Source: Rhodothermales bacterium (lineage in GTDB: Bacteria; Bacteroidota; Rhodothermia; Rhodothermales; VXPQ01). From it: a DNA stretch of 64,000 nt. A program made the position numbers and the translations under genes. Numbering within the stretch: the first letter of the stretch is position 1; each line of letters starts with the position of its first letter. The notes under the pieces are model-generated. The model was not told the origin of the DNA and did no database searches. It worked only from the letters and a program-made list of their open reading frames with translations. Location: assembly GCA_022825385.1 (NCBI GenBank), contig JAJDWX010000037.1, positions 3,748-67,747 of the forward strand, read 5' to 3'. This document shows positions 1-64,000 of this stretch, piece after piece.

Positions 1-510
1 GCGCTCCAATTGGCGGTTCCGCAACTCGAAGAGATTGATCTGCATCGCGATACGCGCGGTACGCCGCATCTCCGAGGCAAGTATCAGCACTGGCGGGCGC
101 AAGGAGCCTGGCAGACAGAAGAACAATTCTCGGATGGGACATTGCGGCTCATGGGGCTTCTCTGGGCTGTTATGGAAACAGGCGGTACATTGCTTCTGGA
201 GGAACCAGAACTTTCGCTTCACACCGAAATCGTACGCGTGTTGCCTCAAATGCTTGCCCGGGTTCAACGGAGAAATCACAGGCAGATATTATTGAGTACG
301 CATTCCCCGGAATTGCTGCAAGACGAAGGAATCGGGCTCGACGAAACATTGCTCATCGCTCCCCAATCGGATGGCGCTACGGTCGCTTCCGCTGCATCGC
401 GTTTTGAGATTCGCGCGTTGATTGAGGCAGGTCTTTCGCTTGCGGATGTGGTTATTCCCCAAACACGGCCTGCCCTAACCGATCAGTTGGCTCTGTTTGG
501 AGATTTGTGA
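1..510 (+). CDS. ABC/OLD-type AAA ATPase, C-terminal fragment (5' end outside window)
   Basis: The frame is open from nt 1. LLLEEPELSLH (Walker B/D-loop-like) and LSTHSPELL are typical of AAA_15/AAA_21-type ATPases. The stop overlaps the next start (GTGA). Confidence 0.7.
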   Translation, partial: ALQLAVPQLEEIDLHRDTRGTPHLRGKYQHWRAQGAWQTEEQFSDGTLRLMGLLWAVMETGGTLLLEEPELSLHTEIVRVLPQMLARVQRRNHRQILLSTHSPELLQDEGIGLDETLLIAPQSDGATVASAASRFEIRALIEAGLSLADVVIPQTRPALTDQLALFGDL

Positions 511-1133
511 ACGTGTCTTTGCCCGTTTCCATATCCGCAGCGGTCGAGGGGATGGTCGACGAGGTTGTTGCGCGAAGACTTGTTGCGCATGCGGGCGGAC
601 AGATCGGAGCTATATATGGCAAGAATGGTAAATCCGCCTTGCGAAACAGGATCAATGGGTATAACAATGCGGCTCGTTATGCAGCCTGGCTGGTGCTCGT
701 TGACCTGGATGAAGATGCGCAGTGCGCTCCGCTGATGCGCGATATGTGGGTACCGGATCCGGCTCCCAACCTTTGCTTTCGAATCGCTGTGCGCGAAGTA
801 GAGGCTTGGCTTATGGCGGACGCGCAAAGCCTTGCGCGCTACCTGGCTGTGAAGCAGGGCGGGATTCCCCGTGATCCTGAGCAATTGTCTCGGCCGAAGG
901 ATGCAATGGTTAATCTGGCCCGCGCTTCGCGGCACAAGAGCATTGTTAACGATATGGTGCCGGGTGAGCGAAGCGGGCGTCGGGTGGGTCGGGCATACTC
1001 GTCCAGGATGATGGAGTATATCGAACGGTACTGGAGACCTGATGTAGCAGCTGAGCGCGCCGATAGCCTTAGCCAGGCGATTCATTGTTTGCGCATGCTT
1101 GTTCAAGCCGGCGCGGTTCGCGCCAAGGCATGA
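507..1133 (+). CDS. Toprim-like (DUF4276/DUF4435/OLD-type) protein
   Basis: 208 aa. N-terminal AVEG (conserved Glu), LVLVDLDED (DxD) and REVEAWLMAD resemble the Toprim modules that pair with OLD-type ATPases. Translationally coupled to the upstream ATPase. Confidence 0.5.
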   Translation: MNVSLPVSISAAVEGMVDEVVARRLVAHAGGQIGAIYGKNGKSALRNRINGYNNAARYAAWLVLVDLDEDAQCAPLMRDMWVPDPAPNLCFRIAVREVEAWLMADAQSLARYLAVKQGGIPRDPEQLSRPKDAMVNLARASRHKSIVNDMVPGERSGRRVGRAYSSRMMEYIERYWRPDVAAERADSLSQAIHCLRMLVQAGAVRAKA

Positions 1134-2064
1134 TTTTCAGAGAAACAGGACGAAACCCGGGTGCCTATTCCAGAAGCAAAGCAACTCGTTCCGACGTATG
1201 GCTTGCGGCGTTCCCTATCCACATCTTTTTTGTACGCCGTGCACAGTTTGTTAATAAATTGTGAAATAAAATGCCGCCGGGGCCTTGACCTGACGTAAAC
1301 GGACGCTTATTATGATTCCAGCGTCTTCGGATGCTGTTCCTTGAAGCGACTGAATACTCTGGCTGCATGAGGCGCCTGCCGTCCGTCCCCCGCTCTGGCG
1401 AGGGGTGTGCACAGGTTCGACGAAGCGGCTGGCGAATCCGGTTTTCGCCGCGCAAGCAACTTGATGAAGCGATGGCGTAGCGCGTACGCGCAATGCCTGC
1501 TTGGAGAGGGCAAGCGCAGCAAGGGGATCGGAACGCTTGCTGTGGAGAATGTGTGGATACAGGAAGCGCAGGCAATCAAAAGGTCTGTGGCGCTGGAACC
1601 GTTTGCCCATGCGGTTCTCGCAGCTCGGCGATCAGGCAACTGTTCGCCAGGCACATGCCGCTACGTTGGCGTTGTCGCCGGTTTCGGCCGGTCTGCGGCG
1701 CCAACGGGAGTAGGGCCTCCCGAATCCTGGTTTCGGCCTATCGCTGAGGCGATGCGCAGAAATCCCGGGAGGCCCGTCGCTGACAGGAAGGATTCCGGAT
1801 GCAATACGCGCCGGGTTCTATAGCATGCCGCCAAGCGTAATGGCGCAAGTTTAATTGTGGGGTTATCCCCGCATGTCCAGGCAGGAAGCGCCGGTTGCTT
1901 TTGCAGTCGGCGTTTTTTGTTTTGATGCGCCATGCGATCATGGCGGCGTCTCGCTGTTCCTGTTCCCGTACCGTCTCGACATTTCCCGTACCCGAGAGCC
2001 GCTCGTCAGCTGCCGAGCGCCTGCATTCGCTGGAGACGAGCGATTTCGATCAGCCCGCAACCCG

Positions 2065-3204
2065 TCACAGCGATTTCTCCAGCATCGCATACTCCTTGTC
2101 CACCACGCCGCCGATTGCGACGAGCGCGTTGCGCTGGCGAACATTGGAGTCGAGCACCCAGCTCAGTTCGCTTGCTTCGTACCCGTGCTGCGGACCGTTG
2201 CGGATGGCCGCAAGGTTCAGCATGGCGTCCAGGCCGCGCCCGTGGTATTTCTTGCGGACGCCGAGGATAGGGGTTCGAATTTCCGTGATGCCCCCGAATT
2301 TTTCCCGAATCAGTATCTGAAACACGCCGAAGGGAAACAAGCGCCCGTCGGGCACATGCCGGAGCAACTGGTTGATGTTCGGAAGCGATACGGAAAAGCC
2401 CACGGGAATCCCGTTATCTTCCACGAAATAGACGAGGTTCGGATCGACGATTTGCTTCATTTGCCGGGCAAGCTGGGCAAATTCGTTCTCGGTCATCGGA
2501 ACGTGTCCCCAATTGTTTTCCCAGCCGTCGTTATATATATCGCGGATGCTTTGCACGTCTTCGTCGAAGCGTTTCATGTCCAGCGTACGCAACGTCACGC
2601 CCGGATTGCGCCGCTTTACGATTGCGACGCCGCGTTCCAGCTTGCCGGTTTTGACATACTTCTTGTGGACATAATATCCCCACATGGTCATCGCGCGCCG
2701 AAAACCGTACCGCTCCAGAAAAGTCAGATAATACGGCGGATTGTACGGCATGAGAATGCCCGGCTCCTTCTCGAATCCGTCCACCAGCAGGCCGCACGTA
2801 TCGTTGATGGAGGGATTGGCGGGGCCGCGTACGCCGGTCAGGCCTTCTTCCCGGAGCCGGTCCCCCACCGCGTCCAGGAGGGCCTCTGCGACCCCGTACT
2901 CCTCGACTGTTTCGAAGAATCCAAAATATCCCAGGCCATCCCCGTATGTTTTGAGATGCATGCCGTTTACAATGGCGGCGACGCGTCCCACGACGGCGCC
3001 GGAAGCGTCGCAGGCAAGAAACGGATAGATGGCGCCGTGCTCGAAGAAGGCGTTTTTCTTTGGGTCCAGCGCATGCCGGATATCCTGCCGAAGCGGAGGC
3101 GTCCATGCAGGATACTTGCGATACAAGCGATAGGGTAAATCAACGAATGCCCTGAGGTCGCTCCGCGAGCGAACGGGGCGAACGGTTACGGGGCGTGTTG
3201 CCAT
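2065..3204 (-). CDS. GNAT-like N-acyltransferase family protein
   Basis: 379-aa ORF whose C-terminal half looks acyl-CoA N-acyltransferase-like (ILGVRKKYHGRGLDAML). Sits in the same orientation immediately downstream of the alpha-oxoamine synthase gene. Confidence 0.6.
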   Translation of the reverse strand: MATRPVTVRPVRSRSDLRAFVDLPYRLYRKYPAWTPPLRQDIRHALDPKKNAFFEHGAIYPFLACDASGAVVGRVAAIVNGMHLKTYGDGLGYFGFFETVEEYGVAEALLDAVGDRLREEGLTGVRGPANPSINDTCGLLVDGFEKEPGILMPYNPPYYLTFLERYGFRRAMTMWGYYVHKKYVKTGKLERGVAIVKRRNPGVTLRTLDMKRFDEDVQSIRDIYNDGWENNWGHVPMTENEFAQLARQMKQIVDPNLVYFVEDNGIPVGFSVSLPNINQLLRHVPDGRLFPFGVFQILIREKFGGITEIRTPILGVRKKYHGRGLDAMLNLAAIRNGPQHGYEASELSWVLDSNVRQRNALVAIGGVVDKEYAMLEKSL

Positions 3205-3245
3205 GCAATCAGGATATGGAAAGCGCAGGCCCGTCGGGCGGGACG

Positions 3246-4604
3246 TTACGGCTGCGCGTTGGCCTGCGCCGCCGCTGCGTTTTTCGTCAGATATGCTTCG
3301 CCTTCTTGCGCGATGGCTGCGCCGTTTCGGTTGACGATCCCGTGCTTTACGCCCACGCGGGTGAATTTTTCAAGAATAAAATCCAGTTCGTCGTTCGAGT
3401 GCGTGGCCATGAACGAGGTGCGCATAAGCGACTGGCCCGGCGGGACGGCGGGCGGAGCCACCGCATTGGCGAAGACGCCTTCTTCGAGCAGATCGTGCCA
3501 GAACCTGAAGCAGGTCAGCATGTCGCCGATGACGACCGGAATGACGGCGGACTGGCTTGTCCAGATGTTGAACCCGGAGTTCCGGAAGCCGTTGCGCATG
3601 TACTCCGAAATGTCCCAGAGTCGTTCGAGGCGTTCGGGTTCTTCCTCAAGGATGTCCAGGCATTTAAGCACCGTGGCCACGCTGGGCGGGGGCATGGATG
3701 CGCTGAACATATGCGTGGCGCTGCGATGGCGAATAAACTCGACGATGTCCCGCGTCGCTACGCAGAACCCTCCAAGCGAAGCGAAACTCTTCGAAAACGT
3801 GCCCGTGGTTAGCGGTACGCGCTCGCTGAGCCCGAAATGCGCCGCCGAACCGCGTCCGCCCGGACCAATGACGCCGCAGGCATGCGCGTCGTCCAGGAGC
3901 AGCGCCGCCCCGAATTCTTCGGCGATCTCGACCAGTTCCGGCACTTTCGCGATGACGCCGCTCATGGAGAACACGCCGTCCGTAACGATCAGCTTCCCTG
4001 CTTGCGGATGCATCTGGCAGGTTTTGGCCAGCGATTTTCGCAAGTGATCCGTATCGTTGTGTCGAAAACGGATCGTTTCTCCCATGCTGGCGCGCGTCCC
4101 CGCCGTAATGGAGGCATGGTTGTCCTTGTCGGAAAAGATAAAATCTCCCTTCCCCGCAAGCGCCTGAATGACGCCCTCGTTCGCCATATAGCCTGTCGAG
4201 AACACTACGCAAGCAGGGGCTTGCATGAACCGGGCAAGCCGTTCTTCCAGCTGGATATGCAGGTCGAGCGTACCGTTCAGGAATCGGCTGCCGGTGCAGC
4301 CGGTGCCATACTGCTTGATGGCGTTGGCGGCGGCTTCCTGGACCCGGGGGTCGGAGGTGAGCCCGAGGTAATTGTTGGAGCCGGCCATAATGACTTCCCG
4401 CCCGTTCAGGATGGCGCGGGTTCCTTCGTTCCGCTCGATCATGCGGAAATACGGGTACAGGCCGGCTTGTTTGGCCTGGCTGTAATCCGTCGATTCGTCA
4501 AAGAACCGGTGGCATTTTTCGAACAGCGTGGGCTCCGCCACTGCACAGGCATCCGTAGCCGCACCGTCATGGCGCTCTGATCGGGAATCAAGGGGCGTCA
4601 TCAT
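3246..4604 (-). CDS. alpha-oxoamine synthase family PLP enzyme (serine palmitoyltransferase / 8-amino-7-oxononanoate synthase-like)
   Basis: NNYLGL, GTGCTGSRFLNG and the PLP-lysine motif GTFSKSFASLGG. The start was set at the internal MMTPLD; the ORF is open up to 4706. Confidence 0.85.
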   Translation of the reverse strand: MMTPLDSRSERHDGAATDACAVAEPTLFEKCHRFFDESTDYSQAKQAGLYPYFRMIERNEGTRAILNGREVIMAGSNNYLGLTSDPRVQEAAANAIKQYGTGCTGSRFLNGTLDLHIQLEERLARFMQAPACVVFSTGYMANEGVIQALAGKGDFIFSDKDNHASITAGTRASMGETIRFRHNDTDHLRKSLAKTCQMHPQAGKLIVTDGVFSMSGVIAKVPELVEIAEEFGAALLLDDAHACGVIGPGGRGSAAHFGLSERVPLTTGTFSKSFASLGGFCVATRDIVEFIRHRSATHMFSASMPPPSVATVLKCLDILEEEPERLERLWDISEYMRNGFRNSGFNIWTSQSAVIPVVIGDMLTCFRFWHDLLEEGVFANAVAPPAVPPGQSLMRTSFMATHSNDELDFILEKFTRVGVKHGIVNRNGAAIAQEGEAYLTKNAAAAQANAQP

Positions 4605-4740
4605 ATGGTCGTTATTCGTCTCAGGCGGTGTGGCCAGGGAACCGGCTTCTGTCGGGGCGGATGGCGCGCGCGTACAATAGATGCTGGATGTTTCCAGGCA
4701 ACCCAATGCGTTAACGAAGTAAAATAAGGAATTTTCGGCA

Positions 4741-5421
4741 TTAATGTCCGCACGGCTTATTTTCTACGCCGCACGGCGCGATTTGCGCCCCGGATCGTAA
4801 GGTATTCCGGTTCCCGAATCGCCAGGTCGCCGAAACGCCTGCGGGTTGCAGGGACAGGGCCAGGTTTTCGCCTACGTCAAAGTCCAGCAGGTGCGCGTGG
4901 ACGTACGCATCGAGAATCGACAGTCCGTAGAAAACGCCGGCGCCGATGTACAGTACGTCGCGATTTCTTCGCAGGGCGTCCCGTTGCTGTCGGAACAGAC
5001 CGCCCAGCCTGTTCTGAAAGGCGTCCGTTTCCGCTTCTTCGGGGGCGATTCCCAGTTCTCCAAGCAGGCTCAGATAATCCTGCTCGTATGTTGCGGGGAC
5101 ATGGATCGTCGAGGCGTCCCGGATCACCCAAAGATATCCGTTTCCATATGTTCGGTATCGCCGATTCGCGCGCAGGATGGCGCCAGTGAAACCCGCCAGG
5201 CCGCCCCACACGATCGCCGCCTTGTAATACTGCCGGTTGCGCATTTGCCCCCAGCCCGGCACGGCCGCTCGCCAGAGCGCTGCGCGGGGATTGAAGCGCT
5301 GCCTGGCGACAGCGGTGTCCGGCTGCGCCGCCAGGGGTTGCGCGGCTATGGCTTGCGCCGCCGCGAAACTGGCCATGCAGGCCATCAGGATCATCCCGAC
5401 GTATCCAATGCGGCTATGCAC
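4741..5421 (-). CDS. DUF5683 domain protein
   Basis: Signal peptide, the VPGWGQMRNRQYYKA motif, and a position directly after parB, as is usual in Bacteroidota. Confidence 0.7.
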   Translation of the reverse strand: MHSRIGYVGMILMACMASFAAAQAIAAQPLAAQPDTAVARQRFNPRAALWRAAVPGWGQMRNRQYYKAAIVWGGLAGFTGAILRANRRYRTYGNGYLWVIRDASTIHVPATYEQDYLSLLGELGIAPEEAETDAFQNRLGGLFRQQRDALRRNRDVLYIGAGVFYGLSILDAYVHAHLLDFDVGENLALSLQPAGVSATWRFGNRNTLRSGAQIAPCGVENKPCGH

Positions 5422-5423
5422 GA

Positions 5424-6323
5424 TTATTTCCCCGCGATCAATTCGAGAAGCCGTTCCAGGTCTTCGCCGGAATAGTACTCGATTTCGATACGTCCTCTAT
5501 TTCCCTGACGCCGGATGCCCACCCGCGTGCCCAGGCGGCTGCGAAGTTGCGACACGTATTTTTCCACTTGCAGGGCGTCCCGCTTCGACAGGGTGGTCTC
5601 GCCTTGCGGCGGTTTTTTGATTTTTGGCGTCTTCGCCTCGCGGTTTTCCCGTACCCTTCGCTCGACTTCCCGTACGGACAGTCCCTTGGCCTTGATGGCT
5701 TCGAAGAGGGCGATTTGCGTTTTTTCGTCCGCTATGCCAATCAGTACGCGAGCGTGTCCAACGGATACTTCGCCGTCGCGCAGGCCGGTTTGCACGAGGG
5801 GGGGCAGCCGGAGCAATCGCAGCATATTGGTTACGGCGGATCGGCTTTTGGCGACGCTGCGGGCTACTTCTTCGTGGGTCATGTCGCATTCTTCCATCAA
5901 GCGCCGGTAGGCCAGCGCCTCTTCGATCGGGTTGAGGTTCTCGCGCTGGACGTTTTCGACGATAGCCATTTGCAACATGCTGTCCGCATCCGCCTCCCGA
6001 ACATAGGCGGGAATGCGTTCGAGCCCCGCAAGCCGCGCCGCGCGCAGCCGTCGCTCTCCGGAAATGAGTTCGTACCCCTGCTCTCCCGTTCGCACCGCGA
6101 CAGGCTGAATCACCCCCAGTCGCCTGATCGAATCCGCCAGTTCCATGAGCGTTTCTTCGTCGAAATCCTTGCGGGGTTGCATGGGATTGGGCTGCACGAG
6201 CGCAATGTCGATTTCGCTGATCTGGCTGGCTCGCCTGGACGGATGGGCGGACGCAAGGGGTTCTTCGTTCGATTCGAGGATTGCGCTCAGTCCGCGTCCC
6301 AGCGCTTCTTTCCGTGGGGCCAT
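5424..6323 (-). CDS. parB: ParB/Spo0J partition protein
   Basis: ParB box ISGERRLRAARLAG, an HTH region, and a position downstream of parA. Confidence 0.95.
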   Translation of the reverse strand: MAPRKEALGRGLSAILESNEEPLASAHPSRRASQISEIDIALVQPNPMQPRKDFDEETLMELADSIRRLGVIQPVAVRTGEQGYELISGERRLRAARLAGLERIPAYVREADADSMLQMAIVENVQRENLNPIEEALAYRRLMEECDMTHEEVARSVAKSRSAVTNMLRLLRLPPLVQTGLRDGEVSVGHARVLIGIADEKTQIALFEAIKAKGLSVREVERRVRENREAKTPKIKKPPQGETTLSKRDALQVEKYVSQLRSRLGTRVGIRRQGNRGRIEIEYYSGEDLERLLELIAGK

Positions 6324-6346
6324 GGCAAGAGGGGGATACGTGAAAA

Positions 6347-7177
6347 TCAGGGGGCGTATTCGACGGACGGCGTATGCGTCCGGGGCGCGTCGCCGTTTGC
6401 TTGCGTAGCGGCCCCCGCATTGTTCTCTACGATTTCGCGAGCGAGGGCGATATAGTTGCGCGCGCCGGTGGAAACCGCATCGTAGAGCAGCACAGGTTTC
6501 CCGAAACCGGGCGCTTCCGAAAGCCGAACGTTGCGCCGGACGATGGTCTTGAACACTTTGTCGCCGAAATATTGCCGCACTTCGTTTACGACCTGGTTCG
6601 CAAGGCGGAGCCGGGCGTCGAACATAGTCAGGAGGACGCCTTCTATTTCAAGGGCCCGGTTCAGGCGCTGCTGGACGATTTTTACCGTATTCAGCAGTTG
6701 CCCCAATCCTTCGAGCGCGAAATATTCGGTTTGCAAGGGGATGACGACGGAGTCCGAGGCGGTAAGCGCGTTTACCGTGAGCAAACCGAGCGACGGCGGA
6801 CAATCGATCACGACGAACGCATAGTCCCGCCGGATGGCGTCAAAGGCCTCTTTGAGGCGGTATTCCCGTCTGGGAAGGTCCGCTATTTCGATTTCGGCGC
6901 CCACAAGGTTGATGTGGCTGGGCGCCACATGGAGCGAAGCGATTTCCGTTTTCTGGACGATGGAACGTATTTCGGCGTTGCCGATCAGCGCTTCGTAGAT
7001 GGAATGTCCCCGCGTTCCGTCGTGTACGCCGGTTCCCGAACTGGCGTTTGACTGGGGATCCATGTCCACGAGCAGTATCGGATATTCCAGGGCCGCCAGC
7101 GACGCCGCCAGATTGATGGCCGTGGTTGTTTTGCCCACGCCGCCTTTCTGGTTCGCAATCGAAATTATTTTTCCCAT
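6347..7177 (-). CDS. parA: ParA/Soj partition ATPase
   Basis: Deviant Walker A motif NQKGGVGKTTT; full-length ParA-like sequence. Confidence 0.95.
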   Translation of the reverse strand: MGKIISIANQKGGVGKTTTAINLAASLAALEYPILLVDMDPQSNASSGTGVHDGTRGHSIYEALIGNAEIRSIVQKTEIASLHVAPSHINLVGAEIEIADLPRREYRLKEAFDAIRRDYAFVVIDCPPSLGLLTVNALTASDSVVIPLQTEYFALEGLGQLLNTVKIVQQRLNRALEIEGVLLTMFDARLRLANQVVNEVRQYFGDKVFKTIVRRNVRLSEAPGFGKPVLLYDAVSTGARNYIALAREIVENNAGAATQANGDAPRTHTPSVEYAP

Positions 7178-7332
7178 AGATTGGTCCGTGTCGTATCGGC
7201 CGGATACAGATTCGTATTTTCAATATTCGCCGGATTGCGCCGTTATCAGGATCAACGAATGGATAAGCAATTGGTTTTATATTTTTATTTTTCGATGGGG
7301 TCGGATACTTTTCGGGAAAACAGGGCAAAAAC

Positions 7333-8034
7333 GTGAAGCAGCAGGATCATGCAAAACGCGCCGCGGGAGAACAGGCGGCTTCCTGGGTGCAAAATGGCAT
7401 GCGCATCGGTTTGGGGACAGGTTCTACCGTGGCGTACGCACTGGAGGCGCTGGGACGGCGCGTCCGGGAAGAAGGGCTGTCGTTCTCGGGCGTTCCAACC
7501 TCGATAGCCACGGAGGAGATCGCGCGCCGCCTTGCCTTGCCCCTCGTTGCGCTGGCCGAGGCGGGCCGCCTGGATATGGCTATCGACGGCGCTGACGAGA
7601 TCGATCCGCACTGGCGCCTGATCAAGGGCGGCGGCGGCGCGCATACGCGCGAAAAAATCGTTGCGGAGCAAGCAGCCCGTTTTATCGTGCTCGTGGACGA
7701 ATCCAAGGTCGTGCAGCGGCTGGGCGCTGCGTTTCCGGTGCCTGTGGAAGTGGCGCCCTTTGCGGCGGCTCCGGTCATGGAGGCGTTGCGGCGTCTGGGC
7801 GCCTCCCCCGCGTTGCGCACAGACGAAACCGGAGCGCCTGTTTGCACCGATCAGGCGTTTTACATCCTTGATGCGTCGTTCGAGGGGGGCATAGAGGACC
7901 CCGAAGCACTGGGCCCCGCCATCAAGAACATACCGGGCGTTTTGGACCACGGTATTTTTGCGGGCTATACCACCGACGTCCTCGTTGGCGGGGAGGACGG
8001 AAGCGTCCGCACGCTTAAGCAGAGTATCCTGTAA
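7333..8034 (+). CDS. rpiA: ribose-5-phosphate isomerase A
   Basis: GLGTGST motif and IDGADEID; typical RpiA length (233 aa). Confidence 0.9.
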   Translation: MKQQDHAKRAAGEQAASWVQNGMRIGLGTGSTVAYALEALGRRVREEGLSFSGVPTSIATEEIARRLALPLVALAEAGRLDMAIDGADEIDPHWRLIKGGGGAHTREKIVAEQAARFIVLVDESKVVQRLGAAFPVPVEVAPFAAAPVMEALRRLGASPALRTDETGAPVCTDQAFYILDASFEGGIEDPEALGPAIKNIPGVLDHGIFAGYTTDVLVGGEDGSVRTLKQSIL

Positions 8035-8054
8035 GGAAAATAACGCAAATAAAG

Positions 8055-8097
8055 AAAGGCGCCCGGACAAATCAGGCGATTCGTCCAGGCGCCTTTT
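8055..8097. terminator. bidirectional hairpin terminator between convergent rpiA and tonB-like genes
   Basis: AAAGGCGCC ... GGCGCCTTTT arms with an inner GGAC/GTCC pair. A/T runs lie on both sides. Confidence 0.5.
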
Positions 8098-8116
8098 GTT
8101 TTGGTTGGCGTATCCC

Positions 8117-8776
8117 TTATTTCAGCTTGAAGGTGATGGGCAGCGACATGCGCACCTTGACGGCCTTGCCGCGTTGCTTGCCGGGCGTGAATTTGGCCTC
8201 GCTCACGACGCGGGCGGCTTCTTCGTCGCAACCGGCTCCAATGCCCCGGGTAACGACCACGTCTTCCACGTTGCCCTGTTCGTTCACCACGAATTGCAGG
8301 AATACGCGCCCTTCCACGCCCGCCTTACGGGCAATCTCGGGGTAGTTCACCTTGCTCTGGACCGCGCCAATGCCTCCAATGAGTTCAGGCTGTTGCTCCA
8401 CGATGAAAAAGATTTCAGGCTCTTCTTCCTCTTCTTCCTCCTGGGGCGGCGGGGGAGGCAGCGCAGCCGGCGCGGCGTCCAGGTCGAGCGAAGCGTCCAG
8501 GTCCAGGATATCGTCCTCCAGGATTTCGTCGTTGGGGACCTCAACGGGCACAGGCGGCCTGGGCGGAGGCGGCGGCTGCTCGATTTGCTCCGTTTGCTGG
8601 ATTTCTTCCATCGTGATCTGCTCCTGTTCCGGGAGCACGATCTCGAAATCGCTCTGGTTGGACCAGTTGGCGCGGAAGGCGACAATCAAAATGGCCAGCG
8701 TGATGATCAGGCCCGCCTCCATATAGAGCGCGTACTTGTTCTTCAGGTTATGCTTGTCTTCCTTTTGCAAAGCCAT
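8117..8776 (-). CDS. tonB: energy transducer TonB
   Basis: N-terminal TM helix, a Pro- and Glu-rich linker, and a C-terminal TonB domain (VNYPEIARKAGVEGRVFLQFVV). Confidence 0.85.
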   Translation of the reverse strand: MALQKEDKHNLKNKYALYMEAGLIITLAILIVAFRANWSNQSDFEIVLPEQEQITMEEIQQTEQIEQPPPPPRPPVPVEVPNDEILEDDILDLDASLDLDAAPAALPPPPPQEEEEEEEPEIFFIVEQQPELIGGIGAVQSKVNYPEIARKAGVEGRVFLQFVVNEQGNVEDVVVTRGIGAGCDEEAARVVSEAKFTPGKQRGKAVKVRMSLPITFKLK

Positions 8777-8832
8777 GTCGCTGTTTCCGGATGGTTTGAA
8801 GTTGCACGAAACCGTCTATGCTTAACATACGT

Positions 8833-8888
8833 AAAAACGCCCGGTTCCGTGAATTCGCATTGTGAATTTTAACACGGAAGGCGTTTTT
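8833..8888 (-). terminator. long hairpin terminator after nnr
   Basis: AAAAACGCC+TTCCGTG pairs with CACGGAA+GGCGTTTTT (16 bp with a 3-nt bulge). A T-run follows on the minus strand, directly downstream of the nnr stop. Confidence 0.5.
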
Positions 8889-8899
8889 TTGCCGCGCAG

Positions 8900-10522
8900 T
8901 CATTCCAGGCCGAGGCGTTCCCGCAGCGCAAACGGAACTTCGCGCAGCAAATCGGTGGCGCGCAGCGCGCGTCCGGATTGCTTCGCCGAGTAGCGATCCG
9001 CGGCGGCGCCTCCAAGGTGCAGGGCCGCGACGGCAGCGCGTTCTGCCGTCAATCCCTGCGCCAGCAAGCCGCCGCACAGTCCGGCCAGCACGTCGCCCGT
9101 GCCCGCCGTCGCCAGCGCCGGACCGCCTGTAGCGTTGATCCATGTTTTGCCGGTTTTGCCCTTGCCTCCGGGCGCCGCCGCAAGCGCAGGGTATCCCTTT
9201 AGGATCAGGACGCAATCGAAAGCGTCGGCGACGTATCGGGCGGAGGCCATGCGGTCCTCGGAGGATATCCCCGCCTTGTCGAGCGCGTCCCCGAACAATC
9301 GCCGGAATTCGCCTTCGTGGGGCGTCAGAATCCAGCGTCCGCGCGCACGGCTTTGCAGGAGCTCCGTCCGTCCGACGAGGGCATGGAGCGCATCCGCGTC
9401 CACCACGACCGGGACTTCCGCCGTTTCCAGCAGCCGGAGCGCAAAGGCCCGGGTGCCCGCCGCGCGCCCCAGGCCGCATCCCGTCACCAGGGCGCGGCAT
9501 TTGGCCAGGCTTTCCGAAAGCGCTTCAAGGGCGCCCTCGGTCGCTATGCCGTCGGACGCCGCCGGAAGCGGTATCGTAACGACGTCCGGGAGCTGTATTT
9601 CCAGCGAATCCCGAATACGATGGTCGCATCCGCACGCCACGTAGCCGGCCCCGATCCGCGCCGCCCCCTCCGCGGCCATCGCCGCCGCGCCGGTCATTTT
9701 TTCCGACCCCGCTACGATCAGCGCCAGCCCTGCGGAGTACTTGTGCGACGCGGCGTGGCGGACGGGCATCCATGCGCGTACGAGCGGATCGGAAGGGCGG
9801 AGTCCGGATCCGGCGGGATCGGCGGCGGCGGCGTCCCGGAGCGCCGCATACGGGACGCCAATATCTATGACGGCGCATTGTCCTGCGTACGCCGGTCCCT
9901 CGCGCAGGCAGAGTCCGGTTTTGCGCGCGGCCATGGCGCAGGTCAGGTCGGCCTGGAACGCAGCCCCCAGCGGCTTGCCGAGGTCGGCATGAAGGCCGGT
10001 GGGAATGTCTATGGCCATTTTGAAGCCGGGCGCGGCGTTGAGGCGTTCGACGAGCGCGCGAACCGGCTCGCGCAGGGGGGACGCCAGCCCCGTGCCCAGC
10101 AAGGCGTCCACATGCACGGCGGCATGGGACCAGGCGACGCCGGGTTCGTACGGCGCCATGCGGAGTCGGCCGTCGGAATCCGTTTCCGCCAGTTTGCACA
10201 GGGTGGCGAAGTGCGCGGCGACATCCCCGGACAGCGGTTCTTCGCTGCGATGCAAATGGAGGACTTCCACGTTGGCGCCCGCTTCGTAGAGGTATCTCGC
10301 CAGCGCGAATCCGTCGCCTCCGTTGTGTCCCTTGCCGCAGTATACGCGCCATACGCCGCCCGCGCGTTCGGGGCGGACGTCCTGCAAAAGGCGCAGGGCG
10401 GCGCCCTTGCCCGCCGATTCCATGAGGGTATGGGCCGGTATGCCGAAATCGCGAATGGCGCGTTCGTCGGCGCGGCGCATGGCCGCGGCGCTCAGGACCG
10501 GTTCGGGGCGTACGGGGAGCAT
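8900..10522 (-). CDS. nnr: bifunctional NAD(P)H-hydrate epimerase / ADP-dependent dehydratase
   Basis: YjeF N-terminal motif GKGHNGGDG plus a C-terminal carbohydrate-kinase-like domain (GTGDVLAG). Confidence 0.9.
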   Translation of the reverse strand: MLPVRPEPVLSAAAMRRADERAIRDFGIPAHTLMESAGKGAALRLLQDVRPERAGGVWRVYCGKGHNGGDGFALARYLYEAGANVEVLHLHRSEEPLSGDVAAHFATLCKLAETDSDGRLRMAPYEPGVAWSHAAVHVDALLGTGLASPLREPVRALVERLNAAPGFKMAIDIPTGLHADLGKPLGAAFQADLTCAMAARKTGLCLREGPAYAGQCAVIDIGVPYAALRDAAAADPAGSGLRPSDPLVRAWMPVRHAASHKYSAGLALIVAGSEKMTGAAAMAAEGAARIGAGYVACGCDHRIRDSLEIQLPDVVTIPLPAASDGIATEGALEALSESLAKCRALVTGCGLGRAAGTRAFALRLLETAEVPVVVDADALHALVGRTELLQSRARGRWILTPHEGEFRRLFGDALDKAGISSEDRMASARYVADAFDCVLILKGYPALAAAPGGKGKTGKTWINATGGPALATAGTGDVLAGLCGGLLAQGLTAERAAVAALHLGGAAADRYSAKQSGRALRATDLLREVPFALRERLGLE

Positions 10523-10523
10523 G

Positions 10524-11795
10524 TCAGGGCGTGGAGGGGACCGCGGGTATGCGAAGCGTATCCGGCAAGGTGGTTTCCCAGCGGGCGCGGACGCGCGCCG
10601 GCGCGGGCAGGAAGTAGATCGGTTCCGGCGCGCGGTACGGGATCAGCAGGCCCGGATCCCGGCGGCTGTTTTCGTTCCGGTCTATCCAGGCCCGCAGCCG
10701 GTAGGTTCCGGCGGGAAGCCGGGGGATCAGGAAGGCGCCGTCCTCGTCGGCAAGCGTACGGTACGGGGGCTCGGCGGATGCCATGTCGAGCGTGTCTGGC
10801 CAGGTTTCGACGACCGTCGGGTAGGGCTCGCCGGATACGACGACGCCCCGGATTTCCCCGGTTTCTTCAAGGGGAGTGGGTTCGGGGGCTTCTTCTTCTT
10901 CTTCTTCTTCTTCTTCTTCTTCTTCTTCTTCTTCTTCTTCTTCTTCTTCTTCTGCTGCTGCTGCTGCTGCCTGCTCCGCTTCGGGCGCGCGGACGGAATC
11001 GGACGGCGCGGCGTCGGGCCGGGCCAGCGTCCAGGGAATCTTAAAGGGCGTCCGGGCGGTGTCCGCAAGGAGCGCGGGGACGGGCGGCGGAGCGAAGGGT
11101 TCTCCCGGATCGGGGCGGGCATTGTAGTTCATGTCGGCGACCGCCGCCACGAACCAGCGCCGCTCTGTCATGTATTCGAATCGGAAGGCCCCGTCGGGGT
11201 CGGTCTGGGTTCGGTACGCCGGACGGGCGGGAAGCGAGTCGGGCGGGGCGTCGCCTCGGGTTGCGTACGCCAGCACGTCGACGCCGGACGCAGGCGCGCC
11301 GTCGCGGCTTTGAATGACCCGTCCGGCCAGGACGCCGGCGTTCAGCGCGGGTCCCGTCGAAAAAGCAAGGAGGATCGGGGCCGCCAGCGCCACGCCGCGC
11401 AGATCCCGCAATGCGGTGTCGATGGTGAAAACATAGGTGGCGCCCTCGCGCAGCGGATTGGTCAGGCGAATGTCTACGCGGGCGCCTCGCCAGTCCAGTT
11501 CCGGGGGCGTTTCCGGTTCCGGAACGATAGACAAGGCTTGCTGAAAGGAGCGTTCGTTGACGTGTTCGGAAAAGACGATGCGGAGGGACGCTTCGGATAT
11601 GTTTACGGCGCCGTTTTCGGGGATGGTCTCGACAATTTGCGGCGGCGTATCGTCCGTGGGGCCTCCCGTAGGCGGAAGAGGGGTTGCGCAGGCCGCCCAC
11701 AGCGTAGCGCACCATAGCGCGGCGGCGAGCCGCCCGGCCAGGTTCCTGCCCTGCCCGACGAACAGCCCCCGCCCTGCCTCGACCGGCGCGCTCAT
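10524..11795 (-). CDS. Ig-like (SbsA/Big_5-type) domain lipoprotein with poly-Glu tract
   Basis: Start set at MSAPVEAG, where an ATGA overlap joins it to the upstream gene. Signal/lipobox-like AACATP, DDTPPQIVETIPENGAVNI (Big_5-like), and an A6-E21 tract. Confidence 0.6.
   Translation of the reverse strand: MSAPVEAGRGLFVGQGRNLAGRLAAALWCATLWAACATPLPPTGGPTDDTPPQIVETIPENGAVNISEASLRIVFSEHVNERSFQQALSIVPEPETPPELDWRGARVDIRLTNPLREGATYVFTIDTALRDLRGVALAAPILLAFSTGPALNAGVLAGRVIQSRDGAPASGVDVLAYATRGDAPPDSLPARPAYRTQTDPDGAFRFEYMTERRWFVAAVADMNYNARPDPGEPFAPPPVPALLADTARTPFKIPWTLARPDAAPSDSVRAPEAEQAAAAAAEEEEEEEEEEEEEEEEEEEEEAPEPTPLEETGEIRGVVVSGEPYPTVVETWPDTLDMASAEPPYRTLADEDGAFLIPRLPAGTYRLRAWIDRNENSRRDPGLLIPYRAPEPIYFLPAPARVRARWETTLPDTLRIPAVPSTP
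10890..10970 (-). repeat. (GAA)21(GCA)6 trinucleotide microsatellite inside a CDS
   Basis: The + strand reads a perfect (TTC)21 at 10890-10952, then (TGC)6 at 10953-10970. It is in frame as E21 and A6. Confidence 0.95.
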
Positions 11796-12430
11796 GAGGA
11801 ATCCTCCTCGGACGAACGGAGCGAGAAGAAGAGCCACGCCGTGATCGCCATGGCGGCGGTCAGGACCGCGGGTTCCAGCAGGCGGCGAACCTTGCTCCTG
11901 CGGGGCGGCGTTCCCTGCGTTTCGGGCCAGGCTTCGCTTTCCAGGGCGGCGCGTTGCGCGCGCGCAACGACGTCTGATCGCATCAGGGCGCACCGCTCGT
12001 CGGCCAGTACGCGTCCGTCCGCGTCCGAAATGTCGTAGCGCAGCGCGAGGCGGGCTTCGCGGGCAAGTTGTTTCCGCCGTCGCTTTTCGTAGCGTATGCC
12101 TGCTTCCTCGACGGCATAGGCGATCCGAACGCCGCTTTTCGCCGAATCCGGAAGAAATATCGTATAGCCGTCGGCTTGCCATGCGTTTACGAGCGCGGCG
12201 CGAAGGTAGGGCATTTCTTCGGGCGCGCGCAAAATCAGGTTGCGTTCTTCCGTATCGGGCAGCGTTCCAAGGCAATCGATAGCCATTTCCTCGAAAAGCG
12301 CCCGATTCGCGGGCTGCGCCATGCCGGGTCGGGCGGAGGCGCATGCGCCCCATGCGACGAGCAGGGCCAGCAGGGGCGCTGCGGCGTTGCGTCGCGTTGC
12401 GGGGCGTGGTTTCGGGAGCGGATCGGGCAT
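11792..12430 (-). CDS. hypothetical secreted/membrane protein
   Basis: Start set at MPDPLPK. Has a signal-like LLALLVAWGACASA and a C-terminal TM helix. Its stop overlaps the next start (ATGA), giving the operon order hypothetical, Ig-like, nnr. Confidence 0.45.
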   Translation of the reverse strand: MPDPLPKPRPATRRNAAAPLLALLVAWGACASARPGMAQPANRALFEEMAIDCLGTLPDTEERNLILRAPEEMPYLRAALVNAWQADGYTIFLPDSAKSGVRIAYAVEEAGIRYEKRRRKQLAREARLALRYDISDADGRVLADERCALMRSDVVARAQRAALESEAWPETQGTPPRRSKVRRLLEPAVLTAAMAITAWLFFSLRSSEEDSS

Positions 12431-12655
12431 CGTACTGCGTAGCGGTTCATGCGGCCGGGTACGCTGGAAAATACGCAACGAAGCATCGAAACGTTCGGTT
12501 CGCCTTGCGTTTTGGCGATTTCCCAAGCGGTTTGTTTCGGCGGAGCGGAAATTACGCTGTTTTTTGCGCGGGGCGACGTACATTCTGTCGTCCGGACGAA
12601 TTCCGGCAATCTGTTCTCTACGCCGCAACAAACCCGAACAGGATCGTTTTGCGCT

Positions 12656-13858
12656 ATGTCCTCTCCCCATTCCGCCGCCGATTTCGCCTCGCTTCGCGCC
12701 CGCTACCGCAATCGGTACGAAAACGAATTGTTCGAAAAGGTGATTCCGTTCTGGGAGCGCCACGCCCCGGACTCCGCGCACGGCGGCCATTTCAATAACC
12801 TGGACCGGGACGGGGCCGTCTACGATACGACCAAGCATATGTGGATGCAGGGGCGCCTGGTATGGATGTTCAGCAAATTATACCGCGCCGTCGAGGCCCG
12901 TCCTTCCTGGCTTGCGATAGCGCGCAACGGGATGGATTTCCTGCGTAAACATGCCGCCCGACCGGACGGGAGGGTGTATTTTTCGACGACGGCGGACGGA
13001 CGCCCCGCGTATCTCCAGCGCAAGATATTCACGGAGTGCTTTTATCTTATGGCGCTTGCGGAATACGCCCGGGCCGCCGAGGAGCCGGAACTCCTTCGCG
13101 AGGCGTACGAAGGGCTTGGGCGCATGTGGGAATGGGCCTGGGACTGGACGAAGGTAGGGCGCCCGGCGTACGAGGGACAGGCTCCGTCGCAGGCGCTGGC
13201 CGTTCCTATGTTGTTGCTGAACCTGATTGAGGAGGTGGCGGGAGAAGATTTCGGGACATACCGCGCCGAGGCGGACGATTGCATCCGCCGGACGGCCTTG
13301 CACGTGCATGCCGATACGCGGTGCGTGTACGAGGCCGTGGCCCCCGACGGCAGCCGCCTGGAGGGCCCGGAAGGCCGTTTGCTTACGCCGGGCCACGCGA
13401 TCGAGGCGGGATGGTTTTTACAGCACTGGGCGCAACGCCTCGAACATGCGGACGCGCAGCGACAGGCCCTGGACATGGTGCGGTGGTCTTTCGAAAAGGG
13501 CTGGGATCAGAAGTGCGAGGGGCTGTTCTACTTTGTGGATGCGGAAGGATACGCTCCCGTTCCGCTGGAATGGTCCATGAAGTTGTGGTGGCCGCATTGC
13601 GAGGCGCTCTACGCCCATCTGCTGGATTATTTTCTGACCGGAGACGCCGCCGACCTTGCTGCGTTCGAATCCGTGCATCGCTACGCGTTCACGCGGTTCT
13701 CCGACCCCGAATACGGGGAATGGTTCGGCTACCTCGACCGGCAGGGCGTCGTAACGCATCGCTTCAAGGGCGGGCCGTACAAGGGGTGTTTCCATGTCCC
13801 GCGCGCGCTGTGGTTGTGCTTGCGCCTTTTGGACGAAAAACCCGCGTGGCTCGCCTGA
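12656..13858 (+). CDS. N-acylglucosamine 2-epimerase (AGE) family protein
   Basis: Start at MSSPHS. The sequence looks like an (alpha/alpha)6-barrel AGE (FWERHAPDSAHGGHFNNLDRDG, PGHAIEAGWF). Confidence 0.8.
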   Translation: MSSPHSAADFASLRARYRNRYENELFEKVIPFWERHAPDSAHGGHFNNLDRDGAVYDTTKHMWMQGRLVWMFSKLYRAVEARPSWLAIARNGMDFLRKHAARPDGRVYFSTTADGRPAYLQRKIFTECFYLMALAEYARAAEEPELLREAYEGLGRMWEWAWDWTKVGRPAYEGQAPSQALAVPMLLLNLIEEVAGEDFGTYRAEADDCIRRTALHVHADTRCVYEAVAPDGSRLEGPEGRLLTPGHAIEAGWFLQHWAQRLEHADAQRQALDMVRWSFEKGWDQKCEGLFYFVDAEGYAPVPLEWSMKLWWPHCEALYAHLLDYFLTGDAADLAAFESVHRYAFTRFSDPEYGEWFGYLDRQGVVTHRFKGGPYKGCFHVPRALWLCLRLLDEKPAWLA

Positions 13859-13974
13859 GATGCCCGCTTGCGCCTGGCGTTATCCGCTAATTTTAATCAG
13901 CGCTTGCCTTTCCTTGCGAAAGAACGTATCGTGAAGGCGCTTGCCCTTTCGCAGGGATTTTCCCCGATTTTTTC

Positions 13975-15582
13975 ATGAATGTTCTTTTTACCTGGCTCGA
14001 CTGGCTCTGGGTGGCGGCGTTTCTGTTGCTGATGATCGGCAGCGGCGTACTGTTTTATCGCCTCGGCAGACGCTCTCAGTCCGATTTCTTTTTGGCGGGG
14101 CGCGGGTTGCCCTGGTGGTTGCCGGCTTCTTCGGTGTACGCCACCCATACGGCCACCGATACGCCCATGTGGATCACGGGCATTATTTATCGTCACGGCC
14201 TGGCGGGCATCTGGTATACCTTCTTCTCGGCCTGGGCGGCCATCAGCGCCTTTGTTTCGACGCGCATTTTCCGCCGTTCGCTGGCGTACACGCAGGCCGA
14301 ATGGAATGTCGTACGGTTTACGGGCCTTGGCGCAGAAATGTTACGCGGCTGGATGGCCGGGTGGCAGGTGTTCATGAACATGTTCGTGCTGGGCTGGGTG
14401 GGCATTGCGATGGGGAAGGTGTGCGCGTTCCTTTTCGGTTGGCCGCTGTGGGTGGGCCTTGTGTCTTTTTCGTCCGTGTGCGCCGTCTATGTGCTGGCGG
14501 CGGGCTACTGGGGCGTCGTCATGGCCGATTTCCAGCAGGGCGTGATTGCCTTTCTGGTTATCATGATCGTGTCGATCTGGGGGATCATGACGGCGGGCGG
14601 GCCGACGGGCATTGTCGAAAAACTTACGATTCTGGGCGAGACGGATCGCCTGAATCCGTTTGCGTTCACAGGCTGGTGGACCGGAGAATTTCCCGCCGCC
14701 TGGTTCGTTACGATGATGGTGATCGCCATCCTCGGCGGGTTCGGCATGGGGACAAGTATCGACTGGTACCCCGAGGCGCAGCGCATCCAGTCCGCCCGCA
14801 CCGTGCGCGACGCCAGTTACAGCATCTGGTGGGGCACGCTCGTCGGGCTTGTGCGCAACTCGGTCTGGGCCGTGGCCATCCTGGGTTTTTTCGTGCTGTT
14901 TCCGGGCATGACGGAAACGGCCGAGTACGAGATGGGCTGGTTCCGGCTGGGCTTCGATTACCTGCCCGTGGGGATGGTGGGGTTCTTTTTCGCCGCCATT
15001 CTCGCCATCCACCTCTCGACCATTTCGTCCCATCTGAATCTGGGGGCGTTGTACGCGACCCGCGACTTGTATCAGCACTACTGGAACCCCGAGGCTTCCG
15101 AGCGGACCCTTGTTTGGGTGGGCCGCTGGTCTACGCTGATTCTGTTGCTCGGTTCGTTCGTATACGGGTTGATGATGGAGAACATTACGGAGTGGCTTAT
15201 TTTCGCGCTCTGGATCATGACGGCGGGCATCTGGTTGCCGAATATTCTTCAGGTAATATGGTGGCGATTCAATGCATGGGGGTATTTGTCGGCCTGGATC
15301 GCCAACCTTGGCTTCAGTTGGCTGGTGGTGTGGATATTGCCCGAGTTCGGCGTGATCCCGGAATTGCTTGATTACCAGCAGTTCTGGCTGCTTATGCTGC
15401 TGGGCGTCGGCGTTTTCATTCCCGTAACGCTCTTGACGAAGCCGGAGCCTATGGACCATCTCGTCAAGTACTATGTGCAGGCGCGCCCCCTCGGATGGTG
15501 GGGGCCGGTTCGCCGCGAGGCCGAGCGGCGCGGATTGATCCAGCCCGATGCCCCGCCGCGACGCGCCCTTTCGCAATCCTGA
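13975..15582 (+). CDS. sodium:solute symporter family transporter
   Basis: 535 aa with multiple TM helices; N-terminus of SSS type (SDFFLAGRGLPWW). Confidence 0.85.
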   Translation: MNVLFTWLDWLWVAAFLLLMIGSGVLFYRLGRRSQSDFFLAGRGLPWWLPASSVYATHTATDTPMWITGIIYRHGLAGIWYTFFSAWAAISAFVSTRIFRRSLAYTQAEWNVVRFTGLGAEMLRGWMAGWQVFMNMFVLGWVGIAMGKVCAFLFGWPLWVGLVSFSSVCAVYVLAAGYWGVVMADFQQGVIAFLVIMIVSIWGIMTAGGPTGIVEKLTILGETDRLNPFAFTGWWTGEFPAAWFVTMMVIAILGGFGMGTSIDWYPEAQRIQSARTVRDASYSIWWGTLVGLVRNSVWAVAILGFFVLFPGMTETAEYEMGWFRLGFDYLPVGMVGFFFAAILAIHLSTISSHLNLGALYATRDLYQHYWNPEASERTLVWVGRWSTLILLLGSFVYGLMMENITEWLIFALWIMTAGIWLPNILQVIWWRFNAWGYLSAWIANLGFSWLVVWILPEFGVIPELLDYQQFWLLMLLGVGVFIPVTLLTKPEPMDHLVKYYVQARPLGWWGPVRREAERRGLIQPDAPPRRALSQS

Positions 15583-15603
15583 TCACCGATCTCCTGTTGC
15601 ATC

Positions 15604-15912
15604 ATGCCTCTCGTTCGACGCACGTGGACGGCCGAAGAAGCCGACAAATGGACCCGGGAAGACGGGTTCGCCATCGCGCTCTCGCCGATTTGTTATTTTG
15701 GCCTGACGCTGGGGGTGGCGTTGTGTTTGCTTTTGCGATGGGAGGGGTTTGCGATCAGCGCCGTCAGCATTGCGCTCATCGTATGGATGCACTGGATCAT
15801 TGATCCGAAAATGAAAGCCATTTCGGAGGAATACGAGAAGAATCAGCAGGGGTACCTGCGCGATCTGGAAGATTCCGTTCGCTGGAAACAACGCGAACAG
15901 GATGCGCCATGA
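15604..15912 (+). CDS. hypothetical small membrane protein
   Basis: 102 aa with two predicted TM helices. Its stop overlaps the next ATG (ATGA). Confidence 0.5.
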   Translation: MPLVRRTWTAEEADKWTREDGFAIALSPICYFGLTLGVALCLLLRWEGFAISAVSIALIVWMHWIIDPKMKAISEEYEKNQQGYLRDLEDSVRWKQREQDAP

Positions 15913-16025
15913 CGGAAAGCCTGACCACGGTTATCGGAATGACCATTGCCTACGCGGCCTCGCTCCTCGGGCTCGTGCTGGCGTGGCGTTCGTATCGCAA
16001 GCATCACAAGAAACGAAAGCCATGA
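15909..16025 (+). CDS. 38-aa single-TM peptide (below the ORF-track cutoff)
   Basis: Hand translation: MTESLTTVIGMTIAYAASLLGLVLAWRSYRKHHKKRKP. ATGA overlaps at both ends. Confidence 0.4.
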   Translation: MTESLTTVIGMTIAYAASLLGLVLAWRSYRKHHKKRKP

Positions 16026-16162
16026 CTTTGTCTCTGCTCATGCAAGCCGCCGCGCCGCAGATCACCTGGGTGGGCGTTGCGATTCCCGGCGCTATTTTTC
16101 TCGTGGCTTTCGGCCTTACGTGGCTGCTCTACAGGCATTTTACGAAGCAGCTGGAAGATTGA
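16022..16162 (+). CDS. 46-aa single-TM peptide
   Basis: MTLSLLMQAAAPQITWVGVAIPGAIFLVAFGLTWLLYRHFTKQLED. Its ATG overlaps the preceding stop. Confidence 0.4.
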   Translation: MTLSLLMQAAAPQITWVGVAIPGAIFLVAFGLTWLLYRHFTKQLED

Positions 16163-16227
16163 TGGCCGGCGCGGGTTCGCAAGCGCGACAGCCCCGGCCC
16201 TGACCTGTCAGGTGTCTGCGCTGTCCC

Positions 16228-17187
16228 TTAAAACCGGTATGTCAGCCCCAGGGTCGCGGCCAGCGATGCGAAGCTGTCGAATGTTAATTCTCCCGTAAAA
16301 GGCGTGACGCCATCCGCGCGCACGGGCGCGTGGCTGCGGATGACGGACCAGGTCACGTCTTCTGTGAGGGTTCCGAAACGGGTCCATTGGACTGTGAGCC
16401 CGATCATAGCGCGCTCCCCGACGGCGTAATCCACGCCGCCCAGCGCCTGAAAGCCGACGAGCGTTCCGCTGACCTCGGCGTCCAGCATGCTGAGCGTCCC
16501 GGCGGCCCGGATCGGCCTGTCGGCGAGCGTGGTCGGCGGCTCCACGTCCTGGTATCCTTCGGCAAGCGTTTTGCGCAGCAGGCGCCTGTTGTAGTGCAGG
16601 TTCGCGCGCGCGAGGCCGACGCCTGCGCCTATGGAAGGCGTCCAGGGGGAATTGTTCGCGAAGTCGTAGTGAACGTTCGCAAAGACCTGGTGGGTGCGAT
16701 AGCCGGAGATGGTTTCGATTGGCGGCTGCACGGCGCTCCATTCGCTGGCCTTGCTGACCACCGCCTGATTGGCGGTTGATTCAGCGAAGGGCGACGTATC
16801 GTTCCCGTAGTCCTGTATCCGGTATGCGAGTTCGAATCGCAGCGCGGGGAGGGCGTATCCCAAGCGCATCCCGCCAGCGAATCCGTTGCCCGGCGAAAAT
16901 CCGTTGGAAGAGAGCGCCTGGAGCTCGGTTACCATGCATTCCGGCGCGTCGCTCGGGGCCATGGCCGGATCGTCATAGATCAGGCGGTCGCATTTCGTGG
17001 GCGTAGTTACTGCGGAGACGGAGGTTTCCAGCTGCGCGGAGTTGGCGACGCCCGTGTCGATTCCGATATAGAAGCCGCGATTGTCCTGGGCGCTGGCCGC
17101 CCCTGCCCAGAAAAGGCAGACAACGCACGCTATGGGCGCCAGCGTACAGAGAATCTGGCGTGTTTTTCTTATAGATGAGATGTGCAT
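16228..17187 (-). CDS. outer-membrane beta-barrel protein (porin-like)
   Basis: Signal peptide ending AASAQ, alternating beta-strand pattern, and a C-terminal LTYRF (terminal Phe). Confidence 0.65.
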   Translation of the reverse strand: MHISSIRKTRQILCTLAPIACVVCLFWAGAASAQDNRGFYIGIDTGVANSAQLETSVSAVTTPTKCDRLIYDDPAMAPSDAPECMVTELQALSSNGFSPGNGFAGGMRLGYALPALRFELAYRIQDYGNDTSPFAESTANQAVVSKASEWSAVQPPIETISGYRTHQVFANVHYDFANNSPWTPSIGAGVGLARANLHYNRRLLRKTLAEGYQDVEPPTTLADRPIRAAGTLSMLDAEVSGTLVGFQALGGVDYAVGERAMIGLTVQWTRFGTLTEDVTWSVIRSHAPVRADGVTPFTGELTFDSFASLAATLGLTYRF

Positions 17188-17326
17188 GGAGCGTCAATGG
17201 CGATGTTATAAGGCGCTTGTAATGCGAGAGGATTATACGTCAAAACGGGACAAAAAGCCAGGCGCGCGGTTTTTGCGCTTGACCGGCCTTTGTTTCTGTG
17301 CGTATCATTACTGTGCAGGGCGCGCT

Positions 17327-17360
17327 GATCAAAACCGCTTCGCTCGGCGCGTCGCGTTCC
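17327..17360. repeat. fragment matching the left end of the 254-bp structured repeat
   Basis: CTGATCAAAACCGCTTCGCTCGGCGCGTCGCGTTCC matches the left arm of the elements at 25676 and 26047. It lies 21 nt upstream of the sulfatase ATG. Confidence 0.55.
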
Positions 17361-17380
17361 CTCGAATATACACGGTAGCC

Positions 17381-19321
17381 ATGACGAACATGTTTCTCTC
17401 TCGAACAACGACGGTCCGGGTTGCTGGACTGCTCATGCTGTTTGCACTCCTTGCCGGATGCGGCGCGGCGGAAGAGGCGGACGAATTCTCCGCCGACCTG
17501 CCGAATATTCTATGGCTTACGGCGGAGGACATGAGTGCCGATCTGGGCGCGTACGGGGACGCCTATGCGGAAACGCCGCATCTCGACCGGCTGGCCCGGC
17601 AAGGCGTGACGTATACGAACGCGTTCGCCACCGCGCCCGTCTGTTCCCCGGCCCGTTTTACGCTGCTTACGGGGATCTACGCCACCACGGCGGGCACGCA
17701 GGGATTGCGTTCGCAGGCGCCCATTCCAGACGACGTTACGGGTTTTCCGGCGTATTTGCGCGCCCTGGGCTATTACGCGACGAACAACGTCAAGACCGAC
17801 TACAATACGTCCGCGGAGCCGCGCCTCGTCGCCGAATCCTGGGACGAGCGCAGCGACGAAGCGCACTGGCGGGGACGCGAGGACGGACAACCGTTCTTCG
17901 CGGTGTTCAATCACATGCACACCCACCAGAGCCGCATTTCCTTTCTGGATACGGAATTTCCCGAATTGGCCGCCGGGCTGGGTACGCACGATCCCGCCGC
18001 CGCGCCGCTGCCTCCGTATTACCCGGACGATCCGGATGTACGAAAGACCGTGGCTCGCTACTACGACGCGGTGACCGCTATGGACGCCCATGTGGGGCGC
18101 TTGCTGGCCGAACTGGAGGAGGATGGCGTGGCGGACAACACCATCGTGTTTTTCTACGGAGATCACGGGACGGGCCTGCCGCGCGGGAAACGGGTGCTCT
18201 ACGATTCCGGCCTGCACGTTCCGCTGATTATTTATTTCCCCCCGAAATGGCGGCATTTGGCCCCGGCGCCGCCCGGATCGTCTACGGACCGCCTGGTAAG
18301 TTTCGTGGATTTCGCGCCCACGATGCTGCGCCTTGTCGGAGAGGAGGCGCCGGCGCATATGCAGGGCGCGCCGTTTCTGAATGCGGATTCGCTGGCGGAA
18401 CGGGAATTCGTGTTCGGCGCGCGCGACCGGGTGGACGAGGCCTACGATATGGCGCGTTCCGTGCGCGACGAACGGTTCCTGTACATTCGCCATTACCATC
18501 CGCACCTGTCCTGGAATCAGCCGGAATTCTTTTCGGACCAGGCCCCGATTCGCCAGGCCATTACGCGGCTTGCCGAGGCGGGCGCGCTGAACGCGACGCA
18601 GATGACCTATGCCGGTCCCTCGAAACCCGCCGAAGAACTTTTCGACACGGTGACCGATCCGTACCAGCTCCGCAATCTGGCCGATTCGCCGGCGTATATC
18701 GACGTGCTGGATCGGATGCGGAGCCGGTTGACCCAGTGGGAGGCGGAGACGCGAGACATCGGTTTTCTGGACGAAGCCGAAGCGTTGCGGCTGGCGGAGC
18801 GGACGGGGCGGACGCCGCTCGAATTCGGGGCGGATCCTTCCGCGTATCCGCTTGCGCGCGTACTGGATGCGGCGAACCTTGTGGGACAGCCGCGCGCTTC
18901 GGCCAGGCAAGCGGCGCTCCTTGGGGATGCAAACGTTGCGGTGCGGTACTGGGCTGCGCTGGGATTGCGCGCGGCGGGCGCGAACGATCCCTTGAGCGTG
19001 GAGGCCTTGCGGCGGGTTCTGGAAGATGCGAGCCCTGCGGTCCGTACGGAGGCGGCGGCTGCGCTGGTTGCCCTGAACGACGCTTCCGAGGGGCTTGCCG
19101 TACTGGAAGCCGCGCTGGAGAGCGAGGAGCCGCTGGACGTGCTCCGGGCGGCCCGCGCCCTGCAATTGCTTGGCGACAAGGCGGCGCCCGCCGCGGAAGC
19201 CATGCGGCGCGTTATGGAGCAGGCGCAGGACAATACCGTATACGGCCCTGACGCCTTGTACATCCGCTTTGCGCTGGAACCGGCCCTTGCAGAGGAAAAA
19301 GGCGCGACGGAGGTGTATTAG
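17381..19321 (+). CDS. sulfatase with C-terminal HEAT repeats
   Basis: Start at MTNMF, with a lipoprotein-type signal LLAGC. Formylglycine motif PVCSPARFTLLTG. The C-terminus has HEAT-like repeats (VAVRYWAA, SPAVRTEAAAAL). Confidence 0.9.
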   Translation: MTNMFLSRTTTVRVAGLLMLFALLAGCGAAEEADEFSADLPNILWLTAEDMSADLGAYGDAYAETPHLDRLARQGVTYTNAFATAPVCSPARFTLLTGIYATTAGTQGLRSQAPIPDDVTGFPAYLRALGYYATNNVKTDYNTSAEPRLVAESWDERSDEAHWRGREDGQPFFAVFNHMHTHQSRISFLDTEFPELAAGLGTHDPAAAPLPPYYPDDPDVRKTVARYYDAVTAMDAHVGRLLAELEEDGVADNTIVFFYGDHGTGLPRGKRVLYDSGLHVPLIIYFPPKWRHLAPAPPGSSTDRLVSFVDFAPTMLRLVGEEAPAHMQGAPFLNADSLAEREFVFGARDRVDEAYDMARSVRDERFLYIRHYHPHLSWNQPEFFSDQAPIRQAITRLAEAGALNATQMTYAGPSKPAEELFDTVTDPYQLRNLADSPAYIDVLDRMRSRLTQWEAETRDIGFLDEAEALRLAERTGRTPLEFGADPSAYPLARVLDAANLVGQPRASARQAALLGDANVAVRYWAALGLRAAGANDPLSVEALRRVLEDASPAVRTEAAAALVALNDASEGLAVLEAALESEEPLDVLRAARALQLLGDKAAPAAEAMRRVMEQAQDNTVYGPDALYIRFALEPALAEEKGATEVY

Positions 19322-19348
19322 GGCGACGGGTTATTTATTCTCCACCGT
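19321..19348. repeat. 28-bp direct repeat, left copy
   Basis: GGGCGACGGGTTATTTATTCTCCACCGT, identical to 20083-20110. Confidence 0.95.
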
Positions 19349-19619
19349 TATGCGGGAGATACGGATGGGGATCGTCACTCGGATCGGGAGACGTATCCGG
19401 CGCGTTTTCAAGATAACGTTTCAGGTCGCCCTCGACTGCTTCCGCGGCCCGCTTTTGCAGAAAAGCCTTTGCCGTCTCGACAGCGCCGATCTTTTGCGCC
19501 ACAGCTGCAACGATCCACTGATTGAGAGAAACCCCATCTTCTCTGGCAAACCGTATCGCCGTTTCCTTCAATGAGATCGGCAGTTGCAGCGGATACCTGT
19601 ACCTTTCCTTGTCGTTCAT
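19335..19619 (-). CDS. Arc/RHH (HicB-like) family antitoxin
   Basis: YPLQLPISLKETAIRFAREDGVSLNQWIVAAVAQKIG is typical of ribbon-helix-helix antitoxins. There is a 4-nt overlap with the upstream PIN gene. Confidence 0.75.
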   Translation of the reverse strand: MNDKERYRYPLQLPISLKETAIRFAREDGVSLNQWIVAAVAQKIGAVETAKAFLQKRAAEAVEGDLKRYLENAPDTSPDPSDDPHPYLPHNGGE

Positions 19620-20035
19620 TTGGATAGCCTCCTTACGATGATACCGGGTTTTACAACTTTCATTCCGAGCGCGAGCGCCGGCTTGAAATCTCTTGCGTTG
19701 TGGGTGACTATAGCGTCTGCAAAGCCGTTCAGGGCTACTTCAAGGACCATTTCGTCATCGGCGTCGGACAGCATCGGTCGCACCGTGAACGATATATCCA
19801 CTGGTTCGCACAAGGCTGCGAGCGCATTCATGATGGCTTGGACGTCGTCAAGTCCATGTCCCGTGATCGCCCGCGTTTCCGCACGACTCAGAACCGCCTC
19901 GTATTCCAGAAAAAGGGTTGTCGAACATAGTGGCTTGATTCGCTGATTTGCAACCATCCGAAAGAGTGCGTTGCTTGCGCCTCGACGGCTCCGAAAAGCA
20001 GAGACGATAATATTTGTATCCAGTACCAACCTCAC
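19616..20035 (-). CDS. PIN-domain toxin
   Basis: MRLVLDTNIIVSA at the N-terminus, acidic residues at DDEMVLE, and VTHNARDF. Sequence resembles the PIN-family TA toxin component. Confidence 0.85.
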   Translation of the reverse strand: MRLVLDTNIIVSAFRSRRGASNALFRMVANQRIKPLCSTTLFLEYEAVLSRAETRAITGHGLDDVQAIMNALAALCEPVDISFTVRPMLSDADDEMVLEVALNGFADAIVTHNARDFKPALALGMKVVKPGIIVRRLSK

Positions 20036-20082
20036 GGTTACAAGATAAAAAACATCATATAAGATGTCAAATAAAAAATCTC

Positions 20083-20110
20083 GGGCGACGGGTTATTTAT
20101 TCTCCACCGT
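20083..20110. repeat. 28-bp direct repeat, right copy
   Basis: Identical to 19321-19348. It covers the last codons and stop of the CBM9-like gene. Confidence 0.95.
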
Positions 20111-21142
20111 GATCCGGGAGGCCTGGTCCACGCGTACTGCGCACGGGTGCCCGTCGGCGGTTTCGGCGGGCATTTCCGCGAACCAGTTTTCGCCGTCGGA
20201 GACGAGGCGGACGCTTTCCGCCAGCGCGTCCGGAAGTTCTTGCAGGGATTTCGCCCAGCGCCCGCGTTGCTTGAAGAACGCCCGTTGCGCGTAGTACGCG
20301 GCCATGAGCGCCTCGCGCGCCGGAAAGGTCGGGTCCGGCCGAAAGGCGGCTTCTCCGGGCCGCGCCCGCGTGAAATGCACGAATCCCCAGCGTTCGGGGC
20401 GGTGCATGTCCACCACGCCTTGCGGGGACCAAACCCAGTTATCCTCTGGCGTATCGGGCTTTTTGCGGTAGACGCCTTCATGGATTTCGTGGCGCCATTG
20501 CACCCGGGAGAAGTTCATGCGCCATTGTGCGCCTTCTTCGGGCGGCGCGCCGCCGGGCGGGGCGTAGGGGGCCAGCCCGCCCCACGGGATGGCGATCTCC
20601 ACGGACCAGTACGCATCCGTGTCGTGCGGGGCATTGAGGGTGCCTTCCACGTACACCGCCGAGCGCAGACCCGCAATGGGGGCCGGGGAAATGGCGGGTC
20701 CGCCGTCGCGGTACGGTTTCTCCAGCGCCAGTTGCCAGCGCGTGTTCAGCGCATTGACTTCCATTTCCCAGTACCGGTGGTGGTCTCCGTCCGGGTCGAT
20801 GAACACCTCGAAGTCGTTGTCCTGAAAAATTACGCTGTTCGGCTCGGTGAGCGAACCCCATACATGCGTTTCTTCCAGGCGGGCGGCAATGTACAGGCAG
20901 GTTTCGTCCCAGCGCATCGCCATGCGCGTTTCCTGGCGCGGGGCGGGACGGCGGTCTCCCTCGATGTCCGTAAACGGTTCGCTCCAGGGCGCCTCGCGCC
21001 AGAGCGGTTTGTCCAGTTTGCCGTCTATGGCTGGAGCGGTTTCGACAAAATGGCACAGGTAGTTCCGGGGGACGATGGTCGCCATATGCTCCCACGACGC
21101 GGCGTCGAGGTCTCTGGGCAGGTCCCATGCAGGTTCGGTCAT
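20093..21142 (-). CDS. carbohydrate-binding family 9 (CBM9/DOMON-like) protein
   Basis: NDFEVFIDPDGDHHRYWEMEVNALN and WSVEIAIPW are typical CBM9-like signatures. Confidence 0.6.
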   Translation of the reverse strand: MTEPAWDLPRDLDAASWEHMATIVPRNYLCHFVETAPAIDGKLDKPLWREAPWSEPFTDIEGDRRPAPRQETRMAMRWDETCLYIAARLEETHVWGSLTEPNSVIFQDNDFEVFIDPDGDHHRYWEMEVNALNTRWQLALEKPYRDGGPAISPAPIAGLRSAVYVEGTLNAPHDTDAYWSVEIAIPWGGLAPYAPPGGAPPEEGAQWRMNFSRVQWRHEIHEGVYRKKPDTPEDNWVWSPQGVVDMHRPERWGFVHFTRARPGEAAFRPDPTFPAREALMAAYYAQRAFFKQRGRWAKSLQELPDALAESVRLVSDGENWFAEMPAETADGHPCAVRVDQASRITVENK

Positions 21143-21193
21143 AACGAGATCGGGCGGGGCGTAAAAAAGAGCATGCGTAGCGGCGCGGGCGCG

Positions 21194-22543
21194 TTATACG
21201 TTTTCCGGGTCCGGGTGCGTCCATGGGGCGCGGTAAGGTCGGGCGAGCAGCGCATTCGCTTCCTCGTCTCCCGCGACCCGCCCCGCTTCGGCGTCCCATT
21301 CGAGGGTCCGTCCCACCGCCATGGAAATATTGGCGAGAATGCAAGAGGCCGCCGAAATGTGGCCCTCTTCGATATCCGCCACGGGTCGGGACCGTTGCTT
21401 GATCGCGTCCAGAAAATCGACCATGTGTCCCCGAATCGCGGACGCCACATGCCGTTCGAGGTCCTGTTCCGTGCGGTCTTCCGGGTAGCGTTCGTATTCG
21501 TAGAGGGCGGTGCCCCGTTCCGTCTCGCCGCCGCCCCGCGGAATGAAGTCGTACGAATGGACGCTTAGTTTGAGCGTGCCGCCGTCGCCGTACAGCGTGG
21601 CTCCCCACGGATAGTCCAGGTCGGCGGCGCGCCCCCAGGCTCTGTGTTGCCACAGGACGGGCAGTTCGTCGAATTCGAACGTGGCCGTTTGCGTGTCGGG
21701 CGTGTTGGCGATGCTGTCCGTATCCACGAGGATGCCCCCCGTGGAAGAGATGCGGCGGGGCCAGCCGAGCTCAAGCATCCAGCGAACCGTATCCAGCATA
21801 TGCACGCACATATCCCCCATGATTCCGTTGCTGTATTCCATGAAATTGCGCCATCCGCGCGGGTGGACGATCTCGTTGAAGGGGATTTTCGGGGCAGGTC
21901 CCGCCCACATTTCGTAGTCCAGTTCGTCCGGAGGCGAAATCGCCGGGGGATTTTGCCGCGTACGCATATGGTAATAACAGTACGTTTCCGCCAGCCGAAT
22001 TTTGCCGAGCCGTCCCGACCGCACATAGCGGTCCCGGGCCTCGACAAGATGGGGGGTGCTGCGGCGCTGCATGCCCACCTGGACCACGCGCCCGTATTTG
22101 CGGGCGGCGGCGACCATCGCCTGCCCCTCGACCACATCCACGCCAATGGGCTTTTGGACCCACACGTCCAGTCCGGCCCGACAGGCGTCGATCATGGGCA
22201 ATGCGTGCCAGTGGTCCGGCGTATCGATCAGCACGAGGTCAAGGTCGCCTGCCGCAAGCATTTCGCGGTAGTCGGCGAAGGTTCGCGGACGGTTGCCGGA
22301 CGCTTGCCGTTCGGCCACGATTTCCACGGCTCCGCGCAGCATGTTCCGGTCCACGTCGCAGAGCGACGTAACTTCCACGGGCGCTGCCTGAATCAGCCGA
22401 AGCAAGTCCGTTTTGCCGTACCAGCCGCATCCGATGAGGCCTGCGCGGAGGGGGTTTTGGCGCCAGGGCGCCATGGCCATGCCGGGCAGCACGGAGGCTG
22501 CGGCGAGCAGGGCGCCGGTTTTCAGGAATTGCCTGCGTTGCAT
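21194..22543 (-). CDS. Gfo/Idh/MocA family oxidoreductase (Tat-exported)
   Basis: Start at MQRRQFLKTGALLAAASVL (twin-arginine signal). Rossmann motif GLIGCGWYG. Confidence 0.85.
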   Translation of the reverse strand: MQRRQFLKTGALLAAASVLPGMAMAPWRQNPLRAGLIGCGWYGKTDLLRLIQAAPVEVTSLCDVDRNMLRGAVEIVAERQASGNRPRTFADYREMLAAGDLDLVLIDTPDHWHALPMIDACRAGLDVWVQKPIGVDVVEGQAMVAAARKYGRVVQVGMQRRSTPHLVEARDRYVRSGRLGKIRLAETYCYYHMRTRQNPPAISPPDELDYEMWAGPAPKIPFNEIVHPRGWRNFMEYSNGIMGDMCVHMLDTVRWMLELGWPRRISSTGGILVDTDSIANTPDTQTATFEFDELPVLWQHRAWGRAADLDYPWGATLYGDGGTLKLSVHSYDFIPRGGGETERGTALYEYERYPEDRTEQDLERHVASAIRGHMVDFLDAIKQRSRPVADIEEGHISAASCILANISMAVGRTLEWDAEAGRVAGDEEANALLARPYRAPWTHPDPENV

Positions 22544-22770
22544 GATCCTGTCCAATGGGTATAGAATGCCAGCGAGATACGGGCGCGGCGGATTGCCTGC
22601 GCGGCGCACGGGGAAAGATAGGCCATCGGAGCGGGCTTGCGCCACTTTCTTTCGCGCGAAGCCGCTGCGAATCGCAACGATGGAATCATGACGGCCTGTC
22701 CTTGCGTAAGCGAAGCGCCGGTCGAAATGGATTCGATTCGGGCGCCTTTATATTCACGACTACGCGCGTT

Positions 22771-23604
22771 ATGCACAAAAATGCGACGGATGCGGCGGCG
22801 ACAGGCCGCCTTGCTGCGATATACGTCTATCCGGTCAAATCGACCAGACGGGCGCCGCTGGAAACGTCGGTGGTGGAGCCGCAGGGCCTGCGCATGGACC
22901 GCCGCTGGATGCTGGTGGATCCAGACGGGAAATTCGTTTCCCAGCGGATTACGCCGAAACTGGCCTTGATCCAGGCGGCGGCGCAGCCGGACGGGCTGCA
23001 TGCGCAGGCGCCCGGACAGGAAGACTTGTTTGTCCGCTTGCCGGACGGGCAAGCGCGCGCGTCCGTGGACGTGTGGGGAGATATTGTTTCCGCCGCCGTG
23101 GCGGACGACGAGGCGCACGCATGGTTCAGCCGATTCCTGGATGTGGAATGCCGCCTCGTTTTTCTGGACGATCCCGCCAGCCGGCCGGTCGAGGCCGGGT
23201 ACGGCAGGCCCGGGGACGTCGTGAGTTTCGCGGATTCGTTTCCGGCCCTGCTCATTTCCGAGGCTTCGCTGGAAGCGCTCAACGAGCGGTTGGCCGAGCC
23301 GGTCCCCATGCATCGTTTTCGTCCGAACCTTGTTGTGTCGGGCGTCGAGGCGTTCGCAGAGGACGGCTGGGAGCGCGTACGCATAGGGGAAGTGGATTTT
23401 CTGGTGGTCAAGCCGTGCGCTCGCTGCGTCGTAACGACCATCGATCAGGAGAAAGGCGCGTCGTCCGGCAAGGAGCCGATGCAAACCCTGAACACGTTTC
23501 GTCGCGGGGCGGACGGGAAGGTCCGTTTTGGCCAGAATCTCGTGCCGCTGCATCCCGGAACCGTGCGCCGGGGCGATGTCGTCGCGCCGACGTTGCGGCG
23601 ATAG
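22771..23604 (+). CDS. MOSC domain protein
   Basis: Start at MHKNATD. MOSC N-terminal beta-barrel (IYVYPVKS) and MOSC core (RFRPNLVV, CARCVVTTIDQ). Confidence 0.85.
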   Translation: MHKNATDAAATGRLAAIYVYPVKSTRRAPLETSVVEPQGLRMDRRWMLVDPDGKFVSQRITPKLALIQAAAQPDGLHAQAPGQEDLFVRLPDGQARASVDVWGDIVSAAVADDEAHAWFSRFLDVECRLVFLDDPASRPVEAGYGRPGDVVSFADSFPALLISEASLEALNERLAEPVPMHRFRPNLVVSGVEAFAEDGWERVRIGEVDFLVVKPCARCVVTTIDQEKGASSGKEPMQTLNTFRRGADGKVRFGQNLVPLHPGTVRRGDVVAPTLRR

Positions 23605-23717
23605 CGAGGCGTTTCGCCCGGCTCGAAATCCATACGCTCTATTGCGCTGCGCCGTACCTTAGGGGCGTCCGCCGCTATCGGCCTGCAAATGTATCCACCA
23701 TTCCTCTATCCGCCGCC

Positions 23718-24017
23718 ATGTTCGTTCATTGCGTGTTTTTCCGACTCCGGGCCGACCTGACCGCCGAGGACCTTCAGGTCTTCGACGAAGGCGTTCGATC
23801 CCTGCTCGACATCGAAACGGTTCGCCACGGATTCGTCGGCGCGCCCGCCGATACCCATCGCCCGGTCGTGCTCCGCGACTATTCGTGCGGCCTTGTGGTT
23901 GTTTTCGACGACAAGGCAGGCCATGATTTTTACCAGGACGATCCCGTGCACGACCGTTTTCGGAACGAATACAGCCACCTCTGGGAAGACGTGAAAATCT
24001 ACGACGTGCAAACGTAG
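23718..24017 (+). CDS. Dabb (stress-responsive alpha/beta barrel) family protein
   Basis: 99 aa: MFVHCVFFRLR ... HDFYQDDPVHDRF ... VKIYDV. Confidence 0.8.
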   Translation: MFVHCVFFRLRADLTAEDLQVFDEGVRSLLDIETVRHGFVGAPADTHRPVVLRDYSCGLVVVFDDKAGHDFYQDDPVHDRFRNEYSHLWEDVKIYDVQT

Positions 24018-24020
24018 CCT

Positions 24021-24875
24021 TTATTCGGCCGCCTGCATCGTGTGGTCGAGCAGCAGGATAAGCCGCTCGCGCAGGTTCCGTCGGTCCACCACGAAATCGA
24101 CGAACCCGTGCTCCTGCAGGAATTCGGCGCTCTGAAAACCGTCCGGCAGGTCGGCCCCGATCGTTTCCCGGATCACGCGCGGCCCTGCAAAACCGATCAG
24201 GGCGCCGGGTTCGGCGAGATTGAAATCCCCCAGCATGGCGAACGAAGCGGTTACGCCGCCCGTGGTGGGGTTCGTCATGAGCGAGACGAAGGGCAGGCCC
24301 GCCGCGTCCAGTCTGCCGAGCAGGGCGCTGGTTTTCGCCATTTGCATGAGGCTGAGCGCGCCTTCCATCATGCGCGCGCCGCCGCTTTGCGAAATAATGA
24401 GCAGGGCAGCCTTGTTTTCCTCGGCCCGCTTGATGGCGCGCGCCACGATCTCCCCCACGACGGACCCCATCGATCCGCCGATGAACGCAAAATCCATGGC
24501 CGCCGTGGAGAGGAGATGTCCGCCTACCGTGCCCAGCGCCGCCCGCGCCGCGTCGTTCAGGCCGGTTTTTTGTTTGGCGGCTTCCAGGCGATCCGCGTAT
24601 CGCTTCCGGTCCGCAAAGGCGAGCGGGTCGGTCGAGCGCAGGTTTTCGTCGAACAGTTCGAATTGTCCGTCGTCGTAAATGGCGCGGAAATAGTCCAGGC
24701 TATTCATGAAGAAATGATAGCCGGAGGAGGGCACCACCATGGCGTTGTCCTCGATCTCGCGCCGGTTTACGATTTCGCCGGTTTTGGGGCATTTCGCCCA
24801 CTGTCCGTCGGGAATCTCGTTTTTTTCTGCCAGTTCGGTCAGGATGCCGGCCTTTTTTCGTTTGAACCACGTCAT
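24021..24875 (-). CDS. accD: acetyl-CoA carboxylase carboxyltransferase beta subunit
   Basis: Full-length AccD-like sequence (GGSMGSVVGE, SGGARMMEG). Confidence 0.95.
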   Translation of the reverse strand: MTWFKRKKAGILTELAEKNEIPDGQWAKCPKTGEIVNRREIEDNAMVVPSSGYHFFMNSLDYFRAIYDDGQFELFDENLRSTDPLAFADRKRYADRLEAAKQKTGLNDAARAALGTVGGHLLSTAAMDFAFIGGSMGSVVGEIVARAIKRAEENKAALLIISQSGGARMMEGALSLMQMAKTSALLGRLDAAGLPFVSLMTNPTTGGVTASFAMLGDFNLAEPGALIGFAGPRVIRETIGADLPDGFQSAEFLQEHGFVDFVVDRRNLRERLILLLDHTMQAAE

Positions 24876-24890
24876 GACGAGAGGGTGCCT

Positions 24891-25634
24891 TTATATAGCC
24901 AATTTCCGGAACGCTGTTTTTTGCGGCGTTGCGGGGGCGAAATCTTTCAGATAATGGGGTTCGAAGGAAACAAGGTCCTCCGTCTCGCCGCGCGCCAGTT
25001 TTTCGGCGGCAAGCTGCGCCACGGCGACGGCGGGCGGGGCGAGGCGTTCGGGGTCCGGGGCCATGATATTCGCCCCACGCGCCGTCGATCCGTATTGCGG
25101 CGCCAGCTGCGCATACAGTTTCGCCTGCGCGTCTCCCACGATATACAGGCGGCCTGTCGCCGCGTCGTTCAGCCAGTCGGCAGCTTGCTCCACCTGAATC
25201 GCCGCCGTATCGCGCAGCGTTTCGAGCGTATGGTCGGAAGCAACCCGGAACGCGGCGGCGTACGCCTCGTTCCGCCGGGCGTCGAACGCCGCCGCAATGC
25301 AGTCGCCGGGGGCGGCCAGCGGAAGCGCCAGGCGGGCCCAGGCCAAGGGGCCCGGTACGGAGACGAGCGCTGCGTCGACCGCTTCCGCCAGTCCCTTCGC
25401 TGCGGCCGCGCCGATCCGCAAGCCGGTGTACGATCCGGGACCGCTCGATACGGCGACCGCCGCCAGGTCCGAAGCCGCGACGTCCGCATACCGCAGCGCG
25501 TCGGCGATCATCGGAACCAGCTGCGCGTCATGCGCCCGGGCGCGACGCAAGGTCAGTTGGGCCGCAATGCGCCCGTCGCGCCACGCGGCGACGCTGCACG
25601 CATCGGTGGCTGTTTCGAGAGCGAGGATATTCAA
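24891..25634 (-). CDS. tsaB: tRNA t6A biosynthesis protein TsaB
   Basis: MNILALETATDACSVA and SGPGSYTGLRIG. Confidence 0.9.
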   Translation of the reverse strand: MNILALETATDACSVAAWRDGRIAAQLTLRRARAHDAQLVPMIADALRYADVAASDLAAVAVSSGPGSYTGLRIGAAAAKGLAEAVDAALVSVPGPLAWARLALPLAAPGDCIAAAFDARRNEAYAAAFRVASDHTLETLRDTAAIQVEQAADWLNDAATGRLYIVGDAQAKLYAQLAPQYGSTARGANIMAPDPERLAPPAVAVAQLAAEKLARGETEDLVSFEPHYLKDFAPATPQKTAFRKLAI

Positions 25635-25675
25635 CGAATTACCGCATGGATCATAACGCAGGGGAACGTATTTTA

Positions 25676-25929
25676 GGATACTCTGATCAAAACCGCTTCG
25701 CTCAGCGCGTCACTGTCGCATGTCACGGGTGTCATGCTTGCATTGTTGAAATCAGCAGAAAACATCGTAGATTCAGTACGCAGCGTACGTGACGCGCCCT
25801 TCGGGAGGCTGCGAGGAGTACGCTGGCTGTGTCATTCCTCATTACATGGGGCCTGCCATGCTGCTTCGTCATTCCTTGCCAGCGCACCCCTCGCAGCCTC
25901 TGAGCTTCGCGGACTTAATCAGAGTATCC
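25676..25929. mobile_element. 254-bp structured repeat with terminal inverted repeats (MITE-like), copy 1
   Basis: Termini are GGATACTCTGAT ... ATCAGAGTATCC. Nearly identical to 26047-26301. Internally it has TTGAAA-16-TAGATT and nested hairpins. Confidence 0.7.
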
Positions 25930-26046
25930 TATTTAGACTAATCTGCGCCGTATGGGTTCTGAAGCGGACGCGGCGGCTCCCGCGCGTCCTTTCGACCTTG
26001 CCTCAGCGCCGCCTTGCGGGCGCTCGGGACATGCGGCGGTTTTTAC

Positions 26047-26301
26047 GGATACTCTGATCAAAACCACTTCGCTCAGCGCGTCACGTTCGCCCGCCAAAAA
26101 ACGTTATGCCTGGATCATTGAAATAAGCAGAAAACACCGTAGATTCGGTGCGTAGGGTACGTGACGCGCCCTTCGGGAGGCTGCGAGGGGCACGCTGGCT
26201 GTGTCATTCCTCATTACATGGGGCCTGCCATGCTGCTTCGTCATTCCTTGCCAGCGCACCCCTCGCAGCCTCTGAGCTTCGCGGACTTAATCAGAGTATC
26301 C
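26047..26301. mobile_element. 255-bp structured repeat (MITE-like), copy 2
   Basis: Same termini and interior as copy 1. It ends 24 nt before the EF-G ATG. Confidence 0.7.
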
Positions 26302-26325
26302 TTTAGAGCGTTTACCGAAGCACCT

Positions 26326-28419
26326 ATGAACGTATACGACGCCGATCATATCCGCAATGTGGCGCTGGTTGGACACCAGGGCAGCGGCAAAACGATGCTG
26401 GCAGAAGCCATGCTGCTTGCAAGCGGTGCCCTGCGGCGCATGGGCGGGATAGAAGCCCACAGCACCGTTTCCGATTTTCATCCCAGCGAGCACGAACGGC
26501 AGATGTCGATCTTCGCCTCGCTCCTGCACGCCGAGTGGAAAGGCCACAAGATCAATGTGCTTGATACGCCCGGCTATCCCGATTTCGTAGGCGAAGTGAT
26601 CTCGTCGCTGAAGGTGGCCGATACGGCCGTTTTCGTGATGAACGCCGTCGAAGGCGTACAGGTAGGAACGGAACTGGCCTGGAATTATGCGGAAGAAATC
26701 GGCAAACCGTCCATGTTCGCGATCAATCATCTGGACAAGGGCGATGCGGATTTCCGGGCGCTCGTGGCGCAAATGAAGGAGCGCTTCGGGAACGGGGCGA
26801 CCCTGGTGCAACTTCCTGTCGGCGGCGGTACGCGGGCGATCATCGACGTGTTGCTCATGAAGCAACTTACCTTCCCGGAAGGCCAAACGGATCCGGTGAT
26901 CGGCGATATCGACGAAGCGTTCCGCGACGAGGCCGAGGCGTTGCACACGACGCTCATAGAGGATATTGCAGAGAACGACGAGGGGCTCATGGACCTGTAT
27001 TTCGAGAAAGGCGAACTCAGCGAGGAGGAGATGCGGGCTGGTTTGCGCGAAGCCATGCTGCATCGGCAACTTTTCCCCATTTTCGTAACGTCGGCGACCG
27101 AAGCGGTGGGCGTTTCCCGCCTGATGAGCTTTATCGCCAATGTATTGCCTTCGCCGGCGCAAAGCGATTCCGGCGAATCCGTGCAAGCCGATCCATCCGG
27201 GCCGCCCGCCGCGCTTATCTACAAAACGATGGCCGAGCAGCATGTGGGGGACTATTCGTTCCTGCGCGTGTATTCCGGCACGCTGGCCCAGGGCATGGAT
27301 CTGGAAAACGCGCAGACCGGGACGACCGAGCGGCTTGGACAACTGTTCGCCATCAACGGGCGCGAACGGGATCCCTTGCAGAAAATGGTCGCCGGGGACC
27401 TTGGCGCGGTGGTGAAACTCAAGAATTCGCACACGAACAACACGTTGCGCCCGAAGGGTTCGAACGTGTCGATCGAGCCGATCGCGTTTCCCGAACCGCG
27501 CTACCGGGCGGCGATCAGCCCGGAAAACGAGGGCGAAGAAGACCGTCTTGCCCAGGGCATTCATCAAATTCGCGAAGAAGACCCGTCGCTGGTCGTGGTG
27601 CACGATCCCCACTTGCGGCAGATGACGCTGGGGGGGCAGGGCGAAATGCATTTGCAGGTTGTGAAATACCGCCTGTCGAACCGTTTTGGCGTGGGCATCG
27701 TGTTTTCCAAGCCGCGCGTGGCGTATCGGGAAACGATCACGCAGCAGGCCCGGTCCAGTTACCGGCACAAGAAGCAGACGGGCGGCGCCGGGCAGTTCGC
27801 GGATATTTCCATACTGGTCGAGCCGCTCGACGGGGACTTCCAGCCGCCTTCGGACATTACCGTCCGGGGCCAATCCGAGGTCGAAACGGCCTGGGGATCG
27901 AAGATTCACTTTATCGACGCCATCGTGGGCGGCGTCATCGACATGCGGCGCTTTTTCGGCGCCATCCAGAAGGGGGTGCTCGAAGCCACGCAGGACGGTC
28001 CTATCGCGCGGTATCCGGTGGGACACTGCCGGGTCGTCGTATACGATGGGGGAATGCACCCGGTCGATTCCAACGACGCGGCCTTCAAGACGGCCGGGCG
28101 CATGTGTTTCCGCGATGCGTTCCGGTCGGCTTCGCCGGTCATTCTGGAGCCGATTCACGACGTGACCATTACGGTTCCCGAGAGTTTCGTGGGCGATGTG
28201 ATGGGGGATATGAACACCCGTCGGGGCCGTATACAAGGCATTGAGGCCGAGGGCGTGTTCCAGAAGATCATCGTGCAAGTTCCCGAGGCGGAATTGTACC
28301 GCTATTCCACCTCGCTGCGGTCCATGACGCAGGGGCGCGGGATTCACCATGCCGCGTTCAGTCACTACGAAGCGATGCCCCGCCATGTGCAGGACGAAGT
28401 AGCGAAGGCGGCGGAGTAG
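26326..28419 (+). CDS. fusA: elongation factor G family GTPase
   Basis: Start at MNVYDADHIRNVALVGHQGSGKT (G1), then DTPGYPDF (G3). About 697 aa, EF-G-like throughout. The longer ORF start at 26161 lies inside the repeat element. Confidence 0.9.
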   Translation: MNVYDADHIRNVALVGHQGSGKTMLAEAMLLASGALRRMGGIEAHSTVSDFHPSEHERQMSIFASLLHAEWKGHKINVLDTPGYPDFVGEVISSLKVADTAVFVMNAVEGVQVGTELAWNYAEEIGKPSMFAINHLDKGDADFRALVAQMKERFGNGATLVQLPVGGGTRAIIDVLLMKQLTFPEGQTDPVIGDIDEAFRDEAEALHTTLIEDIAENDEGLMDLYFEKGELSEEEMRAGLREAMLHRQLFPIFVTSATEAVGVSRLMSFIANVLPSPAQSDSGESVQADPSGPPAALIYKTMAEQHVGDYSFLRVYSGTLAQGMDLENAQTGTTERLGQLFAINGRERDPLQKMVAGDLGAVVKLKNSHTNNTLRPKGSNVSIEPIAFPEPRYRAAISPENEGEEDRLAQGIHQIREEDPSLVVVHDPHLRQMTLGGQGEMHLQVVKYRLSNRFGVGIVFSKPRVAYRETITQQARSSYRHKKQTGGAGQFADISILVEPLDGDFQPPSDITVRGQSEVETAWGSKIHFIDAIVGGVIDMRRFFGAIQKGVLEATQDGPIARYPVGHCRVVVYDGGMHPVDSNDAAFKTAGRMCFRDAFRSASPVILEPIHDVTITVPESFVGDVMGDMNTRRGRIQGIEAEGVFQKIIVQVPEAELYRYSTSLRSMTQGRGIHHAAFSHYEAMPRHVQDEVAKAAE

Positions 28420-28429
28420 GGAGGATGCC

Positions 28430-28846
28430 ATGATATCTAAAGAAAAATTCGAAGGCGCCTTACGAGAACTGGCAGATGTGCTCACGTGTTATGTGAGCAC
28501 GGAGGATGGTCAGTGGACAGTCAAGGGATTTATAGATGTGTTCAAGAATGTCTATACGATTTCTTCAGATACCAAGATTGTCTCCAAGATATTGGAGATA
28601 CATCTTTTGCCAAAACTATCCGCATTTGCGGAGGAATACGGATTTGCTATCATATTAGCTGAAAAACAAAATTATTATCCTGATGTATCGTTCGTACACA
28701 AAGAAAACATATCTTTAAAATTTGCCTTGGATTTCAAAACGACATATCGAAATCTCCAAAAACCATGGCTATGTAATGGTTTCACATTGGGTTCGCACGG
28801 TGCATATTTTCGAAAAAGATCGAGTACAAAAAATATTCAATATTAA
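28430..28846 (+). pseudogene. EcoRV-family type II restriction endonuclease, C-terminally truncated
   Basis: SSDTKIVSKILEI, NYYPDVSF, FALDFKTTY and FTLGSHGAYFRKRSSTKNIQY line up with R.EcoRV SDTKVLSTIFEL, NHYPDFTL, IAIDIKTTY and FTLGGYTSFIRNNTKNIVY. The ORF stops at 138 aa, whereas EcoRV is 245 aa. Very AT-rich. Confidence 0.75.
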
Positions 28847-28868
28847 TCATTCCGAGGAATAATAAAAA

Positions 28869-29801
28869 ATGAGTGATTTTTACCGTACCATAGTGCCTCC
28901 AATAAAATGCCAGGGTATCAAAACCAGACTGGTATCATGGATTCGGTCCGTTGCTCCCTCGAGATTTACGGGAAGATGGGTAGAGCCGTTCATGGGATCA
29001 GGAGTGGTTGCCTTTAATATTTGCCCCGGCAAGGCAATTCTGGCCGATTCCAATCCTCATGTAATTAATTTTTACAAAGCCATCGCAGCGGAAAAGATCA
29101 CACCCATATCTGTTCGCTCGTTTCTCGTAAGAGAAGGTGACCAATTATTACGTTCTAACGGAGATCATTACTATGTAGTTCGTGAAAGATTTAATCAATA
29201 CGGGGATCCGTTTGACTTTCTATTTCTGAATAGATCATGTTTCAATGGATTAATGCGTTTCAATAAAAAGGGAGGTTTCAATGTTCCGTTTTGTCGTAAA
29301 CCGCATCGATTTGCGCCTGCATACATTACTAAAATATGTAATCAGGTAAAAAATATATCGAACATTATAAATCTTGGAGAATACGAATTTTATTGTCAAG
29401 ATTTTTCTACCACGATCAATAATATCAATGAAGAAGATATGATTTATTGTGACCCTCCTTATATTGCTCGTCATTCGGATTATTTCAATAATTGGGATGA
29501 AAATAATGAACGCAAACTGGCAAATTTTCTTTCCCTTGTATCATGTAAATTCATTTTATCTACATGGTATGGTAATAAATATCGAAAAAATCCCTTTATT
29601 GATGCTCTATGGTCAGAATTTTACATGCTGAAGCAAGATCATTTTTATCATGTTGGCGCCAGCGAAGAAAACAGGAATTCAATGACGGAAGCATTGATAA
29701 CCAATTTCGAGCCATTACTTTACGATGCTCCTTCAGAGATGGTTGAGCAGATGATTCTTCTTGAACCAGGGACATCGTATACCCCGAATTCCAGCATATG
29801 A
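28869..29801 (+). CDS. Dam-family N6-adenine DNA methyltransferase (M.EcoRV-like)
   Basis: PPIKCQGIKT, motif I EPFMGSGVV, motif IV DPPY, FYHVGAS. Full length (310 aa). AT-rich. Confidence 0.9.
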   Translation: MSDFYRTIVPPIKCQGIKTRLVSWIRSVAPSRFTGRWVEPFMGSGVVAFNICPGKAILADSNPHVINFYKAIAAEKITPISVRSFLVREGDQLLRSNGDHYYVVRERFNQYGDPFDFLFLNRSCFNGLMRFNKKGGFNVPFCRKPHRFAPAYITKICNQVKNISNIINLGEYEFYCQDFSTTINNINEEDMIYCDPPYIARHSDYFNNWDENNERKLANFLSLVSCKFILSTWYGNKYRKNPFIDALWSEFYMLKQDHFYHVGASEENRNSMTEALITNFEPLLYDAPSEMVEQMILLEPGTSYTPNSSI

Positions 29802-30162
29802 CCTATGCCTTGGTGCCTTGCTTGTCAAAGAGGATGGGTTGTAGTCGAGTGTACAGTCGAGAGATGCAAATTCGTGCATGCGCTCAACCCCTACCGCCCG
29901 TCGAGGAAGCGATCCAGCGCGCCCGGTTTTCTTCCCGGACGCCTGTCTGGACACTCTCCGGGACATTCTTTTAGACAAATAAAGGGACATTTCAAGTATA
30001 ATAAATCTTGATTCCCGATAAATTCGGGTTTATATTTACCCCGTACGGGCCGTTTTCGCCAGGTATCGGGCGCTTTTTTGCCTTGCTGCCGAAGCGATAC
30101 GGTTTTTGTCGACTTTTCTGCCCGACAGGGCCGCCATAGCGCATGTACCAGCATTCAATCCC

Positions 30163-31416
30163 ATGTCCAACCGCCGCGAATACGAGCGAACGCATCCCTG
30201 GATCACGTTCCGGCTGGATTTGAACCAGGCGCATCCCCATCTATGGACATTGCTTGGACAGGCCGTGACCTTTTGCAGGCAAGTGTCTCAAGCGGCCCTG
30301 CCCCCGGATATCGCAAAAACGTTCAAGACGCTATACCTCAGCAAGGGCGTTCGGGCGACGACAGCTATCGAGGGGAATACCCTGACAGAAGAACAGGTGC
30401 AGGCCCAGATCGAAGGGACGCTGGATTTGCCTTCCTCGCAGGAATATTTGCAACAGGAGATAGCGAATATTTTGCATGCTTGCGGGGTTATCGAAGCGGC
30501 TATGGACACGGATAATCCGCCCCGGTTGACCGTGGATCTGATCCGGGAATACAATGGGCACGTGCTTGAAGGATTGGGCGAGCATCTTGCCGAAGGCGTG
30601 ATTCCCGGTGAGATTCGCGCGCATTCGGTAGGCGTGGGCAGTTATCGAGCGGCGCCCCCGGAAGATTGTCGCTATCTGCTGGAACGTCTTTGCGGATGGC
30701 TGGAGGAGAAAACCGAGATCCCGTTTTTTGCGGAGGAAGACGATCAACGGGTTGCGACGGGTATTTTGCACGCCATTCTTGTCCACTTGTACATTGCCTG
30801 GATTCACCCCTTCGGCGACGGCAACGGGCGCACGGCGCGGCTCCTGGAGTTTATGGCGCAGGCTCGCGCGGGGGTTCCGTTTCCTTCGGCGCACCTGCTC
30901 AGCGACCACTACAATATGACCCGGACCCAGTACTACCGGGAACTGGACCGGTCAAGCCAGGTCTGCGATGGCGAAGGAGACGCTTTCGGATTCCTGCACT
31001 ACGCCTTGCAAGGGTTTGTAGATGGATTGCAGGCGCAATGCCAAAAAATTCAGGGGTATCAACTTGCGATAGCGTGGGAACACTTTATCTATGGCGTGTT
31101 TGCGAAGCAGAAGCGTTCCAGCGCCATGCAACGCCGGCGGGAACTGGTGCTGGAACTCGGTCGAATATCCGAACCCGTTGCCAAGGCGGAAATACCCTTC
31201 CTAACCCCGGCCTTGGCCCGCGGTTACGCCGGCAAGACACGCAAGACCCTCACCCGGGACCTGAACTGGCTGGGGCAGAAGCGGTTGATTGCGCGGGCGG
31301 GCCGGGCGTATCGCGCCAACATCGGGCTCATGTGGGCATTCGTGCCGCATTTGCAAGCAGATCGATTCGTTACCTTGCTGTCTTCCGCCCGCAGCGAGCG
31401 AGGCGAAAACGAATAA
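30163..31416 (+). CDS. Fic family protein
   Basis: Start at MSNRREY. Canonical Fic motif HPFGDGNGRTAR. Confidence 0.9.
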   Translation: MSNRREYERTHPWITFRLDLNQAHPHLWTLLGQAVTFCRQVSQAALPPDIAKTFKTLYLSKGVRATTAIEGNTLTEEQVQAQIEGTLDLPSSQEYLQQEIANILHACGVIEAAMDTDNPPRLTVDLIREYNGHVLEGLGEHLAEGVIPGEIRAHSVGVGSYRAAPPEDCRYLLERLCGWLEEKTEIPFFAEEDDQRVATGILHAILVHLYIAWIHPFGDGNGRTARLLEFMAQARAGVPFPSAHLLSDHYNMTRTQYYRELDRSSQVCDGEGDAFGFLHYALQGFVDGLQAQCQKIQGYQLAIAWEHFIYGVFAKQKRSSAMQRRRELVLELGRISEPVAKAEIPFLTPALARGYAGKTRKTLTRDLNWLGQKRLIARAGRAYRANIGLMWAFVPHLQADRFVTLLSSARSERGENE

Positions 31417-31425
31417 AACAACCCA

Positions 31426-31475
31426 TTATGCGTTTTTTGCATAAAAAGACCCTGTTCTATGCAAAAATTGCATAG
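31426..31475. promoter_or_regulatory. two related palindromes TATGC(G/A)-N5-TGCATA
   Basis: TTATGCGTTTTTTGCATAA (31426-31444) and CTATGCAAAAATTGCATAG (31457-31475), with centres 31 bp apart. They lie between fic and sbcB and could be operators or weak terminators. Confidence 0.35.
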
Positions 31476-31519
31476 ATGACTTTTTTCTGAATAAAACCCG
31501 ATTTTTTGGGCATGATCCC

Positions 31520-33136
31520 ATGAATTTATCAAATTCAAAGTCGTTTCTATGGTACGACTATGAAACCTCCGGCAGGCATCCTCGCCAGTGCCGTCCCGTG
31601 CAATTCGCCGGGGTGCGGACCAACGAGAACCTGGAAGAGATGGGCGATCCCCTCGTCTGGTATTGCCGTACCGCGCCAGATCGGCTGCCGGGGCCCGGCG
31701 CGGCGATGGTGCATGGTTTTGGGCCGTCGCGTCTGAAAAGCGGCCTTTCCGAAGCGGAGTTTGCAGACAAGATTCATGCGGCGCTTTCGCAGCCCGGCAC
31801 CTGTTCCGTGGGGTACAACGCCATCCGGTTCGACCATGAATATACCCGCTTTCTCTTCTACCGGAATCTGCTGGACCCGTATGCCTGGCACTGGAAGGAC
31901 GGCAACACGCGCTGGGACTTGATCGACCTGTTTCGGGCGGCCTATGCGCTGCGCCCGGAAGGAATCCAGTGGTCGGTGCGCAAGGACGAGGAGAACGAGG
32001 GCGCCGAGCGGCCGTCGTTTCGCCTTCAGGACCTTGCGGCGGCGAACGGAATCGGCGGGCATGGAGCGGCCCACGAGGCGCTTGCCGACGTCAGGACCAT
32101 GATCGACCTGGCCCGCCTCGCGCGCGATAGTCAGCCGAAATTGTTCGAATGGGCGCTGCGCATACGGGACAAAAACGTAGCCGCCGCCGTTATGCGGGGA
32201 GCGGATCCTTTTGGAGGGCAGCATCGCGGCGCAAACAAGGACCGCTTCGTGTGGGTGGCGTCGATTTTTCAGCGCAGCGGATGCGCCGCGCCGGTTTTTC
32301 GGATAGGGAGCCGCCCGGACAATCCGAACGCTGTCGTCGCGTTCGATCTGTCGCGCGATCCGTCCGGGTTTGCCGGGCTTTCCGCCGAAGCGCTGCGGGA
32401 CAAACTGTTCAGTCCCGGCGAGCGCTCGCCCGTATTCGTCGTGAAGGCGAACCGGTGCCCGTTCGTGGCGCCGTACAGCGTACTTACGGACGAGGCGCTG
32501 GACCGGTTAAGCCTGGACCGGGACACGCTGGAAGCGCGCTATCGTTTGCTTCGAGACGCCGCCGCGCTGCGCGAAAACGTGCTGGCGGCCTACGCGCAGC
32601 CGCCGCGCCCGGATCGCGTTCGGAAAGCGCTGGACGTGGACGAGGCCCTGTACGCGGGATTCATGCCGGATCGGGACCGGGATATGCTTGCGCGCTTGCG
32701 GGCCGAGGACCCCACCCTTGCCATCGCGTCCAAAGACCAATTGGACCCGTTCGAAGACGCCCGCATCGCAGAACTCGTATTCCGGTATCGCGCCCGGAAT
32801 TTCCCGGACGATCTTGGCGCGGCGGAGCGGCGGCGCTGGCGCGACCATTGCCGCGAACGCCACCTGACGCGCGGCGAAGACGGCCGCACCGCCCTGGACG
32901 CCTATCATGCGGAAATCGACGCGCTGAGGAAGACGCGCGGCGACGTCCCCGACAAGGCGGCGGCGCTTGACGACCTGGAGGCGTATGGGCGCTGGCTTGC
33001 GGCCTGGCTGGACGGCAAGGAGCATTCCTTTTTCAACCGGCTATTCCGCGCGCTCCATAGCGCATATCGCTTTGCCCGGAGACTGCTGTGCCGCCTGCGC
33101 CATAGCCCCCGCCGCCTTGCCCGGCGCCGCCCCTGA
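31520..33136 (+). CDS. sbcB: exodeoxyribonuclease I
   Basis: FLWYDYETSG (ExoI motif) and GYNAIRFDHEYTR; SbcB-like along its length, with a basic C-terminal extension. Confidence 0.9.
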   Translation: MNLSNSKSFLWYDYETSGRHPRQCRPVQFAGVRTNENLEEMGDPLVWYCRTAPDRLPGPGAAMVHGFGPSRLKSGLSEAEFADKIHAALSQPGTCSVGYNAIRFDHEYTRFLFYRNLLDPYAWHWKDGNTRWDLIDLFRAAYALRPEGIQWSVRKDEENEGAERPSFRLQDLAAANGIGGHGAAHEALADVRTMIDLARLARDSQPKLFEWALRIRDKNVAAAVMRGADPFGGQHRGANKDRFVWVASIFQRSGCAAPVFRIGSRPDNPNAVVAFDLSRDPSGFAGLSAEALRDKLFSPGERSPVFVVKANRCPFVAPYSVLTDEALDRLSLDRDTLEARYRLLRDAAALRENVLAAYAQPPRPDRVRKALDVDEALYAGFMPDRDRDMLARLRAEDPTLAIASKDQLDPFEDARIAELVFRYRARNFPDDLGAAERRRWRDHCRERHLTRGEDGRTALDAYHAEIDALRKTRGDVPDKAAALDDLEAYGRWLAAWLDGKEHSFFNRLFRALHSAYRFARRLLCRLRHSPRRLARRRP

Positions 33137-33246
33137 CAGGCGTTTCGCCTTTGTCCCTGATTTTTCTTTTCTTGTACGGTTTGCGCTGTTTGCGGCGTAG
33201 CGTTGCAGGGTATCTCTGTTTTTGTACCTTCTTATCTGTTTCCAAC

Positions 33247-34116
33247 ATGGCGCCTTCCCCCGAAACCACGGCCCGACTTCTCATCAGTTGCCCGGATCGT
33301 CCCGGCATTATCGCGGCGGTGACCGGATTTCTCTATCGCCATGGGGCGAACTGCACGGCGCTGGACCAGTACGCCACGGACAATCAGGGCGGGACGCTGT
33401 TTATGCGGGTGGAATTTCAGGCGCAGCGCCTGGACGCGTCGCGTTCCGTGCTGGAGCGAACGTTTGCGGAGGAGGTCGCGGCGCAGTTCGATATGAAATG
33501 GCGGCTCAGTTACGCTTCCGACGTGTCGCGCATGGCGATCCTCGTGTCGAAGCACGATCATGTCCTGATGGATTTGCTCTGGCGGATGGACCGGGAGGAC
33601 TGGCGCGCCAAACCGATCATGGTGATAAGCAACCATCCCGATCTGAAGCGCGAAGTAGCCCGTTTCGACATTCCCTACCACCATGTCCCGATGGCGAAAG
33701 GCGAAAAACACAAGGGAGAGGCGCGCATGCTGGCGTTGATGGAAAACAAGGTCGATGTGATCGTGCTGGCGCGGTACATGCAGATACTCTCGGCCTCGTT
33801 CGTGGATCGGTATGTCAACCGGATCATCAATATTCACCACTCGTTTTTGCCCGCGTTCGCCGGCGCCGATCCGTATAGGCAGGCGTCGGACCGCGGCGTA
33901 AAACTCATCGGCGCGACGGCCCATTACGTAACGGCGGAGCTGGACCGGGGGGCCATTATCGATCAGGATGTGGTGCGCGTAAATCACCGGCAAAGCCCGG
34001 AAGATTTGAAGCGCCTGGGCCGGGACGTGGAACGCAGCGTGCTTGCGCGCGCCGTGCGCTGGCACCTGGAGGACCGCTTGATCGTGCACGAAAACAAAAC
34101 GGTCGTGTTCGTTTGA
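33247..34116 (+). CDS. purU: formyltetrahydrofolate deformylase
   Basis: Start at MAPSPE. N-terminal ACT domain (LLISCPDRPGIIAAVTGF) and IINIHHSFLPAFAGADPY. Confidence 0.9.
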   Translation: MAPSPETTARLLISCPDRPGIIAAVTGFLYRHGANCTALDQYATDNQGGTLFMRVEFQAQRLDASRSVLERTFAEEVAAQFDMKWRLSYASDVSRMAILVSKHDHVLMDLLWRMDREDWRAKPIMVISNHPDLKREVARFDIPYHHVPMAKGEKHKGEARMLALMENKVDVIVLARYMQILSASFVDRYVNRIINIHHSFLPAFAGADPYRQASDRGVKLIGATAHYVTAELDRGAIIDQDVVRVNHRQSPEDLKRLGRDVERSVLARAVRWHLEDRLIVHENKTVVFV

Positions 34117-34142
34117 TATTTATTCGCGTTTTGCGCCCTTCC

Positions 34143-34634
34143 ATGCGTGCTTGCGTCTCCTGGTCCTGTGCGTTGTGCCTGCTGGCCCTGACTTGCGGCG
34201 GATGCCGTCTGGTTTCGGTCGAGGAGGAGAATGTGCCGTTTTTCGAGGCTACGGTGGGGGACGTGCGGGTGGAGGGCGTGGGCGCGGGGCGCATGGAGAC
34301 CGCGCAGATATTCCAGCTCTGGGGACAGTTCGTCTATCCGGACAGTTCGTTCCGGTTCATCCAGTTTTCCGTGCCGAATTTCGGAAAAACGGGCACGTTC
34401 GCGCTGGGACAATTCGCCGGAACCTATGGCCTGATCGACGACCGGGAGCGGACGGTGCGGTTTGCGGCTTCCTCTGGAAGCAGGGAGGACAACGTGCAGA
34501 TCGACCGGTTTAGCCGCTCCGGCGTGGTCGAGGGAACGTTTTCGTTCGACGCCGCCGTGCTTGCGGGCTTCGACAATATCTCGCCGGGAGACGACTTTGC
34601 GATACAGGGCGCGTTTCTCGTGGAATTACCTTGA
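34143..34634 (+). CDS. hypothetical lipoprotein
   Basis: Start at MRACVS, with signal LLALTCGGC. No family recognised. Confidence 0.45.
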   Translation: MRACVSWSCALCLLALTCGGCRLVSVEEENVPFFEATVGDVRVEGVGAGRMETAQIFQLWGQFVYPDSSFRFIQFSVPNFGKTGTFALGQFAGTYGLIDDRERTVRFAASSGSREDNVQIDRFSRSGVVEGTFSFDAAVLAGFDNISPGDDFAIQGAFLVELP

Positions 34635-34663
34635 GCATCCTGTAGCATCCTGATGGTATCTCC

Positions 34664-35308
34664 ATGCGCCTGGTCAAACTTTCCGTCGGTCTGGTTCTGC
34701 TGTTGCTGCTGCCCTTTTTGTTGTGGGGCCGCGGCGTGGAGGAAGCGTTTACGATCGACGGCACGATGGCCTGGCTGCGCGGTTTCGGGGGGTGGGCCGT
34801 GCTGGCCGCCGCGCTGCTTTTGGCCTCCGATATTCTGTTGCCCATTCCGGCCACCCTCGTTATGACTGCGCTGGGCATGTTGTATGGGCCGGTGGCGGGC
34901 GGCCTGATCGGCGCCGCGGGGTCTTTTCTCGGGGGGATCGTTGCGTTCCTTGCCTGCGCGAAGTGGGGCCGCCTGGCGGCGCGGCGCCTGGTGCGCGACG
35001 ACGAACTGGCCCGGGGAGAAGCCCTGTTCGAACGATGGGGCGCATGGATCATCGTGCTTTCGCGCTGGCTCCCGATTATTCCCGAGGCGGTTTCGTGCAT
35101 GGCGGGGATCGTATCCATGCCGCGTCGCTTGTTTATCGGGGCGCTCGCTTGCGGAGTTGCCCCGCCTGCCTTTACTTTCGCTCTCGTGGGTCATTTGGGC
35201 GTGGATCGTCCCGCTCTGACCTTTCTGCTGAGCGCTCTTTTGCCCGCGGCGTTCTGGCTGATCGTACACCGGAGAATACGCCGGGCAACATCCATGAACT
35301 CAATCTGA
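34664..35308 (+). CDS. DedA/TVP38 (VTT domain) membrane protein
   Basis: LPIPATLVMTALGMLYGP and SRWLPIIP are VTT-domain-like; 214 aa, multi-TM. Confidence 0.75.
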   Translation: MRLVKLSVGLVLLLLLPFLLWGRGVEEAFTIDGTMAWLRGFGGWAVLAAALLLASDILLPIPATLVMTALGMLYGPVAGGLIGAAGSFLGGIVAFLACAKWGRLAARRLVRDDELARGEALFERWGAWIIVLSRWLPIIPEAVSCMAGIVSMPRRLFIGALACGVAPPAFTFALVGHLGVDRPALTFLLSALLPAAFWLIVHRRIRRATSMNSI

Positions 35309-35315
35309 CGGCTCC

Positions 35316-36533
35316 ATGAATCTCTTTCGCACTTTCCGCCTCGCCCTGATGATGTTTGTGCAGTTCTTCATTTGGGGGTCGTGGGCTACTACGCTCAGCA
35401 ATTACATGAATACCCCGGAAGTCGATATGGGGGGCGCTATTCCGCTGGCGTTTTCGTTCGGACCCATCGCCTGTATCGTGGCGCCGTTCTTCGTAGGGAT
35501 GGTGGCGGACCGGTTCTTCAACACGGAGAAGGTGCTGGCGGCGTTGTTTCTGCTGGCCGGGGCCGCCATGTTCGCCATGCCGGCGTTTGCGGGGACGCCG
35601 CTTTTTCTGACCCTGCTTGCCCTGCACACGCTGTGCTATTTCCCGACGCTTGCCCTCACCTCTTCGCTGGCGTTTCACCATATCGAAAATCAGGAGAAAG
35701 AATTTCCGGTCATTCGCGTTTTCGGGACCATCGGATGGATTGTTACGGGCCTGGTCATTAGCCTCGTGCTGGGGGCGGATTCGTCTGCCACCCCCATGTA
35801 CCTGGGCGGCGGCGCGTCGCTTCTCCTGGGCCTGTATTGCTTTACCCTGCCCAAAACGCCGCCGCCGGCGCGGGGCGAATCTACTTCCTGGCGGCAGATT
35901 GCCGGGCTGGACGCCTTGAAGCAGGTCCGGTCGAAGCCGTTCGTCGTGTTTCTCGTGTCCGCCACGCTGGCGTACATCGGGTTCGGGACGTATTTCCCCT
36001 ATGCGCCCGTGTATCTGGCGGATGCGGGCATCGAGCGGGTGGCGGGCATGATGACGCTGGGGCAGATGTCCGAAATCTTCTTCATGCTGATGATTCCGTT
36101 CTTTTTCCGGCGGCTGGGCGTGAAATGGATGCTGTTTATCGGCATTCTGGCCTGGTTCGTGCGGTTCGGCCTTTTCGGGTGGGCGGCGGTCGACGGCGTC
36201 TACTGGATGATTCTGCTCGGCATTCTGATCCACGGCCTGTGCTACGATTTCTTCTTTGTTACCGGGCAAATCTACGTGGACAAGAAGACGCCCGCCGCCG
36301 TGCGCGGACAAATTCAGGGATTGCTTGTGCTCCTGACGTTCGGCTTGGGCATGTTCCTCGGGGCACAAATTTCCGGCGCCGTCGTGGGCCTGGTTTCCAG
36401 CGCCGACGTCATTTCCTCTCCGGAGCAATGGCGTTCGTTCTGGGGCGTGTTCTCTGGCGCCATGCTTGTGTTTTCCGCCTTCTTCTTCCTGATGTTCCAC
36501 GACAAGGTGGATGCGGAGGACGTGAAGGCTTAG
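35316..36533 (+). CDS. MFS nucleoside:H+ symporter (NupG/YegT-like)
   Basis: MMFVQFFIWGSWATTLSNYM is a typical N-terminus for the Nuc_H_symport family; 12-TM length. Confidence 0.8.
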   Translation: MNLFRTFRLALMMFVQFFIWGSWATTLSNYMNTPEVDMGGAIPLAFSFGPIACIVAPFFVGMVADRFFNTEKVLAALFLLAGAAMFAMPAFAGTPLFLTLLALHTLCYFPTLALTSSLAFHHIENQEKEFPVIRVFGTIGWIVTGLVISLVLGADSSATPMYLGGGASLLLGLYCFTLPKTPPPARGESTSWRQIAGLDALKQVRSKPFVVFLVSATLAYIGFGTYFPYAPVYLADAGIERVAGMMTLGQMSEIFFMLMIPFFFRRLGVKWMLFIGILAWFVRFGLFGWAAVDGVYWMILLGILIHGLCYDFFFVTGQIYVDKKTPAAVRGQIQGLLVLLTFGLGMFLGAQISGAVVGLVSSADVISSPEQWRSFWGVFSGAMLVFSAFFFLMFHDKVDAEDVKA

Positions 36534-36572
36534 GACCCTTACGCCCGCGGCGGACGGCAGCCCTGCGCTTGG

Positions 36573-36643
36573 GCCATGGGCCCTGCCGCCGCCCGGGCTA
36601 TCCCGACCCATTGCATCGCGTTTGCGGATTTAATCAGCGTATC
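36573..36643. repeat. degenerate right-end fragment of the structured repeat
   Basis: CATGGGCCCTGCC ... GCGGATTTAATCAGCGTATCC parallels CATGGGGCCTGCC ... GCGGACTTAATCAGAGTATCC. It ends 2 nt before the ATG at 36646. Confidence 0.5.
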
Positions 36644-36645
36644 CC

Positions 36646-38139
36646 ATGAGCAAGAAAGGCTGGATATGGGGCGTTGCGCTGCTTCTGGCAGGCGCGCTTG
36701 TTGTTTTTACCCTTGGGCTGGACCGCGGCGACGCTCCGGGGTTCGTCCTCTTTCTGGGCAGGTTCCATCCCGTCGTCGTGCATTTCCCGATTGCGTTGTT
36801 GCTTCTGGGGGCTGCGGTCGAATTGCTTGGGTCGCGTTCCCGGAGTCTGGCGCGGGTGCGCCCGGTCGCGCCGTTTTTGCTTCTGCTGGGGGCCTTGTCC
36901 TCCCTCGCGGCGGTGGCGCTGGGGTATATGCTTTCGCTTGCCGGGGGGTATGCAGAGGGCTTGTTGACGCTGCATTTGCGGCTTGGCCTGGCGGTTACGG
37001 CGCTGGCTTTTGTGCTTGCGTTCTTTTCGGCCTGGTTGCCGGAGCCGGGCAAGGCATATCGGACGGCGTTGGCCGGGCTGGTCGCGCTGGTCGTGCTTGC
37101 GGGGCATTTCGGGGGCAGCCTGGCGCGCGGAAGCGGATATCTGACCTATTATTTGCCTGCGCCGGTCAAGTCGCTTTTAGGGGTTTCCGGCGGCGCGTCC
37201 GACGGGCTGATCGCCAATGTGGATTCGGCGTACGTGTATGCGGACCTGGTGCAGCCCGTGCTGGACAGGCGGTGCGTTTCGTGCCATGGTCCCGACAAGT
37301 CCAGCGGGGCCTTGCGGCTCGATACGCCCGAAGGCATCGAGGAAGGCGGGCGAGACGGGCCTGCTTTCGTCGCCGGTTATCCGGCCCAAAGCGAAATCTT
37401 GCGCCGCGTCACGCTCCCGCCCTACGACGAGGACGTCATGCCCCCCGACGGGGCCGCCCCGCTGGACGTGGGCGAAACCGAAGTCATCCGGTGGTGGATC
37501 GAAAACGGCGCTTCGTTCGCTATGCGCGTGGCGGAGATCGAGGAAACGCCCACGGCGGTCAGCACCTTTCTTGCCCGCGTGTCGCTGCCGCAAGCGGAGC
37601 GTCCTTCCGGCATTTTCGCGCTGGACGTGCCGCAGGCGGATACGAACGCGGTGGCGGCGTTGTCCGAGGCGGGCCTGACGGTTTCGCGCCTTTCGCCGGA
37701 CGCGCCGTTTTTGCATGTGGCCGCGGCCAGCGTGCGCGGGGATTTCGGGGACGCCGAACTGGCCGCCTTGCAGTCCGTCGCGCCGCAGATCGCAGGGCTG
37801 GATATAGGCCATACCCGGGTGACCGACGCCGGGGCCGCCGCGCTTGCAGGTTTCCCGCATCTCGTCCGCCTGCATCTCGAAGGCACGGGGGTGGGCGATG
37901 CGGCGCTCGAACAGCTCGCCGAACTGGACTATCTCGAATACCTGAACTTGTACGGTACGCAGGTGACCGACGCCGGGCTCGAACGCGTACGCGATTTGCC
38001 TGCGCTGCAAAGCATATATCTTTGGCGAAGTGGCGTGACGGAGGCGGGCGCCGAAGCCTTGCGCGCCGCCCGAAGCGATCTGGAGGTGAACATCGGCAGC
38101 GCCTTGCTTGCCGTACCCGATTCCACGGCGGCGGAATAA
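36646..38139 (+). CDS. membrane-anchored c-type cytochrome domain (PSCyt1-like) protein with leucine-rich repeats
   Basis: N-terminal TM region, haem motif CVSCHG followed by ALRLD, and C-terminal LRR-like repeats (LDIGHTRVTDAG, LNLYGTQVTDAG). Confidence 0.7.
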   Translation: MSKKGWIWGVALLLAGALVVFTLGLDRGDAPGFVLFLGRFHPVVVHFPIALLLLGAAVELLGSRSRSLARVRPVAPFLLLLGALSSLAAVALGYMLSLAGGYAEGLLTLHLRLGLAVTALAFVLAFFSAWLPEPGKAYRTALAGLVALVVLAGHFGGSLARGSGYLTYYLPAPVKSLLGVSGGASDGLIANVDSAYVYADLVQPVLDRRCVSCHGPDKSSGALRLDTPEGIEEGGRDGPAFVAGYPAQSEILRRVTLPPYDEDVMPPDGAAPLDVGETEVIRWWIENGASFAMRVAEIEETPTAVSTFLARVSLPQAERPSGIFALDVPQADTNAVAALSEAGLTVSRLSPDAPFLHVAAASVRGDFGDAELAALQSVAPQIAGLDIGHTRVTDAGAAALAGFPHLVRLHLEGTGVGDAALEQLAELDYLEYLNLYGTQVTDAGLERVRDLPALQSIYLWRSGVTEAGAEALRAARSDLEVNIGSALLAVPDSTAAE

Positions 38140-38340
38140 GCCGGCGCCGCAGAAAGGCGCCGAATCTGGCGTATTTCAACGAGGGGGCATGACGCGGGCG
38201 GGCGGGACGCGTCGAGGGAAGCGGTTTGGATCGGCGCATCTCATATTTGTTTTGCGCCGGTCGCTGGATTATCCTACCTTACCTTGCAACAGGGCCTTGC
38301 GGCCTGCTCCGGTTTCTCTCCCCAATTTTCTGGAAATGTC

Positions 38341-38772
38341 ATGACCCAAAGCCTGCGATTCGTTTCTTTCTGGAGCCTTGCGGCTTGCGTACTTGTTCTG
38401 AGCGGTTGCGCCGGTTCGGGCCGGACGGCCCACCCCCTGGTCGGCAGCTGGGACTACGCCGTCGAAGCGCCCGACGCCACGTACGAGGGCACGATTGCGT
38501 TTACGGACGGCGAAGAAGGGCTGGAGGGCTCGATTATCGGGGACGGTTTTTCGGAATCGCTTCCGCTGGGCGGCATTACGTTCGAGGAATCCATGCTTGA
38601 TTTCGAGTTCAATACGCCTGATTTCGGCAGAATGAAGGTGAACGTTCAGGTGGAGGGCGACGCTTTTTCCGGGAATCTGAACGTTGTGTCCTATGGCATG
38701 GAAGCGCCTATCACAGGCATGCGGGCCGCCTCGGAGGACGAGGAGGACGAAGAAGAGGAGGACGATAATTAA
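38341..38772 (+). CDS. hypothetical lipoprotein with acidic tail
   Basis: Start at MTQSLRF with lipobox LSGC. C-terminal SEDEEDEEEEDDN. Confidence 0.5.
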   Translation: MTQSLRFVSFWSLAACVLVLSGCAGSGRTAHPLVGSWDYAVEAPDATYEGTIAFTDGEEGLEGSIIGDGFSESLPLGGITFEESMLDFEFNTPDFGRMKVNVQVEGDAFSGNLNVVSYGMEAPITGMRAASEDEEDEEEEDDN

Positions 38773-38886
38773 CGTCCTTGCGCCCGGCGCCGCGGGTTTC
38801 TGCTTTGGCAAGGTTGCGTCGGGCGATGCGTTCGCATGTTATGTTCCGCCGCCGCAGCCGCGTCGGCGCGTGTATTGGGGTATGCC

Positions 38887-40122
38887 ATGGAACGCCTGAT
38901 TAGCCTGCTGGGCCTTTTCGTGTTTATGGGATTGGCCTGGCTTGTCGGCGAGCGCAACAAGTCGATAAACTGGCGCATTGTAGCAGGCGGCCTGTTCTTG
39001 CAATTCGCGCTGGCGCTTTTCATTTTCAAAACGCCGATAGGCGCCGCCGTATTCCAGGCGGCGGGCTATTTTTTCGAATCCCTGCTGGGTTTCGTCGACG
39101 CCGGGACCAGCCTTGTATTCGGCGAGGAATACGCGCACCACTTCTTTGCTTTCAAGGTGTTGCCGACCATCATTTTCTTTTCCTCGCTCATGTTCGTGCT
39201 GTATCACCTTGGCCTGTTTCAGAAAGTGATCGGGGCGTGCGCCTGGGCGATGCAGCGTACGTTGGGTACTTCGGGCGCGGAGACGGTGTCCGCGGCGGCG
39301 AATGTTTTCGTGGGGCAGACGGAGGCGCCGCTTATCGTCGGGCCGTACGTGGAAAGCATGACCAAAGCTGAATTGATGGCGCTCATGGTGGGCGGGTTCG
39401 CTACCATTGCCGGGGGCGTGCTCGCGGCCTACGTGAGCCTTGGGGTGGATGCGGTGCATTTGCTGGCTGCTTCGGTGATTTCGGCGCCGGCGGCCCTCTT
39501 GATTGCCCGGTTGATGATTCCCGAAACGGAACCGTCTCGCACGATGGGCAAGGTGTCCGTGCATGTCGAGAAAAAACACGCCAATGTGGTGCATGCGGCG
39601 TCCGAAGGCGCGCTCGAAGGGTTGAAACTGACCCTGAACGTGGCGGCCCTGCTCATTGCCGTGCTGGCGCTGGTGGCGATGGCCGATGCGATCCTGTCGG
39701 CTACGGGCGGATGGGTCGGCGGGCTTTTCGGGTACGACCACTGGGACTGGTCGCTGGCCAATATTTTCGGGTACGCTTTCGCCCCGATCGCCTGGTTGCT
39801 GGGGATTCCCTGGGCCGATGCGCTCTACGCCGGCGAATTGATGGGCCTCAAGATCGTATTCAACGAGTTTATTGCCTATACCCAAATGGTCGAATGGCTG
39901 CAACCGGATTCGGGCGTGGCGCTTAGCGAGCGCAGTACGCTTATTTTGACCTATGCCTTGTGCGGATTCGCAAATTTCGGGAGCGTAGGCATCCAGATCG
40001 GAGGGATTGGAGGCATTGCGCCGGGGCGCCGCGCAGAACTGGCGCGGCTTGGGATCAAAGCGATGCTCGGCGGCGCGCTCGCCACGATGATGACGGCGTG
40101 CGTGGCGGGCATCCTGCTTTGA
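38887..40122 (+). CDS. nupC: NupC/CNT family nucleoside transporter
   Basis: Start at MERLISLLG. CNT-like along its length (GQTEAPL, GFATIAG). Confidence 0.9.
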   Translation: MERLISLLGLFVFMGLAWLVGERNKSINWRIVAGGLFLQFALALFIFKTPIGAAVFQAAGYFFESLLGFVDAGTSLVFGEEYAHHFFAFKVLPTIIFFSSLMFVLYHLGLFQKVIGACAWAMQRTLGTSGAETVSAAANVFVGQTEAPLIVGPYVESMTKAELMALMVGGFATIAGGVLAAYVSLGVDAVHLLAASVISAPAALLIARLMIPETEPSRTMGKVSVHVEKKHANVVHAASEGALEGLKLTLNVAALLIAVLALVAMADAILSATGGWVGGLFGYDHWDWSLANIFGYAFAPIAWLLGIPWADALYAGELMGLKIVFNEFIAYTQMVEWLQPDSGVALSERSTLILTYALCGFANFGSVGIQIGGIGGIAPGRRAELARLGIKAMLGGALATMMTACVAGILL

Positions 40123-40195
40123 TCGCTTCCGGCAAGGCGCCGCGCGCGGGTTGCGGCGGGGCGTTTTGCGTCTTGCCGACGAGCGCTAGGGGCGG

Positions 40196-40597
40196 TTACC
40201 AGGCCCCGAGGATGCCGCCCATCACGACGAAGTTCACGGCATGGTATCCTGCATTGATGAAATACAGTTTCATGGATTTCTTCTCGAACAGGTACGAGGT
40301 GCCCATGGCGGCGCATACCCATCCGATTCCGGCAAGCGCGCCGGCGCCCATGCCCCAGTAGAACGTAGCGTCCGGCCCAAGGAACAGGTCCAGGTTGAAG
40401 GCGATGACGAGAGCCAGGAAGAAGGCGGTGCCGTATATAAGCCCCATATCGCCGCTTTGTATGTCTTCTTCGGTAAATTCGTTTTCTTCCATCCAGGCTT
40501 CGCCGAAAAGGATGGGCGAATACCAGAGCATGCCTACGGCGAAGCTGGACAAGGCCGCCACGAGGACGGACAGGTAGTTGATCGAAGAGAAATCCAT
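40196..40597 (-). CDS. DUF1761 membrane protein
   Basis: Start at MDFSSINYL. 133 aa with WYSPILFGEAW. Confidence 0.7.
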   Translation of the reverse strand: MDFSSINYLSVLVAALSSFAVGMLWYSPILFGEAWMEENEFTEEDIQSGDMGLIYGTAFFLALVIAFNLDLFLGPDATFYWGMGAGALAGIGWVCAAMGTSYLFEKKSMKLYFINAGYHAVNFVVMGGILGAW

Positions 40598-40726
40598 GAC
40601 GATACGCAAAGGTCGGGTGGATGAGGGCGGGTTTCGCGTCCGCAAGTTAACGCTTTCTTCATGATTATGGCAAATTTCTTGCGGACGGGCGATACGTTTC
40701 CGGGCGGCGCCCGCCGAGAACGGATG

Positions 40727-40860
40727 CGGCGATTTTATTTGACGCGAAACTGCAATCGGGCCTTTCGGGGACGAGGAAATTGTCTTTAAATATTTGATAT
40801 ATAAATATTTATAGGAAGTAATTTTTATTTGACGGTTATTTGATCGGATGGGGTGTTTTG
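40727..40860. repeat. 134-bp direct repeat, left copy (islet boundary)
   Basis: Matches 44989-45122: identical over the first 24 nt and the last ~41 nt, diverged in the middle. Contains repeated TTATTTGA(C/T) motifs. Confidence 0.9.
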
Positions 40861-40918
40861 TGGAAACAATCCGGCCTGGATTTATGTTATAGAACACAGA
40901 AACCGTGAAACTGTGGCT

Positions 40919-41194
40919 ATGAAAAAGAACATCACCGTATCCATAGACGAGCAGACCTACCGCTGCGCTCGCATCCGGGCGGCGGAACTGGACACATCGG
41001 TTTCCGCCCTGGTGCAGGGGTATTTGAGGAGTTTGGCGCCTGGCGGTACGGTGGATAACGGGCAGACTGTAGCATCGGGGTCCGAACGCCGCCGTCGGAT
41101 GTTGACGGAGGTCATTGAGGACATCCATGTCGCTTCGCCCGATTTCAAGGCCGCCGATAACCTGCCTCGCGAGGAGCTGCACGAGCGGGGGTAG
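40919..41194 (+). CDS. vapB: ribbon-helix-helix (CopG/VapB-like) antitoxin
   Basis: MKKNITVSIDEQTYRCARIRAAELDTSVSALVQGYL; lies upstream of a PIN gene. Confidence 0.7.
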   Translation: MKKNITVSIDEQTYRCARIRAAELDTSVSALVQGYLRSLAPGGTVDNGQTVASGSERRRRMLTEVIEDIHVASPDFKAADNLPREELHERG

Positions 41195-41256
41195 CGTTGG
41201 GGGGCGTGTGTAGTGATATTTGTTGAACGCCAGGATTGCGAATGCGAAGAGGTTTG

Positions 41257-41682
41257 ATGCGCTTTCTTGATACGAATATTCTGATCTATGCGGTCAGTCC
41301 GGCCCCTGACGAAGTCGAAAAGCAGCGTTTGGCTCAGCGGCTGTTGGAAATGGGCGATCTTGCCTTATCCGTCCAGGTACTCCAGGAGTTCTATCATCAG
41401 GTAACGCGTCCCGGCCGTCCTGGAGCGATTACCCAGGACCGTGCGCTACAATTTATCGAGCGTATCGGTCATTTCCCCGTGCAGCATATCACGCTTGACG
41501 TGTTCCGCGAAGCGGTGGCTATCAGCCGCCGTTTTCAACTGTCCTATTGGGACGCCGCGATCCTTGCGGCTGCGCGTATCCTGGGTTGCGATGCAGTGTA
41601 TACCGAAGACTTGAACGCGGGACAGGATTACGGGGGCGTTCGCGCGGTGAATCCGTTCGCGGATTCGGCGGGATTGCGGTAG
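41257..41682 (+). CDS. vapC: PIN-domain toxin VapC
   Basis: MRFLDTNILIYA, VLQEF, SYWDAAILAAA and YTED (PIN acidic residues). Alternative starts at 41236 and 41242. Confidence 0.85.
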   Translation: MRFLDTNILIYAVSPAPDEVEKQRLAQRLLEMGDLALSVQVLQEFYHQVTRPGRPGAITQDRALQFIERIGHFPVQHITLDVFREAVAISRRFQLSYWDAAILAAARILGCDAVYTEDLNAGQDYGGVRAVNPFADSAGLR

Positions 41683-41863
41683 AGGCGTGTGCGCATCGGC
41701 GCCTGTTTACGGATCCTTCCTGTCGGGTCTTTGCAGCATGTCGTCTTGAGAATCTGGAACTTCAGGCATATGGTGAGTTGGAATCGTATCCAGGCTTACA
41801 ATCGCGTTAATCGGGACCTCGGTTACCCGGCCATCGACATCAGAACCCCGGCGGAGATCGATC

Positions 41864-42052
41864 ATGTCCAGGGAGACGAAGAAAAAGAAGTTTGATTGCG
41901 TCCAATACACTCGCGAAGTGCGTACGCAGCTGCAGAAGGAAACTGCACATATGATCGCGGAGGAAAGGGTGGCGTTCTATCGGAACCAGACGTACGCGAA
42001 TCCTGTACTGGCCCGGTTGGCGGCGATGTCGCCGCAACGAAAGGAGCGGTAG
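41864..42052 (+). CDS. small protein, unrecognised family (KFDCV-x-[FY]-x-RE), paralogue 1
   Basis: 62 aa: KKKKFDCVQYTREVRTQLQKETAHMIAEERVAFY. It shares a collinear motif with three other ORFs in this window. Confidence 0.55.
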   Translation: MSRETKKKKFDCVQYTREVRTQLQKETAHMIAEERVAFYRNQTYANPVLARLAAMSPQRKER

Positions 42053-42125
42053 CTCAGCGTCGCCCCGATGCGGGAAGCGTCGGGATTGCATCTATTCACT
42101 TGCCCATTTCCGGAGGCCGTTCGTC

Positions 42126-42308
42126 ATGGCAGAGAAAGCCGAAAAGAAATTCGATTGCGTTCGGTTCATGCGCGAAGCGCGCAGGAGGATTTACGAGGAA
42201 ACAAAGCACATGAGCCACGAGGAATTGAGCGAGTATTACCGGGCGTTTCGCGAAAGCGATCCGCTGTGGAAGCGCTTGAAGGCCCGGGAGAAAGAGCAAG
42301 CGCGGTAG
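42126..42308 (+). CDS. small protein, same family, paralogue 2
   Basis: 60 aa: EKKFDCVRFMREARRRIYEETKHMSHEELSEYY. Confidence 0.55.
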   Translation: MAEKAEKKFDCVRFMREARRRIYEETKHMSHEELSEYYRAFRESDPLWKRLKAREKEQAR

Positions 42309-42334
42309 GTTTCGTTTTCTGGAGATATTCGGGT

Positions 42335-42526
42335 ATGGAAGCCGCAAGCAAATTCGACTGCGTTCAGTTCATGCGCGAGGCATGGGCCCGCATGGACGCG
42401 GAGACCGAAGGCGTGGCCGACGAGGGGCGGGCGTGGTACAAATCAAGAGAATACGCCGATTCCTGGTTGCCGAAAATGTCCGGGCGGATGCGGGGTCAGC
42501 GCGGTGCATTGAGCCAGAAACCATGA
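42335..42526 (+). CDS. small protein, same family, paralogue 3
   Basis: 63 aa starting at MEAASKFDCVQFMREAWARMDAETEGVADEGRAWY. Its stop overlaps the next ATG (ATGA). Confidence 0.55.
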   Translation: MEAASKFDCVQFMREAWARMDAETEGVADEGRAWYKSREYADSWLPKMSGRMRGQRGALSQKP

Positions 42527-42702
42527 GCGAAACGGCAATCATCTTCGAAGTCGCCGGGTCCCCGGATGGCGGATGCGAGGGGCAGGTGCTTGGCCGCGGC
42601 ATGTTTACGCAGGGCGACGATTGGGCTGACCTGAAGAAGATGGCGCGGGATTTACACGTTTTGCTATTTTTACCACTTTCAGTTTGTGCCAAGAAAAGAT
42701 GA
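42523..42702 (+). CDS. HicB-like antitoxin N-terminal domain, probably 3'-truncated
   Basis: MSETAIIFEVAGSPDGGCEGQVLGRGMFTQGDDWADLKKMARD resembles the HicB-like fold pattern (IFEV..PDGGY..ALG.GI.TQGD). The tail (LHVLLFLPLSVCAKKR) coincides with a drop in GC. Confidence 0.45.
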   Translation: MSETAIIFEVAGSPDGGCEGQVLGRGMFTQGDDWADLKKMARDLHVLLFLPLSVCAKKR

Positions 42703-42723
42703 GATTCTCACGAGCATAATCCA

Positions 42724-44958
42724 ATGAAAGACGCCCAGAAACCAGACCATGTCAGTTTGACGACGCTTATCGAACGCCTTCGCGAGGGCCGCTTCGTTAT
42801 CCCGGATTTCCAGCGCGATTTTGAGTGGAAGCCATGGGATATCCGTGATCTAGTCCGGTCGATTTTTCTCGACTACTACATCGGCAGTCTGCTCCTGTGG
42901 AAGGGCAAGTCAGAGAACTTTGCCGCGCTTTCCTGCGAGGCTATTTACGGCTACCCCGATCCCGACGACGGTGATCCCGTGCACATCGTTCTGGATGGTC
43001 AGCAGCGCCTGACTGCGATGCACTATGTTTTCCTTGCGCCGGACAAGCCGCTCCCTAATCGCTCGAACCGCTTCCTCTATTTCATTCATGTTGATCGCTT
43101 CATGGAGGAGGCTTATGACGAGGCATTCATGTATGATTGGACCCAGAGAGGCGTGAATCTTCTCGCGGATCCGAGTGCGCAGTTCGAGAATCACCTGTTC
43201 CCCGTCTCGGTCGTTGGACAAGGCGGCTGGGAACTTCCGAACTGGGTCCAAGGCTACGAGAAGTACTGGCGTGACAAGAAGAAGGCCGCTCAAGCGGACG
43301 GCGACGAAGGAGCGGCACAAGAGGCGGAACGGCGTAGAAGCGATGCCGACGCTTTCGGACAGCACCTCAAGACCATTACCGAGCAATACCAAATCTCCTA
43401 CATCGAGCTAGACCGCAACCTCTATATTGACAAGGTCTGTGATATTTTCACCCAGATAAACAGCCGTGGGATTCGCCTTGATGTCTTCGATCTCGTCAAC
43501 GCGATGCTGAAACCGAAGGGCCTTCAACTCAAGCATCTATGGCGCGAGGCTGCACCGCGCCTTGATTTCGTTGATACCGAGCGGATGAATGTCTACCTGC
43601 TTCAGGTGATGTCCATCCTGCGTCAGGCCTATTGCTCGCCCAAATATCTCTATTACCTGCTTCCCGGACAAGAGAAAAAAGTACGTGAGCCGGATGGCTC
43701 GTTGCGAAGAGAAATATTGGTTCCTGATGTTTCGGAATTTGAACGGCGTTGGAATGCGGCCGTTGAGGCGGTTGAAAGTGCGATCAAGTTGCTGCGTCAT
43801 CCGCAGGAGTTCGGCGCCATTTCGTCCCAATACCTCCCGTACGTTTCGATTCTTCCTGCGTTCGCGGCGCTTCAGACAGTCCTTGGTGAACTTCCTCCAC
43901 CCCGCCAACTCGATGCCCAGCGCAAGTTGCGTCATTGGTACTGGGCCAGCGTATTCACCAATCGCTACTCCGGTTCGGTAGAGTCTACCAGTGCCCGCGA
44001 CTACCTTGACGTAAAGGCTTGGTTCGACGATGATGCTGCGGTGCCGGGCCTGATTGCGGAATTCCGGGCGCGCTTCAAGAATTTGGACCTACGCCGGGAA
44101 ACCAAGCGCGGCACTTCTGTCTACAACGGTATCTTCAATCTACTCGTGCTGCACGGCGCACGTGACTGGATGACCGGCAATGTTTCCCAGTACGACGATC
44201 TTGATGATCACCACATTGTTCCTAAAAATTGGGGGAAGGAGAACGGCCTCCACGGGAACATTGATACGATCCTAAACCGTACTCCGCTCAGTGCTGACAC
44301 CAATCGCAACGTCATTCGCGAGCGCCTGCCGAATGAGTACCTGCCCGAGTTGATGTCGGCCAGTGGCGAATCCAGCGTTCGGGCCACCTTGGAATCACAT
44401 TTCATTTCTCCTGCGGCAATTGAGATATTGTTAGCCGACCCATTCACGAAGAATGACTTTGAGTCCTTTCTTGCGGAGCGGCAACGTACGCTCCAGAATG
44501 CAATTGAAGACTTGCTGGTAAAGGAACGGCTAGACCTCCCACCCCAATTGCGTGAACTGGATGCAAATATCGAGAAGGTCGAGCTTGTTTTGCGTTGCGC
44601 CATTGACGAGACACTGGACGGAGATCCCTCTCAGCTCCCGCACCATGTACGGCAAAAGATTGGGGAGCGATTGCAGATTGCTGCGAGGAAGAATGCCGCA
44701 CTCGACGGCGAGCACTACGAGTCGCTCGGGGGCAAACTTGAGTATGCCGACCTGCGTGAGTTGCAGGACACGATCACAAATAAGGGACTTTGGCATCGCT
44801 TTGAAGGGCGCTTCGCAAATAAAGAGGTGCTTGCAAGGCGATTCGGACAGCTCGCAGATATTCGGAACGGTATCCGCCACAGCCGCAGCGTGGACGAGAT
44901 CACGCGGAAGGAAGGCGAAGCGGCAATCCTGTGGTTTGAGCAGGTCACCGGAACATGA
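42724..44958 (+). CDS. DUF262-DUF1524 (GmrSD-like) nuclease fused to a C-terminal Swt1-like HEPN domain
   Basis: N-terminus has IPDFQRDFEWK and VLDGQQRLTA (DUF262). The middle has DDHHIVPKNWG ... ILNRTPLSADTNRN (DUF1524 His-Me finger). The C-terminus has LADIRNGIRHSRSV (Rx4H) followed by GEAAILWF. Confidence 0.85.
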   Translation: MKDAQKPDHVSLTTLIERLREGRFVIPDFQRDFEWKPWDIRDLVRSIFLDYYIGSLLLWKGKSENFAALSCEAIYGYPDPDDGDPVHIVLDGQQRLTAMHYVFLAPDKPLPNRSNRFLYFIHVDRFMEEAYDEAFMYDWTQRGVNLLADPSAQFENHLFPVSVVGQGGWELPNWVQGYEKYWRDKKKAAQADGDEGAAQEAERRRSDADAFGQHLKTITEQYQISYIELDRNLYIDKVCDIFTQINSRGIRLDVFDLVNAMLKPKGLQLKHLWREAAPRLDFVDTERMNVYLLQVMSILRQAYCSPKYLYYLLPGQEKKVREPDGSLRREILVPDVSEFERRWNAAVEAVESAIKLLRHPQEFGAISSQYLPYVSILPAFAALQTVLGELPPPRQLDAQRKLRHWYWASVFTNRYSGSVESTSARDYLDVKAWFDDDAAVPGLIAEFRARFKNLDLRRETKRGTSVYNGIFNLLVLHGARDWMTGNVSQYDDLDDHHIVPKNWGKENGLHGNIDTILNRTPLSADTNRNVIRERLPNEYLPELMSASGESSVRATLESHFISPAAIEILLADPFTKNDFESFLAERQRTLQNAIEDLLVKERLDLPPQLRELDANIEKVELVLRCAIDETLDGDPSQLPHHVRQKIGERLQIAARKNAALDGEHYESLGGKLEYADLRELQDTITNKGLWHRFEGRFANKEVLARRFGQLADIRNGIRHSRSVDEITRKEGEAAILWFEQVTGT

Positions 44959-44988
44959 TCGCTGGGCTAAATTTCCACACGGTTTTAT

Positions 44989-45122
44989 CGGCGATTTTAT
45001 TTGACGCGAAACGGCCGTCGGGCCTTTCGGGGATGGGAAAATTATTCTTAAACATCTGATATATAAATACTTAAATGAAGAAATTTTTATTTGACGGTTA
45101 TTTGATCGGATGGGGTGTTTTG
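44989..45122. repeat. 134-bp direct repeat, right copy (islet boundary)
   Basis: See 40727-40860. Confidence 0.9.
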
Positions 45123-45307
45123 GGGTCATAGCAAGGGTGTTCGCAGCACATGGCTATCGCCAGTCCGGGCACGAAAGCCGCAACAAATCCGATTGCAATC
45201 GGTTCATGCTTGAGGCCCGGGGCCGTATCGATGCGGCGACTGCGGGCATGACCGACGAGGAGCGGTTGGCGTGGTACAGTTCCAGGAAATACACCGAAGT
45301 CCCGTGA
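45110..45307 (+). CDS. small protein, same KFDCV-like family, paralogue 4 (diverged)
   Basis: NKSDCNRFMLEARGRIDAATAGMTDEERLAWY is collinear with paralogues 1-3. The start is uncertain (ATG 45110 lies inside the repeat; GTG 45137 is an alternative). Its stop overlaps the GTG of the next gene. Confidence 0.45.
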   Translation: MGCFGVIARVFAAHGYRQSGHESRNKSDCNRFMLEARGRIDAATAGMTDEERLAWYSSRKYTEVP

Positions 45308-45762
45308 AAATCTATACGCTCGAAACCACGGAGATATTGCCCGTTTCGCTGGAAGAATCCTGGGCATTCTTTTCCAATCCGCATAATCTGCCGAAGATTA
45401 CCCCGCCGCGGCTCAACATGCGGATCACGTCCGGGGCGGACGGGGAAATATATCCCGGCATGATCATCGCATACTCCGTAACCCCTCTTCCGCCTTTCAG
45501 GACCGGTTGGGTTACGGAAATAACCGCCGTGGATACGCTGCGGTATTTCGTGGACGAGCAGCGATTCGGGCCCTACAAATTCTGGCATCACAAGCATTTC
45601 TTCGCCGATGCGGGGGAGAAAACGGAAGTGCGGGACCGGGTGCACTATGCCTTGCCGTTCGATCCGTTCGGCAGGCTGGCCCACCCGCTGTTCGTGCGAC
45701 GACAACTGGACGCGATTTTCAAGTACCGCAGCGCGCAGTTGCGGTCCTTGTTCGGGGATTGA
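45304..45762 (+). CDS. SRPBCC ligand-binding domain protein
   Basis: GTG start with a GTGA overlap. IYTLETTEILPVSLEESWAFFSNPHNLPKITP and FGPYKFWHHKHFF are typical of this family. Confidence 0.8.
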   Translation: MKIYTLETTEILPVSLEESWAFFSNPHNLPKITPPRLNMRITSGADGEIYPGMIIAYSVTPLPPFRTGWVTEITAVDTLRYFVDEQRFGPYKFWHHKHFFADAGEKTEVRDRVHYALPFDPFGRLAHPLFVRRQLDAIFKYRSAQLRSLFGD

Positions 45763-45946
45763 GCGGAGGCCGGGCGCCTGTCCAGCACAAGGGCGCCGCC
45801 GGTCCTGCCCCGAAACGGCCAGAATGCGCAGGGCAGCCAAGTCTATCGCTTCCCGTTTCCTCCTTTTTTGGAACAGTTTGCCATCGTTGTTTACCTTGAC
45901 AAAGCCATATGCATCGCCTGCGTTTAAATCGTTCGAGACGGCATAG

Positions 45947-47359
45947 ATGATCGCTTCTTTTGTCGGCTTACTGCTGTGTTTCACCCTCATCGGGGTGTCT
46001 TCCGCGTGGCTTAGCCGTGGTACCCGGCATGACTACTACCTGGCTGGCAGCAGCGTAAAGCCCTGGCTGGTGGGACTCTCCGCCGTGGCGACCAACAACA
46101 GCGGCTTCATGTTCATCGGCGTTATCGGCTACACCTATGCCACTGGCTTCCCCGCATTCTGGTTGATGTTCGGTTGGATCGCGGGGGACTTCCTGAGTTC
46201 TCTCTTTGTTCACAGCAGGCTGCGGGCGGCCACGGCGCGTACCGGCGAGGTAAGTTATGCCGGCGTTCTGGCCAACTGGTATGGGGCGCCGCACGACTGG
46301 CTGCAACGTGTCATCGGCGCGGTATCGCTGCTGTTCCTGTTGGCTTACGCCAGCGCGCAACTGGTCGCAGGCTCCAAGGCGCTGCATGTGTTCTTCGGTT
46401 GGCCACAGTCTACCGGCGCCATATTGGGGGCCGCGCTGATCACCGTTTACTGCTTTGCCGGCGGTATTCGCGCATCCATCTGGACAGACGCGGCGCAATC
46501 CTCCGTCATGATCGTCGCCATGGGCTTACTGTTTTTCGCGGCGACCGAATCTTTAGGCGGTTTCAATGCAGCGCTCTCCGCCATGGGCAGTATTCCCGGT
46601 TACACAGACTGGTTTCCCGGCGACCTGCTGTTACCCGGAATGGCGGGGGCGACGCTATTCATCCTGGGCTGGATGTTCGCCGGCCTGTCGGTGATCGGCC
46701 AGCCTCATGTGATGGTTCGTTTTATGACCCTGGACAGTTCCGACCACATGCGCCAGGCGAGAATCTGGTACTACCTGTGGTTCGCCGCCTTCCACTTTCT
46801 GGCCACCTGCGTGGGGCTCCTTTCGCGTATTTACCTGAGCGACGTCCCTGCTTTCGATGCCGAATTGGCGTTGCCAATCATGGCCGTGGATTTGTTAAAC
46901 CCGGCTCTGGTGGGGCTGGTTCTGGCCGGTATCTTCGCCGCCGCCATGTCCACGGCGGATTCGCTGATACTGAGTTGCTCTGCCGCGATAACGCACGACC
47001 TGCTGCCCCGTCGGATGCAGCGTACGCTGCTCATCAGGGGAACGACTATTGTCATCACGGCGGCGGCGCTGGGCCTCGCAATGATCAACAGCCAGAGCGT
47101 ATTCAGCCTGGTCATCATGGCCTGGTCGGCCCTGGCCAGCGCGTTTGCGCCGCTGCTGATCGCACGCTGCCTGGGCTGGAAGCCTTCATTGCGCGTGAGC
47201 CTGTCAGCGATCGTGATTGGTCTTTCCGTAGCGCTTTTGTGGCGCTGGCCGGGTTGGGAGCAACACATTTACGAAGGCCTGTCTGGCATTATTTCAGGCC
47301 TGGCAGTACTTCGCATTGGGACCCATAGACATTCAGGCAATTCCAGAGCGGCGAGGTAG
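45947..47359 (+). CDS. sodium:solute symporter (PutP-like)
   Basis: 470 aa, multi-TM. DYYLAGSSVKPWLVGLSAVATNNSGFMFIG. Confidence 0.85.
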   Translation: MIASFVGLLLCFTLIGVSSAWLSRGTRHDYYLAGSSVKPWLVGLSAVATNNSGFMFIGVIGYTYATGFPAFWLMFGWIAGDFLSSLFVHSRLRAATARTGEVSYAGVLANWYGAPHDWLQRVIGAVSLLFLLAYASAQLVAGSKALHVFFGWPQSTGAILGAALITVYCFAGGIRASIWTDAAQSSVMIVAMGLLFFAATESLGGFNAALSAMGSIPGYTDWFPGDLLLPGMAGATLFILGWMFAGLSVIGQPHVMVRFMTLDSSDHMRQARIWYYLWFAAFHFLATCVGLLSRIYLSDVPAFDAELALPIMAVDLLNPALVGLVLAGIFAAAMSTADSLILSCSAAITHDLLPRRMQRTLLIRGTTIVITAAALGLAMINSQSVFSLVIMAWSALASAFAPLLIARCLGWKPSLRVSLSAIVIGLSVALLWRWPGWEQHIYEGLSGIISGLAVLRIGTHRHSGNSRAAR

Positions 47360-47427
47360 GTTTATCGGGATGCCGAGGGACAAAATCTAAACAACCCAGA
47401 CCATTGATCTACCCAATCAAACTACCG

Positions 47428-47501
47428 TGGCGCGGGAGAGACTCGAACTCTCGACCTTACGATTATGAGTCGTACGCTCTAACCTGCTGAGCTACCGCGC
47501 C
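47428..47501 (-). tRNA. tRNA-Met (anticodon CAT), elongator-type; tRNA-Ile2 (lysidine) not excluded
   Basis: The reverse complement folds as a 74-nt cloverleaf: acceptor GGCGCGG/CCGCGCC, D arm GCTC/GAGC, anticodon stem TACGA/TCGTA with loop CTCATAA, T arm GAGAG-TTCGAGT-CTCTC. CCA is not encoded. Confidence 0.9.
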
Positions 47502-47663
47502 AGGATTTACGCAAATAAAGCGGACACGTTATACGACCTGTCCCGAAAAGAGTTCGGGGCGCCGCATAGCCTGCGCTGCGTATCGGTTCGCTTCGTACAT
47601 TGGATTGCGCCCGCCGCCCGCCTCGCTGTCGTTCTCGCGGCGATCACTTTAATCCTGGCCGTC

Positions 47664-48857
47664 ATGTCCTGGACTTCCGTCATTGGCCAGCAGCGCGCCC
47701 TGACTGCGCTGCGCCGCACCATATCCGCGGACCGGATAGCCCATGCCTGGCTGTTTTACGGTCCAGAGGGCGTCGGCAAGCGGGCTGCGGCGATCGCGTA
47801 CGGAAAAGCGCTGCTTTGCGAACGGGGCGGCGAGGAGGGATGCGGCGCCTGTTCGCCCTGCGTCAAGGTAGACCGGATGGTTCACCCCGACCTGCATCTT
47901 CTGATGCCGCATCCGTCGGACGCCGATCCCTCGGACGTAGCCGAGCGCATCCGGCTCATTGGGCAGAATCCCTACGCCGCCGTGGATTTCGTGCGTCGGC
48001 CCTCTCTGGACGATCCATCCCGATCCTCCAACAAACAGGCGCTCTACACCGTCGCGCGCGTTCAGGAGGATATGTGCCGGGCCATGAGTTTTCAGTCCGT
48101 GGAGGGAGGGTATAAAGTGGCGGTCGTCAGCGACGCGGAATATTTGCGTACGGACGCCGCCAATATGTTTCTGAAAATGCTGGAGGAGCCGCCGCCGAAG
48201 ACCGTTTTCATTCTCGCCACCAGCCGGCCGGACCGTATTCTCCCCACCATTCTTTCCCGCTGCCGTCGTCTGCGGTTCGATCCGCTGCCGCCGGAAGCTA
48301 TTGCGCAGGCGCTCATCGAGCGGGAAGGCGTAGACCCGGCGTCCGCCGCCACGCTTGCGCGGATGGCGGACGGATCCTACGCCGCAGGGATCGACCTTGC
48401 GCAGAACGAGGATTTGCGCGCCCTGCGCGCGCTGGTGCTGGAGTTTGCCCGGGCCGCGTACACTCGGAACGTGGGGGCGATAACCGATATCGTGGAGCGG
48501 ATCGGACGATTCGGGCGCGACCGGGTTGGCCATGTGCTGGAGCTGCTCCTTCGATGGATTCGCGACCTGATGCTCTACCGAACCATGGGCGAGGCGGCTC
48601 CGCTCGTCAACGTGGACCAGACCCGCGCCATCGCCGATTTCGTCGCCGCGCTTCCCCGGGCCGACGTCGAAGCCATGGCGTCGGTCATCGAGGAAGCGAT
48701 TACGCTGGTTCGGGGCAACGTGCATGTTTCCCTGACCTTGACCGTTCTGGCCGGGGCGCTGGGCGAGGCCATGCGCGGTCCGCATTCCGGCGCGTTGTAC
48801 ATGTCGCTGAGCGATGCGTACGGCGGCAAGGACGCATCCCTCGGAAGGACCGGATAA
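47664..48857 (+). CDS. holB: DNA polymerase III subunit delta'
   Basis: AHAWLFYGPEGVGK, Zn module CGACSPC, and SRCRRLRF. Confidence 0.9.
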   Translation: MSWTSVIGQQRALTALRRTISADRIAHAWLFYGPEGVGKRAAAIAYGKALLCERGGEEGCGACSPCVKVDRMVHPDLHLLMPHPSDADPSDVAERIRLIGQNPYAAVDFVRRPSLDDPSRSSNKQALYTVARVQEDMCRAMSFQSVEGGYKVAVVSDAEYLRTDAANMFLKMLEEPPPKTVFILATSRPDRILPTILSRCRRLRFDPLPPEAIAQALIEREGVDPASAATLARMADGSYAAGIDLAQNEDLRALRALVLEFARAAYTRNVGAITDIVERIGRFGRDRVGHVLELLLRWIRDLMLYRTMGEAAPLVNVDQTRAIADFVAALPRADVEAMASVIEEAITLVRGNVHVSLTLTVLAGALGEAMRGPHSGALYMSLSDAYGGKDASLGRTG

Positions 48858-48889
48858 GATTCCCGTTTCGCTTCGCACGCACGGATTTC

Positions 48890-50479
48890 ATGCGCAACAA
48901 AACCCTGTACCTGACAGCCAGCGGAGACCTGCGGCTTGCGGCCAACAGGATGTGCTGGCCCGCGCAAGAGGCCCTTGAAACCGCGCTCGTCCGGGCCGCG
49001 GAATCAATGGGATACGCCGTGGACAGAAGGCCCGCCTTCGATGCGGCCAAAGGGCATGGTTTCCTGGACAGCCAGCGGAGGGGGCTGGAAATATTCGCGG
49101 AAATGGACCCGGAGCGCCCGCTTATGGTGGCCTGCGCGGCCTGGCAATATTCCCATCACGTATTGCCGGGCTTGACTACGCACAAGGGACCCATTCTGAC
49201 GGTGGCCAACTGGAGCGGACAGTGGCCCGGCCTGGTGGGCATGCTGAATCTCAACGGCAGCCTGGCCAAGGCGGGCGTTCCGTATTCGACGCTTTGGGGC
49301 GAAGAAGCGACCGACCCCGGTTTCATGGACCCGTTGCGCCGCTGGCTTGCGGACGGCGCCCTGACGCACGATACGAGCCATGTCCGCCCGTCCCCCGACC
49401 TTTCCGAAAACGCCGTCGCCGCGTCCGTCGGGCAGCGCGTCGCCCGCGACCTTGCCCGCCGCAAAGCCATCCTGGGCGTATTCGACGAAGGGTGCATGGG
49501 GATGTATAACGCCATCGTCCCGGACCATTTGCTCCATGCGACAGGCATTTTCAAGGAGCGCCTGAGTCAAAGCGCCCTGTATTACGAAACGTTGCGCGTT
49601 GCCGACGACGAGGCGGACCGGTGCCGGGCGTGGCTCGAGAGGCGAGGCATGACGTTTCGGACCGGCCCGGACCCCGCCGCGGACCTCACCGACGAGCAGA
49701 TTGGCCTGCAACTCAAGACGTATATCGCTGCGCTGCGCCTGGCGGACGATTTCGGGTGCGACGCCATCGGCATTCAGTATCAGCAGGGGCTGAAGGATTT
49801 GCTACCGGCTTCGGACCTGGCCGAGGGGCTTCTGAACAATACGGAACGCCCGCCCGCCTACGCCCGCGACGGGCGCCGCGAACTCTTTCCTGGCCGCGCC
49901 CTGCCGCATTTCAACGAAGTAGACGAATGCGCCGGCGTGGATGCGCTGGTGACGCACCGCGTATGGAACGCGCTGGGCTACGATCCCGAAACGACGTTGC
50001 ACGACGTCCGATGGGGCGCTCCGTACGGCGACGAATATGTGTGGGTTTTCGAGATTTCCGGCGCCGCGCCTCCGAAGCATTTCGTTGGGGGATACGCGGG
50101 CGCGTCCAGCGAGCGGCAGCCGCCCATGTATTTTCGGCTCGGCGGGGGCTCGGTGAAGGGGGTCAGCAAGCCCGGCGAGATCGTATGGAGTCGCCTTTTC
50201 GTGGAAGCGGATCGCCTCAAGGCGGACCTGGGCCGGGCGACCGTTGTGGCTTTGCCGGAGGAGGAAACGGAGCGCCGATGGCGGGCTACGACCTCGCAAT
50301 GGCCCATTATGCACGCCGCGCTGCACGGGGTGACGCGGGATCAGATGATGGCCCGCCACAAATCGAACCATATCCAGGTGGCGTACGCGCCCTCGGCGGA
50401 GGATGCGGACCGGGCGCTTGCCGCCAAGACGGCGGCGTTCGCAGCCATGGGGATCGAGACGTACTGGTGCGGAGTGTGA
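48890..50479 (+). CDS. L-fucose isomerase-like (FucI/AraA superfamily) sugar isomerase
   Basis: Start at MRNKTLYL. The C-terminus (TSQWPIMHAAL ... NHIQVAY) parallels FucI STWPTTWFAP ... NHGVLTI. The call is by resemblance only. Confidence 0.55.
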   Translation: MRNKTLYLTASGDLRLAANRMCWPAQEALETALVRAAESMGYAVDRRPAFDAAKGHGFLDSQRRGLEIFAEMDPERPLMVACAAWQYSHHVLPGLTTHKGPILTVANWSGQWPGLVGMLNLNGSLAKAGVPYSTLWGEEATDPGFMDPLRRWLADGALTHDTSHVRPSPDLSENAVAASVGQRVARDLARRKAILGVFDEGCMGMYNAIVPDHLLHATGIFKERLSQSALYYETLRVADDEADRCRAWLERRGMTFRTGPDPAADLTDEQIGLQLKTYIAALRLADDFGCDAIGIQYQQGLKDLLPASDLAEGLLNNTERPPAYARDGRRELFPGRALPHFNEVDECAGVDALVTHRVWNALGYDPETTLHDVRWGAPYGDEYVWVFEISGAAPPKHFVGGYAGASSERQPPMYFRLGGGSVKGVSKPGEIVWSRLFVEADRLKADLGRATVVALPEEETERRWRATTSQWPIMHAALHGVTRDQMMARHKSNHIQVAYAPSAEDADRALAAKTAAFAAMGIETYWCGV

Positions 50480-50491
50480 AGGCAGGCGCGC

Positions 50492-50890
50492 CTACCGGAG
50501 CAGGTCTTCGATATCGATCTGCTCGATGTCCCCGGAAAGGTCCTCGGCTTGCGGGCGCACCAGGGCCAGGATGGCCGCGTGGGGAATGATGAGATAATCC
50601 CGCCCGTTGAACTTGATTTCGATCGCTTCTTTTTTGAGAAAGAAGGCATGATCGCCCGGCTCCGCCTGCAAGGGCAGGTAGCGCACCGAGTCGCGGTTGG
50701 CGCTCCAGGGTTCGCCGGTGTAGTCGGGGTTCGGCATCACATAGCCCGGCCCTGTTTTTTCGACCCGGCCCATCCGGACGTCCTGGCGCTCGGCCACAGA
50801 CGCGGGAAGCACCAGGCCGGCTTCCGTTTGCGTTTCGCCCTCTTCGGGAGCGATGAGAACGCGGTCTCCCGCAACGATCAGTTCATTCAT
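50492..50890 (-). CDS. GroES/Cpn10-like family protein
   Basis: GDRVLIAPEEGETQTEAGLVLP has the Cpn10 pattern. At 132 aa it is longer than canonical GroES. Confidence 0.65.
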   Translation of the reverse strand: MNELIVAGDRVLIAPEEGETQTEAGLVLPASVAERQDVRMGRVEKTGPGYVMPNPDYTGEPWSANRDSVRYLPLQAEPGDHAFFLKKEAIEIKFNGRDYLIIPHAAILALVRPQAEDLSGDIEQIDIEDLLR

Positions 50891-50965
50891 AACGGGGAAA
50901 GTATGCGCAGGGCCGGATATCGTTCCGCCGCTGTTTCGCGCGATGTGGTTTTGATCGGCGTATAC

Positions 50966-52156
50966 TTAGCGTTTTCGCAGGCGCCGGAGCGCTTCCGCGT
51001 ACTGGTCCAGCACCCGCTCGCGGTCGTAGAACGCCGCGCGCGCCGCTGCGTTCGCCTGCCATGCGGCGTATTCTTCCTTGTCTATGGATGCGAGCAGGGC
51101 GGGCAGGTTTTTCGCCTCGGGCCATGCGTATAGCGGTCCCGGGCGGTGCGCAGTCATTTCCGCGCCCAGCGGGCTGTCCGCGTCGCAAACGGCGAGGACG
51201 GGCGTGCCGCTTGCAAGCGCCGGGATCAGCTTGGAAGGGAGGAAAGAGCCGCCTGTCTCCGGCCGTTCCGGAATGACTGCGAAATCTGCTTCGCGAAGCG
51301 CCCGGGCCAGTTCCTGCTCGTCCGACAGGCCGCGCACGTCGAACCGCTGGTCGCCCGTCTCGTCCGCCCATTTCCGCAGCGCGCCGGCGCCGCTGCCCTC
51401 GGCCTGGATTCGGAATGCGAACGGAGCGTCGCTCTGGTGCAGGATGCGGCACAGTTCGAGCAAATGCTGTTTCGTACCCAGATTCCCGGAATACAGGAGG
51501 CGCGGCGGCGAGGCGGGGCTTTTGGTCTTCGGCGCGGGAGTCAGGTGGCGGGCCAGCGATGCGTGCAGCCAGTTCGGCAGGTAGCGGATCGGTTGATTGC
51601 GCCGCCTTCGGGGCTTCAGCCGTTCGACCATGGCGGGAGAAATCGTGCTCCACGCATCGGCCTCGTTGAAGAGCGCGTCTTGCAGCCGAACCATCCAGCG
51701 TCCCCGCCCGATGCCCCCGGCTTGCGCTGCTTCGGCGGGCAAATCCTGCACGTTCAGCCACAGGGGCAGGCCGGTTTTTCGGCGGCAGGCGGCGGCGTAC
51801 GCCACCGCGCCCAGCAGGGGGCAAAAGACCATCAGCGCGTCGTAGTCGCCGCGGCGGGGCAGGCGGCGCATGAGCGAGGCGCAAAAAGACCCTTCGTAGA
51901 GCAGCCGTTCGCCGAGCGCCTGCGGGTTTCGGGGAATGTACAGCCCAAACCGCTCGATGCGTACGCCCCGCCGCGTTTCGGATCGGATGCGCCAGCCGTT
52001 TTCGCCCGATTTGTCGCGCCATTCGGGATAGTAGGACGCCGCGCACCGCACCGTTACCTCGAAACCGCGCTCGGCCAGCCCGTAGCACAGGTCGCTGAAG
52101 AGTACGCCGCCTCCCAGGTCCGGTTCGAATACGTTGACGATGACAAGCAGACGCAT
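50966..52156 (-). CDS. glycosyltransferase family 4 (WcaI/WbuB-like)
   Basis: MRLLVIVNVFEPDLGGG N-terminus and a GT-B C-terminal half (SFLPSKLIPALASGTPVLA). Confidence 0.85.
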   Translation of the reverse strand: MRLLVIVNVFEPDLGGGVLFSDLCYGLAERGFEVTVRCAASYYPEWRDKSGENGWRIRSETRRGVRIERFGLYIPRNPQALGERLLYEGSFCASLMRRLPRRGDYDALMVFCPLLGAVAYAAACRRKTGLPLWLNVQDLPAEAAQAGGIGRGRWMVRLQDALFNEADAWSTISPAMVERLKPRRRRNQPIRYLPNWLHASLARHLTPAPKTKSPASPPRLLYSGNLGTKQHLLELCRILHQSDAPFAFRIQAEGSGAGALRKWADETGDQRFDVRGLSDEQELARALREADFAVIPERPETGGSFLPSKLIPALASGTPVLAVCDADSPLGAEMTAHRPGPLYAWPEAKNLPALLASIDKEEYAAWQANAAARAAFYDRERVLDQYAEALRRLRKR

Positions 52157-52181
52157 GGCCCTGCGGCGGCAAACGAAACGA

Positions 52182-54020
52182 TCAGGCGCCCGCCTCGGGC
52201 GCGGCGGACGAATTCAGGCGCTTGAGGCTTGTCCACAGGAAGGCGCCGGACGCGGCGATCCCGCACAAGCAAACAAGCAGCCATCCGGTTCTGCCCATCA
52301 GCAAGTGTCCGACGCCGAACAGGGCGGAATAGACCAGGACGACTCCCGCCACGCAATCGCCTGCGAGCCGCGCCATGCCTGTGTCCTGCAGCACGTCCGG
52401 ATTGCGGGCGGCGACAGGCTTCCAGCCGGGCCCTCCGGGATGAACGCGCCGGTAGAACCGGTCCAGCGTTTCGTCGCGCGCGGGCCGGGTGAAGAGCGTA
52501 GCCGTTACCCATACCGCTGTGGTGAACGCGGCGACGGCGAACAGGTCGTTGGGGAACCCGGCTTCGAGGCCGGGAAGTTCGATCCCGAACAGGCCCAGGA
52601 AAAGCGCAAGGCCAAGCAGGAAAAGCGGGGACAGCGTAGCGGCCAGTTCGCTCCATGCGTTGATTCGCCACCAGTACCAGCGCAAAATCAGGACCAGCCC
52701 GAGGCCGCTGGAAGCCGTAATGAGCAGCGCCCAGGCCTCGCTTACGGACTGCAGGTTCGCAGCGATGAAGACCGCTGCGACGCTCAGGGCGAACGTCAGG
52801 ACGCGGGACGCAAGGACGTAGTGTTTCTCGCTGGCGTTCGGCTTGACGAACCGTCTCCAGAAGTCGTTCACGAGATAAGACGTTCCCCAGTTCAGTTGCG
52901 TAGAGATCGTGCTCATGAAGGCGGCCAGAAAAGCGGCCAGCATCAGGCCGAGAAAACCGGATGGAAGCACGTCGCGCATCGCCAGGACGAACCCTTCGCG
53001 CGGGTCGTCCAGATCGGGATAGAGCACGAGGGCGGCAAGGGCCACGATAATCCAGGGCCAGGGCCGCAGGCAATAATGCGCCACGGTAAACCAGAGCGTG
53101 GCGAAGAGGGAATGCTTTTCGTCTTTTGCGCTCATCATGCGCTGGGCCACATAGCCTCCGCCGCCGGGTTCGGCCCCCGGATACCAGCTCGACCACCATT
53201 GCACCCCGACGTACGCGAAGAAACTTACGGCGGTGAGCGCCAGCACGGCCCCGCCTTCCGCTGCGTTTCCGAGGGTGGGCAACATGCGGAAGGTCGATTC
53301 CGGCAGGGCGCCCATCAGGCCCGCCATGCCCCCCACCTCAGGCATATCCAGCACGAACGCGGCAAGAATAATGCTGCCGCCGATGGCGATAACGAACTGG
53401 AACGCATCGGTGACGACGACGCCCCACAGCCCGGAAAGCAGCGCGTACACGCCGACAAGCAGCATGAGCAGGGCCACCACGACGAGCGGCGCCCCGATTT
53501 CGGTGCCGAGGACAGGGAAGGATGCGCGTCCGAAAATGGTCAGGCCCGGGAACAGGACGCCGATGACCGTTTCCATGGCCAGGGCCACCCACCCCATGAT
53601 AATGCCGTTGAGCACAAGCCCGAAATAGAGGGCTTTGACGCCGCGCAGCACGGCGGCGGCCTTGCCGTCGTAGCGCATCTCGACGAATTCCACATCCGTA
53701 AGCACCCCGCTGCGCCGCCACAGGCGGGCGAAAAAGAAAACGGTCAGGACGCCGCCAAAGGCCATGTTCCACCACAGCCAGTTCCCGGCGATTCCGTTTC
53801 GGGCCACGAGTTCGGTGACGGCGAGGGGGGTGTCCGCGGCGAAGGTGGTGGCCACCATGGACGTGCCGGCCAGCCACCAGGGCATGTTTCGGCCCGACAG
53901 GAAGAAATCCGAGGTGCTGCGCCCGGCGCGCCGGAAATAATACGCGGCGATGCCGAACGACAGGGCGAAATATCCTGCTATGAGAATCCAGTCGAGCGGG
54001 GCAAGGAGCATGGCGTCCAT
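52182..54020 (-). CDS. sodium:solute symporter family transporter
   Basis: Start at MDAMLLAPLDW. SDFFLSGRNMPWW; multi-TM, about 612 aa. Confidence 0.85.
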   Translation of the reverse strand: MDAMLLAPLDWILIAGYFALSFGIAAYYFRRAGRSTSDFFLSGRNMPWWLAGTSMVATTFAADTPLAVTELVARNGIAGNWLWWNMAFGGVLTVFFFARLWRRSGVLTDVEFVEMRYDGKAAAVLRGVKALYFGLVLNGIIMGWVALAMETVIGVLFPGLTIFGRASFPVLGTEIGAPLVVVALLMLLVGVYALLSGLWGVVVTDAFQFVIAIGGSIILAAFVLDMPEVGGMAGLMGALPESTFRMLPTLGNAAEGGAVLALTAVSFFAYVGVQWWSSWYPGAEPGGGGYVAQRMMSAKDEKHSLFATLWFTVAHYCLRPWPWIIVALAALVLYPDLDDPREGFVLAMRDVLPSGFLGLMLAAFLAAFMSTISTQLNWGTSYLVNDFWRRFVKPNASEKHYVLASRVLTFALSVAAVFIAANLQSVSEAWALLITASSGLGLVLILRWYWWRINAWSELAATLSPLFLLGLALFLGLFGIELPGLEAGFPNDLFAVAAFTTAVWVTATLFTRPARDETLDRFYRRVHPGGPGWKPVAARNPDVLQDTGMARLAGDCVAGVVLVYSALFGVGHLLMGRTGWLLVCLCGIAASGAFLWTSLKRLNSSAAPEAGA

Positions 54021-54224
54021 CGGGCTATGTGGCGAAGGAATATAACGCTGTTGTGGCAAGGCGGTCTGCGAATCTACTGCACGGACGGTTGAATAGCACG
54101 GATCGATCCAGGAATCGGCTTGACCGGCAGGCGCCCGATGCGTATTCTTATGCGCGCAATCGGCAGATGCGCTACTTGGCCGTTGCTACTCCCTGTTTCT
54201 CTCGCAAATCCCGGTTTTGGCGTA

Positions 54225-56921
54225 ATGCGCAGAACAACATGTATACTGGCGTTGGCATGGATCGTTTTGTTTACGGGGTGCGCCCGCCCGGGCCATCGCG
54301 CGGATCCGTCCGCCCGTCCCTCCGCTGACCGGTTTACGAAAGTGATTCTGGACCAGGGACTCTTCGAGCCGATGGAACTGGATATGTTCGACGACGGCCG
54401 CATACTTTTCGTCGAGCGGCGAGGCGCCGTAAAAGTGTACGATCCGCAGACGGCCCGCACCGAAACCCTCGCCGAAATAGACGTATTCACAGGGTTCGAA
54501 GAAGGACTGATCGGGGTGGCTCTCGATCCCGACCATGCAACGAACCGGTGGGTTTATTTTACGTATTCCGCTCCGGATACCGCCGTGATACGGCTGGCTC
54601 GCTTCGCGCTCGACGATTCCGGGCTGGACCGGGCGTCCGAGCGCGTCCTACTGGAGATTCCCGTGCAGCGCGAGGAATGTTGCCACGTAGGCGGCTCGCT
54701 TGAATTCGGCCCCGAAGGCCATCTGTTCCTGTCTGTCGGGGACAATACGAATCCGTTCGCTTCAGACGGTTTTGCGCCCATCGACGAACGGGCGGGGCGC
54801 AAGGCGTGGGATGCGCAGGGGTCTTCCGCCAACACCATGGACTTGCGCGGGAAGATATTGCGGATTCTGCCGAACGACGACGGAACGTACGACATCCCGG
54901 AAGGCAATCTCTTCGCAGACCGCGCCATCCAGGGGCGTCCCGAAATTTACGTGATGGGGAATCGAAATCCGTTCCGCATTTCCATCGACCACAGGACAGG
55001 GTATTTGTACTGGGGAGAGGTTGGCCCCGACGCGGGCGAGCCGTCCGCCGAGCGAGGTCCCATGGGGCACGACGAAGTGAATCAGGCGCGCGCGGCGGGC
55101 AATTTCGGCTGGCCGCACTTCGTGGGGGACAACAAGCCCTATCGCGATTACGACTTCGAGGCGGAAGCGGCGGGCTTGCCCTTCGACCCCGCCGCGCCCG
55201 TAAACGATTCTCCCAACAACGCGGGGCTGGCGGCGCTTCCGCCCGCGCAACCGGCTTTCATCTGGTATCCGTACGGTCCGTCCGAAGAATTTCCGCTTAC
55301 CGGCGAAGGGGGACGCAACGCCATGGCGGGACCCGTCTATTACTACGACGATTACCCCGAATCCGACCGGAAATTCCCGTGCTATTACGACGGGAAACTG
55401 TTCATCTACGACTGGATGCGGGACTGGATCCTGGCGGTTACGATGGACGAAGCGGGGAATTACGTAGCCATGGAGGAGTTCATGCCGACGACCGGCTTCG
55501 CCAATCCGATAGACATGCTCTTTGGTCCCGACGGGGCGCTCTACATGCTGGAGTATGGCGAAACCTGGTATGGGCATAATACGGACGCCCGCCTGTTTCG
55601 CATCGATTACGCGGTCCATAATCGTCCGCCCAGGGCGCGCATTTCGGCGGACCGCCCTGTGGGCGCCGCTCCGCTTACCGTCACGCTGTCCGCCGACGAT
55701 TCGTTCGACCCGGACGGGGACGACGTTGCGTACGCCTGGCGTCGCGAAGGAGACGCGGAGGATATCCTGGGCGAGGAGGCGGTCTATTCGTTCGCGGAGC
55801 CGGGGACCTATGCAGTGACGCTTTCCGTAACCGATAGCGAGGGATTAACGAGCGCGGAGACCCTCGATATTCTCGTGGGCAATACCATACCGGAAGTGCG
55901 TATTGCATTTCCCGGCAATCAGACGTTCTTCTGGGACGACCGGGCTATCGAATACGCCGTGGTCGTAACGGACCCGGAAGATGGGGAAATCGCTGCCGGG
56001 GAGGTGGCGTTTACCATTGATTATCTTGCGCGCGGCGCGGATTTGACCGTGCAGGCCCAGGGACATCAGGCGGCGCTGGAGCGCGCGGAGGCGCTGATCG
56101 GGCAAACGCTGCTCGAACAGTATAATTGCGGCGCGTGCCATCTTCAGGAAGCGGCGTCCATCGGGCCGGCTTTTGCGGCGGTGGCCCAAAGGTATCCGCG
56201 CGACGAGGCTACGCGGGCGTACCTTGCGGAAAAAATCGTCGAGGGCGGCATGGGCGTCTGGGGAGAGCGGGCGATGGCGCCGCATCCGCACGTTTCCGCC
56301 GAGGAAGCGAACCGGATGGCGGATTTCATCCTGGGGCTGGACGATGGCGCCGCGCAGGAGGCGGGCCTGCCGCTGCGGGGCGCGTACGTTACGGACCGGC
56401 ACCAGGCGGACGAGGACGAAGGGCGCTACTTTATGATGGCGTCGTACACGGATCGGGGGGCGGAGAACGCGCCGCGCCTTACCGGGCGAAGCATGGCCTC
56501 GCTGCGGCATCCGAGGTTGCAGGCGGAGCGTTTCGACGAAGCCGAAGAAGCGCAGGCGTTTCCTGCGCCGGAACCGTTGTACGAAGAGGGCGCGGCGGAC
56601 GAAGTCGTGTTTGGCCGCGACGGGGGGTATCTTGTTTTTCGGGATATAGACCTTGCCGGCGTGCGTTCGCTCGCCGCCCGAATCGGAACCGTGGCGGGGA
56701 CGACGACCGGCGGGCGGCTGGAGGTTCGCGCAGGCTCGCCGGACGGGGAAGCGCTGGCTTCGTTCGACGCCCCGATTGCGAGCGAGAACAGTTTAGCGAC
56801 CTACGAAGCCGCGCTGGACGGGGCGGGCGGCAGGACGGACCTGTATTTCGTGTTCGCGGCGGACGAGCCGGGCCCTGCGTCGCCCGTGCTGTTCGTGGAC
56901 TGGATTATGGCGCAACCGTAG
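54225..56921 (+). CDS. PQQ-dependent sugar dehydrogenase with PKD, cytochrome c and carbohydrate-binding-like domains
   Basis: Start at MRRTTCILALAWIVLFTGC (lipoprotein). Beta-propeller motifs (GLIGVALDP, HVGGSLEFGP), a PKD-like segment, and haem motif CGACH. Confidence 0.8.
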   Translation: MRRTTCILALAWIVLFTGCARPGHRADPSARPSADRFTKVILDQGLFEPMELDMFDDGRILFVERRGAVKVYDPQTARTETLAEIDVFTGFEEGLIGVALDPDHATNRWVYFTYSAPDTAVIRLARFALDDSGLDRASERVLLEIPVQREECCHVGGSLEFGPEGHLFLSVGDNTNPFASDGFAPIDERAGRKAWDAQGSSANTMDLRGKILRILPNDDGTYDIPEGNLFADRAIQGRPEIYVMGNRNPFRISIDHRTGYLYWGEVGPDAGEPSAERGPMGHDEVNQARAAGNFGWPHFVGDNKPYRDYDFEAEAAGLPFDPAAPVNDSPNNAGLAALPPAQPAFIWYPYGPSEEFPLTGEGGRNAMAGPVYYYDDYPESDRKFPCYYDGKLFIYDWMRDWILAVTMDEAGNYVAMEEFMPTTGFANPIDMLFGPDGALYMLEYGETWYGHNTDARLFRIDYAVHNRPPRARISADRPVGAAPLTVTLSADDSFDPDGDDVAYAWRREGDAEDILGEEAVYSFAEPGTYAVTLSVTDSEGLTSAETLDILVGNTIPEVRIAFPGNQTFFWDDRAIEYAVVVTDPEDGEIAAGEVAFTIDYLARGADLTVQAQGHQAALERAEALIGQTLLEQYNCGACHLQEAASIGPAFAAVAQRYPRDEATRAYLAEKIVEGGMGVWGERAMAPHPHVSAEEANRMADFILGLDDGAAQEAGLPLRGAYVTDRHQADEDEGRYFMMASYTDRGAENAPRLTGRSMASLRHPRLQAERFDEAEEAQAFPAPEPLYEEGAADEVVFGRDGGYLVFRDIDLAGVRSLAARIGTVAGTTTGGRLEVRAGSPDGEALASFDAPIASENSLATYEAALDGAGGRTDLYFVFAADEPGPASPVLFVDWIMAQP

Positions 56922-56933
56922 GGCGTTTCGGCT

Positions 56934-57890
56934 TCAGAACGAAATGCGGGCGCCGAGGGCCAGGCGGCCATTCGGATGAACCCCGATAACCGGCGCGACG
57001 GACATTCCGCGTTCCTGGCCGGGGATGTCGAGGCGTTCCCATCTTTCGGTCTTTTTGACTGTGCCGAATATCAAGCCCAGCGCGGTGCCGACGGTAGTTG
57101 TACCTATTGTAAATAGAATGGCTCCGTAGCCGTCGTACCCATCGCAGCCCTTACCGCATTCTGCTGCTACTACGAGAATGCTCACAAGCGCGCCAACGCC
57201 TAAACCTGTCAGGGCGCCCTGCACAGGATATCGCCGGATGCCCTGTCTCTTTTCCAAAGAAAGCATATCGACATACGCTATGCTTCGTTCTGTCGAATCT
57301 GTAAGGATGGTCAGGGAGCGGGCGTCGTATGCTTGCAATCGTCCGGTTATTGTTTCTCCGTTTTCGCTGGTTACTCGCATGAGGTCCCCGGCTGACTTTG
57401 CATGGACGCCAATGCGGGGTAACGCGGACGCGCTGTCCTGAGCGGGAATATCCAGGCGCTCCCATTGTTCTGCCTTGAACGGGGCGCTGACGATGAAGCC
57501 AATCATACTGCCTGCCAGGCTTGATACGGGAAGAAAAGCGAAGGATTCACCAACCTTTAAGCCGCCAGTGATTAGCGGCAGCAGGCCGATCGTTGCACCA
57601 GCGACCAAGCCCCTCCGGGCGCCTTTTCTGGCATACGAGCGCCTGCCCAAACTCCGTCGCAACTTCGCCATGTCGTCGTAGGCGACGCGTTGCTCTTCGG
57701 AGTCCGCAAGGAGCGTCAGGGATGTGTCGTCGTATCCCTGCAATTCCCCCGTGATTTTTTCGCCGCTTTCGGTGGTTACCCGAATGCGGTCCCCGATAAA
57801 CTGGGCCTCGGCAGGATGCGCCAGGCAGAGGAGCAGGCCGAGCGTCAGGAGTATTCCTGTATTAAGCGGGGGGGGGGCATGTTTTCCCAT
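56934..57890 (-). CDS. secreted two-module protein, unrecognised family, copy A1
   Basis: Start at MGKHAPPPLNTG with signal LCLAHPAEAQ. Contains two internal repeats, each a small beta-rich segment plus a Gly-rich hydrophobic segment plus E(Q/R)WERLDIP. Confidence 0.6.
   Translation of the reverse strand: MGKHAPPPLNTGILLTLGLLLCLAHPAEAQFIGDRIRVTTESGEKITGELQGYDDTSLTLLADSEEQRVAYDDMAKLRRSLGRRSYARKGARRGLVAGATIGLLPLITGGLKVGESFAFLPVSSLAGSMIGFIVSAPFKAEQWERLDIPAQDSASALPRIGVHAKSAGDLMRVTSENGETITGRLQAYDARSLTILTDSTERSIAYVDMLSLEKRQGIRRYPVQGALTGLGVGALVSILVVAAECGKGCDGYDGYGAILFTIGTTTVGTALGLIFGTVKKTERWERLDIPGQERGMSVAPVIGVHPNGRLALGARISF
57868..57877. repeat. homopolymer G10 (C10 on the coding strand) at codons 5-8 of A1
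   Basis: Counted directly: ATTAAGC-GGGGGGGGGG-CAT. The paralogous site in copy 2 has G5 (60367-60371). Confidence 0.95.
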
Positions 57891-58078
57891 TGTGGCGACG
57901 GCGCTGGGGGGACATGGGGGTCGGATATTTCGTGTGACGCAGCGTTGCGTCGGTGCGGGGGCTTGCATGGACAGGGTACGTTATGGCGCCGGGAGTGTCA
58001 AGAATTTTCCGAAAAATAGCGGAGAGACCAGGGAATACGCTGGATATTTCGTGTCAAAATAAATATTTAATGTTGAAA

Positions 58079-58107
58079 TTGACATGATCTATCGTATTTG
58101 TTATATT
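58079..58107 (+). promoter_or_regulatory. sigma70-type promoter TTGACA-17-TATATT for the AAA ATPase gene (probably leaderless)
   Basis: The -10 ends 7 nt before the ATG at 58115. Confidence 0.55.
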
Positions 58108-58114
58108 ACCGGGC

Positions 58115-59317
58115 ATGATCGAAAGACATCTTACTCCCGCGCTCAGACAGGCTGCCGAAACCTGGCCCGTCGTAACCGTTACCGGCCCCCGGCAGTCGGG
58201 AAAGACAACCCTTGTCCGGGCTGTTTTTCCAGAGCATCATTATGTTTCGCTGGAAGCGCCCGACCTGCGCGAACGGGCGCTGTCGGACCCGCGCGGCTTG
58301 CTGGCGCAGGCGGACCGCATGATCCTCGACGAAATCCAGCGCGCGCCCGACCTGCTGTCCTATATTCAGACGCTCGTCGACGAGGATGATCGCCCGGGGC
58401 GTTTTATTGTCACCGGATCGCAGAATATTCTGCTCATGGAGTCTGTGTCGCAAACGCTGGCGGGCCGGACGGCCTTGCTGCGTTTGTATCCCTTCTCTCT
58501 CGCCGAATTGCGGGGGCAGCCGCCGCTGGATCCCTTTACGCTGGATCGGCCTGCGCCGCCGGGCGGAGCCGCCGGATCGCCCCCGCCCGACACCCTTTGG
58601 GAAACGCTTGTCGCCGGTTTTTATCCGCCCGTCCACGACCGGGGCATTCCTCCCGCCGATTGGTTCGCGGATTATTTCCGTACCTATGTCGAACGCGACC
58701 TGCGCGAGGTAATGCGCGTTGCGGACCTGCGCGCTTTCGAGACCTTCGTGCGGCTTGCGGCGGCGCGGACGGCCTCCGAACTGAATCTGAACAGCCTTGC
58801 TGGCGATGCGGGCGTTGCCCAACCTACCGCCCGCCGCTGGCTTACGGCCCTGGAGACAGGGTATCTGGCCGCCACGCTTCCGCCGCACCATAGCAATTAC
58901 CGCAAGCGCTTGCGCAAGCGGCCCCGGCTGCATTTTCTGGACACAGGTCTTACGTGTTCCCTGCTTGGCATTCGGGACGGGGCCATGCTGGAGCAGCATC
59001 CGTTGCGCGGGGCTATCTTGGAATCGTTCGTGGCGGCGGAACTGATCAAGGCGTTCGCCGCCATGCGCCGGGACGCTCCGCTTTTCTTTTGGCGCGACGC
59101 TGCGGGCCGCGAAATCGATATGCTGATCGACGCCGGGGACCGCCTGATTCCCATAGAGATCAAGTCCGGGCAAACGGTGGCCTCTGACGCGCTGCGTACG
59201 CTCGCCTGGTGGACCTCCATTCCTTCCAATCCGAACCGGGGCGGCGTACTGGTGCACGGCGGCAACGAACGCTTCGCGCTCGGAGAATATCAGGTGCTTC
59301 CGTGGTTCTTGCGGTGA
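58115..59317 (+). CDS. AAA ATPase with DUF4143 domain (AAA_14 family)
   Basis: Walker A GPRQSGKTT, Walker B MILDEIQ, and a C-terminal DUF4143-like region (FLDTGL ... EIDMLI). Confidence 0.85.
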   Translation: MIERHLTPALRQAAETWPVVTVTGPRQSGKTTLVRAVFPEHHYVSLEAPDLRERALSDPRGLLAQADRMILDEIQRAPDLLSYIQTLVDEDDRPGRFIVTGSQNILLMESVSQTLAGRTALLRLYPFSLAELRGQPPLDPFTLDRPAPPGGAAGSPPPDTLWETLVAGFYPPVHDRGIPPADWFADYFRTYVERDLREVMRVADLRAFETFVRLAAARTASELNLNSLAGDAGVAQPTARRWLTALETGYLAATLPPHHSNYRKRLRKRPRLHFLDTGLTCSLLGIRDGAMLEQHPLRGAILESFVAAELIKAFAAMRRDAPLFFWRDAAGREIDMLIDAGDRLIPIEIKSGQTVASDALRTLAWWTSIPSNPNRGGVLVHGGNERFALGEYQVLPWFLR

Positions 59318-59391
59318 GGGGATTTTGAAAATATCGACTATATGGCGAATCCTTCTTACTTACGGGCAACCTAAATTATTTAGGCTGAAAA

Positions 59392-59429
59392 ATGCTGACT
59401 TAAAAAATTAAGGTTAGCGTCTTTTTTTG
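59392..59429 (+). terminator. putative intrinsic terminator after the ATPase gene
   Basis: GCTGAC ... GTTAGC stem followed by GTCTTTTTTT. It is duplicated at about 60783-60820. Confidence 0.4.
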
Positions 59430-59431
59430 AT

Positions 59432-60409
59432 TTAGCGGCGATCCAATGACAACGAAATGCGGGCGCCGAGGGCCAGATGCCCATTCGGATGGGTCCCGAT
59501 AACCGGCGCGACGGACATTCCGCGTTCCTGGCCGGGGATGTCGAGGCGTTCCCATTTTTCTTTCCGTATCAATGTGCCGACAAACAAGCCCAGCGCGGTT
59601 CCGCCGGCAGTTGAACCTAATGCAAATATTGCGGTCCCAATAGCGGCCCCTCCTTCGCAGGTATTATCGCAGAATGATGCTACTCCGACCATGGCCACAA
59701 GTACGCCAATGCCCAAACCTGCGAGGGCGCCCTGCACAGGAAATCGTCGGACTCCCTGTCTCCGCTCCAGGGAAAGCATATCGGCATACGCTATGCTTCG
59801 TTCTGTAGAATTTGCAAGAACGGTCAGGGAGCGGGCGTCGTATGTTCGCAAGCGCCCGGTTATTGTTCGTCCGCTTTTGTTGGTTATCCGCATGAGATCC
59901 CCGGCGAATTTTGCATGGATTCCAATGAGGGATAATACGGACGACCTGCCATGACCGGAAATGTCCAGGCGCTCCCATTGTTCTGCTTTGAATGGGGCGC
60001 TGACGGTGAAGCCGATCATGCTGCCTGTCAAACCGAATACGGGAATAGCAAAGCCCGGAGCGCTGTCAGTGATTACCCAAGTCAGTCCGAGCATCGTGCC
60101 CGCCGCCAAGCCTGCCCAGGCGCCTTTTCTGGCATAGGAGCGCCTGCCCAAACTCCGTCGCAATTTCGCCATATCGTCGTAGGCGACGCGTTGCTCTGCG
60201 GAGTCCGCAAGGAGCGTTATAGACGAGTCGTCGTACCCCTGCAATTCCCCAATGATTTTTTCGCCGTTTTCGGTGGTTATCCGAATGCGGTCCCCGATGA
60301 ACTGGGCCTCGGCGGGATGCGCCAGACAAAGGAGCAAGCCGAGGGTCAGGAGTATTCCTGTATTAAGGGGGCATATTTTCCCATTGGGGCGACGGCGCTG
60401 GAGGGACAT
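59432..60409 (-). CDS. secreted two-module protein, copy A2 (paralogue of A1)
   Basis: By eye about 80% identical to A1. It uses the upstream ATG because the C tract is shorter. Confidence 0.6.
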   Translation of the reverse strand: MSLQRRRPNGKICPLNTGILLTLGLLLCLAHPAEAQFIGDRIRITTENGEKIIGELQGYDDSSITLLADSAEQRVAYDDMAKLRRSLGRRSYARKGAWAGLAAGTMLGLTWVITDSAPGFAIPVFGLTGSMIGFTVSAPFKAEQWERLDISGHGRSSVLSLIGIHAKFAGDLMRITNKSGRTITGRLRTYDARSLTVLANSTERSIAYADMLSLERRQGVRRFPVQGALAGLGIGVLVAMVGVASFCDNTCEGGAAIGTAIFALGSTAGGTALGLFVGTLIRKEKWERLDIPGQERGMSVAPVIGTHPNGHLALGARISLSLDRR

Positions 60410-60579
60410 GGGGGCCGGATATTTCGTGTGACGCAGCGTTGCGTCGGTGCGGGGGCTTGCATGGACAGGGTACGTTATGGCGCCGGGAGTGTCAAGAATT
60501 TTCCGGAAAATTGTGGAGAGACCAGGGAATACGATGGATATTTCGTGTCAAAATAAATATTTAATGTTGAAATTGACAT

Positions 60580-60711
60580 GACGCACTGCGCACGCTCGCC
60601 TGGTGGACCTCCATTCCTTCCAATCCGAACCAGGGCGGCGTCCTGGTGTACGGCGGCAACGAACGCTTCGCGCTCGGAGAATATCAGGTGCTTCCGTGGT
60701 TCCTGGGGTGA
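60580..60711 (+). pseudogene. 3' remnant of a second AAA/DUF4143 ATPase gene
   Basis: Nearly identical to 59187-59317, encoding ...LRTLAWWTSIPSNPN(Q/R)GGVLV(Y/H)GGNERFALGEYQVLPWF. The promoter -10 and the first ~1.1 kb are missing. Confidence 0.85.
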
Positions 60712-60837
60712 GGGGATTTGGAAATATCGATTATATGGCGAAATTTCTTCTTTACGGGCAACCTAAATTATTTAGGCTGAAAAATGCTGACTTAAAAAAT
60801 TAAGGTTAGCGTCTTTTTTGGCTGTGCGGGGGCCATT

Positions 60838-62691
60838 TTAATACCCCACCGCCGCATCCTGTCCTCGGGGGTCGGCGCCGCCCTGGTATAATAGCGCGCC
60901 TTCCGCGTCCCGTCGCGCGACAATGCCGTCCGCGCGGCCCCAGGCGCCGTTTTCGCTGAGCGTCCATCCTCGTTGCGCCAGCCCGCGCCGCGCCGCTGGG
61001 GAAAGCGCCTGCGGTTCGTGGTACAACACATCCGGCAGCCACTGATGGTGAATCCGCGGGGCCGAGACGGCTTCCTGGATGTTCATGCCGTGGTCGATCA
61101 CGTTCAGGATGACCTCGAATACCGTCGTAATAATGCGTCCTCCGCCCGGCGATCCAATGACCATGAACAAGGCGCCGGAGGGGTCTTCGACGATGGTGGG
61201 CGTCATGGACGACAGCATGCGCTTGCCCGGCTCGATGGCGTTCGCCTCCGAACCGAGCAAGCCGAACATGTTGGGCGCGCCCGGCTTGGCCGAGAAATCG
61301 TCCATTTCGTTGTTCATGAAGAAACCGGCCCCGTCCACCACCACTTTCGAGCCGTAACTTCCGTTGATCGTGGTGGTTACGCTAACCGCTCGCCCGTCCG
61401 CGTCCACCACGGAGTAATGCGTGGTTTCGGGGGATTCGAAGGCCAGCGGGTCGCCATGCGCGACGGCTGCGCTGGAATCTGCCCGGTCCGCGCGGAAGTC
61501 CGCCATGCGCCGTCGCATATATTCTTTCCCCGTGAGCGCGGCCACCGGCACGTCGAAATAATCGGGATCGCCCAGCCATTGCGCCCGATCAGCGTAGACG
61601 CGGCGCATGGCCTCGCCCATCAGGTGGGCCGTGGCCGCCGTATGATGGCCCATTTCGCGCAGGTCGCGCGGGGCTACGGCGTTGAGCAGTTGCGCAAGGG
61701 CCACGCCGCCAGAAGACGGGGGCGCCATGGCGAAGAACCGATAGCCCCTGTACGTCCCCGAAACCGGCGGGCGCTCCACGGCTTCGTAGGCGGCCAGGTC
61801 CTCCATGGTGATCCATCCGCCGCCTTGCGCCATTTCTTTGGCGATCAATCTGGCGGTTTCGCCCTCGTAGAAACCGGCCCGCCCCTGGTCCCGAATGCGG
61901 CGAAGCGCCTCGGCAAGGTCCCGTTGCACAAAGCGCTCTCCGCCTGCATAGCGCGCATGGGGGCCCGATTTCGTGAAATATTTTGCGGTGCTTTCGAACT
62001 GCGCAAAGGCGTCGCGCTGTGCGTTCAGGCTCGCTGCGTCGCGCGCGCTCAACAGGAATCCTTCTTCCGCAAGGCGGATGGCGGGCGCCATCACGTCGGC
62101 AAGGGGCAGGCGGCCATATTTTTCGTGCGCCAGGACGAGCCCCGCCGGGGAACCGGGTACGCCCGAGGCGAGATACCCCAGCCGGCTCAACGCGGGGATG
62201 GCTTCTCCTGCGTCGTCCAGATACATATCCCGGTGGGCGGCGGTGGGCGCTTTTTCGCGGTAGTCGATGGTGGTTACGGGCGGAAGGGAAGGTTGGTCCG
62301 CCGCGCTCCCGGCGGTTTCCGCATGGCTTGCCGCCGCGCTTTCTCCGTCCGCGAACCGGATCACCATGAAGCCTCCGCCGCCCAGGTTTCCCGCCGGAGG
62401 ATATGTAACCGCCAGCGCAAATCCCGTAGCCACCGCAGCGTCTATCGCATTGCCGCCTTGTTTCAGGACGGCTATGCCCGCTTCGGACGCCTCGATCTTG
62501 GCGGAAACGACCATGCCATTTCGCGCTTCGACCGGCGTGGCCGTCGGTTTTTCGGCGACGGGGGTGGGTGCGGGCGGGCGGGCGCATCCGGCGGCCCACA
62601 GGAGGGTCGCTACCAGCGCGGCGGCGAAGACGTTTCTTGCCGTCTTGCGATGCGGGCGGCGAAGCGGGGCCGCAAGTCGATTGCTGTTCAT
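60838..62691 (-). CDS. ggt: gamma-glutamyltransferase
   Basis: Lipoprotein signal, catalytic-Thr region PETTHYSVVD, and GSPGGGRII. Confidence 0.95.
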   Translation of the reverse strand: MNSNRLAAPLRRPHRKTARNVFAAALVATLLWAAGCARPPAPTPVAEKPTATPVEARNGMVVSAKIEASEAGIAVLKQGGNAIDAAVATGFALAVTYPPAGNLGGGGFMVIRFADGESAAASHAETAGSAADQPSLPPVTTIDYREKAPTAAHRDMYLDDAGEAIPALSRLGYLASGVPGSPAGLVLAHEKYGRLPLADVMAPAIRLAEEGFLLSARDAASLNAQRDAFAQFESTAKYFTKSGPHARYAGGERFVQRDLAEALRRIRDQGRAGFYEGETARLIAKEMAQGGGWITMEDLAAYEAVERPPVSGTYRGYRFFAMAPPSSGGVALAQLLNAVAPRDLREMGHHTAATAHLMGEAMRRVYADRAQWLGDPDYFDVPVAALTGKEYMRRRMADFRADRADSSAAVAHGDPLAFESPETTHYSVVDADGRAVSVTTTINGSYGSKVVVDGAGFFMNNEMDDFSAKPGAPNMFGLLGSEANAIEPGKRMLSSMTPTIVEDPSGALFMVIGSPGGGRIITTVFEVILNVIDHGMNIQEAVSAPRIHHQWLPDVLYHEPQALSPAARRGLAQRGWTLSENGAWGRADGIVARRDAEGALLYQGGADPRGQDAAVGY

Positions 62692-62821
62692 GGCGTTTCG
62701 ATATGGATGACGGGTCGCTCCAAATATAGGGACGGGAGTTGGAACGATGGGAGCCGGGCGGGAGGTTTGCGGGGGATATGGTTGTCAAAAAAGATAGAAA
62801 TAAATTCATAAAATCCATTAT

Positions 62822-62850
62822 TTGACATTTTTAGATTTATTTTGTATCAT
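62822..62850 (+). promoter_or_regulatory. near-consensus sigma70 promoter TTGACA-17-TATCAT
   Basis: Followed by AGGAGG (62853-62858) and a GTG at 62869. Confidence 0.55.
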
Positions 62851-62868
62851 GCAGGAGGCTTGGGCGTT

Positions 62869-64000
62869 GTGTCTGGATCATGTAATCGAGTTCAAAATAC
62901 CGTGGCTATTACCCAGGGCGAGCTTGCCCGCCGACTTCGGGCGGCGCGTGAATCTTGCCAGATGACTCAGGACGAGGTGGCCGACTGCCTCGAACTTTCC
63001 CGTGCGGCCATTTCCCAAATGGAACAGGGTCGCCGCGGGGTGTCGAGCCTGGAGTTGTATCGGCTCGCGCATCTCTACGGACGAGACATTCAGGATTTTC
63101 TGGAAGAGGATTTGTCGGAGGGAGAAACGGTCATGGCGCTTTTCAGGCGGCAACCGGGCGTTGCGATGGATGCAGGCGTTCTGGATTCCCTGCGTCAATG
63201 CATTACCCTGGGACGCGAGATCACCAATCTGGAGCGTCGCCTCGGACTGGATCGCGGGTTGGCTACGATTCCGATTTATCCAGTTCCGGCCCCGGATTCC
63301 AAATGGGATGCAGTGCAGCAGGGCGGGAGCGTAGCGGCGAAAGAGCGTCATCGCCTCAACCTGGGCGCTGCGCCGCTGCCGGATGTGGTCGATCTTCTGG
63401 AAAGCCAGAGGATTCGCACGGCGCAGGTGGATTTACCCGACGATATATCCGGATTGACCCTGATCGACGCCCGGCATGGCATATTGGTCGCGGTCAATCG
63501 TCGGCACCATGTTTTGCGACGACGTTTTTCGTGCGCGCACGAGTATGCCCATGTACTTTTTGACCGTGAAATCCGCGGTATGCTGAGCCGTTCGAGCGAC
63601 CGCGCCAATCTGAACGAGGTCCGCGCCAATGCGTTTGCGGCGGCTTTCCTGATGCCCGAGGGGGCTGTTCGATCTTTTGTATACGGTCTTGCCAAAGGGC
63701 GTCCCAGCCGGGCCCGGATGGATGTATATGATGGGGAGGTCGCTCTGCATGCAGAGGGGCGCATGGAACCGGGAAGCCAGGATATTCAAATGCATGACTT
63801 GGTCCGGATTTCCCATCACTTTGGCGTGAGTCGCGCCGCCATGCTGTATCGTCTGAAAGATATTCGCATGATTAACGAGACCGAACGAACGACGCTGGCC
63901 GCCGAAGACCAAGCGGGTCGCGGTCGCGCGATAAGCGAAATTCTTGGCCTTCCCGAACTAGATCATGAGGCCGAAAGGAATCGGTTTCATTCGCGGTTTC
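62869..64000 (+). CDS. XRE-family HTH fused to an ImmA/IrrE metallopeptidase (3' end outside window)
   Basis: Hand translation (the ORF is not in the track because it runs off the window). HTH: ITQGELARRLRAARESCQMTQDEVADCLELSRAAISQMEQGRR. Zinc motif: FSCAHEYAHVLFD (HExxH), then ANAFAAAFLMPE. Confidence 0.8.
   Translation, partial: MSGSCNRVQNTVAITQGELARRLRAARESCQMTQDEVADCLELSRAAISQMEQGRRGVSSLELYRLAHLYGRDIQDFLEEDLSEGETVMALFRRQPGVAMDAGVLDSLRQCITLGREITNLERRLGLDRGLATIPIYPVPAPDSKWDAVQQGGSVAAKERHRLNLGAAPLPDVVDLLESQRIRTAQVDLPDDISGLTLIDARHGILVAVNRRHHVLRRRFSCAHEYAHVLFDREIRGMLSRSSDRANLNEVRANAFAAAFLMPEGAVRSFVYGLAKGRPSRARMDVYDGEVALHAEGRMEPGSQDIQMHDLVRISHHFGVSRAAMLYRLKDIRMINETERTTLAAEDQAGRGRAISEILGLPELDHEAERNRFHSRF

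Follow-up and report, generated by a model that had tools for sequence, protein, structure and literature searches.

Regulators of the BrxR/CapW type carry a WYL domain, and their binding sites are inverted repeats located 5' of the gene that encodes them. The candidate binder at the locus described here, the product of albA (a working name for AlbA_2/HATPase_c_4/winged-helix genes, one homolog of which is labelled "MloB" in a GenBank record), resembles them as a putative regulator family accompanying diverse defense systems across phyla, but differs in protein architecture. BrxR/CapW regulators of defense islands are cited in the description of RptR, a 79-aa HTH protein of Gammaproteobacteria encoded by the first gene of its operon, whose site is the palindrome TAGCTA within 9-bp repeats (PMC12255303); the authors of that description consider the stretch between hsdS and hsdR a hotspot of recombination. 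The likeness to RptR comprises a regulator, putative here, tied genetically to type I restriction-modification (R-M) loci with embedded defense genes, several short direct repeats at the island promoter, and a binding site, likewise putative here, conserved in many genomes (PMC12255303). Here, however, the candidate binder is a 490- to 580-aa AlbA_2/HATPase_c_4/wHTH protein, and the repeats are 11-bp-phased TTTGAY iterons located 3' of the gene encoding it, across six phyla or more.

Conserved flanks around variable cargo are shared with known defense hotspots and embedded R-M cargo, such as PrrC within the EcoprrI type I R-M operon (PMC12707154) and DarTG2 of the EPEC island. The cargo within hsd operons here is CBASS in allele L009 and GmrSD in L010 and in the window, i.e., the whole 64,000-nt stretch of Rhodothermales DNA analyzed. 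In contrast to the PrrC- and DarTG2-type islands, a portable noncoding module marks the cassette starts, and the R-M genes of the window allele itself have been lost. Co-oriented cassettes separated by a recurring noncoding element of 60 to 170 nt also recall integrons (attI/attC), but this hotspot has no integrase, its module consists of near-identical direct copies with phased direct repeats and not of imperfect palindromes of variable sequence as in attC, and the module boundaries are not fixed, with a gene relic inside.

Structure of the repeated module

An ungapped direct repeat of 137 nt with 88% identity was found at 40727-40863 and 44989-45125 (start-to-start distance, 4262), with no further copy in the window; the initial annotation had given 134 bp and roughly 85%. 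The copies are, as it had described, fully identical over the initial 24 nt, CGGCGATTTTATTTGACGCGAAAC, and over a 41-nt 3' block, AATTTTTATTTGACGGTTATTTGATCGGATGGGGTGTTTTG, and each contains several iteron motifs: TTATTTGAY occurs three times per copy and eight times in the window (0.57 expected), and a 39-nt repeat core has two exact matches (0 expected).

The general module plan is an albA 3' relic, followed by TTATTTGAC, an AT-rich spacer of ~80 nt between the iteron sets, and tandem TTATTTGACGGTTATTTGAT. Set against the copies from relatives, the left repeat reaches further left, giving module copy L (40697..40863, + strand), in which the albA relic FRAAPAENGCGDFI (40698-40742, +) ends in a TGA stop within the first, single iteron TTATTTGAC (40735-40743, +), and the spacer with TGATATATAAAT (about 40795-40807, +) leads to the tandem iterons TTATTTGACGG/TTATTTGATCGG (40825-40846, +), phased at 11 bp. 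Residues 538-551 of the L012 AlbA_2 protein match 40698-40739 at 79% (tblastn). Copy R (44959..45125, +) shows strong homology only from 44989 on, with a more diverged relic, RWAKFPHGFIGDFI and stop (44962-45003, +), and iterons at 44997-45005 and 45087-45108 (+). By eye, TGATATATAAAT resembles an extended -10; no two-hexamer promoter was found in either module in a sigma-70 scan.

The 137- to 167-nt repeat is the albA tail plus its putative downstream control region. In L009, L012, and L145, the module runs on unbroken from the intact albA 3' end (..FWATPAENGYGDFI and stop), and other copies retain relics of 14, 19, or 43 codons, a variation that leaves the module without a fixed boundary. 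The window holds no albA gene. The copies are mosaics of two module types, the left copy of the window combining the upstream flank of the first with the downstream flank of the second, and the pattern differs from one clean crossover.

Location in 5' leaders would also suit a structured RNA leader or a small RNA, and copy R folds somewhat better than its shuffles (z, -2.15), but this interpretation is extremely unlikely given a z of -0.31 for copy L, predicted folds that differ between the copies, conserved parts that are phased direct repeats and not paired arms, and no match in Rfam even at an E value of ≤1.

The hotspot between the DUF1761 and SRPBCC genes

The DUF1761-to-SRPBCC interval (about 40598-45303) is a hypervariable chromosomal defense hotspot of this Rhodothermales population. 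Seven alleles with 93 to 99% identical flanks differ in content, have one or two module copies, and carry type I R-M, albA, vapBC, CBASS, GmrSD, or DUF4411. The earlier view of this region as the defense-island-like part of the window is supported. The conserved left flank, a DUF1761 gene (40196..40597, - strand; PF08570, E = 1.9e-29), adjoins the module in every allele, and the right flank, a gene whose SRPBCC-like label is weak (45304..45762, +; Polyketide_cyc, E = 4e-4), is found in all alleles extending to that side.

With R denoting the module, the alleles read R-vapB-R-hsdM-s62-s60-hsdS-DUF6978-DUF1828-hsdR-SRPBCC (L005), R-albA(internally deleted)-R-hsdM..hsdS-patatin-CD-NTase..hsdR (L009), R-albA-R-vapB.. 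(L012 and L145, the latter going on to DUF4411-SRPBCC), R-vapBC-SRPBCC (L138), R-hsdM (L139), and R-vapB-PIN-hsdM remnant-s62-s60 (L140). The module lies 5' of differing operons, beginning with vapB, hsdM, albA, or s65, in agreement with the reused leader module proposed initially. The accompanying proposal that recombination at the module shaped the locus is supported by the mosaic copies and by albA, which is flanked by two module copies in some relatives and missing from others.

In the window, copy L is followed by a vapB-like small gene of 91 aa (40919..41194, +), 5' of a PIN gene as in L138 and L140, and by the PIN/VapC toxin gene itself (41236..41682, +; PF01850, E = 5.4e-15). Of the vapBC pair annotated here, the toxin was confirmed, and the vapB-like gene has a DUF6364 match alone (E = 1.5e-5), under the Pfam cut-off. 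The public gene call for the toxin begins at 41257 (141 aa). Next comes a remnant of hsdM from a type I R-M system, its final 58 codons (41722..41892, +), with 84% identity to residues 760-817 of L005 HsdM (E = 8e-25, tblastn); the DNA at 41751-42423 is 95% identical to L005 6000-6677. The remnant overlaps the start of s62, as does the intact hsdM of relatives. The small genes s62 (41864-42052), s60 (42126-42308), and s63 (42335-42526) lie in tandem (41864..42526, +) and, together with s65 (45110..45307, +), are four paralogs, as annotated, with 31 to 40% identity and an invariant D-C...E...Y; in relatives, members of this family sit between hsdM and hsdS.

A 59-aa ORF (42523..42702, +) has no assigned family, and its former label "HicB-like" was not confirmed, as sequence searches against Pfam, NCBIfam, PADLOC, and PDB gave no match; it has a 40- to 76-nt DNA match upstream of hsdS in L005 and L009. 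The 744-aa GmrSD-family (DUF262) protein (42724..44958, +; PF03235, GmrSD_N, E = 2.9e-30) matched PDC-M55C, HEC-05, and HEC-06 in PADLOC, and its residues 640-725 matched PDC-M34B. The GmrSD part of the proposed GmrSD-HEPN fusion was confirmed, but the HEPN label was not confirmed in Pfam, PADLOC, or PDB sequence searches, and the uncharacterized C-terminal extension had no match in Pfam or PDB. By eye, no more than an R-x4-H string (RNGIRH) can be seen.

The annotated ATG of s65 falls within copy R, a junction known from a single metagenome scaffold, and its stop codon shares bases with the start of the SRPBCC gene (GTGA). The gene belongs to the variable region and not to the conserved flank, being absent from L005, L138, and L145, where 16 to 36 nt of its 3' end remain, and the right edge of the hotspot is the SRPBCC start, not the repeat. 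The 58-aa HsdM remnant, the small ORFs otherwise found beside hsdM, and GmrSD identify the window allele as a decayed type I R-M locus.

Element ends or leftover leaders

The initial annotation raised attL/attR as an alternative identity for the repeats; the 4.3-kb element that they bound would then be excised and integrated by a site-specific recombinase whose gene lies outside it. The direct repeats do enclose accessory genes alone, G+C is lower inside the islet (0.43 to 0.58 versus 0.60 to 0.69 outside), and De Bruijn contigs (Logan) of the same run break within the identical 41-nt block to leave a contig of 4281 nt, exactly one period long, as a circle likewise would; breaks in an identical block alone cannot separate a linear insert from a circle plus an empty site. 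However, identity is merely 88%, the 5' homology edge shifts between copies with the length of the relic, and the two copies in relatives bracket unrelated accessory, not core, genes, namely, vapB alone in L005 and albA alone in L012 and L145. The nearest short allele, L138, is without the window's 41675-45267, and this indel ends at the vapC stop and within s65, away from the repeats. The predicted empty site with a single repeat, DUF1761-R-s65-SRPBCC, was seen in 0/7 alleles, none of which showed excision at the repeats, no recombinase is encoded within 10 kb, the genes called in the surrounding 22 kb include none with a recombinase domain (the lack of one in the islet had been noted at first), and in five phyla the module forms part of a gene together with the region 3' of it. 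Mobilization in trans is therefore highly improbable.

It is also very unlikely that the module is an autoregulatory operator of the VapB antitoxin encoded 3' of it. The vapB-like gene does follow it in the window, L005, L012, L138, L140, and L145, but hsdM, albA, and s65 are preceded by the module as well, and beyond this lineage the motif accompanies albA or hsd genes, not vapB. The best explanation overall, which we consider probable, is a defense hotspot with a reused albA-derived control module, the repeats being leftover leaders and not element ends.

Iteron conservation and putative operator function

Among 12 distinct module copies, 79/169 columns (47%) are variable, and a 28-nt iteron block, ATTTTTATTTGACGGTTATTTGATCGGA, and 15 nt, CGGCGATTTTATTTG, are invariant in all. 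The invariant 21-mer occurs in the species-representative MAG at the hotspot locus alone, which speaks against a common dispersed element. It was also found, exact, in MAGs of Longimicrobium, Isosphaeraceae, Desulfobacteraceae, Desulfococcus, and Chryseolinea, and the 20-21-mer spreads over five other phyla. With two Y positions, the 20-mer is present in >120 metagenome contigs, 4 to 18 nt past the albA stop (..Y.PFWA and stop) and repeated about 70 to 115 nt on, often 1 to 30 nt ahead of hsdR, hsdS, or albA starts; where adjacent to albA or hsd genes, the motif was co-oriented in 84/84. The AlbA_2 proteins neighboring it have a median identity of only 48% and are thus not the product of a recent transfer of one locus.

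Protein similarity was the sole basis for picking eight plasmid albA genes. In six of them, TTGAY-N6-TTGAY pairs occur ≤330 nt downstream, with no others in each 7- to 11-kb plasmid locus, and a seventh shows another direct repeat arranged in the same way. In L010, a distant albA is followed by a different 22-nt tandem repeat. Against the general pattern, the motif in L017 lies 5' of an operon with an albA that differs at its C-terminus. The iteron class tracks putative recognition-helix residues (n = 12, confounded by phylogeny). The motif downstream of the albA gene family is conserved across phyla, a feature absent from the initial annotation, as were the gene relic in the repeat, the origin of the islet as a decayed type I R-M locus, and the SRPBCC start as the right edge of the hotspot.

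The nonfunctional gene relic, and a copy number and flanks that vary as duplication and deletion would leave them, could point to neutral debris of an albA 3' segmental duplication with no function of its own. This is unlikely, since the 28-nt block is invariant amid the variable columns, the final 15 nt of the relic are invariant despite the dead reading frame, and the same 20-21-mer stands beside ~48%-identical proteins across phyla.

Equally doubtful is that the iterons are not an operator but a loading or maintenance site (centromere-, origin-, or clamp-loading-like) for the GHKL-type albA protein, or the target of another conserved factor. Iterons trail albA even with nothing obvious downstream, and plasmid albA keeps them even where no obvious defense gene comes next, so that a role for albA itself fits as well as downstream-gene control. 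Some plasmid iterons lie beside parAB or rep genes, several Bacteroidota-like contigs have a DnaA-box-like TTATCCACA between their iteron sets, and L128 contains 136-nt tandem units. In type I R-M loci, however, the second set of iterons takes a classic operator position, right against the start codon that follows, and the Rhodothermales element is chromosomal, single-locus, and without nearby replication or partition genes.

For the reused control module, the older state was probably a type I R-M operon together with albA, still present in relatives. In this population, copying or retention has placed the module ahead of whichever operon comes next (albA, vapB, hsdM, or s65), and its copies would offer 40 to 170 nt of homology for homologous recombination and gene conversion, by which albA may be deleted and cassettes swapped. 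In the decayed window allele, albA is down to 14 codons and hsdM to 58, hsdS and hsdR are lost, and vapBC, the hsdM-associated small ORFs, and the embedded GmrSD are retained; the order of these events is presumed. With albA absent from the window, any binding protein would have to come from another place in the genome, if the genome has one at all. The AT-rich spacer may supply the promoter, and the iterons around it are putative sites to which the albA-type protein would bind by its winged-helix domain, i.e., its candidate operator, through which iteron binding would wire the downstream defense genes to this protein.

Repeats and gene content of the islet

The direct repeat described in the initial annotation was present as an ungapped 137-nt match between 40727-40863 and 44989-45125 with 88% identity, both copies being identical in their initial 24 nt and in a 41-nt block on the 3' side. 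A 39-nt core of the repeat had exactly two matches in the 64-kb window, where none were expected. The motif TTATTTGAY occurred three times per copy and 8 times in the window, against 0.57 expected. These short phased direct repeats (iterons) started at 40735 and 40825/40836 in the left module and at 44997 and 45087/45098 in the right module, which fits the layout of two 11-bp-phased iteron sets 60-115 nt apart that recurs at other albA loci, the first set being a single iteron here. All data are metagenome assemblies, the window being part of KELL22-1 SAMN22237330 scaffold_266, and the junction of the right module with the small paralogue s65 was supported by one scaffold; short-k contigs from the same run broke within the identical repeat block.

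The islet, with the DUF1761 gene on its left, had a G+C content of 0.43-0.58, compared to 0.60-0.69 outside. Between the repeats, a 91-aa vapB-like gene with a DUF6364 match below the Pfam cut-off was followed after 42-62 nt by a PIN-domain toxin gene (vapC; E 5.4e-15), a vapBC layout with a small gene in the 5' antitoxin position. Downstream were three small paralogues (s62, s60, and s63; 41864-42526), a 59-aa open reading frame (ORF) without assigned family, for which the proposed HicB-like label was not confirmed by family searches, and the gene for a 744-aa GmrSD_N protein (PF03235, E 2.9e-30, residues 14-262). Residues 301-744 of this protein gave no Pfam match even at E ≤ 5 in the search for DUF1524/GmrSD_C, and no HEPN domain was matched in Pfam or PDB sequences. 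By eye, its C-terminal part contained a DHHIVP...N...N string and, near the C-terminus, RNGIRH (R-x4-6-H type), and residues 640-725 matched PADLOC PDC-M34B weakly. The fourth paralogue, s65 (45110-45307), is outside the repeat pair and overlaps via GTGA the GTG start (45304) of the SRPBCC-like gene to the right. The sole RNA gene in the window, for tRNA-Met (47427-47501), is 2.3 kb from the islet.

The small paralogues (60-68 aa, conserved K.DC..F.RE...) belong to a rare family with 41 clusters among 5.8 billion proteins and no match in Pfam, NCBIfam, or PADLOC; members were also found in the related loci L005 (6113-6557) and L009 (4258-4979) and in L010 (10001-10207). Elsewhere they sit between hsdM and hsdS, the first copy overlapping the 3' end of hsdM by about 32 nt. 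The window has a 58-codon hsdM remnant (41722-41892) whose overlap with the s62 start is exactly that of the intact hsdM in L005, where an intact type I restriction-modification (R-M) system is present; hsdS and hsdR had no matches in the window. From the hsdM remnant and the paralogues typical of the hsdM-hsdS interval, the islet is therefore a decayed type I R-M locus with a retained embedded GmrSD gene. The order hsdM-s68-GmrSD in L010 is comparable. That type I R-M operons can harbor embedded defense genes is already known, e.g., for PrrC (PMC12707154) and DarTG2.

Allelic diversity between the DUF1761 and SRPBCC genes

Related loci in Rhodothermales metagenome-assembled genomes (MAGs) were found via near-identical small ORFs and via proteins that share a cluster with the DUF1761 or the SRPBCC protein. 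The flanks were 93-99% identical across samples, and the content between the two genes differed in seven ways. With R denoting a module copy and albA the AlbA_2/HATPase_c_4/winged-helix gene, the window carries R-vapB-vapC-(hsdM remnant)-s62-s60-s63-59aa-GmrSD-R-s65, L005/L006 carry R-vapB-R-hsdM-s62-s60-hsdS-DUF6978-DUF1828-hsdR, and L009 carries R-albA (internally deleted)-R-hsdM-s62-s60-s83-hsdS-patatin-CD-NTase-...-DUF1828-hsdR. L012 and L145 share R-albA-R-vapB'-PIN'-..., continued in L145 by ...-transposase fragment-...-DUF4411. L139 has R-hsdM-s62-s60... and L140 has R-vapB-PIN-(hsdM remnant)-s62-s60..., while L138, of which 20 kb was read in a complete 3.07-Mb genome, has R-vapB-vapC only. 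Across alleles, the cargo included GmrSD_N, PIN, type I R-M, patatin with CD-NTase, DUF4411, and NERD genes. With conserved flanks, variable content and known defense families in the cargo, the interval is a hypervariable defense hotspot, in line with the proposed defense-island character of this region.

Independent assemblies from several samples (L141-L144 and L002/L004) end within or beside the module, which fits population heterogeneity as well as assembly breaks caused by the repeat. A NERD/AAA_19 gene lies between the SRPBCC gene and the SSF transporter gene in L138 (10575-12248) and L145 (10575-12227), and the window has only 184 nt there; the hotspot therefore has another, smaller variable spot just to its right. 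A 436-aa Fic-domain gene (30106-31416, + strand), kept in all relatives, is about 10 kb to the left of the hotspot. In other phyla, type I R-M operons can have an mloA-type Fic gene directly 5' of albA (L014). A preprint on SoFic (mloA) describes binding to the 100 bp upstream of its own gene.

Structure and recombination of the module

One module copy in L009, L012, and L145 runs on from the 3' end of the 551-aa albA gene, whose domains are SLFN_AlbA_2, HATPase_c_4, and a C-terminal winged helix. The protein ends in ...LPFWATPAENGYGDFI, and the stop codon falls within the first TTATTTGAC. All remaining copies, including both in the window (left 40697-40863, right 44959-45125), open with a dead relic of the albA end, which is 14 codons long in the left window copy (FRAAPAENGCGDFI-stop), 19 in L138, and 43 in the second copy of L005. 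An AT-rich spacer and then the tandem pair TTATTTGACGG/TTATTTGATCGG follow 3' of the relic.

The anatomy of the module and its alleles bear on the suggestion of the initial annotation that the repeats are attL and attR of a mobile element. This reading was rejected: no integrase or recombinase Pfam family was found in the called genes up to 10 kb on either side or in the islet ORFs, the repeats are not identical (88%), their 5' extent differs with the length of the relic, the L138 indel ends at 41674/45268, away from the repeats, and the predicted empty site (DUF1761-R-s65-SRPBCC) was seen in none of the seven alleles. A likeness in layout to integrons is superficial, and the defining tests failed, with no tyrosine recombinase gene (intI) in the locus, no attC-type inverted repeat in the modules, and single-strand folding of the left copy (RNA parameters only) no better than that of shuffled sequences.

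Among 14 module copies (12 distinct), 79 of the 169 alignment columns were variable, and ATTTTTATTTGACGGTTATTTGATCGGA (28 nt) and CGGCGATTTTATTTG (15 nt) were invariant in all of them. The chance of 28 invariant positions, (0.53)^28 or about 2e-8 per start position, assumes independent columns and is indicative only, the copies being related. The iterons are under strong sequence constraint, and neutral duplication of the repeat leaves this invariance unexplained. A structured RNA was not supported, since fold z-scores were -0.31 for the left and -2.15 for the right copy, with differing folds, and Rfam had no relevant match either at the gathering threshold or at E ≤ 1. An operator for VapB does not explain the module either, which also precedes hsdM, albA, and s65 and whose tie across phyla is to albA.

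The module copies are mosaics of two module types flanking albA. In the left window copy, an upstream flank of the first type is joined to a downstream flank of the second, which is what recombination between copies with removal of albA would leave; a single-crossover origin was rejected in favor of the mosaic pattern. Also rejected was the idea that albA is a self-mobile cassette with its own motif on both sides, as relic lengths vary and most albA genes have the motif downstream only. The module is an albA tail and trailer that precedes co-oriented operons and whose copies recombine. The view of the repeat as a leader that is reused and serves in recombination was supported by its position before differing operons and by the mosaic copies, and was extended; the order in which the evolutionary events took place is reconstructed. 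In L128 (7866-8223) and also in L106, a 136-nt unit made up of a double iteron, a spacer with TGATTATCA, a double iteron, and a relic reading KYIPWWA-stop is present in three tandem copies, so the trailer can evidently amplify.

Distribution of the motif and candidate control by albA proteins

The invariant 21-mer was scanned over one genome per species. In the Rhodothermales representative it occurred at this locus only, and it was also found in MAGs of Longimicrobium, Isosphaeraceae, Desulfobacteraceae, Desulfococcus, and Chryseolinea, against about 0.3 chance matches by a rough estimate assuming equal base frequencies. A 20-mer with two Y positions matched more than 120 metagenome contigs, which is a lower bound. 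The motif was found 4-18 nt 3' of the stop codon of AlbA_2/HATPase_c_4 genes whose products end in ..Y.P(F/Y/W)WA, again about 70-115 nt beyond, and often 1-30 nt 5' of where hsdR, hsdS, or a further albA begins. Among the matches listed, albA or hsd genes were within 300 nt of the motif in 60 of 126 loci, all 84 motif-gene adjacencies were co-oriented, the motif was 3' of albA in 37 loci and 5' in 10, and the adjoining AlbA_2 proteins had a median identity of only 48%.

As these contigs were chosen by the motif, a second sample of eight plasmid albA genes, one of them annotated as MloB, was drawn by protein similarity alone. TTGAY-N6-TTGAY pairs were present within 330 nt downstream of six of the eight, the only such pairs on either strand of each 7-11-kb locus, and four of these six had two iteron sets about 80 nt apart. 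The seventh gene (Acidovorax, just 5' of hsdR) had a direct repeat of another sequence arranged in the same way, and one had no iterons downstream. Depending on the lineage, the iteron was TTATTTGAY, GTTTTGATC, or TTGTTTGAC, tracking putative recognition-helix residues. In L010 (19700-19790), two copies of an unrelated 22-nt tandem repeat, TTTCGGCACAATTTA(A/G).C.TAA, come after a divergent AlbA_2/HATPase_c_4 gene whose C-terminus differs, which fits protein-specific iterons.

The co-occurrence, co-orientation, and covariation of helix and iteron suggest that the iteron sets on either side of the spacer are putative operators for the albA winged helix, and the downstream defense genes would thereby come under control of the albA protein. 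The spacer may hold the promoter, as TGATATATAAAT reads as a candidate extended -10; other AT-rich promoters of the organism look sigma-70-like. A scan for sigma-70 promoters and terminators gave no hit in the modules and no overall excess, and no -10 box was found at 16-18 nt past any of the three TTGAY boxes within the module. Reading TTATTTGAC as a Bacteroidetes-type -33/-7 promoter was dismissed because of unsuitable spacings. The 9-mer TTATTTGAC is, in this genome, also similar to a -35 box that has a T-rich part upstream. Its two other window copies, both AT-rich and intergenic, are at 20066-20074 (- strand; TTGACA-17 nt-TATCTT) and 62818-62826 (+ strand; TTGACA-17 nt-TATCAT), and are likely ordinary sigma-70-type promoters. 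No albA gene is present in the window, so the modules there would act as constitutive leaders or else come under control in trans.

Tentatively, and with less than even confidence, we propose from these sequence patterns that the AlbA_2/HATPase_c_4/winged-helix (MloB-like) proteins, for which existing annotations give only "ATP-binding" or "RNA-binding domain" protein, may be widespread, undescribed controllers of defense loci. They would recognize 11-bp-phased TTTGAY iterons on both sides of a promoter just 3' of their own gene, within a portable plug of gene tail and operator. The plug would put any downstream cassette (hsdR, hsdS, vapBC, or other defense genes) under the same control and would supply homology for cassette shuffling within the population. 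That the iterons instead form a loading, origin, or partition-like site is improbable; pointing that way are the plasmid albA genes that retain iterons without obvious downstream cargo and the contigs with TTATCCACA between the iteron sets. In L017, L018, L019, L050, L059, and L101 (Bacteroidota-like contigs), TTATCCACA at this position is a perfect DnaA-box-like sequence, and many other contigs have the palindrome TGATwATCA about 10 nt 5' of the second iteron set.

To our knowledge, the regulation of type I R-M systems and of their embedded defense genes has been little described, RptR (2025) being among the few examples. RptR is a small repressor of type I R-M defense islands that binds direct repeats at a conserved site (PMC12255303). 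It is the nearest described analogue of the module, but protein, site, and placement all differ: by inspection, the module is without TAGCTA, TAGATA, and TATCTA, and the first islet gene matches DUF6364 and not a helix-turn-helix family. TATATA in the AT-rich spacer is a degenerate variant, permissive according to PMC12255303, and is expected in AT-rich DNA. No published description of albA iterons was found in a literature search of limited scope, including the MloB literature and the EcoSal review, and the motif strings matched only primer and barcode noise in full texts; the iteron module after albA is apparently undescribed in the literature found, such absence being no proof.

As local biology, the defense hotspot is ordinary. 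Its seven alleles from one lake-metagenome set depict turnover by decay, deletion, and recombination at a reused leader, with no dedicated mobile element. The part worth pursuing is the cross-phylum iteron module after albA, where a large Schlafen-like/GHKL/winged-helix protein and a strongly conserved post-gene DNA signal would make up a second, far more widely distributed candidate regulator beside RptR. The same 20-mer in at least six phyla beside proteins about 48% identical offers a directly testable protein-site pair.

Follow-up and report, generated by a model that had tools for sequence, protein, structure and literature searches.

The islet and its four FAM genes

The window, by which we mean the whole 64,000-nt stretch analysed here (contig JAJDWX010000037.1 of a Rhodothermales bacterium), contains a 4.3-kb islet enclosed by two direct copies of an AT-rich 137-nt repeat, on the forward strand like all islet features placed below (left copy 40727-40863; right copy 44989-45125, which bounds the islet and is 88% identical to the left). 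The genome holds these two copies only, and in related strains two copies flank a gene for a DUF6364-like protein. A sigma-70 scan of the islet gave a site count not above that of shuffled sequence, with none within the AT-rich repeat, which leaves the idea of the repeat as a promoter cassette unsupported. Just inside the left boundary of the islet lies a gene for a DUF6364-like small protein (40919-41194; Pfam DUF6364 E=3.1e-5, below the curated cutoff; also called in locus L039), probably the VapB-type antitoxin of the VapC gene that adjoins it on the 3' side. The latter (41236-41682; Pfam PIN PF01850, E=5.4e-15) encodes an ordinary VapC PIN-domain toxin, outside the clade of PIN-domain nucleases that we label PINp and that has a second small protein as its downstream partner.

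That small protein belongs to a family of ~60 aa, labelled FAM, with four copies in the window. The first of them overlaps a C-terminal PINp remnant (41734-41868; profile positions 105-150 of 152, HMM E=3.5e-16) that BLASTP aligns with PINp from P0149 (E=6e-14) and with L024 (E=1e-11). The copies are c1 (41864-42052, 62 aa; family HMM E=4.5e-26), c2 (42126-42308, 60 aa; E=2.9e-31), c3 (42335-42526, 63 aa, starting at the ATG at 42335; E=9.2e-23) and c4 (45110-45307; E=1.2e-13, over profile positions 6-45 only). That four small ORFs here are related, the diverged fourth included, had been proposed in an earlier note on this DNA. It was borne out by BLASTP (c1/c2 E=6e-14 at 43% identity; c2/c3 E=2e-9; c3/c4 E=1e-12), by an alignment with eight columns invariant across c1-c4 (including K-x-D-C; K, D, C, E, T, E, Y) and by the family HMM, which on the 3.02-Mb genome matched the c1-c4 sites only, at E 2.7e-31 to 9.4e-13. 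The same note spoke of a tandem triplication. As a recent event this is ruled out, because the copies are 31-43% identical to one another and the nearest relatives of each lie in other genomes; they fall into three old subfamilies that are present in other phyla too.

Copies c1, c2 and c3 are full length, and each has a GGAG-type motif 10-13 nt 5' of its start (in c2, GGAGG 11 nt ahead); c3 is substituted at near-invariant positions (R to W, P to S). The fourth copy is degenerate. Its true family match is confined to 45176-45295, its motif reads SDCN as against FDCV elsewhere (F to S, V to N), the C-terminal third is missing, and its N-terminal 20 residues are a readout of the right repeat copy. 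Its end does overlap the start of an SRPBCC gene in a GTGA (GTG at 45304, TGA at 45305-45307), as had been noticed earlier; the coupling is nevertheless incidental. What remains of c4 is a truncated relic on the islet's margin, and in a related strain different sequence adjoins the SRPBCC gene up to 45295.

The ATGA overlap previously described between c3 and a HicB-like ORF is likewise present (42523-42526). The HicB-like gene itself (42523-42702) is frameshifted and truncated: its ORF matches positions 1-45 only of a 72-position HicB-like profile (E=2.7e-8), and the reading frame changes at a T-run near 42655 that is one T longer than P0029 implies. In the corrected frame, 42640-42726 would read ...HFQFVPRKDEILTSIIQ and run into the GmrSD gene, overlapping its start at 42724 in an ATGA, which would give an ATGA-coupled chain of three genes, c3, HicB-like and GmrSD. 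Intact HicB-like relatives are 70-75 aa long, in a family of at least 3931 clusters; Pfam and NCBIfam returned no match for the protein, even for intact relatives, and sources name its close relatives '(predicted) RNase H-like HicB family (nuclease)' or '2-oxoisovalerate dehydrogenase'. The next gene (42724-44958) encodes a 744-aa GmrSD-like type IV restriction/defence protein (Pfam GmrSD_N E=2.9e-30; PADLOC PDC-M55C, HEC-05), with the Pfam match limited to the N-terminal DUF262 (GmrSD_N) and the C-terminal ~90 residues matching PADLOC PDC-M34B. A similar GmrSD gene lies directly 3' of FAM in L009.

Contigs of related strains, 95% identical to the window in DNA, have the same chromosomal site, after genes for a nucleoside transporter and a DUF1761 protein. 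Their order is repeat, DUF6364-like gene, repeat, HsdM::PIN (an in-frame fusion of 817 aa), c1, c2, a c3/HicB-like deletion remnant, hsdS, DUF6978, DUF1828 and hsdR, a deletion having fused the third FAM copy to the HicB-like gene (P0029, P0034). Homology between the window and these relatives is limited to 37952-41204 and 41751-42423, and that to their HsdM::PIN begins at 41751-41754; the VapC gene fills the place that HsdM::PIN holds in the relatives. The window has lost its hsdM::PIN save for the last ~45 codons (41734-41868, overlapping the c1 start), which leaves c1, the cognate partner of the deleted PINp, an orphan. This copy is 97% identical to P0002, the gene after HsdM::PIN in L039 and L040.

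Compared with L039, c1 has 6 synonymous and 2 non-synonymous differences and c2 has 1 and 4, totals of 8 and 5 substitutions that are too few to settle selection; the c2 counts are no evidence of constraint on c2 in this lineage. Sponge metatranscriptome contigs from a related strain span the c1/c2 and c2/c3 junctions and hint weakly at co-transcription of c1-c3, DNA carry-over being possible. In an 867-nt sponge metagenome contig from a related strain (run X3), the VapC end (41674) is joined to 45295 with 22 other letters between, and c1-c4 and GmrSD are absent. The islet is thus polymorphic in the population, and the site a hypervariable defence islet of sponge-associated Rhodothermales.

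Sequence and predicted fold of FAM

The FAM core comprises a basic N-terminus, K-x-F-D-C-V, R-E-x-R-x-x-I-x-x-E-T-x-x-M-[S/T]-x-E-E and, often, D-P. In the wider family A, S or T can replace the Cys of the motif, and the Leptospira form is without the FDxV segment entirely. A word-indexed search yielded 42 FAM clusters and an exhaustive HMMER search 426 representative clusters at 50% identity (E<=1e-3); every member with an NCBI record is named 'hypothetical protein'. The window's copies had no match in Pfam or NCBIfam at E<=1 and none in PADLOC, and seven diverse relatives, Bacteroidota and Spirochaete variants among them, had no Pfam, NCBIfam or PADLOC match either, in keeping with the earlier failure to assign the family to HicA, RelE, BrnT or a known antitoxin group. 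Searched against PDB sequences, the FAM HMM found no match (best E 0.18), and across Pfam, NCBIfam and PDB sequences no ribbon-helix-helix (RHH), AbrB, PhD/YefM, HTH or other DNA-binding profile matched FAM. An annotation table in PMC12457778 lists the Leptospira form as an 'antitoxin component', ribbon-helix-helix, an entry that appears to be database annotation.

Structure prediction, suggested in the earlier note, gave a three-helix model for c2 (AlphaFold2, monomer, 30-sequence alignment; mean pLDDT 88.5), in which the first ten residues are coil and helices span residues 11-26, 31-44 and 46-59, with no strands. Foldseek returned 0 PDB matches for this model, and viral models only at E>4. 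The natural tandem FAM-FAM protein P0049 was likewise predicted with helices only and no paired strands, at a pLDDT of 59.7 and from a 2-sequence alignment. No FAM relatives were found in IMG/VR viral contigs and no PINp match in phage records, and a phage link for FAM or PINp was rejected.

Several FAM proteins are parts of larger chains. The family is fused to HsdM without PINp (P0085), to HsdS (P0098, P0057), to the HicB-like domain (P0053, P0128) and, in 17 of the 150 best representatives, to itself. The link to HicB-like proteins seen in the window is a real one: other phyla show it too, as do the fusions of FAM with the HicB-like domain. One further chain, P0175 (149 aa), joins FAM to the C-terminal ~80 residues of an enzyme resembling 5-aminolevulinate synthase, and is probably a FAM gene inserted in, or abutting, a truncated housekeeping gene.

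PINp, the upstream partner, and its two architectures

The partner came to light because fusion proteins among the FAM representatives pointed to a domain of ~150 aa: six representative clusters are single-chain PINp-FAM proteins in which FAM is C-terminal. This domain begins with (K/R)-I-Y-x-D-T-S-V-I-G-G and ends with S-W-N-F-(K/R)-H-x-V-N...G-Y-x-x-(L/I)-(E/D)-I-R-x-P. Stand-alone PINp proteins score 27-33 bits against Pfam PIN, where the cutoff is 23.6, and their acidic residues are conserved, D7, E46 and D107 without exception and D94 almost so. PINp is thus a credible candidate for a nuclease toxin.

HMMs for PINp, FAM and the HicB-like family were scanned against six-frame translations. 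When loci were chosen by FAM, in the survey of homologue neighbourhoods that the earlier note had recommended, PINp stood directly upstream in 30 of 34 species-level loci, with a gap of about -11 to +20 nt between the PINp end and the FAM start. FAM had been portrayed as the recurrent upstream, coupled partner of different genes; it is instead the downstream, overlapping partner of the PINp clade. A second survey, which chose loci by PINp independently of FAM, covered 401 genomes of the window's phylum and found PINp in 67 of them. A FAM match lay directly downstream on the same strand in 27 of the best 30 PINp loci, and a divergent FDAV form, below threshold, was seen by eye in one more (28/30). 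At L055 (G174:C11) an IS630-like transposase gene sits between the PINp 3' end and FAM, with PINp ending at profile position 138 and FAM intact 1.25 kb downstream; at L059 there is no recognisable FAM beside PINp. With both surveys pooled, FAM is downstream of PINp in 58 of 64 loci, and whichever of the two genes is taken as the starting point, the association is nearly obligatory. Decay is one-sided. Stops or frameshifts interrupt 5 of 30 PINp genes whose FAM is intact and the reverse occurs at 0 loci, the pattern expected if PINp is a toxin and FAM an antitoxin. In L011, L013 and the window, moreover, intact FAM genes have C-terminal PINp stubs in front of them. None of the 30 PINp-first loci has a HicB-like gene.

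Two architectures recur. In Bacteroidota, Spirochaetes and Aminicenantes the pair is a free-standing two-gene operon, PINp (~154 aa) followed by FAM (~50 aa) with stop and start overlapping, in unrelated neighbourhoods. On Leptospira plasmids it lies directly 3' of the rep (replication initiator) gene, and there NCBI labels PINp 'VapC family toxin' and FAM 'hypothetical'. In Gammaproteobacteria, Rhodothermales, Latescibacterota, Gemmatimonadota and one unclassified bacterium, PINp forms an in-frame C-terminal extension of HsdM, the methylase of type I restriction systems, and many carriers of this fusion are sponge MAGs. The fusion protein, ~820 aa, was found in 12 species loci and in the window's close relatives (examples are L039:3579-6032 and L001, L003, L004, L007-L009 and L011-L015), with a conserved linker, ...YFYKPxPMRTLxEIxADILxLE...GLLxD...REPxxY. 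On its 3' side come one to four FAM genes, then often a gene for a ~72-aa HicB-like protein (sometimes other small genes), then hsdS. FAM is found between hsdM and hsdS in at least 12 species loci, and directly upstream of a HicB-like gene in L008, L012, L014, L015 and the window.

Some hsdM-hsdS intervals also hold DUF433 genes (L007:4490-4992, L006:4213-4434, L010:5219-5560), and the one in L007 is followed by a small ORF whose sequence suggests a PIN-like partner. It seems that small toxin-antitoxin-like modules of several unrelated kinds gather in such intervals.

A putative toxin-first module and the competing explanations

PINp-FAM shares several traits with type II toxin-antitoxin systems. 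The two small genes are co-directional with stop and start overlapping or abutting, one partner has a known toxin fold with its catalytic residues intact (PIN), and the distribution is patchy and mobile, over several phyla and on Leptospira plasmids beside rep. VapBC is the nearest likeness, pairing as it does a PIN nuclease carrying four acidic residues with a small, translationally coupled partner in a patchy, horizontally mobile distribution that includes plasmid sites beside rep. The order, however, is reversed, with the toxin first where vapB is normally upstream of vapC; FAM matches none of the AbrB, RHH, PhD/YefM, HTH or other profiles that would make it a VapB; and PINp is often fused to HsdM while its FAM partners accumulate in arrays. 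HicAB does have the toxin-first order, and several lineages, like the window, have a HicB-like (COG1598-type) small protein 3' of FAM. In contrast to HicA (PF07927), FAM has no profile match and is predicted to be all-helical rather than of the mixed alpha/beta, dsRNA-binding-like fold, and the HicB-like protein is without a DNA-binding domain, absent from most PINp-FAM loci and frameshifted in the window.

CDI and Rhs loci carry stacks of small protective genes 3' of a full-length toxin gene, some with C-terminal toxin fragments. The FAM stacks with PINp stubs (L011, L013, window) resemble these arrays, although PINp modules are intracellular rather than secreted polymorphic toxins, and displacement would here have to be read from remnants alone. 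Defence genes embedded in restriction-modification (R-M) loci are established, with PrrC as the paradigm (bioRxiv 10.1101/2024.01.29.577857), and PIN toxins have been linked with type I R-M operons in a general way (PMC5499597). Like the anticodon nuclease PrrC in the EcoprrI locus, HsdM::PIN ties an RNase-type effector to type I R-M among hsd genes, but here a PIN domain sits covalently on HsdM and has a small partner; the likeness is one of analogy only.

We favour the reading, at a probability of about 0.6, in which a toxin-first VapC-like module has FAM as its antitoxin, orphaned in the window. PINp, the first gene, would be the toxin, and FAM, the second, whose start overlaps or abuts the PINp stop, would bind PINp and keep the nuclease silent. 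Where PINp is fused to HsdM, the FAM genes lie between hsdM::PIN and hsdS. Successive PINp-FAM cassettes may be displaced downstream by newer ones, leaving stacks of FAM genes, some with PINp C-terminal stubs ahead of them. In the window, c1 would then be the orphaned cognate partner, c2 and c3 older stacked partners and c4 the truncated relic. As orphan antitoxins these copies may be neutral leftovers, or may be kept against PINp toxins that arrive by gene transfer. We prefer this interpretation because of the tight coupling, the nuclease-like character of PINp, the plasmid site beside rep, the PINp-FAM fusions and the asymmetric decay. Further support comes from the 95%-identical relatives, which carry HsdM::PIN-c1-c2-hsdS at the same site, from the excess of synonymous differences in c1 relative to L039 (6 against 2), from the metatranscriptome contigs over the c1/c2 and c2/c3 boundaries and from the 'antitoxin component' label in the PMC12457778 table. 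Counted against it are the failure of FAM to match known antitoxin or DNA-binding domains or, in Foldseek, any relative, the fusions of FAM to HsdM without PINp, to HsdS and to the HicB-like domain, which would also fit an adaptor or regulator, the locus with PINp and no FAM (L059), and the c2 counts, with 4 non-synonymous differences to 1 synonymous. The earlier note had named an antitoxin as one possible role, next to those of toxin and adaptor, and it is the one that we favour; a toxin is very unlikely, given intact FAM genes without a HicB-like gene.

That FAM acts as the toxin in HicA's stead, with the downstream HicB-like protein as its antitoxin, is suggested by the FAM genes in the hicA position before a HicB-like gene (L008, L012, L014, L015 and the window) and by the FAM-HicB-like fusions. 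We nevertheless regard it as highly improbable: most FAM genes have no HicB-like neighbour, including all 30 PINp-first loci, FAM has no HicA match and a predicted all-helical fold, and multiple intact FAM genes occur beside a broken HicB-like gene or with none at all, which for a toxin would be lethal. The fusions to HsdM, HsdS, the HicB-like domain and FAM itself, the position between hsdM and hsdS and the ribbon-helix-helix annotation of the Leptospira form can alternatively be taken to mean that FAM is an adaptor docking PINp or the HicB-like protein onto type I R-M, or a small DNA-binding dimer that regulates the operon. Such a role seems unlikely to us. The two-gene PINp-FAM unit is widespread without R-M genes nearby, beside plasmid rep for example, neither ribbon-helix-helix nor other DNA-binding profiles match FAM, the low-confidence AlphaFold2 model of tandem FAM-FAM is without the paired strands of such a dimer, and several of the fusions may be mere lost stop codons between overlapping genes.

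The remaining alternative to the antitoxin concerns this genome's copies only, and is compatible with an antitoxin role at the level of the family. The window's four ORFs may be functionless, decaying remnants of a lost HsdM::PIN-FAM system that stay open by chance and by their shortness. The partner toxin has been deleted and the HicB-like gene frameshifted, c3 is changed at near-invariant positions, c4 is truncated with a broken motif, c2 has more non-synonymous than synonymous differences from L039 (4 against 1), and the whole c1-GmrSD segment is missing from a related strain. Yet c1-c3 are full length with GGAG-type ribosome-binding sites, the c1 differences lean the other way (6 synonymous, 2 non-synonymous) and metatranscriptome contigs run over c1-c3, and we consider decay of the window's copies a serious prospect at somewhat under even odds. 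A more elaborate proposal extends the antitoxin role to type I R-M and must be called speculative: the PIN domain on HsdM could be a latent RNase silenced by FAM, and a phage that disables or dismantles the restriction complex would release it for a PrrC-like back-up suicide. The FAM arrays and PIN stubs would then record repeated displacement of cassettes, as do the orphan immunity stacks of CDI and Rhs loci, and the arrays might be retained as an immunity library against incoming PINp variants in a crowded sponge microbiome.

A literature search of limited scope found no description of the FAM family, the HsdM::PIN fusion or the FAM arrays. A widespread small-protein family absent from curated libraries is hereby given a name and a context, and a toxin-first PIN module is defined whose partner is otherwise missed in annotation or left 'hypothetical'. 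Judged from sequence, FAM is a type II-like toxin-antitoxin partner set apart by its unusual gene order, its helical and unrecognised character, the fusion of its partner to HsdM and its stacking. Several phyla of sponge symbionts carry the PIN toxin domain covalently on HsdM, and there arrays of partner genes precede hsdS. Taken alone, the window offers modest biology, that of a decaying relic in a sponge-symbiont genome. If FAM is indeed an antitoxin, it would represent a new antitoxin fold family, and HsdM::PIN would make it practicable to study a toxin-antitoxin system and a restriction system that act together as a single unit.

Follow-up and report, generated by a model that had tools for sequence, protein, structure and literature searches.

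The window analysed here, a 64,000-nt stretch of a contig from a Rhodothermales bacterium, carries on its forward strand an intact open reading frame of 744 codons plus a stop, opening with ATG (Table 1). A first-pass annotation had read its product as a GmrSD-type nuclease of three modules, a DUF262 domain, a DUF1524 His-Me finger, and an added Swt1-like HEPN domain. Every motif string quoted there is present in the 744-aa translation: FQRDFEW (residues 29-35), DGQQR, DHHIVP (495-500), NRTPLSADTNRN (518-529), LADIRNGIRHSRSV (710-723), and GEAAILWF (731-738). This motif set is not a product of chance, since the GmrSD_N family matches at E 2.9e-30 and more than 100 full-length homologues (74-89% identity) share the start and end of the window protein. 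The three-module architecture was itself borne out by that match, by a profile match to the SpCas9 HNH domain, and by an extra helical domain at the C terminus. The AlphaFold2 model of the whole protein has a mean pLDDT of 87.6, and its top Foldseek match is BrxU (7p9k; E 1.2e-12, 663 alignment columns spanning the full length of BrxU), with ∼17% identity in this structural alignment. GmrSD_N was the sole Pfam match of the whole protein, and the isolated middle and C-terminal segments returned noise-level AHH and BAR_2 matches only. The NCBIfam search of the protein gave no match.

Table 1. Positions in the window of the gene, its parts, and the repeats that bound its islet
Feature	Position	Strand	Basis
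GmrSD-type DUF262 / helical linker / His-Me finger / HEPN-like protein	42724..44958	+	complete ORF, homologues, AlphaFold2 model
DUF262 / GmrSD_N (ParB-like NTPase/sensor) domain, residues 14-262, including FQRDFEW	42763..43509	+	Pfam PF03235
DGQQR, residues 91-95	42994..43008	+	translation; kept in 77-78/78 homologues
Alpha-helical linker, residues 263-480	43510..44163	+	AlphaFold2 helices; collinearity with BrxU
His-Me (HNH, beta-beta-alpha-metal) nuclease finger, residues 481-560	44164..44403	+	profile match, model, conservation
C-terminal helices of the GmrSD core, residues 561-599	44404..44520	+	equivalent to BrxU end
Added C-terminal helical domain, residues 600-744, HEPN-like, nearest Swt1/Abi2 clade	44521..44955	+	model, Pfam
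E620-x3-R624 on core helix 1, second invariant polar pair	44581..44595	+	alignment columns
RNGIRH, Rx4H HEPN-type motif, residues 714-719, followed by S720 and R721	44863..44880	+	translation, conservation
137-nt direct repeat, left copy, bounding the 4.26-kb islet	40727..40863	.	repeat family D2
137-nt direct repeat, right copy, 31 nt downstream of the gene's stop codon	44989..45125	.	repeat family D2

The window holds a solo copy of the gene, acquired horizontally and carried on a small islet of low GC content (∼4.3 kb) together with a PIN toxin-antitoxin pair that adjoins it. The two direct repeats that bound the islet are 88% identical at a spacing of 4262, and they share a 38-nt core of which the window has exactly two occurrences where none is expected. 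The GC content of the gene is 54.5%, compared with 60.5% for the window. When HsdM, HsdS, and HsdR from related loci were searched against the window with tblastn, no hsd remnant was found; two metagenome scans yielded neither an empty site nor a related copy of the 137-nt repeat.

The N-terminal assignment, made from FQRDFEW and DGQQR, was confirmed by the PF03235 match, which scores 106 bits against a cut-off of 33.2. As in the GmrSD family, the protein thus has a DUF262/ParB-like domain carrying DGQQR, the nucleotide-hydrolysis motif described in the literature for GmrSD-like proteins. This domain matches BrxU (7p9k) at E 2.9e-8 by sequence and at E 8e-25 with the family profile, and the NsnA model of PADLOC matches the N terminus weakly (E 3.4e-8). 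The helical linker that follows is collinear with BrxU, both in the Foldseek alignment and in a weak second HMM stretch.

For the nuclease finger, the family profile matched the SpCas9 HNH domain (6o56) at E 0.0032, placing DDHHIVP (494-500) opposite DVDHIVP; N518 and N527 belong to the NRTPL...TNR segment, which was matched to DSIDNKVLTRSDKNR of Cas9. The model supplies the corresponding elements (strands 493-497 and 519-523 and helix 524-531), so that the catalytic histidine ends strand 1 and two asparagines follow, as in GmrSD proteins. H496, H497, N518, and N527 are invariant in 78/78 homologues; here and below, conservation counts refer to 78 species-level homologues. Of the DUF1524 His-Me finger proposed at first, the finger itself therefore stands, on the SpCas9 HNH profile and the BrxU Foldseek alignment, but the Pfam label does not: PF07510 (GmrSD_C, DUF1524) gave no match at E<=1 with the whole protein or at E<=10 with residues 367-600, and only 1/40 relatives matched it (E 0.0065). 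BrxU aligns, up to residue 579 of its 587, as far as profile position 595. The added module therefore begins near residues 596-600 and is ∼145 aa long beyond the BrxU-equivalent core, rather than the ∼190 aa first given.

Modelled separately, the C-terminal domain reaches a pLDDT of 94.5 and a pTM of 0.87. Its core helices span residues 607-630, 640-656, 700-718, and 725-741, with a helical insert at 668-697 (in domain numbering, helices 12-35, 45-61, 105-123, and 130-147, insert helices 73-102, and the motif at 119-124), and RNGIRH straddles the point where core helix 3 gives way to the loop leading into helix 4. [quoted passage not shown] 2013; PMC3710099); the model agrees with this description, as regards the order of secondary-structure elements only, in its four-helix up-down core, its 2-3 insert, and the place of its motif. 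The Rx4-6H motif typical of HEPN domains is conserved as well. Indeed, the R, N, and H of RN-x-x-x-H, on which the first reading had staked its assignment, are invariant in every homologue containing the region: R714, N715, H719, and R721 are unchanged in 40 diverse domain relatives and in 78/78 full-length homologues, and RNxxxH is found in nearly all of 150 representatives containing the region. E620 and R624 are likewise invariant, in four separate alignments (A1-A4) and in 78/78 homologues. Moreover, RNxxxH persists in divergent clades whose HNH motif has degenerated (QEFNIVP, QSHYIVP).

Family searches point the same way at scores below the curated thresholds. Among 41 diverse relatives of the C-terminal domain, six HEPN-clan Pfam families recur as top matches, with essentially no other coherent family, and place the RNxxxH region opposite the motif region of their models. 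The four commonest are HEPN_Swt1, HEPN_SAV2148, RiboL-PSP-HEPN, and Abi_2, of which HEPN_Swt1 (PF18731) is the most frequent and best scoring (10/41 relatives). Its gathering cut-off is 27.5 bits; the window domain reaches 13.5 bits (E 0.089) and the top-scoring relative 24.8 bits (E 2.8e-5), and no HEPN model of Pfam reached its gathering score with the window protein or with any relative tested. Foldseek comparison of the domain model with the PDB gave nothing significant (best E 0.16, all TM-scores <0.4), the single HEPN entry noticed among the matches being 2q00_B at E 2.8, and comparison with BFVD gave nothing significant either. Thus, these searches do not confirm the HEPN assignment at the level of fold. 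The C-terminal family profile searched against PDB sequences returned no HEPN chain and nothing relevant. The structure-prediction check proposed for the C-terminal region accordingly gave a mixed outcome, a confident model with HEPN-like helix order but no significant structural neighbour. The Swt1-like HEPN label is upheld in the same qualified sense: it has the motif, the helix topology, and the top Pfam family on its side, but its scores are sub-threshold. By best family match, motif, and predicted topology, we regard the domain as a putative HEPN of the Swt1/Abi2 clade. Other proteins join this domain to BrxL ATPase, kinase, reverse transcriptase, Mrr, helicase, Schlafen, and cyclase modules, the pattern expected of a defence effector or sensor module.

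How widely the fusion has spread, a question raised by the first-pass annotation, can be answered: the family counts 394 loci among GTDB species genomes and hundreds of protein clusters, and its members, from at least 14 bacterial phyla, are 65-89% identical. Strong purifying selection acts on each of the three signature sets, and the family moves freely between phyla. About one-third of the copies are placed within a Type I R-M operon, flanked by hsdM and hsdS in the order hsdM - gene - hsdS - hsdR; in many loci stop and start codons overlap with those of the hsd neighbours, and the gene is often translationally coupled within R-M operons. Whole cassettes have been transferred, HsdM being 79-83% identical between hosts from different phyla. 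Other homologues lie between a helicase and an N6_N4 methylase, beside a Type ISP enzyme, or in an R-M/CBASS/BrxR island, and many, the window copy included, are solo, without a linked methylase. Stand-alone C-terminal versions of ∼193-335 aa were considered as independent HEPN genes and rejected in both cases checked: the short frames lie directly downstream of a DUF262 frame, complete or fragmentary, in the same orientation, and are split or frameshifted full-length genes. Phage records gave two distant DUF262-HNH matches only, over residues 10-600 and without the HEPN part.

We suggest, with a probability of roughly 55%, that the product of the gene is a defence nuclease of the GmrSD/BrxU type built as a single polypeptide, in which the DUF262 domain senses, the HNH finger cuts DNA, and the HEPN domain cleaves RNA as a second layer. 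NTP binding and hydrolysis by DUF262, together with sensing of DNA modification, would license the HNH finger, as in BrxU and SspE, and the finger would then cut foreign, probably modified, DNA. A homodimer of the GmrSD type could bring two HEPN domains together and so build the composite active site (Rx4-6H) that HEPN RNases typically use. That sensing step, or failure of an adjoining R-M system, might then also unleash RNA cleavage as a growth-arresting second layer. A parallel is PrrC, an HEPN anticodon nuclease encoded within a Type Ic R-M locus. A dual role as DNase and RNase is plausible; it is an inference, as is any coupling of restriction to an abortive cleavage of RNA. Only tentatively, and as a possibility that may well prove wrong, we extend this to a bifunctional nuclease whose one DUF262 sensor serves two effectors and which, where it sits between hsdM and hsdS, would stand guard over the R-M complex in the manner of PrrC, its HEPN domain beginning to cleave RNA once the R-M system had been overcome by phage anti-restriction proteins or DNA hypermodification. 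If true, this might account for the 65-89% identity that the whole cassette retains even as it moves between bacterial phyla (at least 14) and apparently archaea as well. No R-M partner is present in the window, so the idea does not apply in that form to the window copy.

The alternatives turn mainly on the C-terminal domain. It could be an HEPN-derived or HEPN-like module that is not catalytic and that regulates an ordinary Type IV enzyme through nucleic-acid binding, sensing, or oligomerisation, with neither RNA cleavage nor abortive infection. The HEPN of eukaryotic Swt1 has been inferred to be an inactive RNA-binding sensor (PMC3710099), BrxU, HEC-06, and TgvAB defend with DUF262 and HNH alone, and the sub-threshold scores and missing structural neighbour would fit such a module. 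Inactive HEPN domains, however, usually lose their catalytic-type residues, whereas R714, N715, H719, E620, R624, and R721 are invariant here (78/78 homologues and 40 diverse fusions), the motif outlasts the HNH signature in clades where the latter has decayed, and Anantharaman et al. rate the fusion "active" (PMC3710099); we consider a non-catalytic role rather doubtful. That the domain is no HEPN at all, but an unrelated helical bundle with a convergent RNxxxH, is unlikely. The curated Pfam cut-offs, the PDB TM-scores, and the profile search of PDB sequences would all allow it, yet convergence would have to account for six HEPN-clan families recurring in 41 relatives with RNxxxH opposite the motif region, and for the fit of helix order, helix 2-3 insert, and motif position to the published fold; the authors of the HEPN survey, moreover, placed a DUF262+HNH fusion in their Swt1-like family (PMC3710099).

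A further alternative concerns what the gene is for. An HEPN RNase might serve the selfish maintenance of R-M cassettes and islets rather than phage defence, as an addiction or post-segregational toxin that kills cells once they have lost the linked methylase. Such a role would suit the tight embedding between hsdM and hsdS with stop/start overlaps in many loci, the transfer of whole cassettes with HsdM 79-83% identical across phyla, and the toxin-antitoxin genes beside the window copy. The many solo copies, the window's among them, have no linked methylase, and characterised GmrSD relatives in R-M or Hma loci restrict phage directly, which makes it very unlikely in our view.

Should the HEPN tail of the proposed defence nuclease be an active RNase, the family would offer a natural case of one sensor driving both DNA restriction and RNA-level growth arrest within a single chain, and a second kind of HEPN nuclease, after PrrC, wired into Type I R-M operons. 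Many genes of this abundant and unusually conserved family are now labelled "DUF262 domain-containing protein". The discovery is nevertheless modest: the window protein is an ordinary member of a widespread family catalogued by computation in 2013, and fusions joining HEPN to R-M nucleases are a documented theme. The novelty of the fusion, implied at first, does not hold, as Table 1 of Anantharaman et al. (2013; PMC3710099) lists the Swt1-like HEPN fusion "ParB (DUF262) with HNH (VNG7073), active", with the same three modules as the window protein and on purely computational grounds. A homologue on Halobacterium pNRC100 is collinear over linker, HNH, and HEPN (residues 335-741; E 4e-19, 24% identity), has the motifs HHIFP and RNALAH, and gives HEPN_Swt1 as its single Pfam match (19.9 bits); its record is under new locus tags, and it could not be traced to VNG7073. 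The first-pass annotation knew of no characterised example, and our search of the literature likewise found no experimental characterisation of the GmrSD-HEPN family.

Among known systems, the closest are BrxU, GmrSD, HEC-06, and TgvB, whose single chain likewise runs from an N-terminal DUF262 domain bearing DGQQR through a helical linker to a C-terminal His-Me finger. BrxU, the top match of the window protein by sequence as well as structure, has 587 aa and does not possess the ∼145-aa C-terminal domain; for defence, it and the characterised relatives HEC-06 and TgvAB rely on DUF262 and HNH alone. Members of the BrxU/GmrSD family have been reported in R-M, BREX, or Hma-type loci, and the homologues described here are similarly embedded; characterised GmrSD relatives within R-M or Hma loci are direct anti-phage restriction enzymes.

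PrrC is encoded within a Type Ic R-M locus and is held latent under EcoprrI. Like PrrC and RloC, which are HEPN-type RNases inside Type I R-M loci, about one-third of GmrSD-HEPN genes occupy such loci, a likeness of placement that implies neither masking by the R-M complex nor a tRNA target. PrrC, which Anantharaman et al. unified with HEPN (PMC3710099), differs in its N-domain, an ABC-ATPase in place of DUF262+HNH. Menshen (NsnABC) and ptuXYZ share with the window protein a DUF262 sensor and a predicted RNase effector. In those systems, however, the RNase has a BECR/RelE fold and is a separate protein, and there is no DUF1524, whereas the window protein carries its HEPN-like module in cis and retains the HNH finger.

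The open reading frame 42724..44958 on the forward strand begins with ATG and has 744 codons in the window ORF listing. All the motif strings quoted by the first-pass annotation, which had proposed a GmrSD-type DUF262-DUF1524 nuclease with a Swt1-like HEPN tail, are present in its translation, and this GmrSD-HEPN protein starts and ends where over 100 full-length relatives (74-89% identity) do. The gene is intact, and the three-module protein is real, as had been correctly observed. The C-terminal extension had been put at ~190 aa. In our family profile alignment, the C-terminus of BrxU (structure 7p9k), a GmrSD-family Type IV restriction enzyme, reaches profile position 595, and the truly added module is therefore ~145 aa (residues 600-744).

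Motifs of the GmrSD-HEPN protein (residues) and features of the surrounding islet (window positions)
Feature	Position	Remarks
FQRDFEW	29-35	translation
DGQQR	91-95	translation
DHHIVP	495-500	translation
NRTPLSADTNRN	518-529	translation
LADIRNGIRHSRSV	710-723	translation
GEAAILWF	731-738	translation
137-nt direct repeat, left copy	40727-40863	bounds 4.26-kb stretch
DUF6364-like antitoxin	40919-41194	left islet end; E 1.5e-5, just below cut-off
PIN-domain toxin	41236-41682	after DUF6364-like antitoxin; E 5e-15
Three paralogous small ORFs	41864-42052, 42126-42308, ~42331-42526	upstream of GmrSD-HEPN gene
Short ORF (MSETAIIFEVAGSPDGGCEGQVLGRGMFTQGDDWADLKKMARD...)	42524-42702	immediately upstream of GmrSD-HEPN gene
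137-nt direct repeat, right copy	44989-45125	bounds 4.26-kb stretch
Fourth paralogous small ORF, degenerate	45110-45307	just past right repeat

GmrSD_N/DUF262 (residues 14-262, E 2.9e-30) is the sole Pfam match of the whole protein, and an NCBIfam scan gave none. [quoted passage not shown] The Pfam model of DUF1524, the domain named at first pass, was unmatched, even by the isolated middle segment; the His-Me finger itself is nevertheless well supported. A 36-member family profile aligned with the isolated HNH domain of SpCas9 (6o56, E 0.0032), pairing DDHHIVP with DVDHIVP and the NRTPL...TNR segment, which holds N518 and N527, with Cas9 DSIDNKVLTRSDKNR. The full-length AlphaFold2 model (pLDDT 87.6) places strands at 493-497 and 519-523 and a helix at 524-531. 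BrxU was the only related solved chain found by sequence, and its three chains were the only significant Foldseek matches of this model in the PDB (E 1.2e-12 to 3.6e-10), with alignments of ~650-660 columns that take in the entire BrxU.

Across one genome per GTDB species, relatives are encoded at 394 loci, and the 80 best of these are nearly all full length (residue 1 to ~741) at 65-85% identity. Hosts include Gemmatimonadota, Gamma- and Alphaproteobacteria, Chloroflexota, Acidobacteriota, Actinomycetota, Desulfobacterota, Planctomycetota, Bacteroidota, Rhodothermota, Verrucomicrobiota, Cyanobacteriota, Spirochaetota, Latescibacterota and Acetothermia. Two archaeal assemblies (L057, Methanoculleus sp. 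MH98A; L082, a Methanobacteriota MAG) hold the gene between hsdM and hsdS, the gene being ~68-69% and HsdM ~79% identical to bacterial copies; both lie on 9-10 kb contigs and could be contamination or mis-binning. Short proteins of ~193-205 aa (L085-L088) were considered as stand-alone versions of the C-terminal domain and rejected for the two cases checked, both of which proved to be split full-length genes. Each lies directly downstream of a complete or fragmentary DUF262 ORF in the same orientation, and we read them not as independent genes but as copies broken by a split or a frameshift, which may come from long-read assembly errors.

Among 78 intact copies, DGQQR is kept in 77-78, and H496, H497, N518 and N527 of the finger, together with E620, R624, R714, N715, H719 and R721 of the C-terminal domain, in every one. 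The conservation of RNxxxH (R714, N715, H719) asked for at first pass is thus borne out. Mean pairwise identity is alike across all modules (60-72%); given this and the invariant signatures, all three look functional. Divergent full-length relatives (P0240, P0243, P0244) have a degenerate HNH motif (QEFNIVP, QSHYIVP) and a replaced N527 yet keep RNxxxH, a pattern that speaks for the C-terminal domain being able to act as an independent effector; in some clades it may be the sole one.

A phmmer search with residues 553-744 against 1.84 billion representatives (E<=0.001) matched 517 proteins, nearly all of which carry RNxxxH where they span the motif region. The domain is promiscuous, being fused also to BrxL ATPase, protein kinase, reverse transcriptase, Mrr, helicase, Schlafen/AlbA_2, cyclase and HARE-HTH modules. 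Across these diverse architectures, the only invariant columns of a 40-sequence alignment were the six C-terminal residues listed for the intact copies, a result repeated in further alignments. In a Pfam scan of 41 diverse copies, each reduced to the domain itself, all the most frequent matches were HEPN-clan families: HEPN_Swt1 (10 copies), HEPN_SAV2148 (8), RiboL-PSP-HEPN (7), Abi_2 (5), HEPN_Apea and DUF3644 (2 each). Modeled alone with AlphaFold2, residues 596-744 gave a very confident helical structure (pLDDT 94.5, pTM 0.87). In domain numbering, long helices span 12-35 and 45-61, an insert of three short helices follows at 73-102, and further helices lie at 105-123 and 130-147, RNGIRH occupying 119-124. 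Motif conservation, clan matches and helical model favor the HEPN reading proposed at first pass; scores and structural neighbors fall short of it. No HEPN match of the window domain or its relatives reached a gathering score: against a cut-off of 27.5 bits, the window domain has 13.5 (E 0.089) and the top-scoring relative 24.8 (E 2.8e-5). The domain falls outside formal membership of Pfam PF18731. Foldseek found no significant neighbor of the domain model in the PDB (best E 0.16; the Sulfolobus HEPN entry 2q00_B at only E 2.8) or in BFVD, and the C-terminal family profile retrieved no HEPN chain among PDB sequences. The domain likely belongs to the HEPN superfamily, closest to the Swt1/Abi2 clade, with the fold level unproven; the HEPN reading is probably right, and we hold with good confidence that this is a genuine HEPN domain.

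Clustering of flanking ORFs at 84 loci revealed a single dominant neighbor cluster (32 loci). By Pfam, the neighboring genes are HsdM upstream and HsdS, then HsdR, downstream, sometimes with an intervening Schlafen/AlbA_2-HATPase_c_4 gene. By tblastn, the flanks of 81 non-redundant loci contain HsdM homologues at 29, HsdS at 20 and HsdR at 20. At 18 or more loci the stop of the upstream ORF overlaps the start of the gene, and at several the downstream ORF starts 3-9 nt past its stop. HsdM is 79-83% identical between hosts of different phyla; the complete cassette therefore travels together. The Schlafen/AlbA_2-HATPase_c_4 gene is a recurrent second passenger of these Type I R-M operons, co-embedded downstream of hsdS at L008, L017, L019, L049 and L082. 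In other settings the gene is flanked by a helicase (SNF2 or ResIII) on one side and a large N6_N4 methylase on the other, adjoins a DUF4011-MTES_1575 giant helicase, or follows a BrxR regulator in an island that also holds Type II R-M and CBASS systems. The closest relative (89% identity) lies upstream of a Type ISP enzyme, beside which is again a Schlafen/AlbA_2-HATPase_c_4 gene (L090, 13164-14259).

For the window copy, tblastn found no hsd neighbor in the window. It sits in 4.26 kb of DNA whose GC is lower (54.8% versus 60.5%) and which looks like an inserted islet with the 137-nt repeat as its boundary. The DUF6364-like antitoxin and the PIN toxin form a toxin-antitoxin pair inside it. 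The repeat copies are 88% identical, share an exact 38-nt core, and each contain two 'TTTATTTGACG' elements; a DUF1761 gene and an SRPBCC gene lie outside them. No integrase is present for the islet, and metagenome scans found no empty site elsewhere. The four paralogous small ORFs (~60 aa, common 'KFDCVxFMREA...') have no Pfam match. The short ORF next to the gene resembles, as we read it, the N-terminal region of HicB-type antitoxins followed by unrelated sequence, and may be a truncated remnant. Separately, a sharply AT-rich patch at 28430-31416 (44% GC versus ~60%) encodes, in order, a 138-aa ORF, a 310-aa ORF with DPPY, and a Fic-motif protein (HPFGDGNGRTAR). Read by eye, the 310-aa ORF resembles a Dam-type N6-adenine methylase, probably forming a Type II R-M pair with the 138-aa ORF, and the patch as a whole looks like a second defence region gained by horizontal transfer.

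The family combines intact, invariant catalytic-type signatures in three modules with a defence-locus context and horizontal mobility, and we put the probability that the GmrSD-HEPN protein is a defence nuclease at about 0.85. By analogy with BrxU, SspE, HEC-06 and TgvAB, the DUF262 domain would sense DNA modification and its NTP turnover would license the HNH finger. HEPN RNases need a pair of Rx4-6H motifs to come together, which a GmrSD-type homodimer would allow; in this way RNA cleavage could be gated by DNA sensing. We lean slightly toward the C-terminal domain being an active RNase; the coupling of restriction to abortive RNA cleavage proposed at first pass seems to us unlikely. A PrrC-like guard role is conceivable for copies lying between hsdM and hsdS.

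The three-module architecture is not new: Anantharaman et al. 2013 (PMC3710099, Table 1) catalogue a Swt1-like HEPN fused to 'ParB (DUF262) with HNH(DUF2081) (VNG7073), active'; the same work describes HEPN domains repeatedly fused to R-M endonuclease domains and embedded in R-M operons. A tblastn search of plasmids found a Halobacterium pNRC100 protein collinear with residues 335-741 (24% identity, E 4e-19), with the motifs HHIFP, ELNR and RNALAH and HEPN_Swt1 as its only Pfam match, plausibly the published VNG7073 example. GmrSD homologues embedded in Type I R-M loci have been described (Machnicka et al. 2015; TgvAB of Vibrio cholerae), as have others in Hma systems (Payne et al. preprint); the additional domains that Machnicka et al. 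2015 report for GmrSD proteins do not include HEPN. Open-access papers and bioRxiv yielded no experimental work on any GmrSD-HEPN protein. The gene belongs to an abundant family, and the architecture of that family had already been catalogued by computation. In contrast to this single polypeptide, the DUF262 sensor and the RNase effector paired with it are carried by different proteins in Menshen and ptuXYZ.
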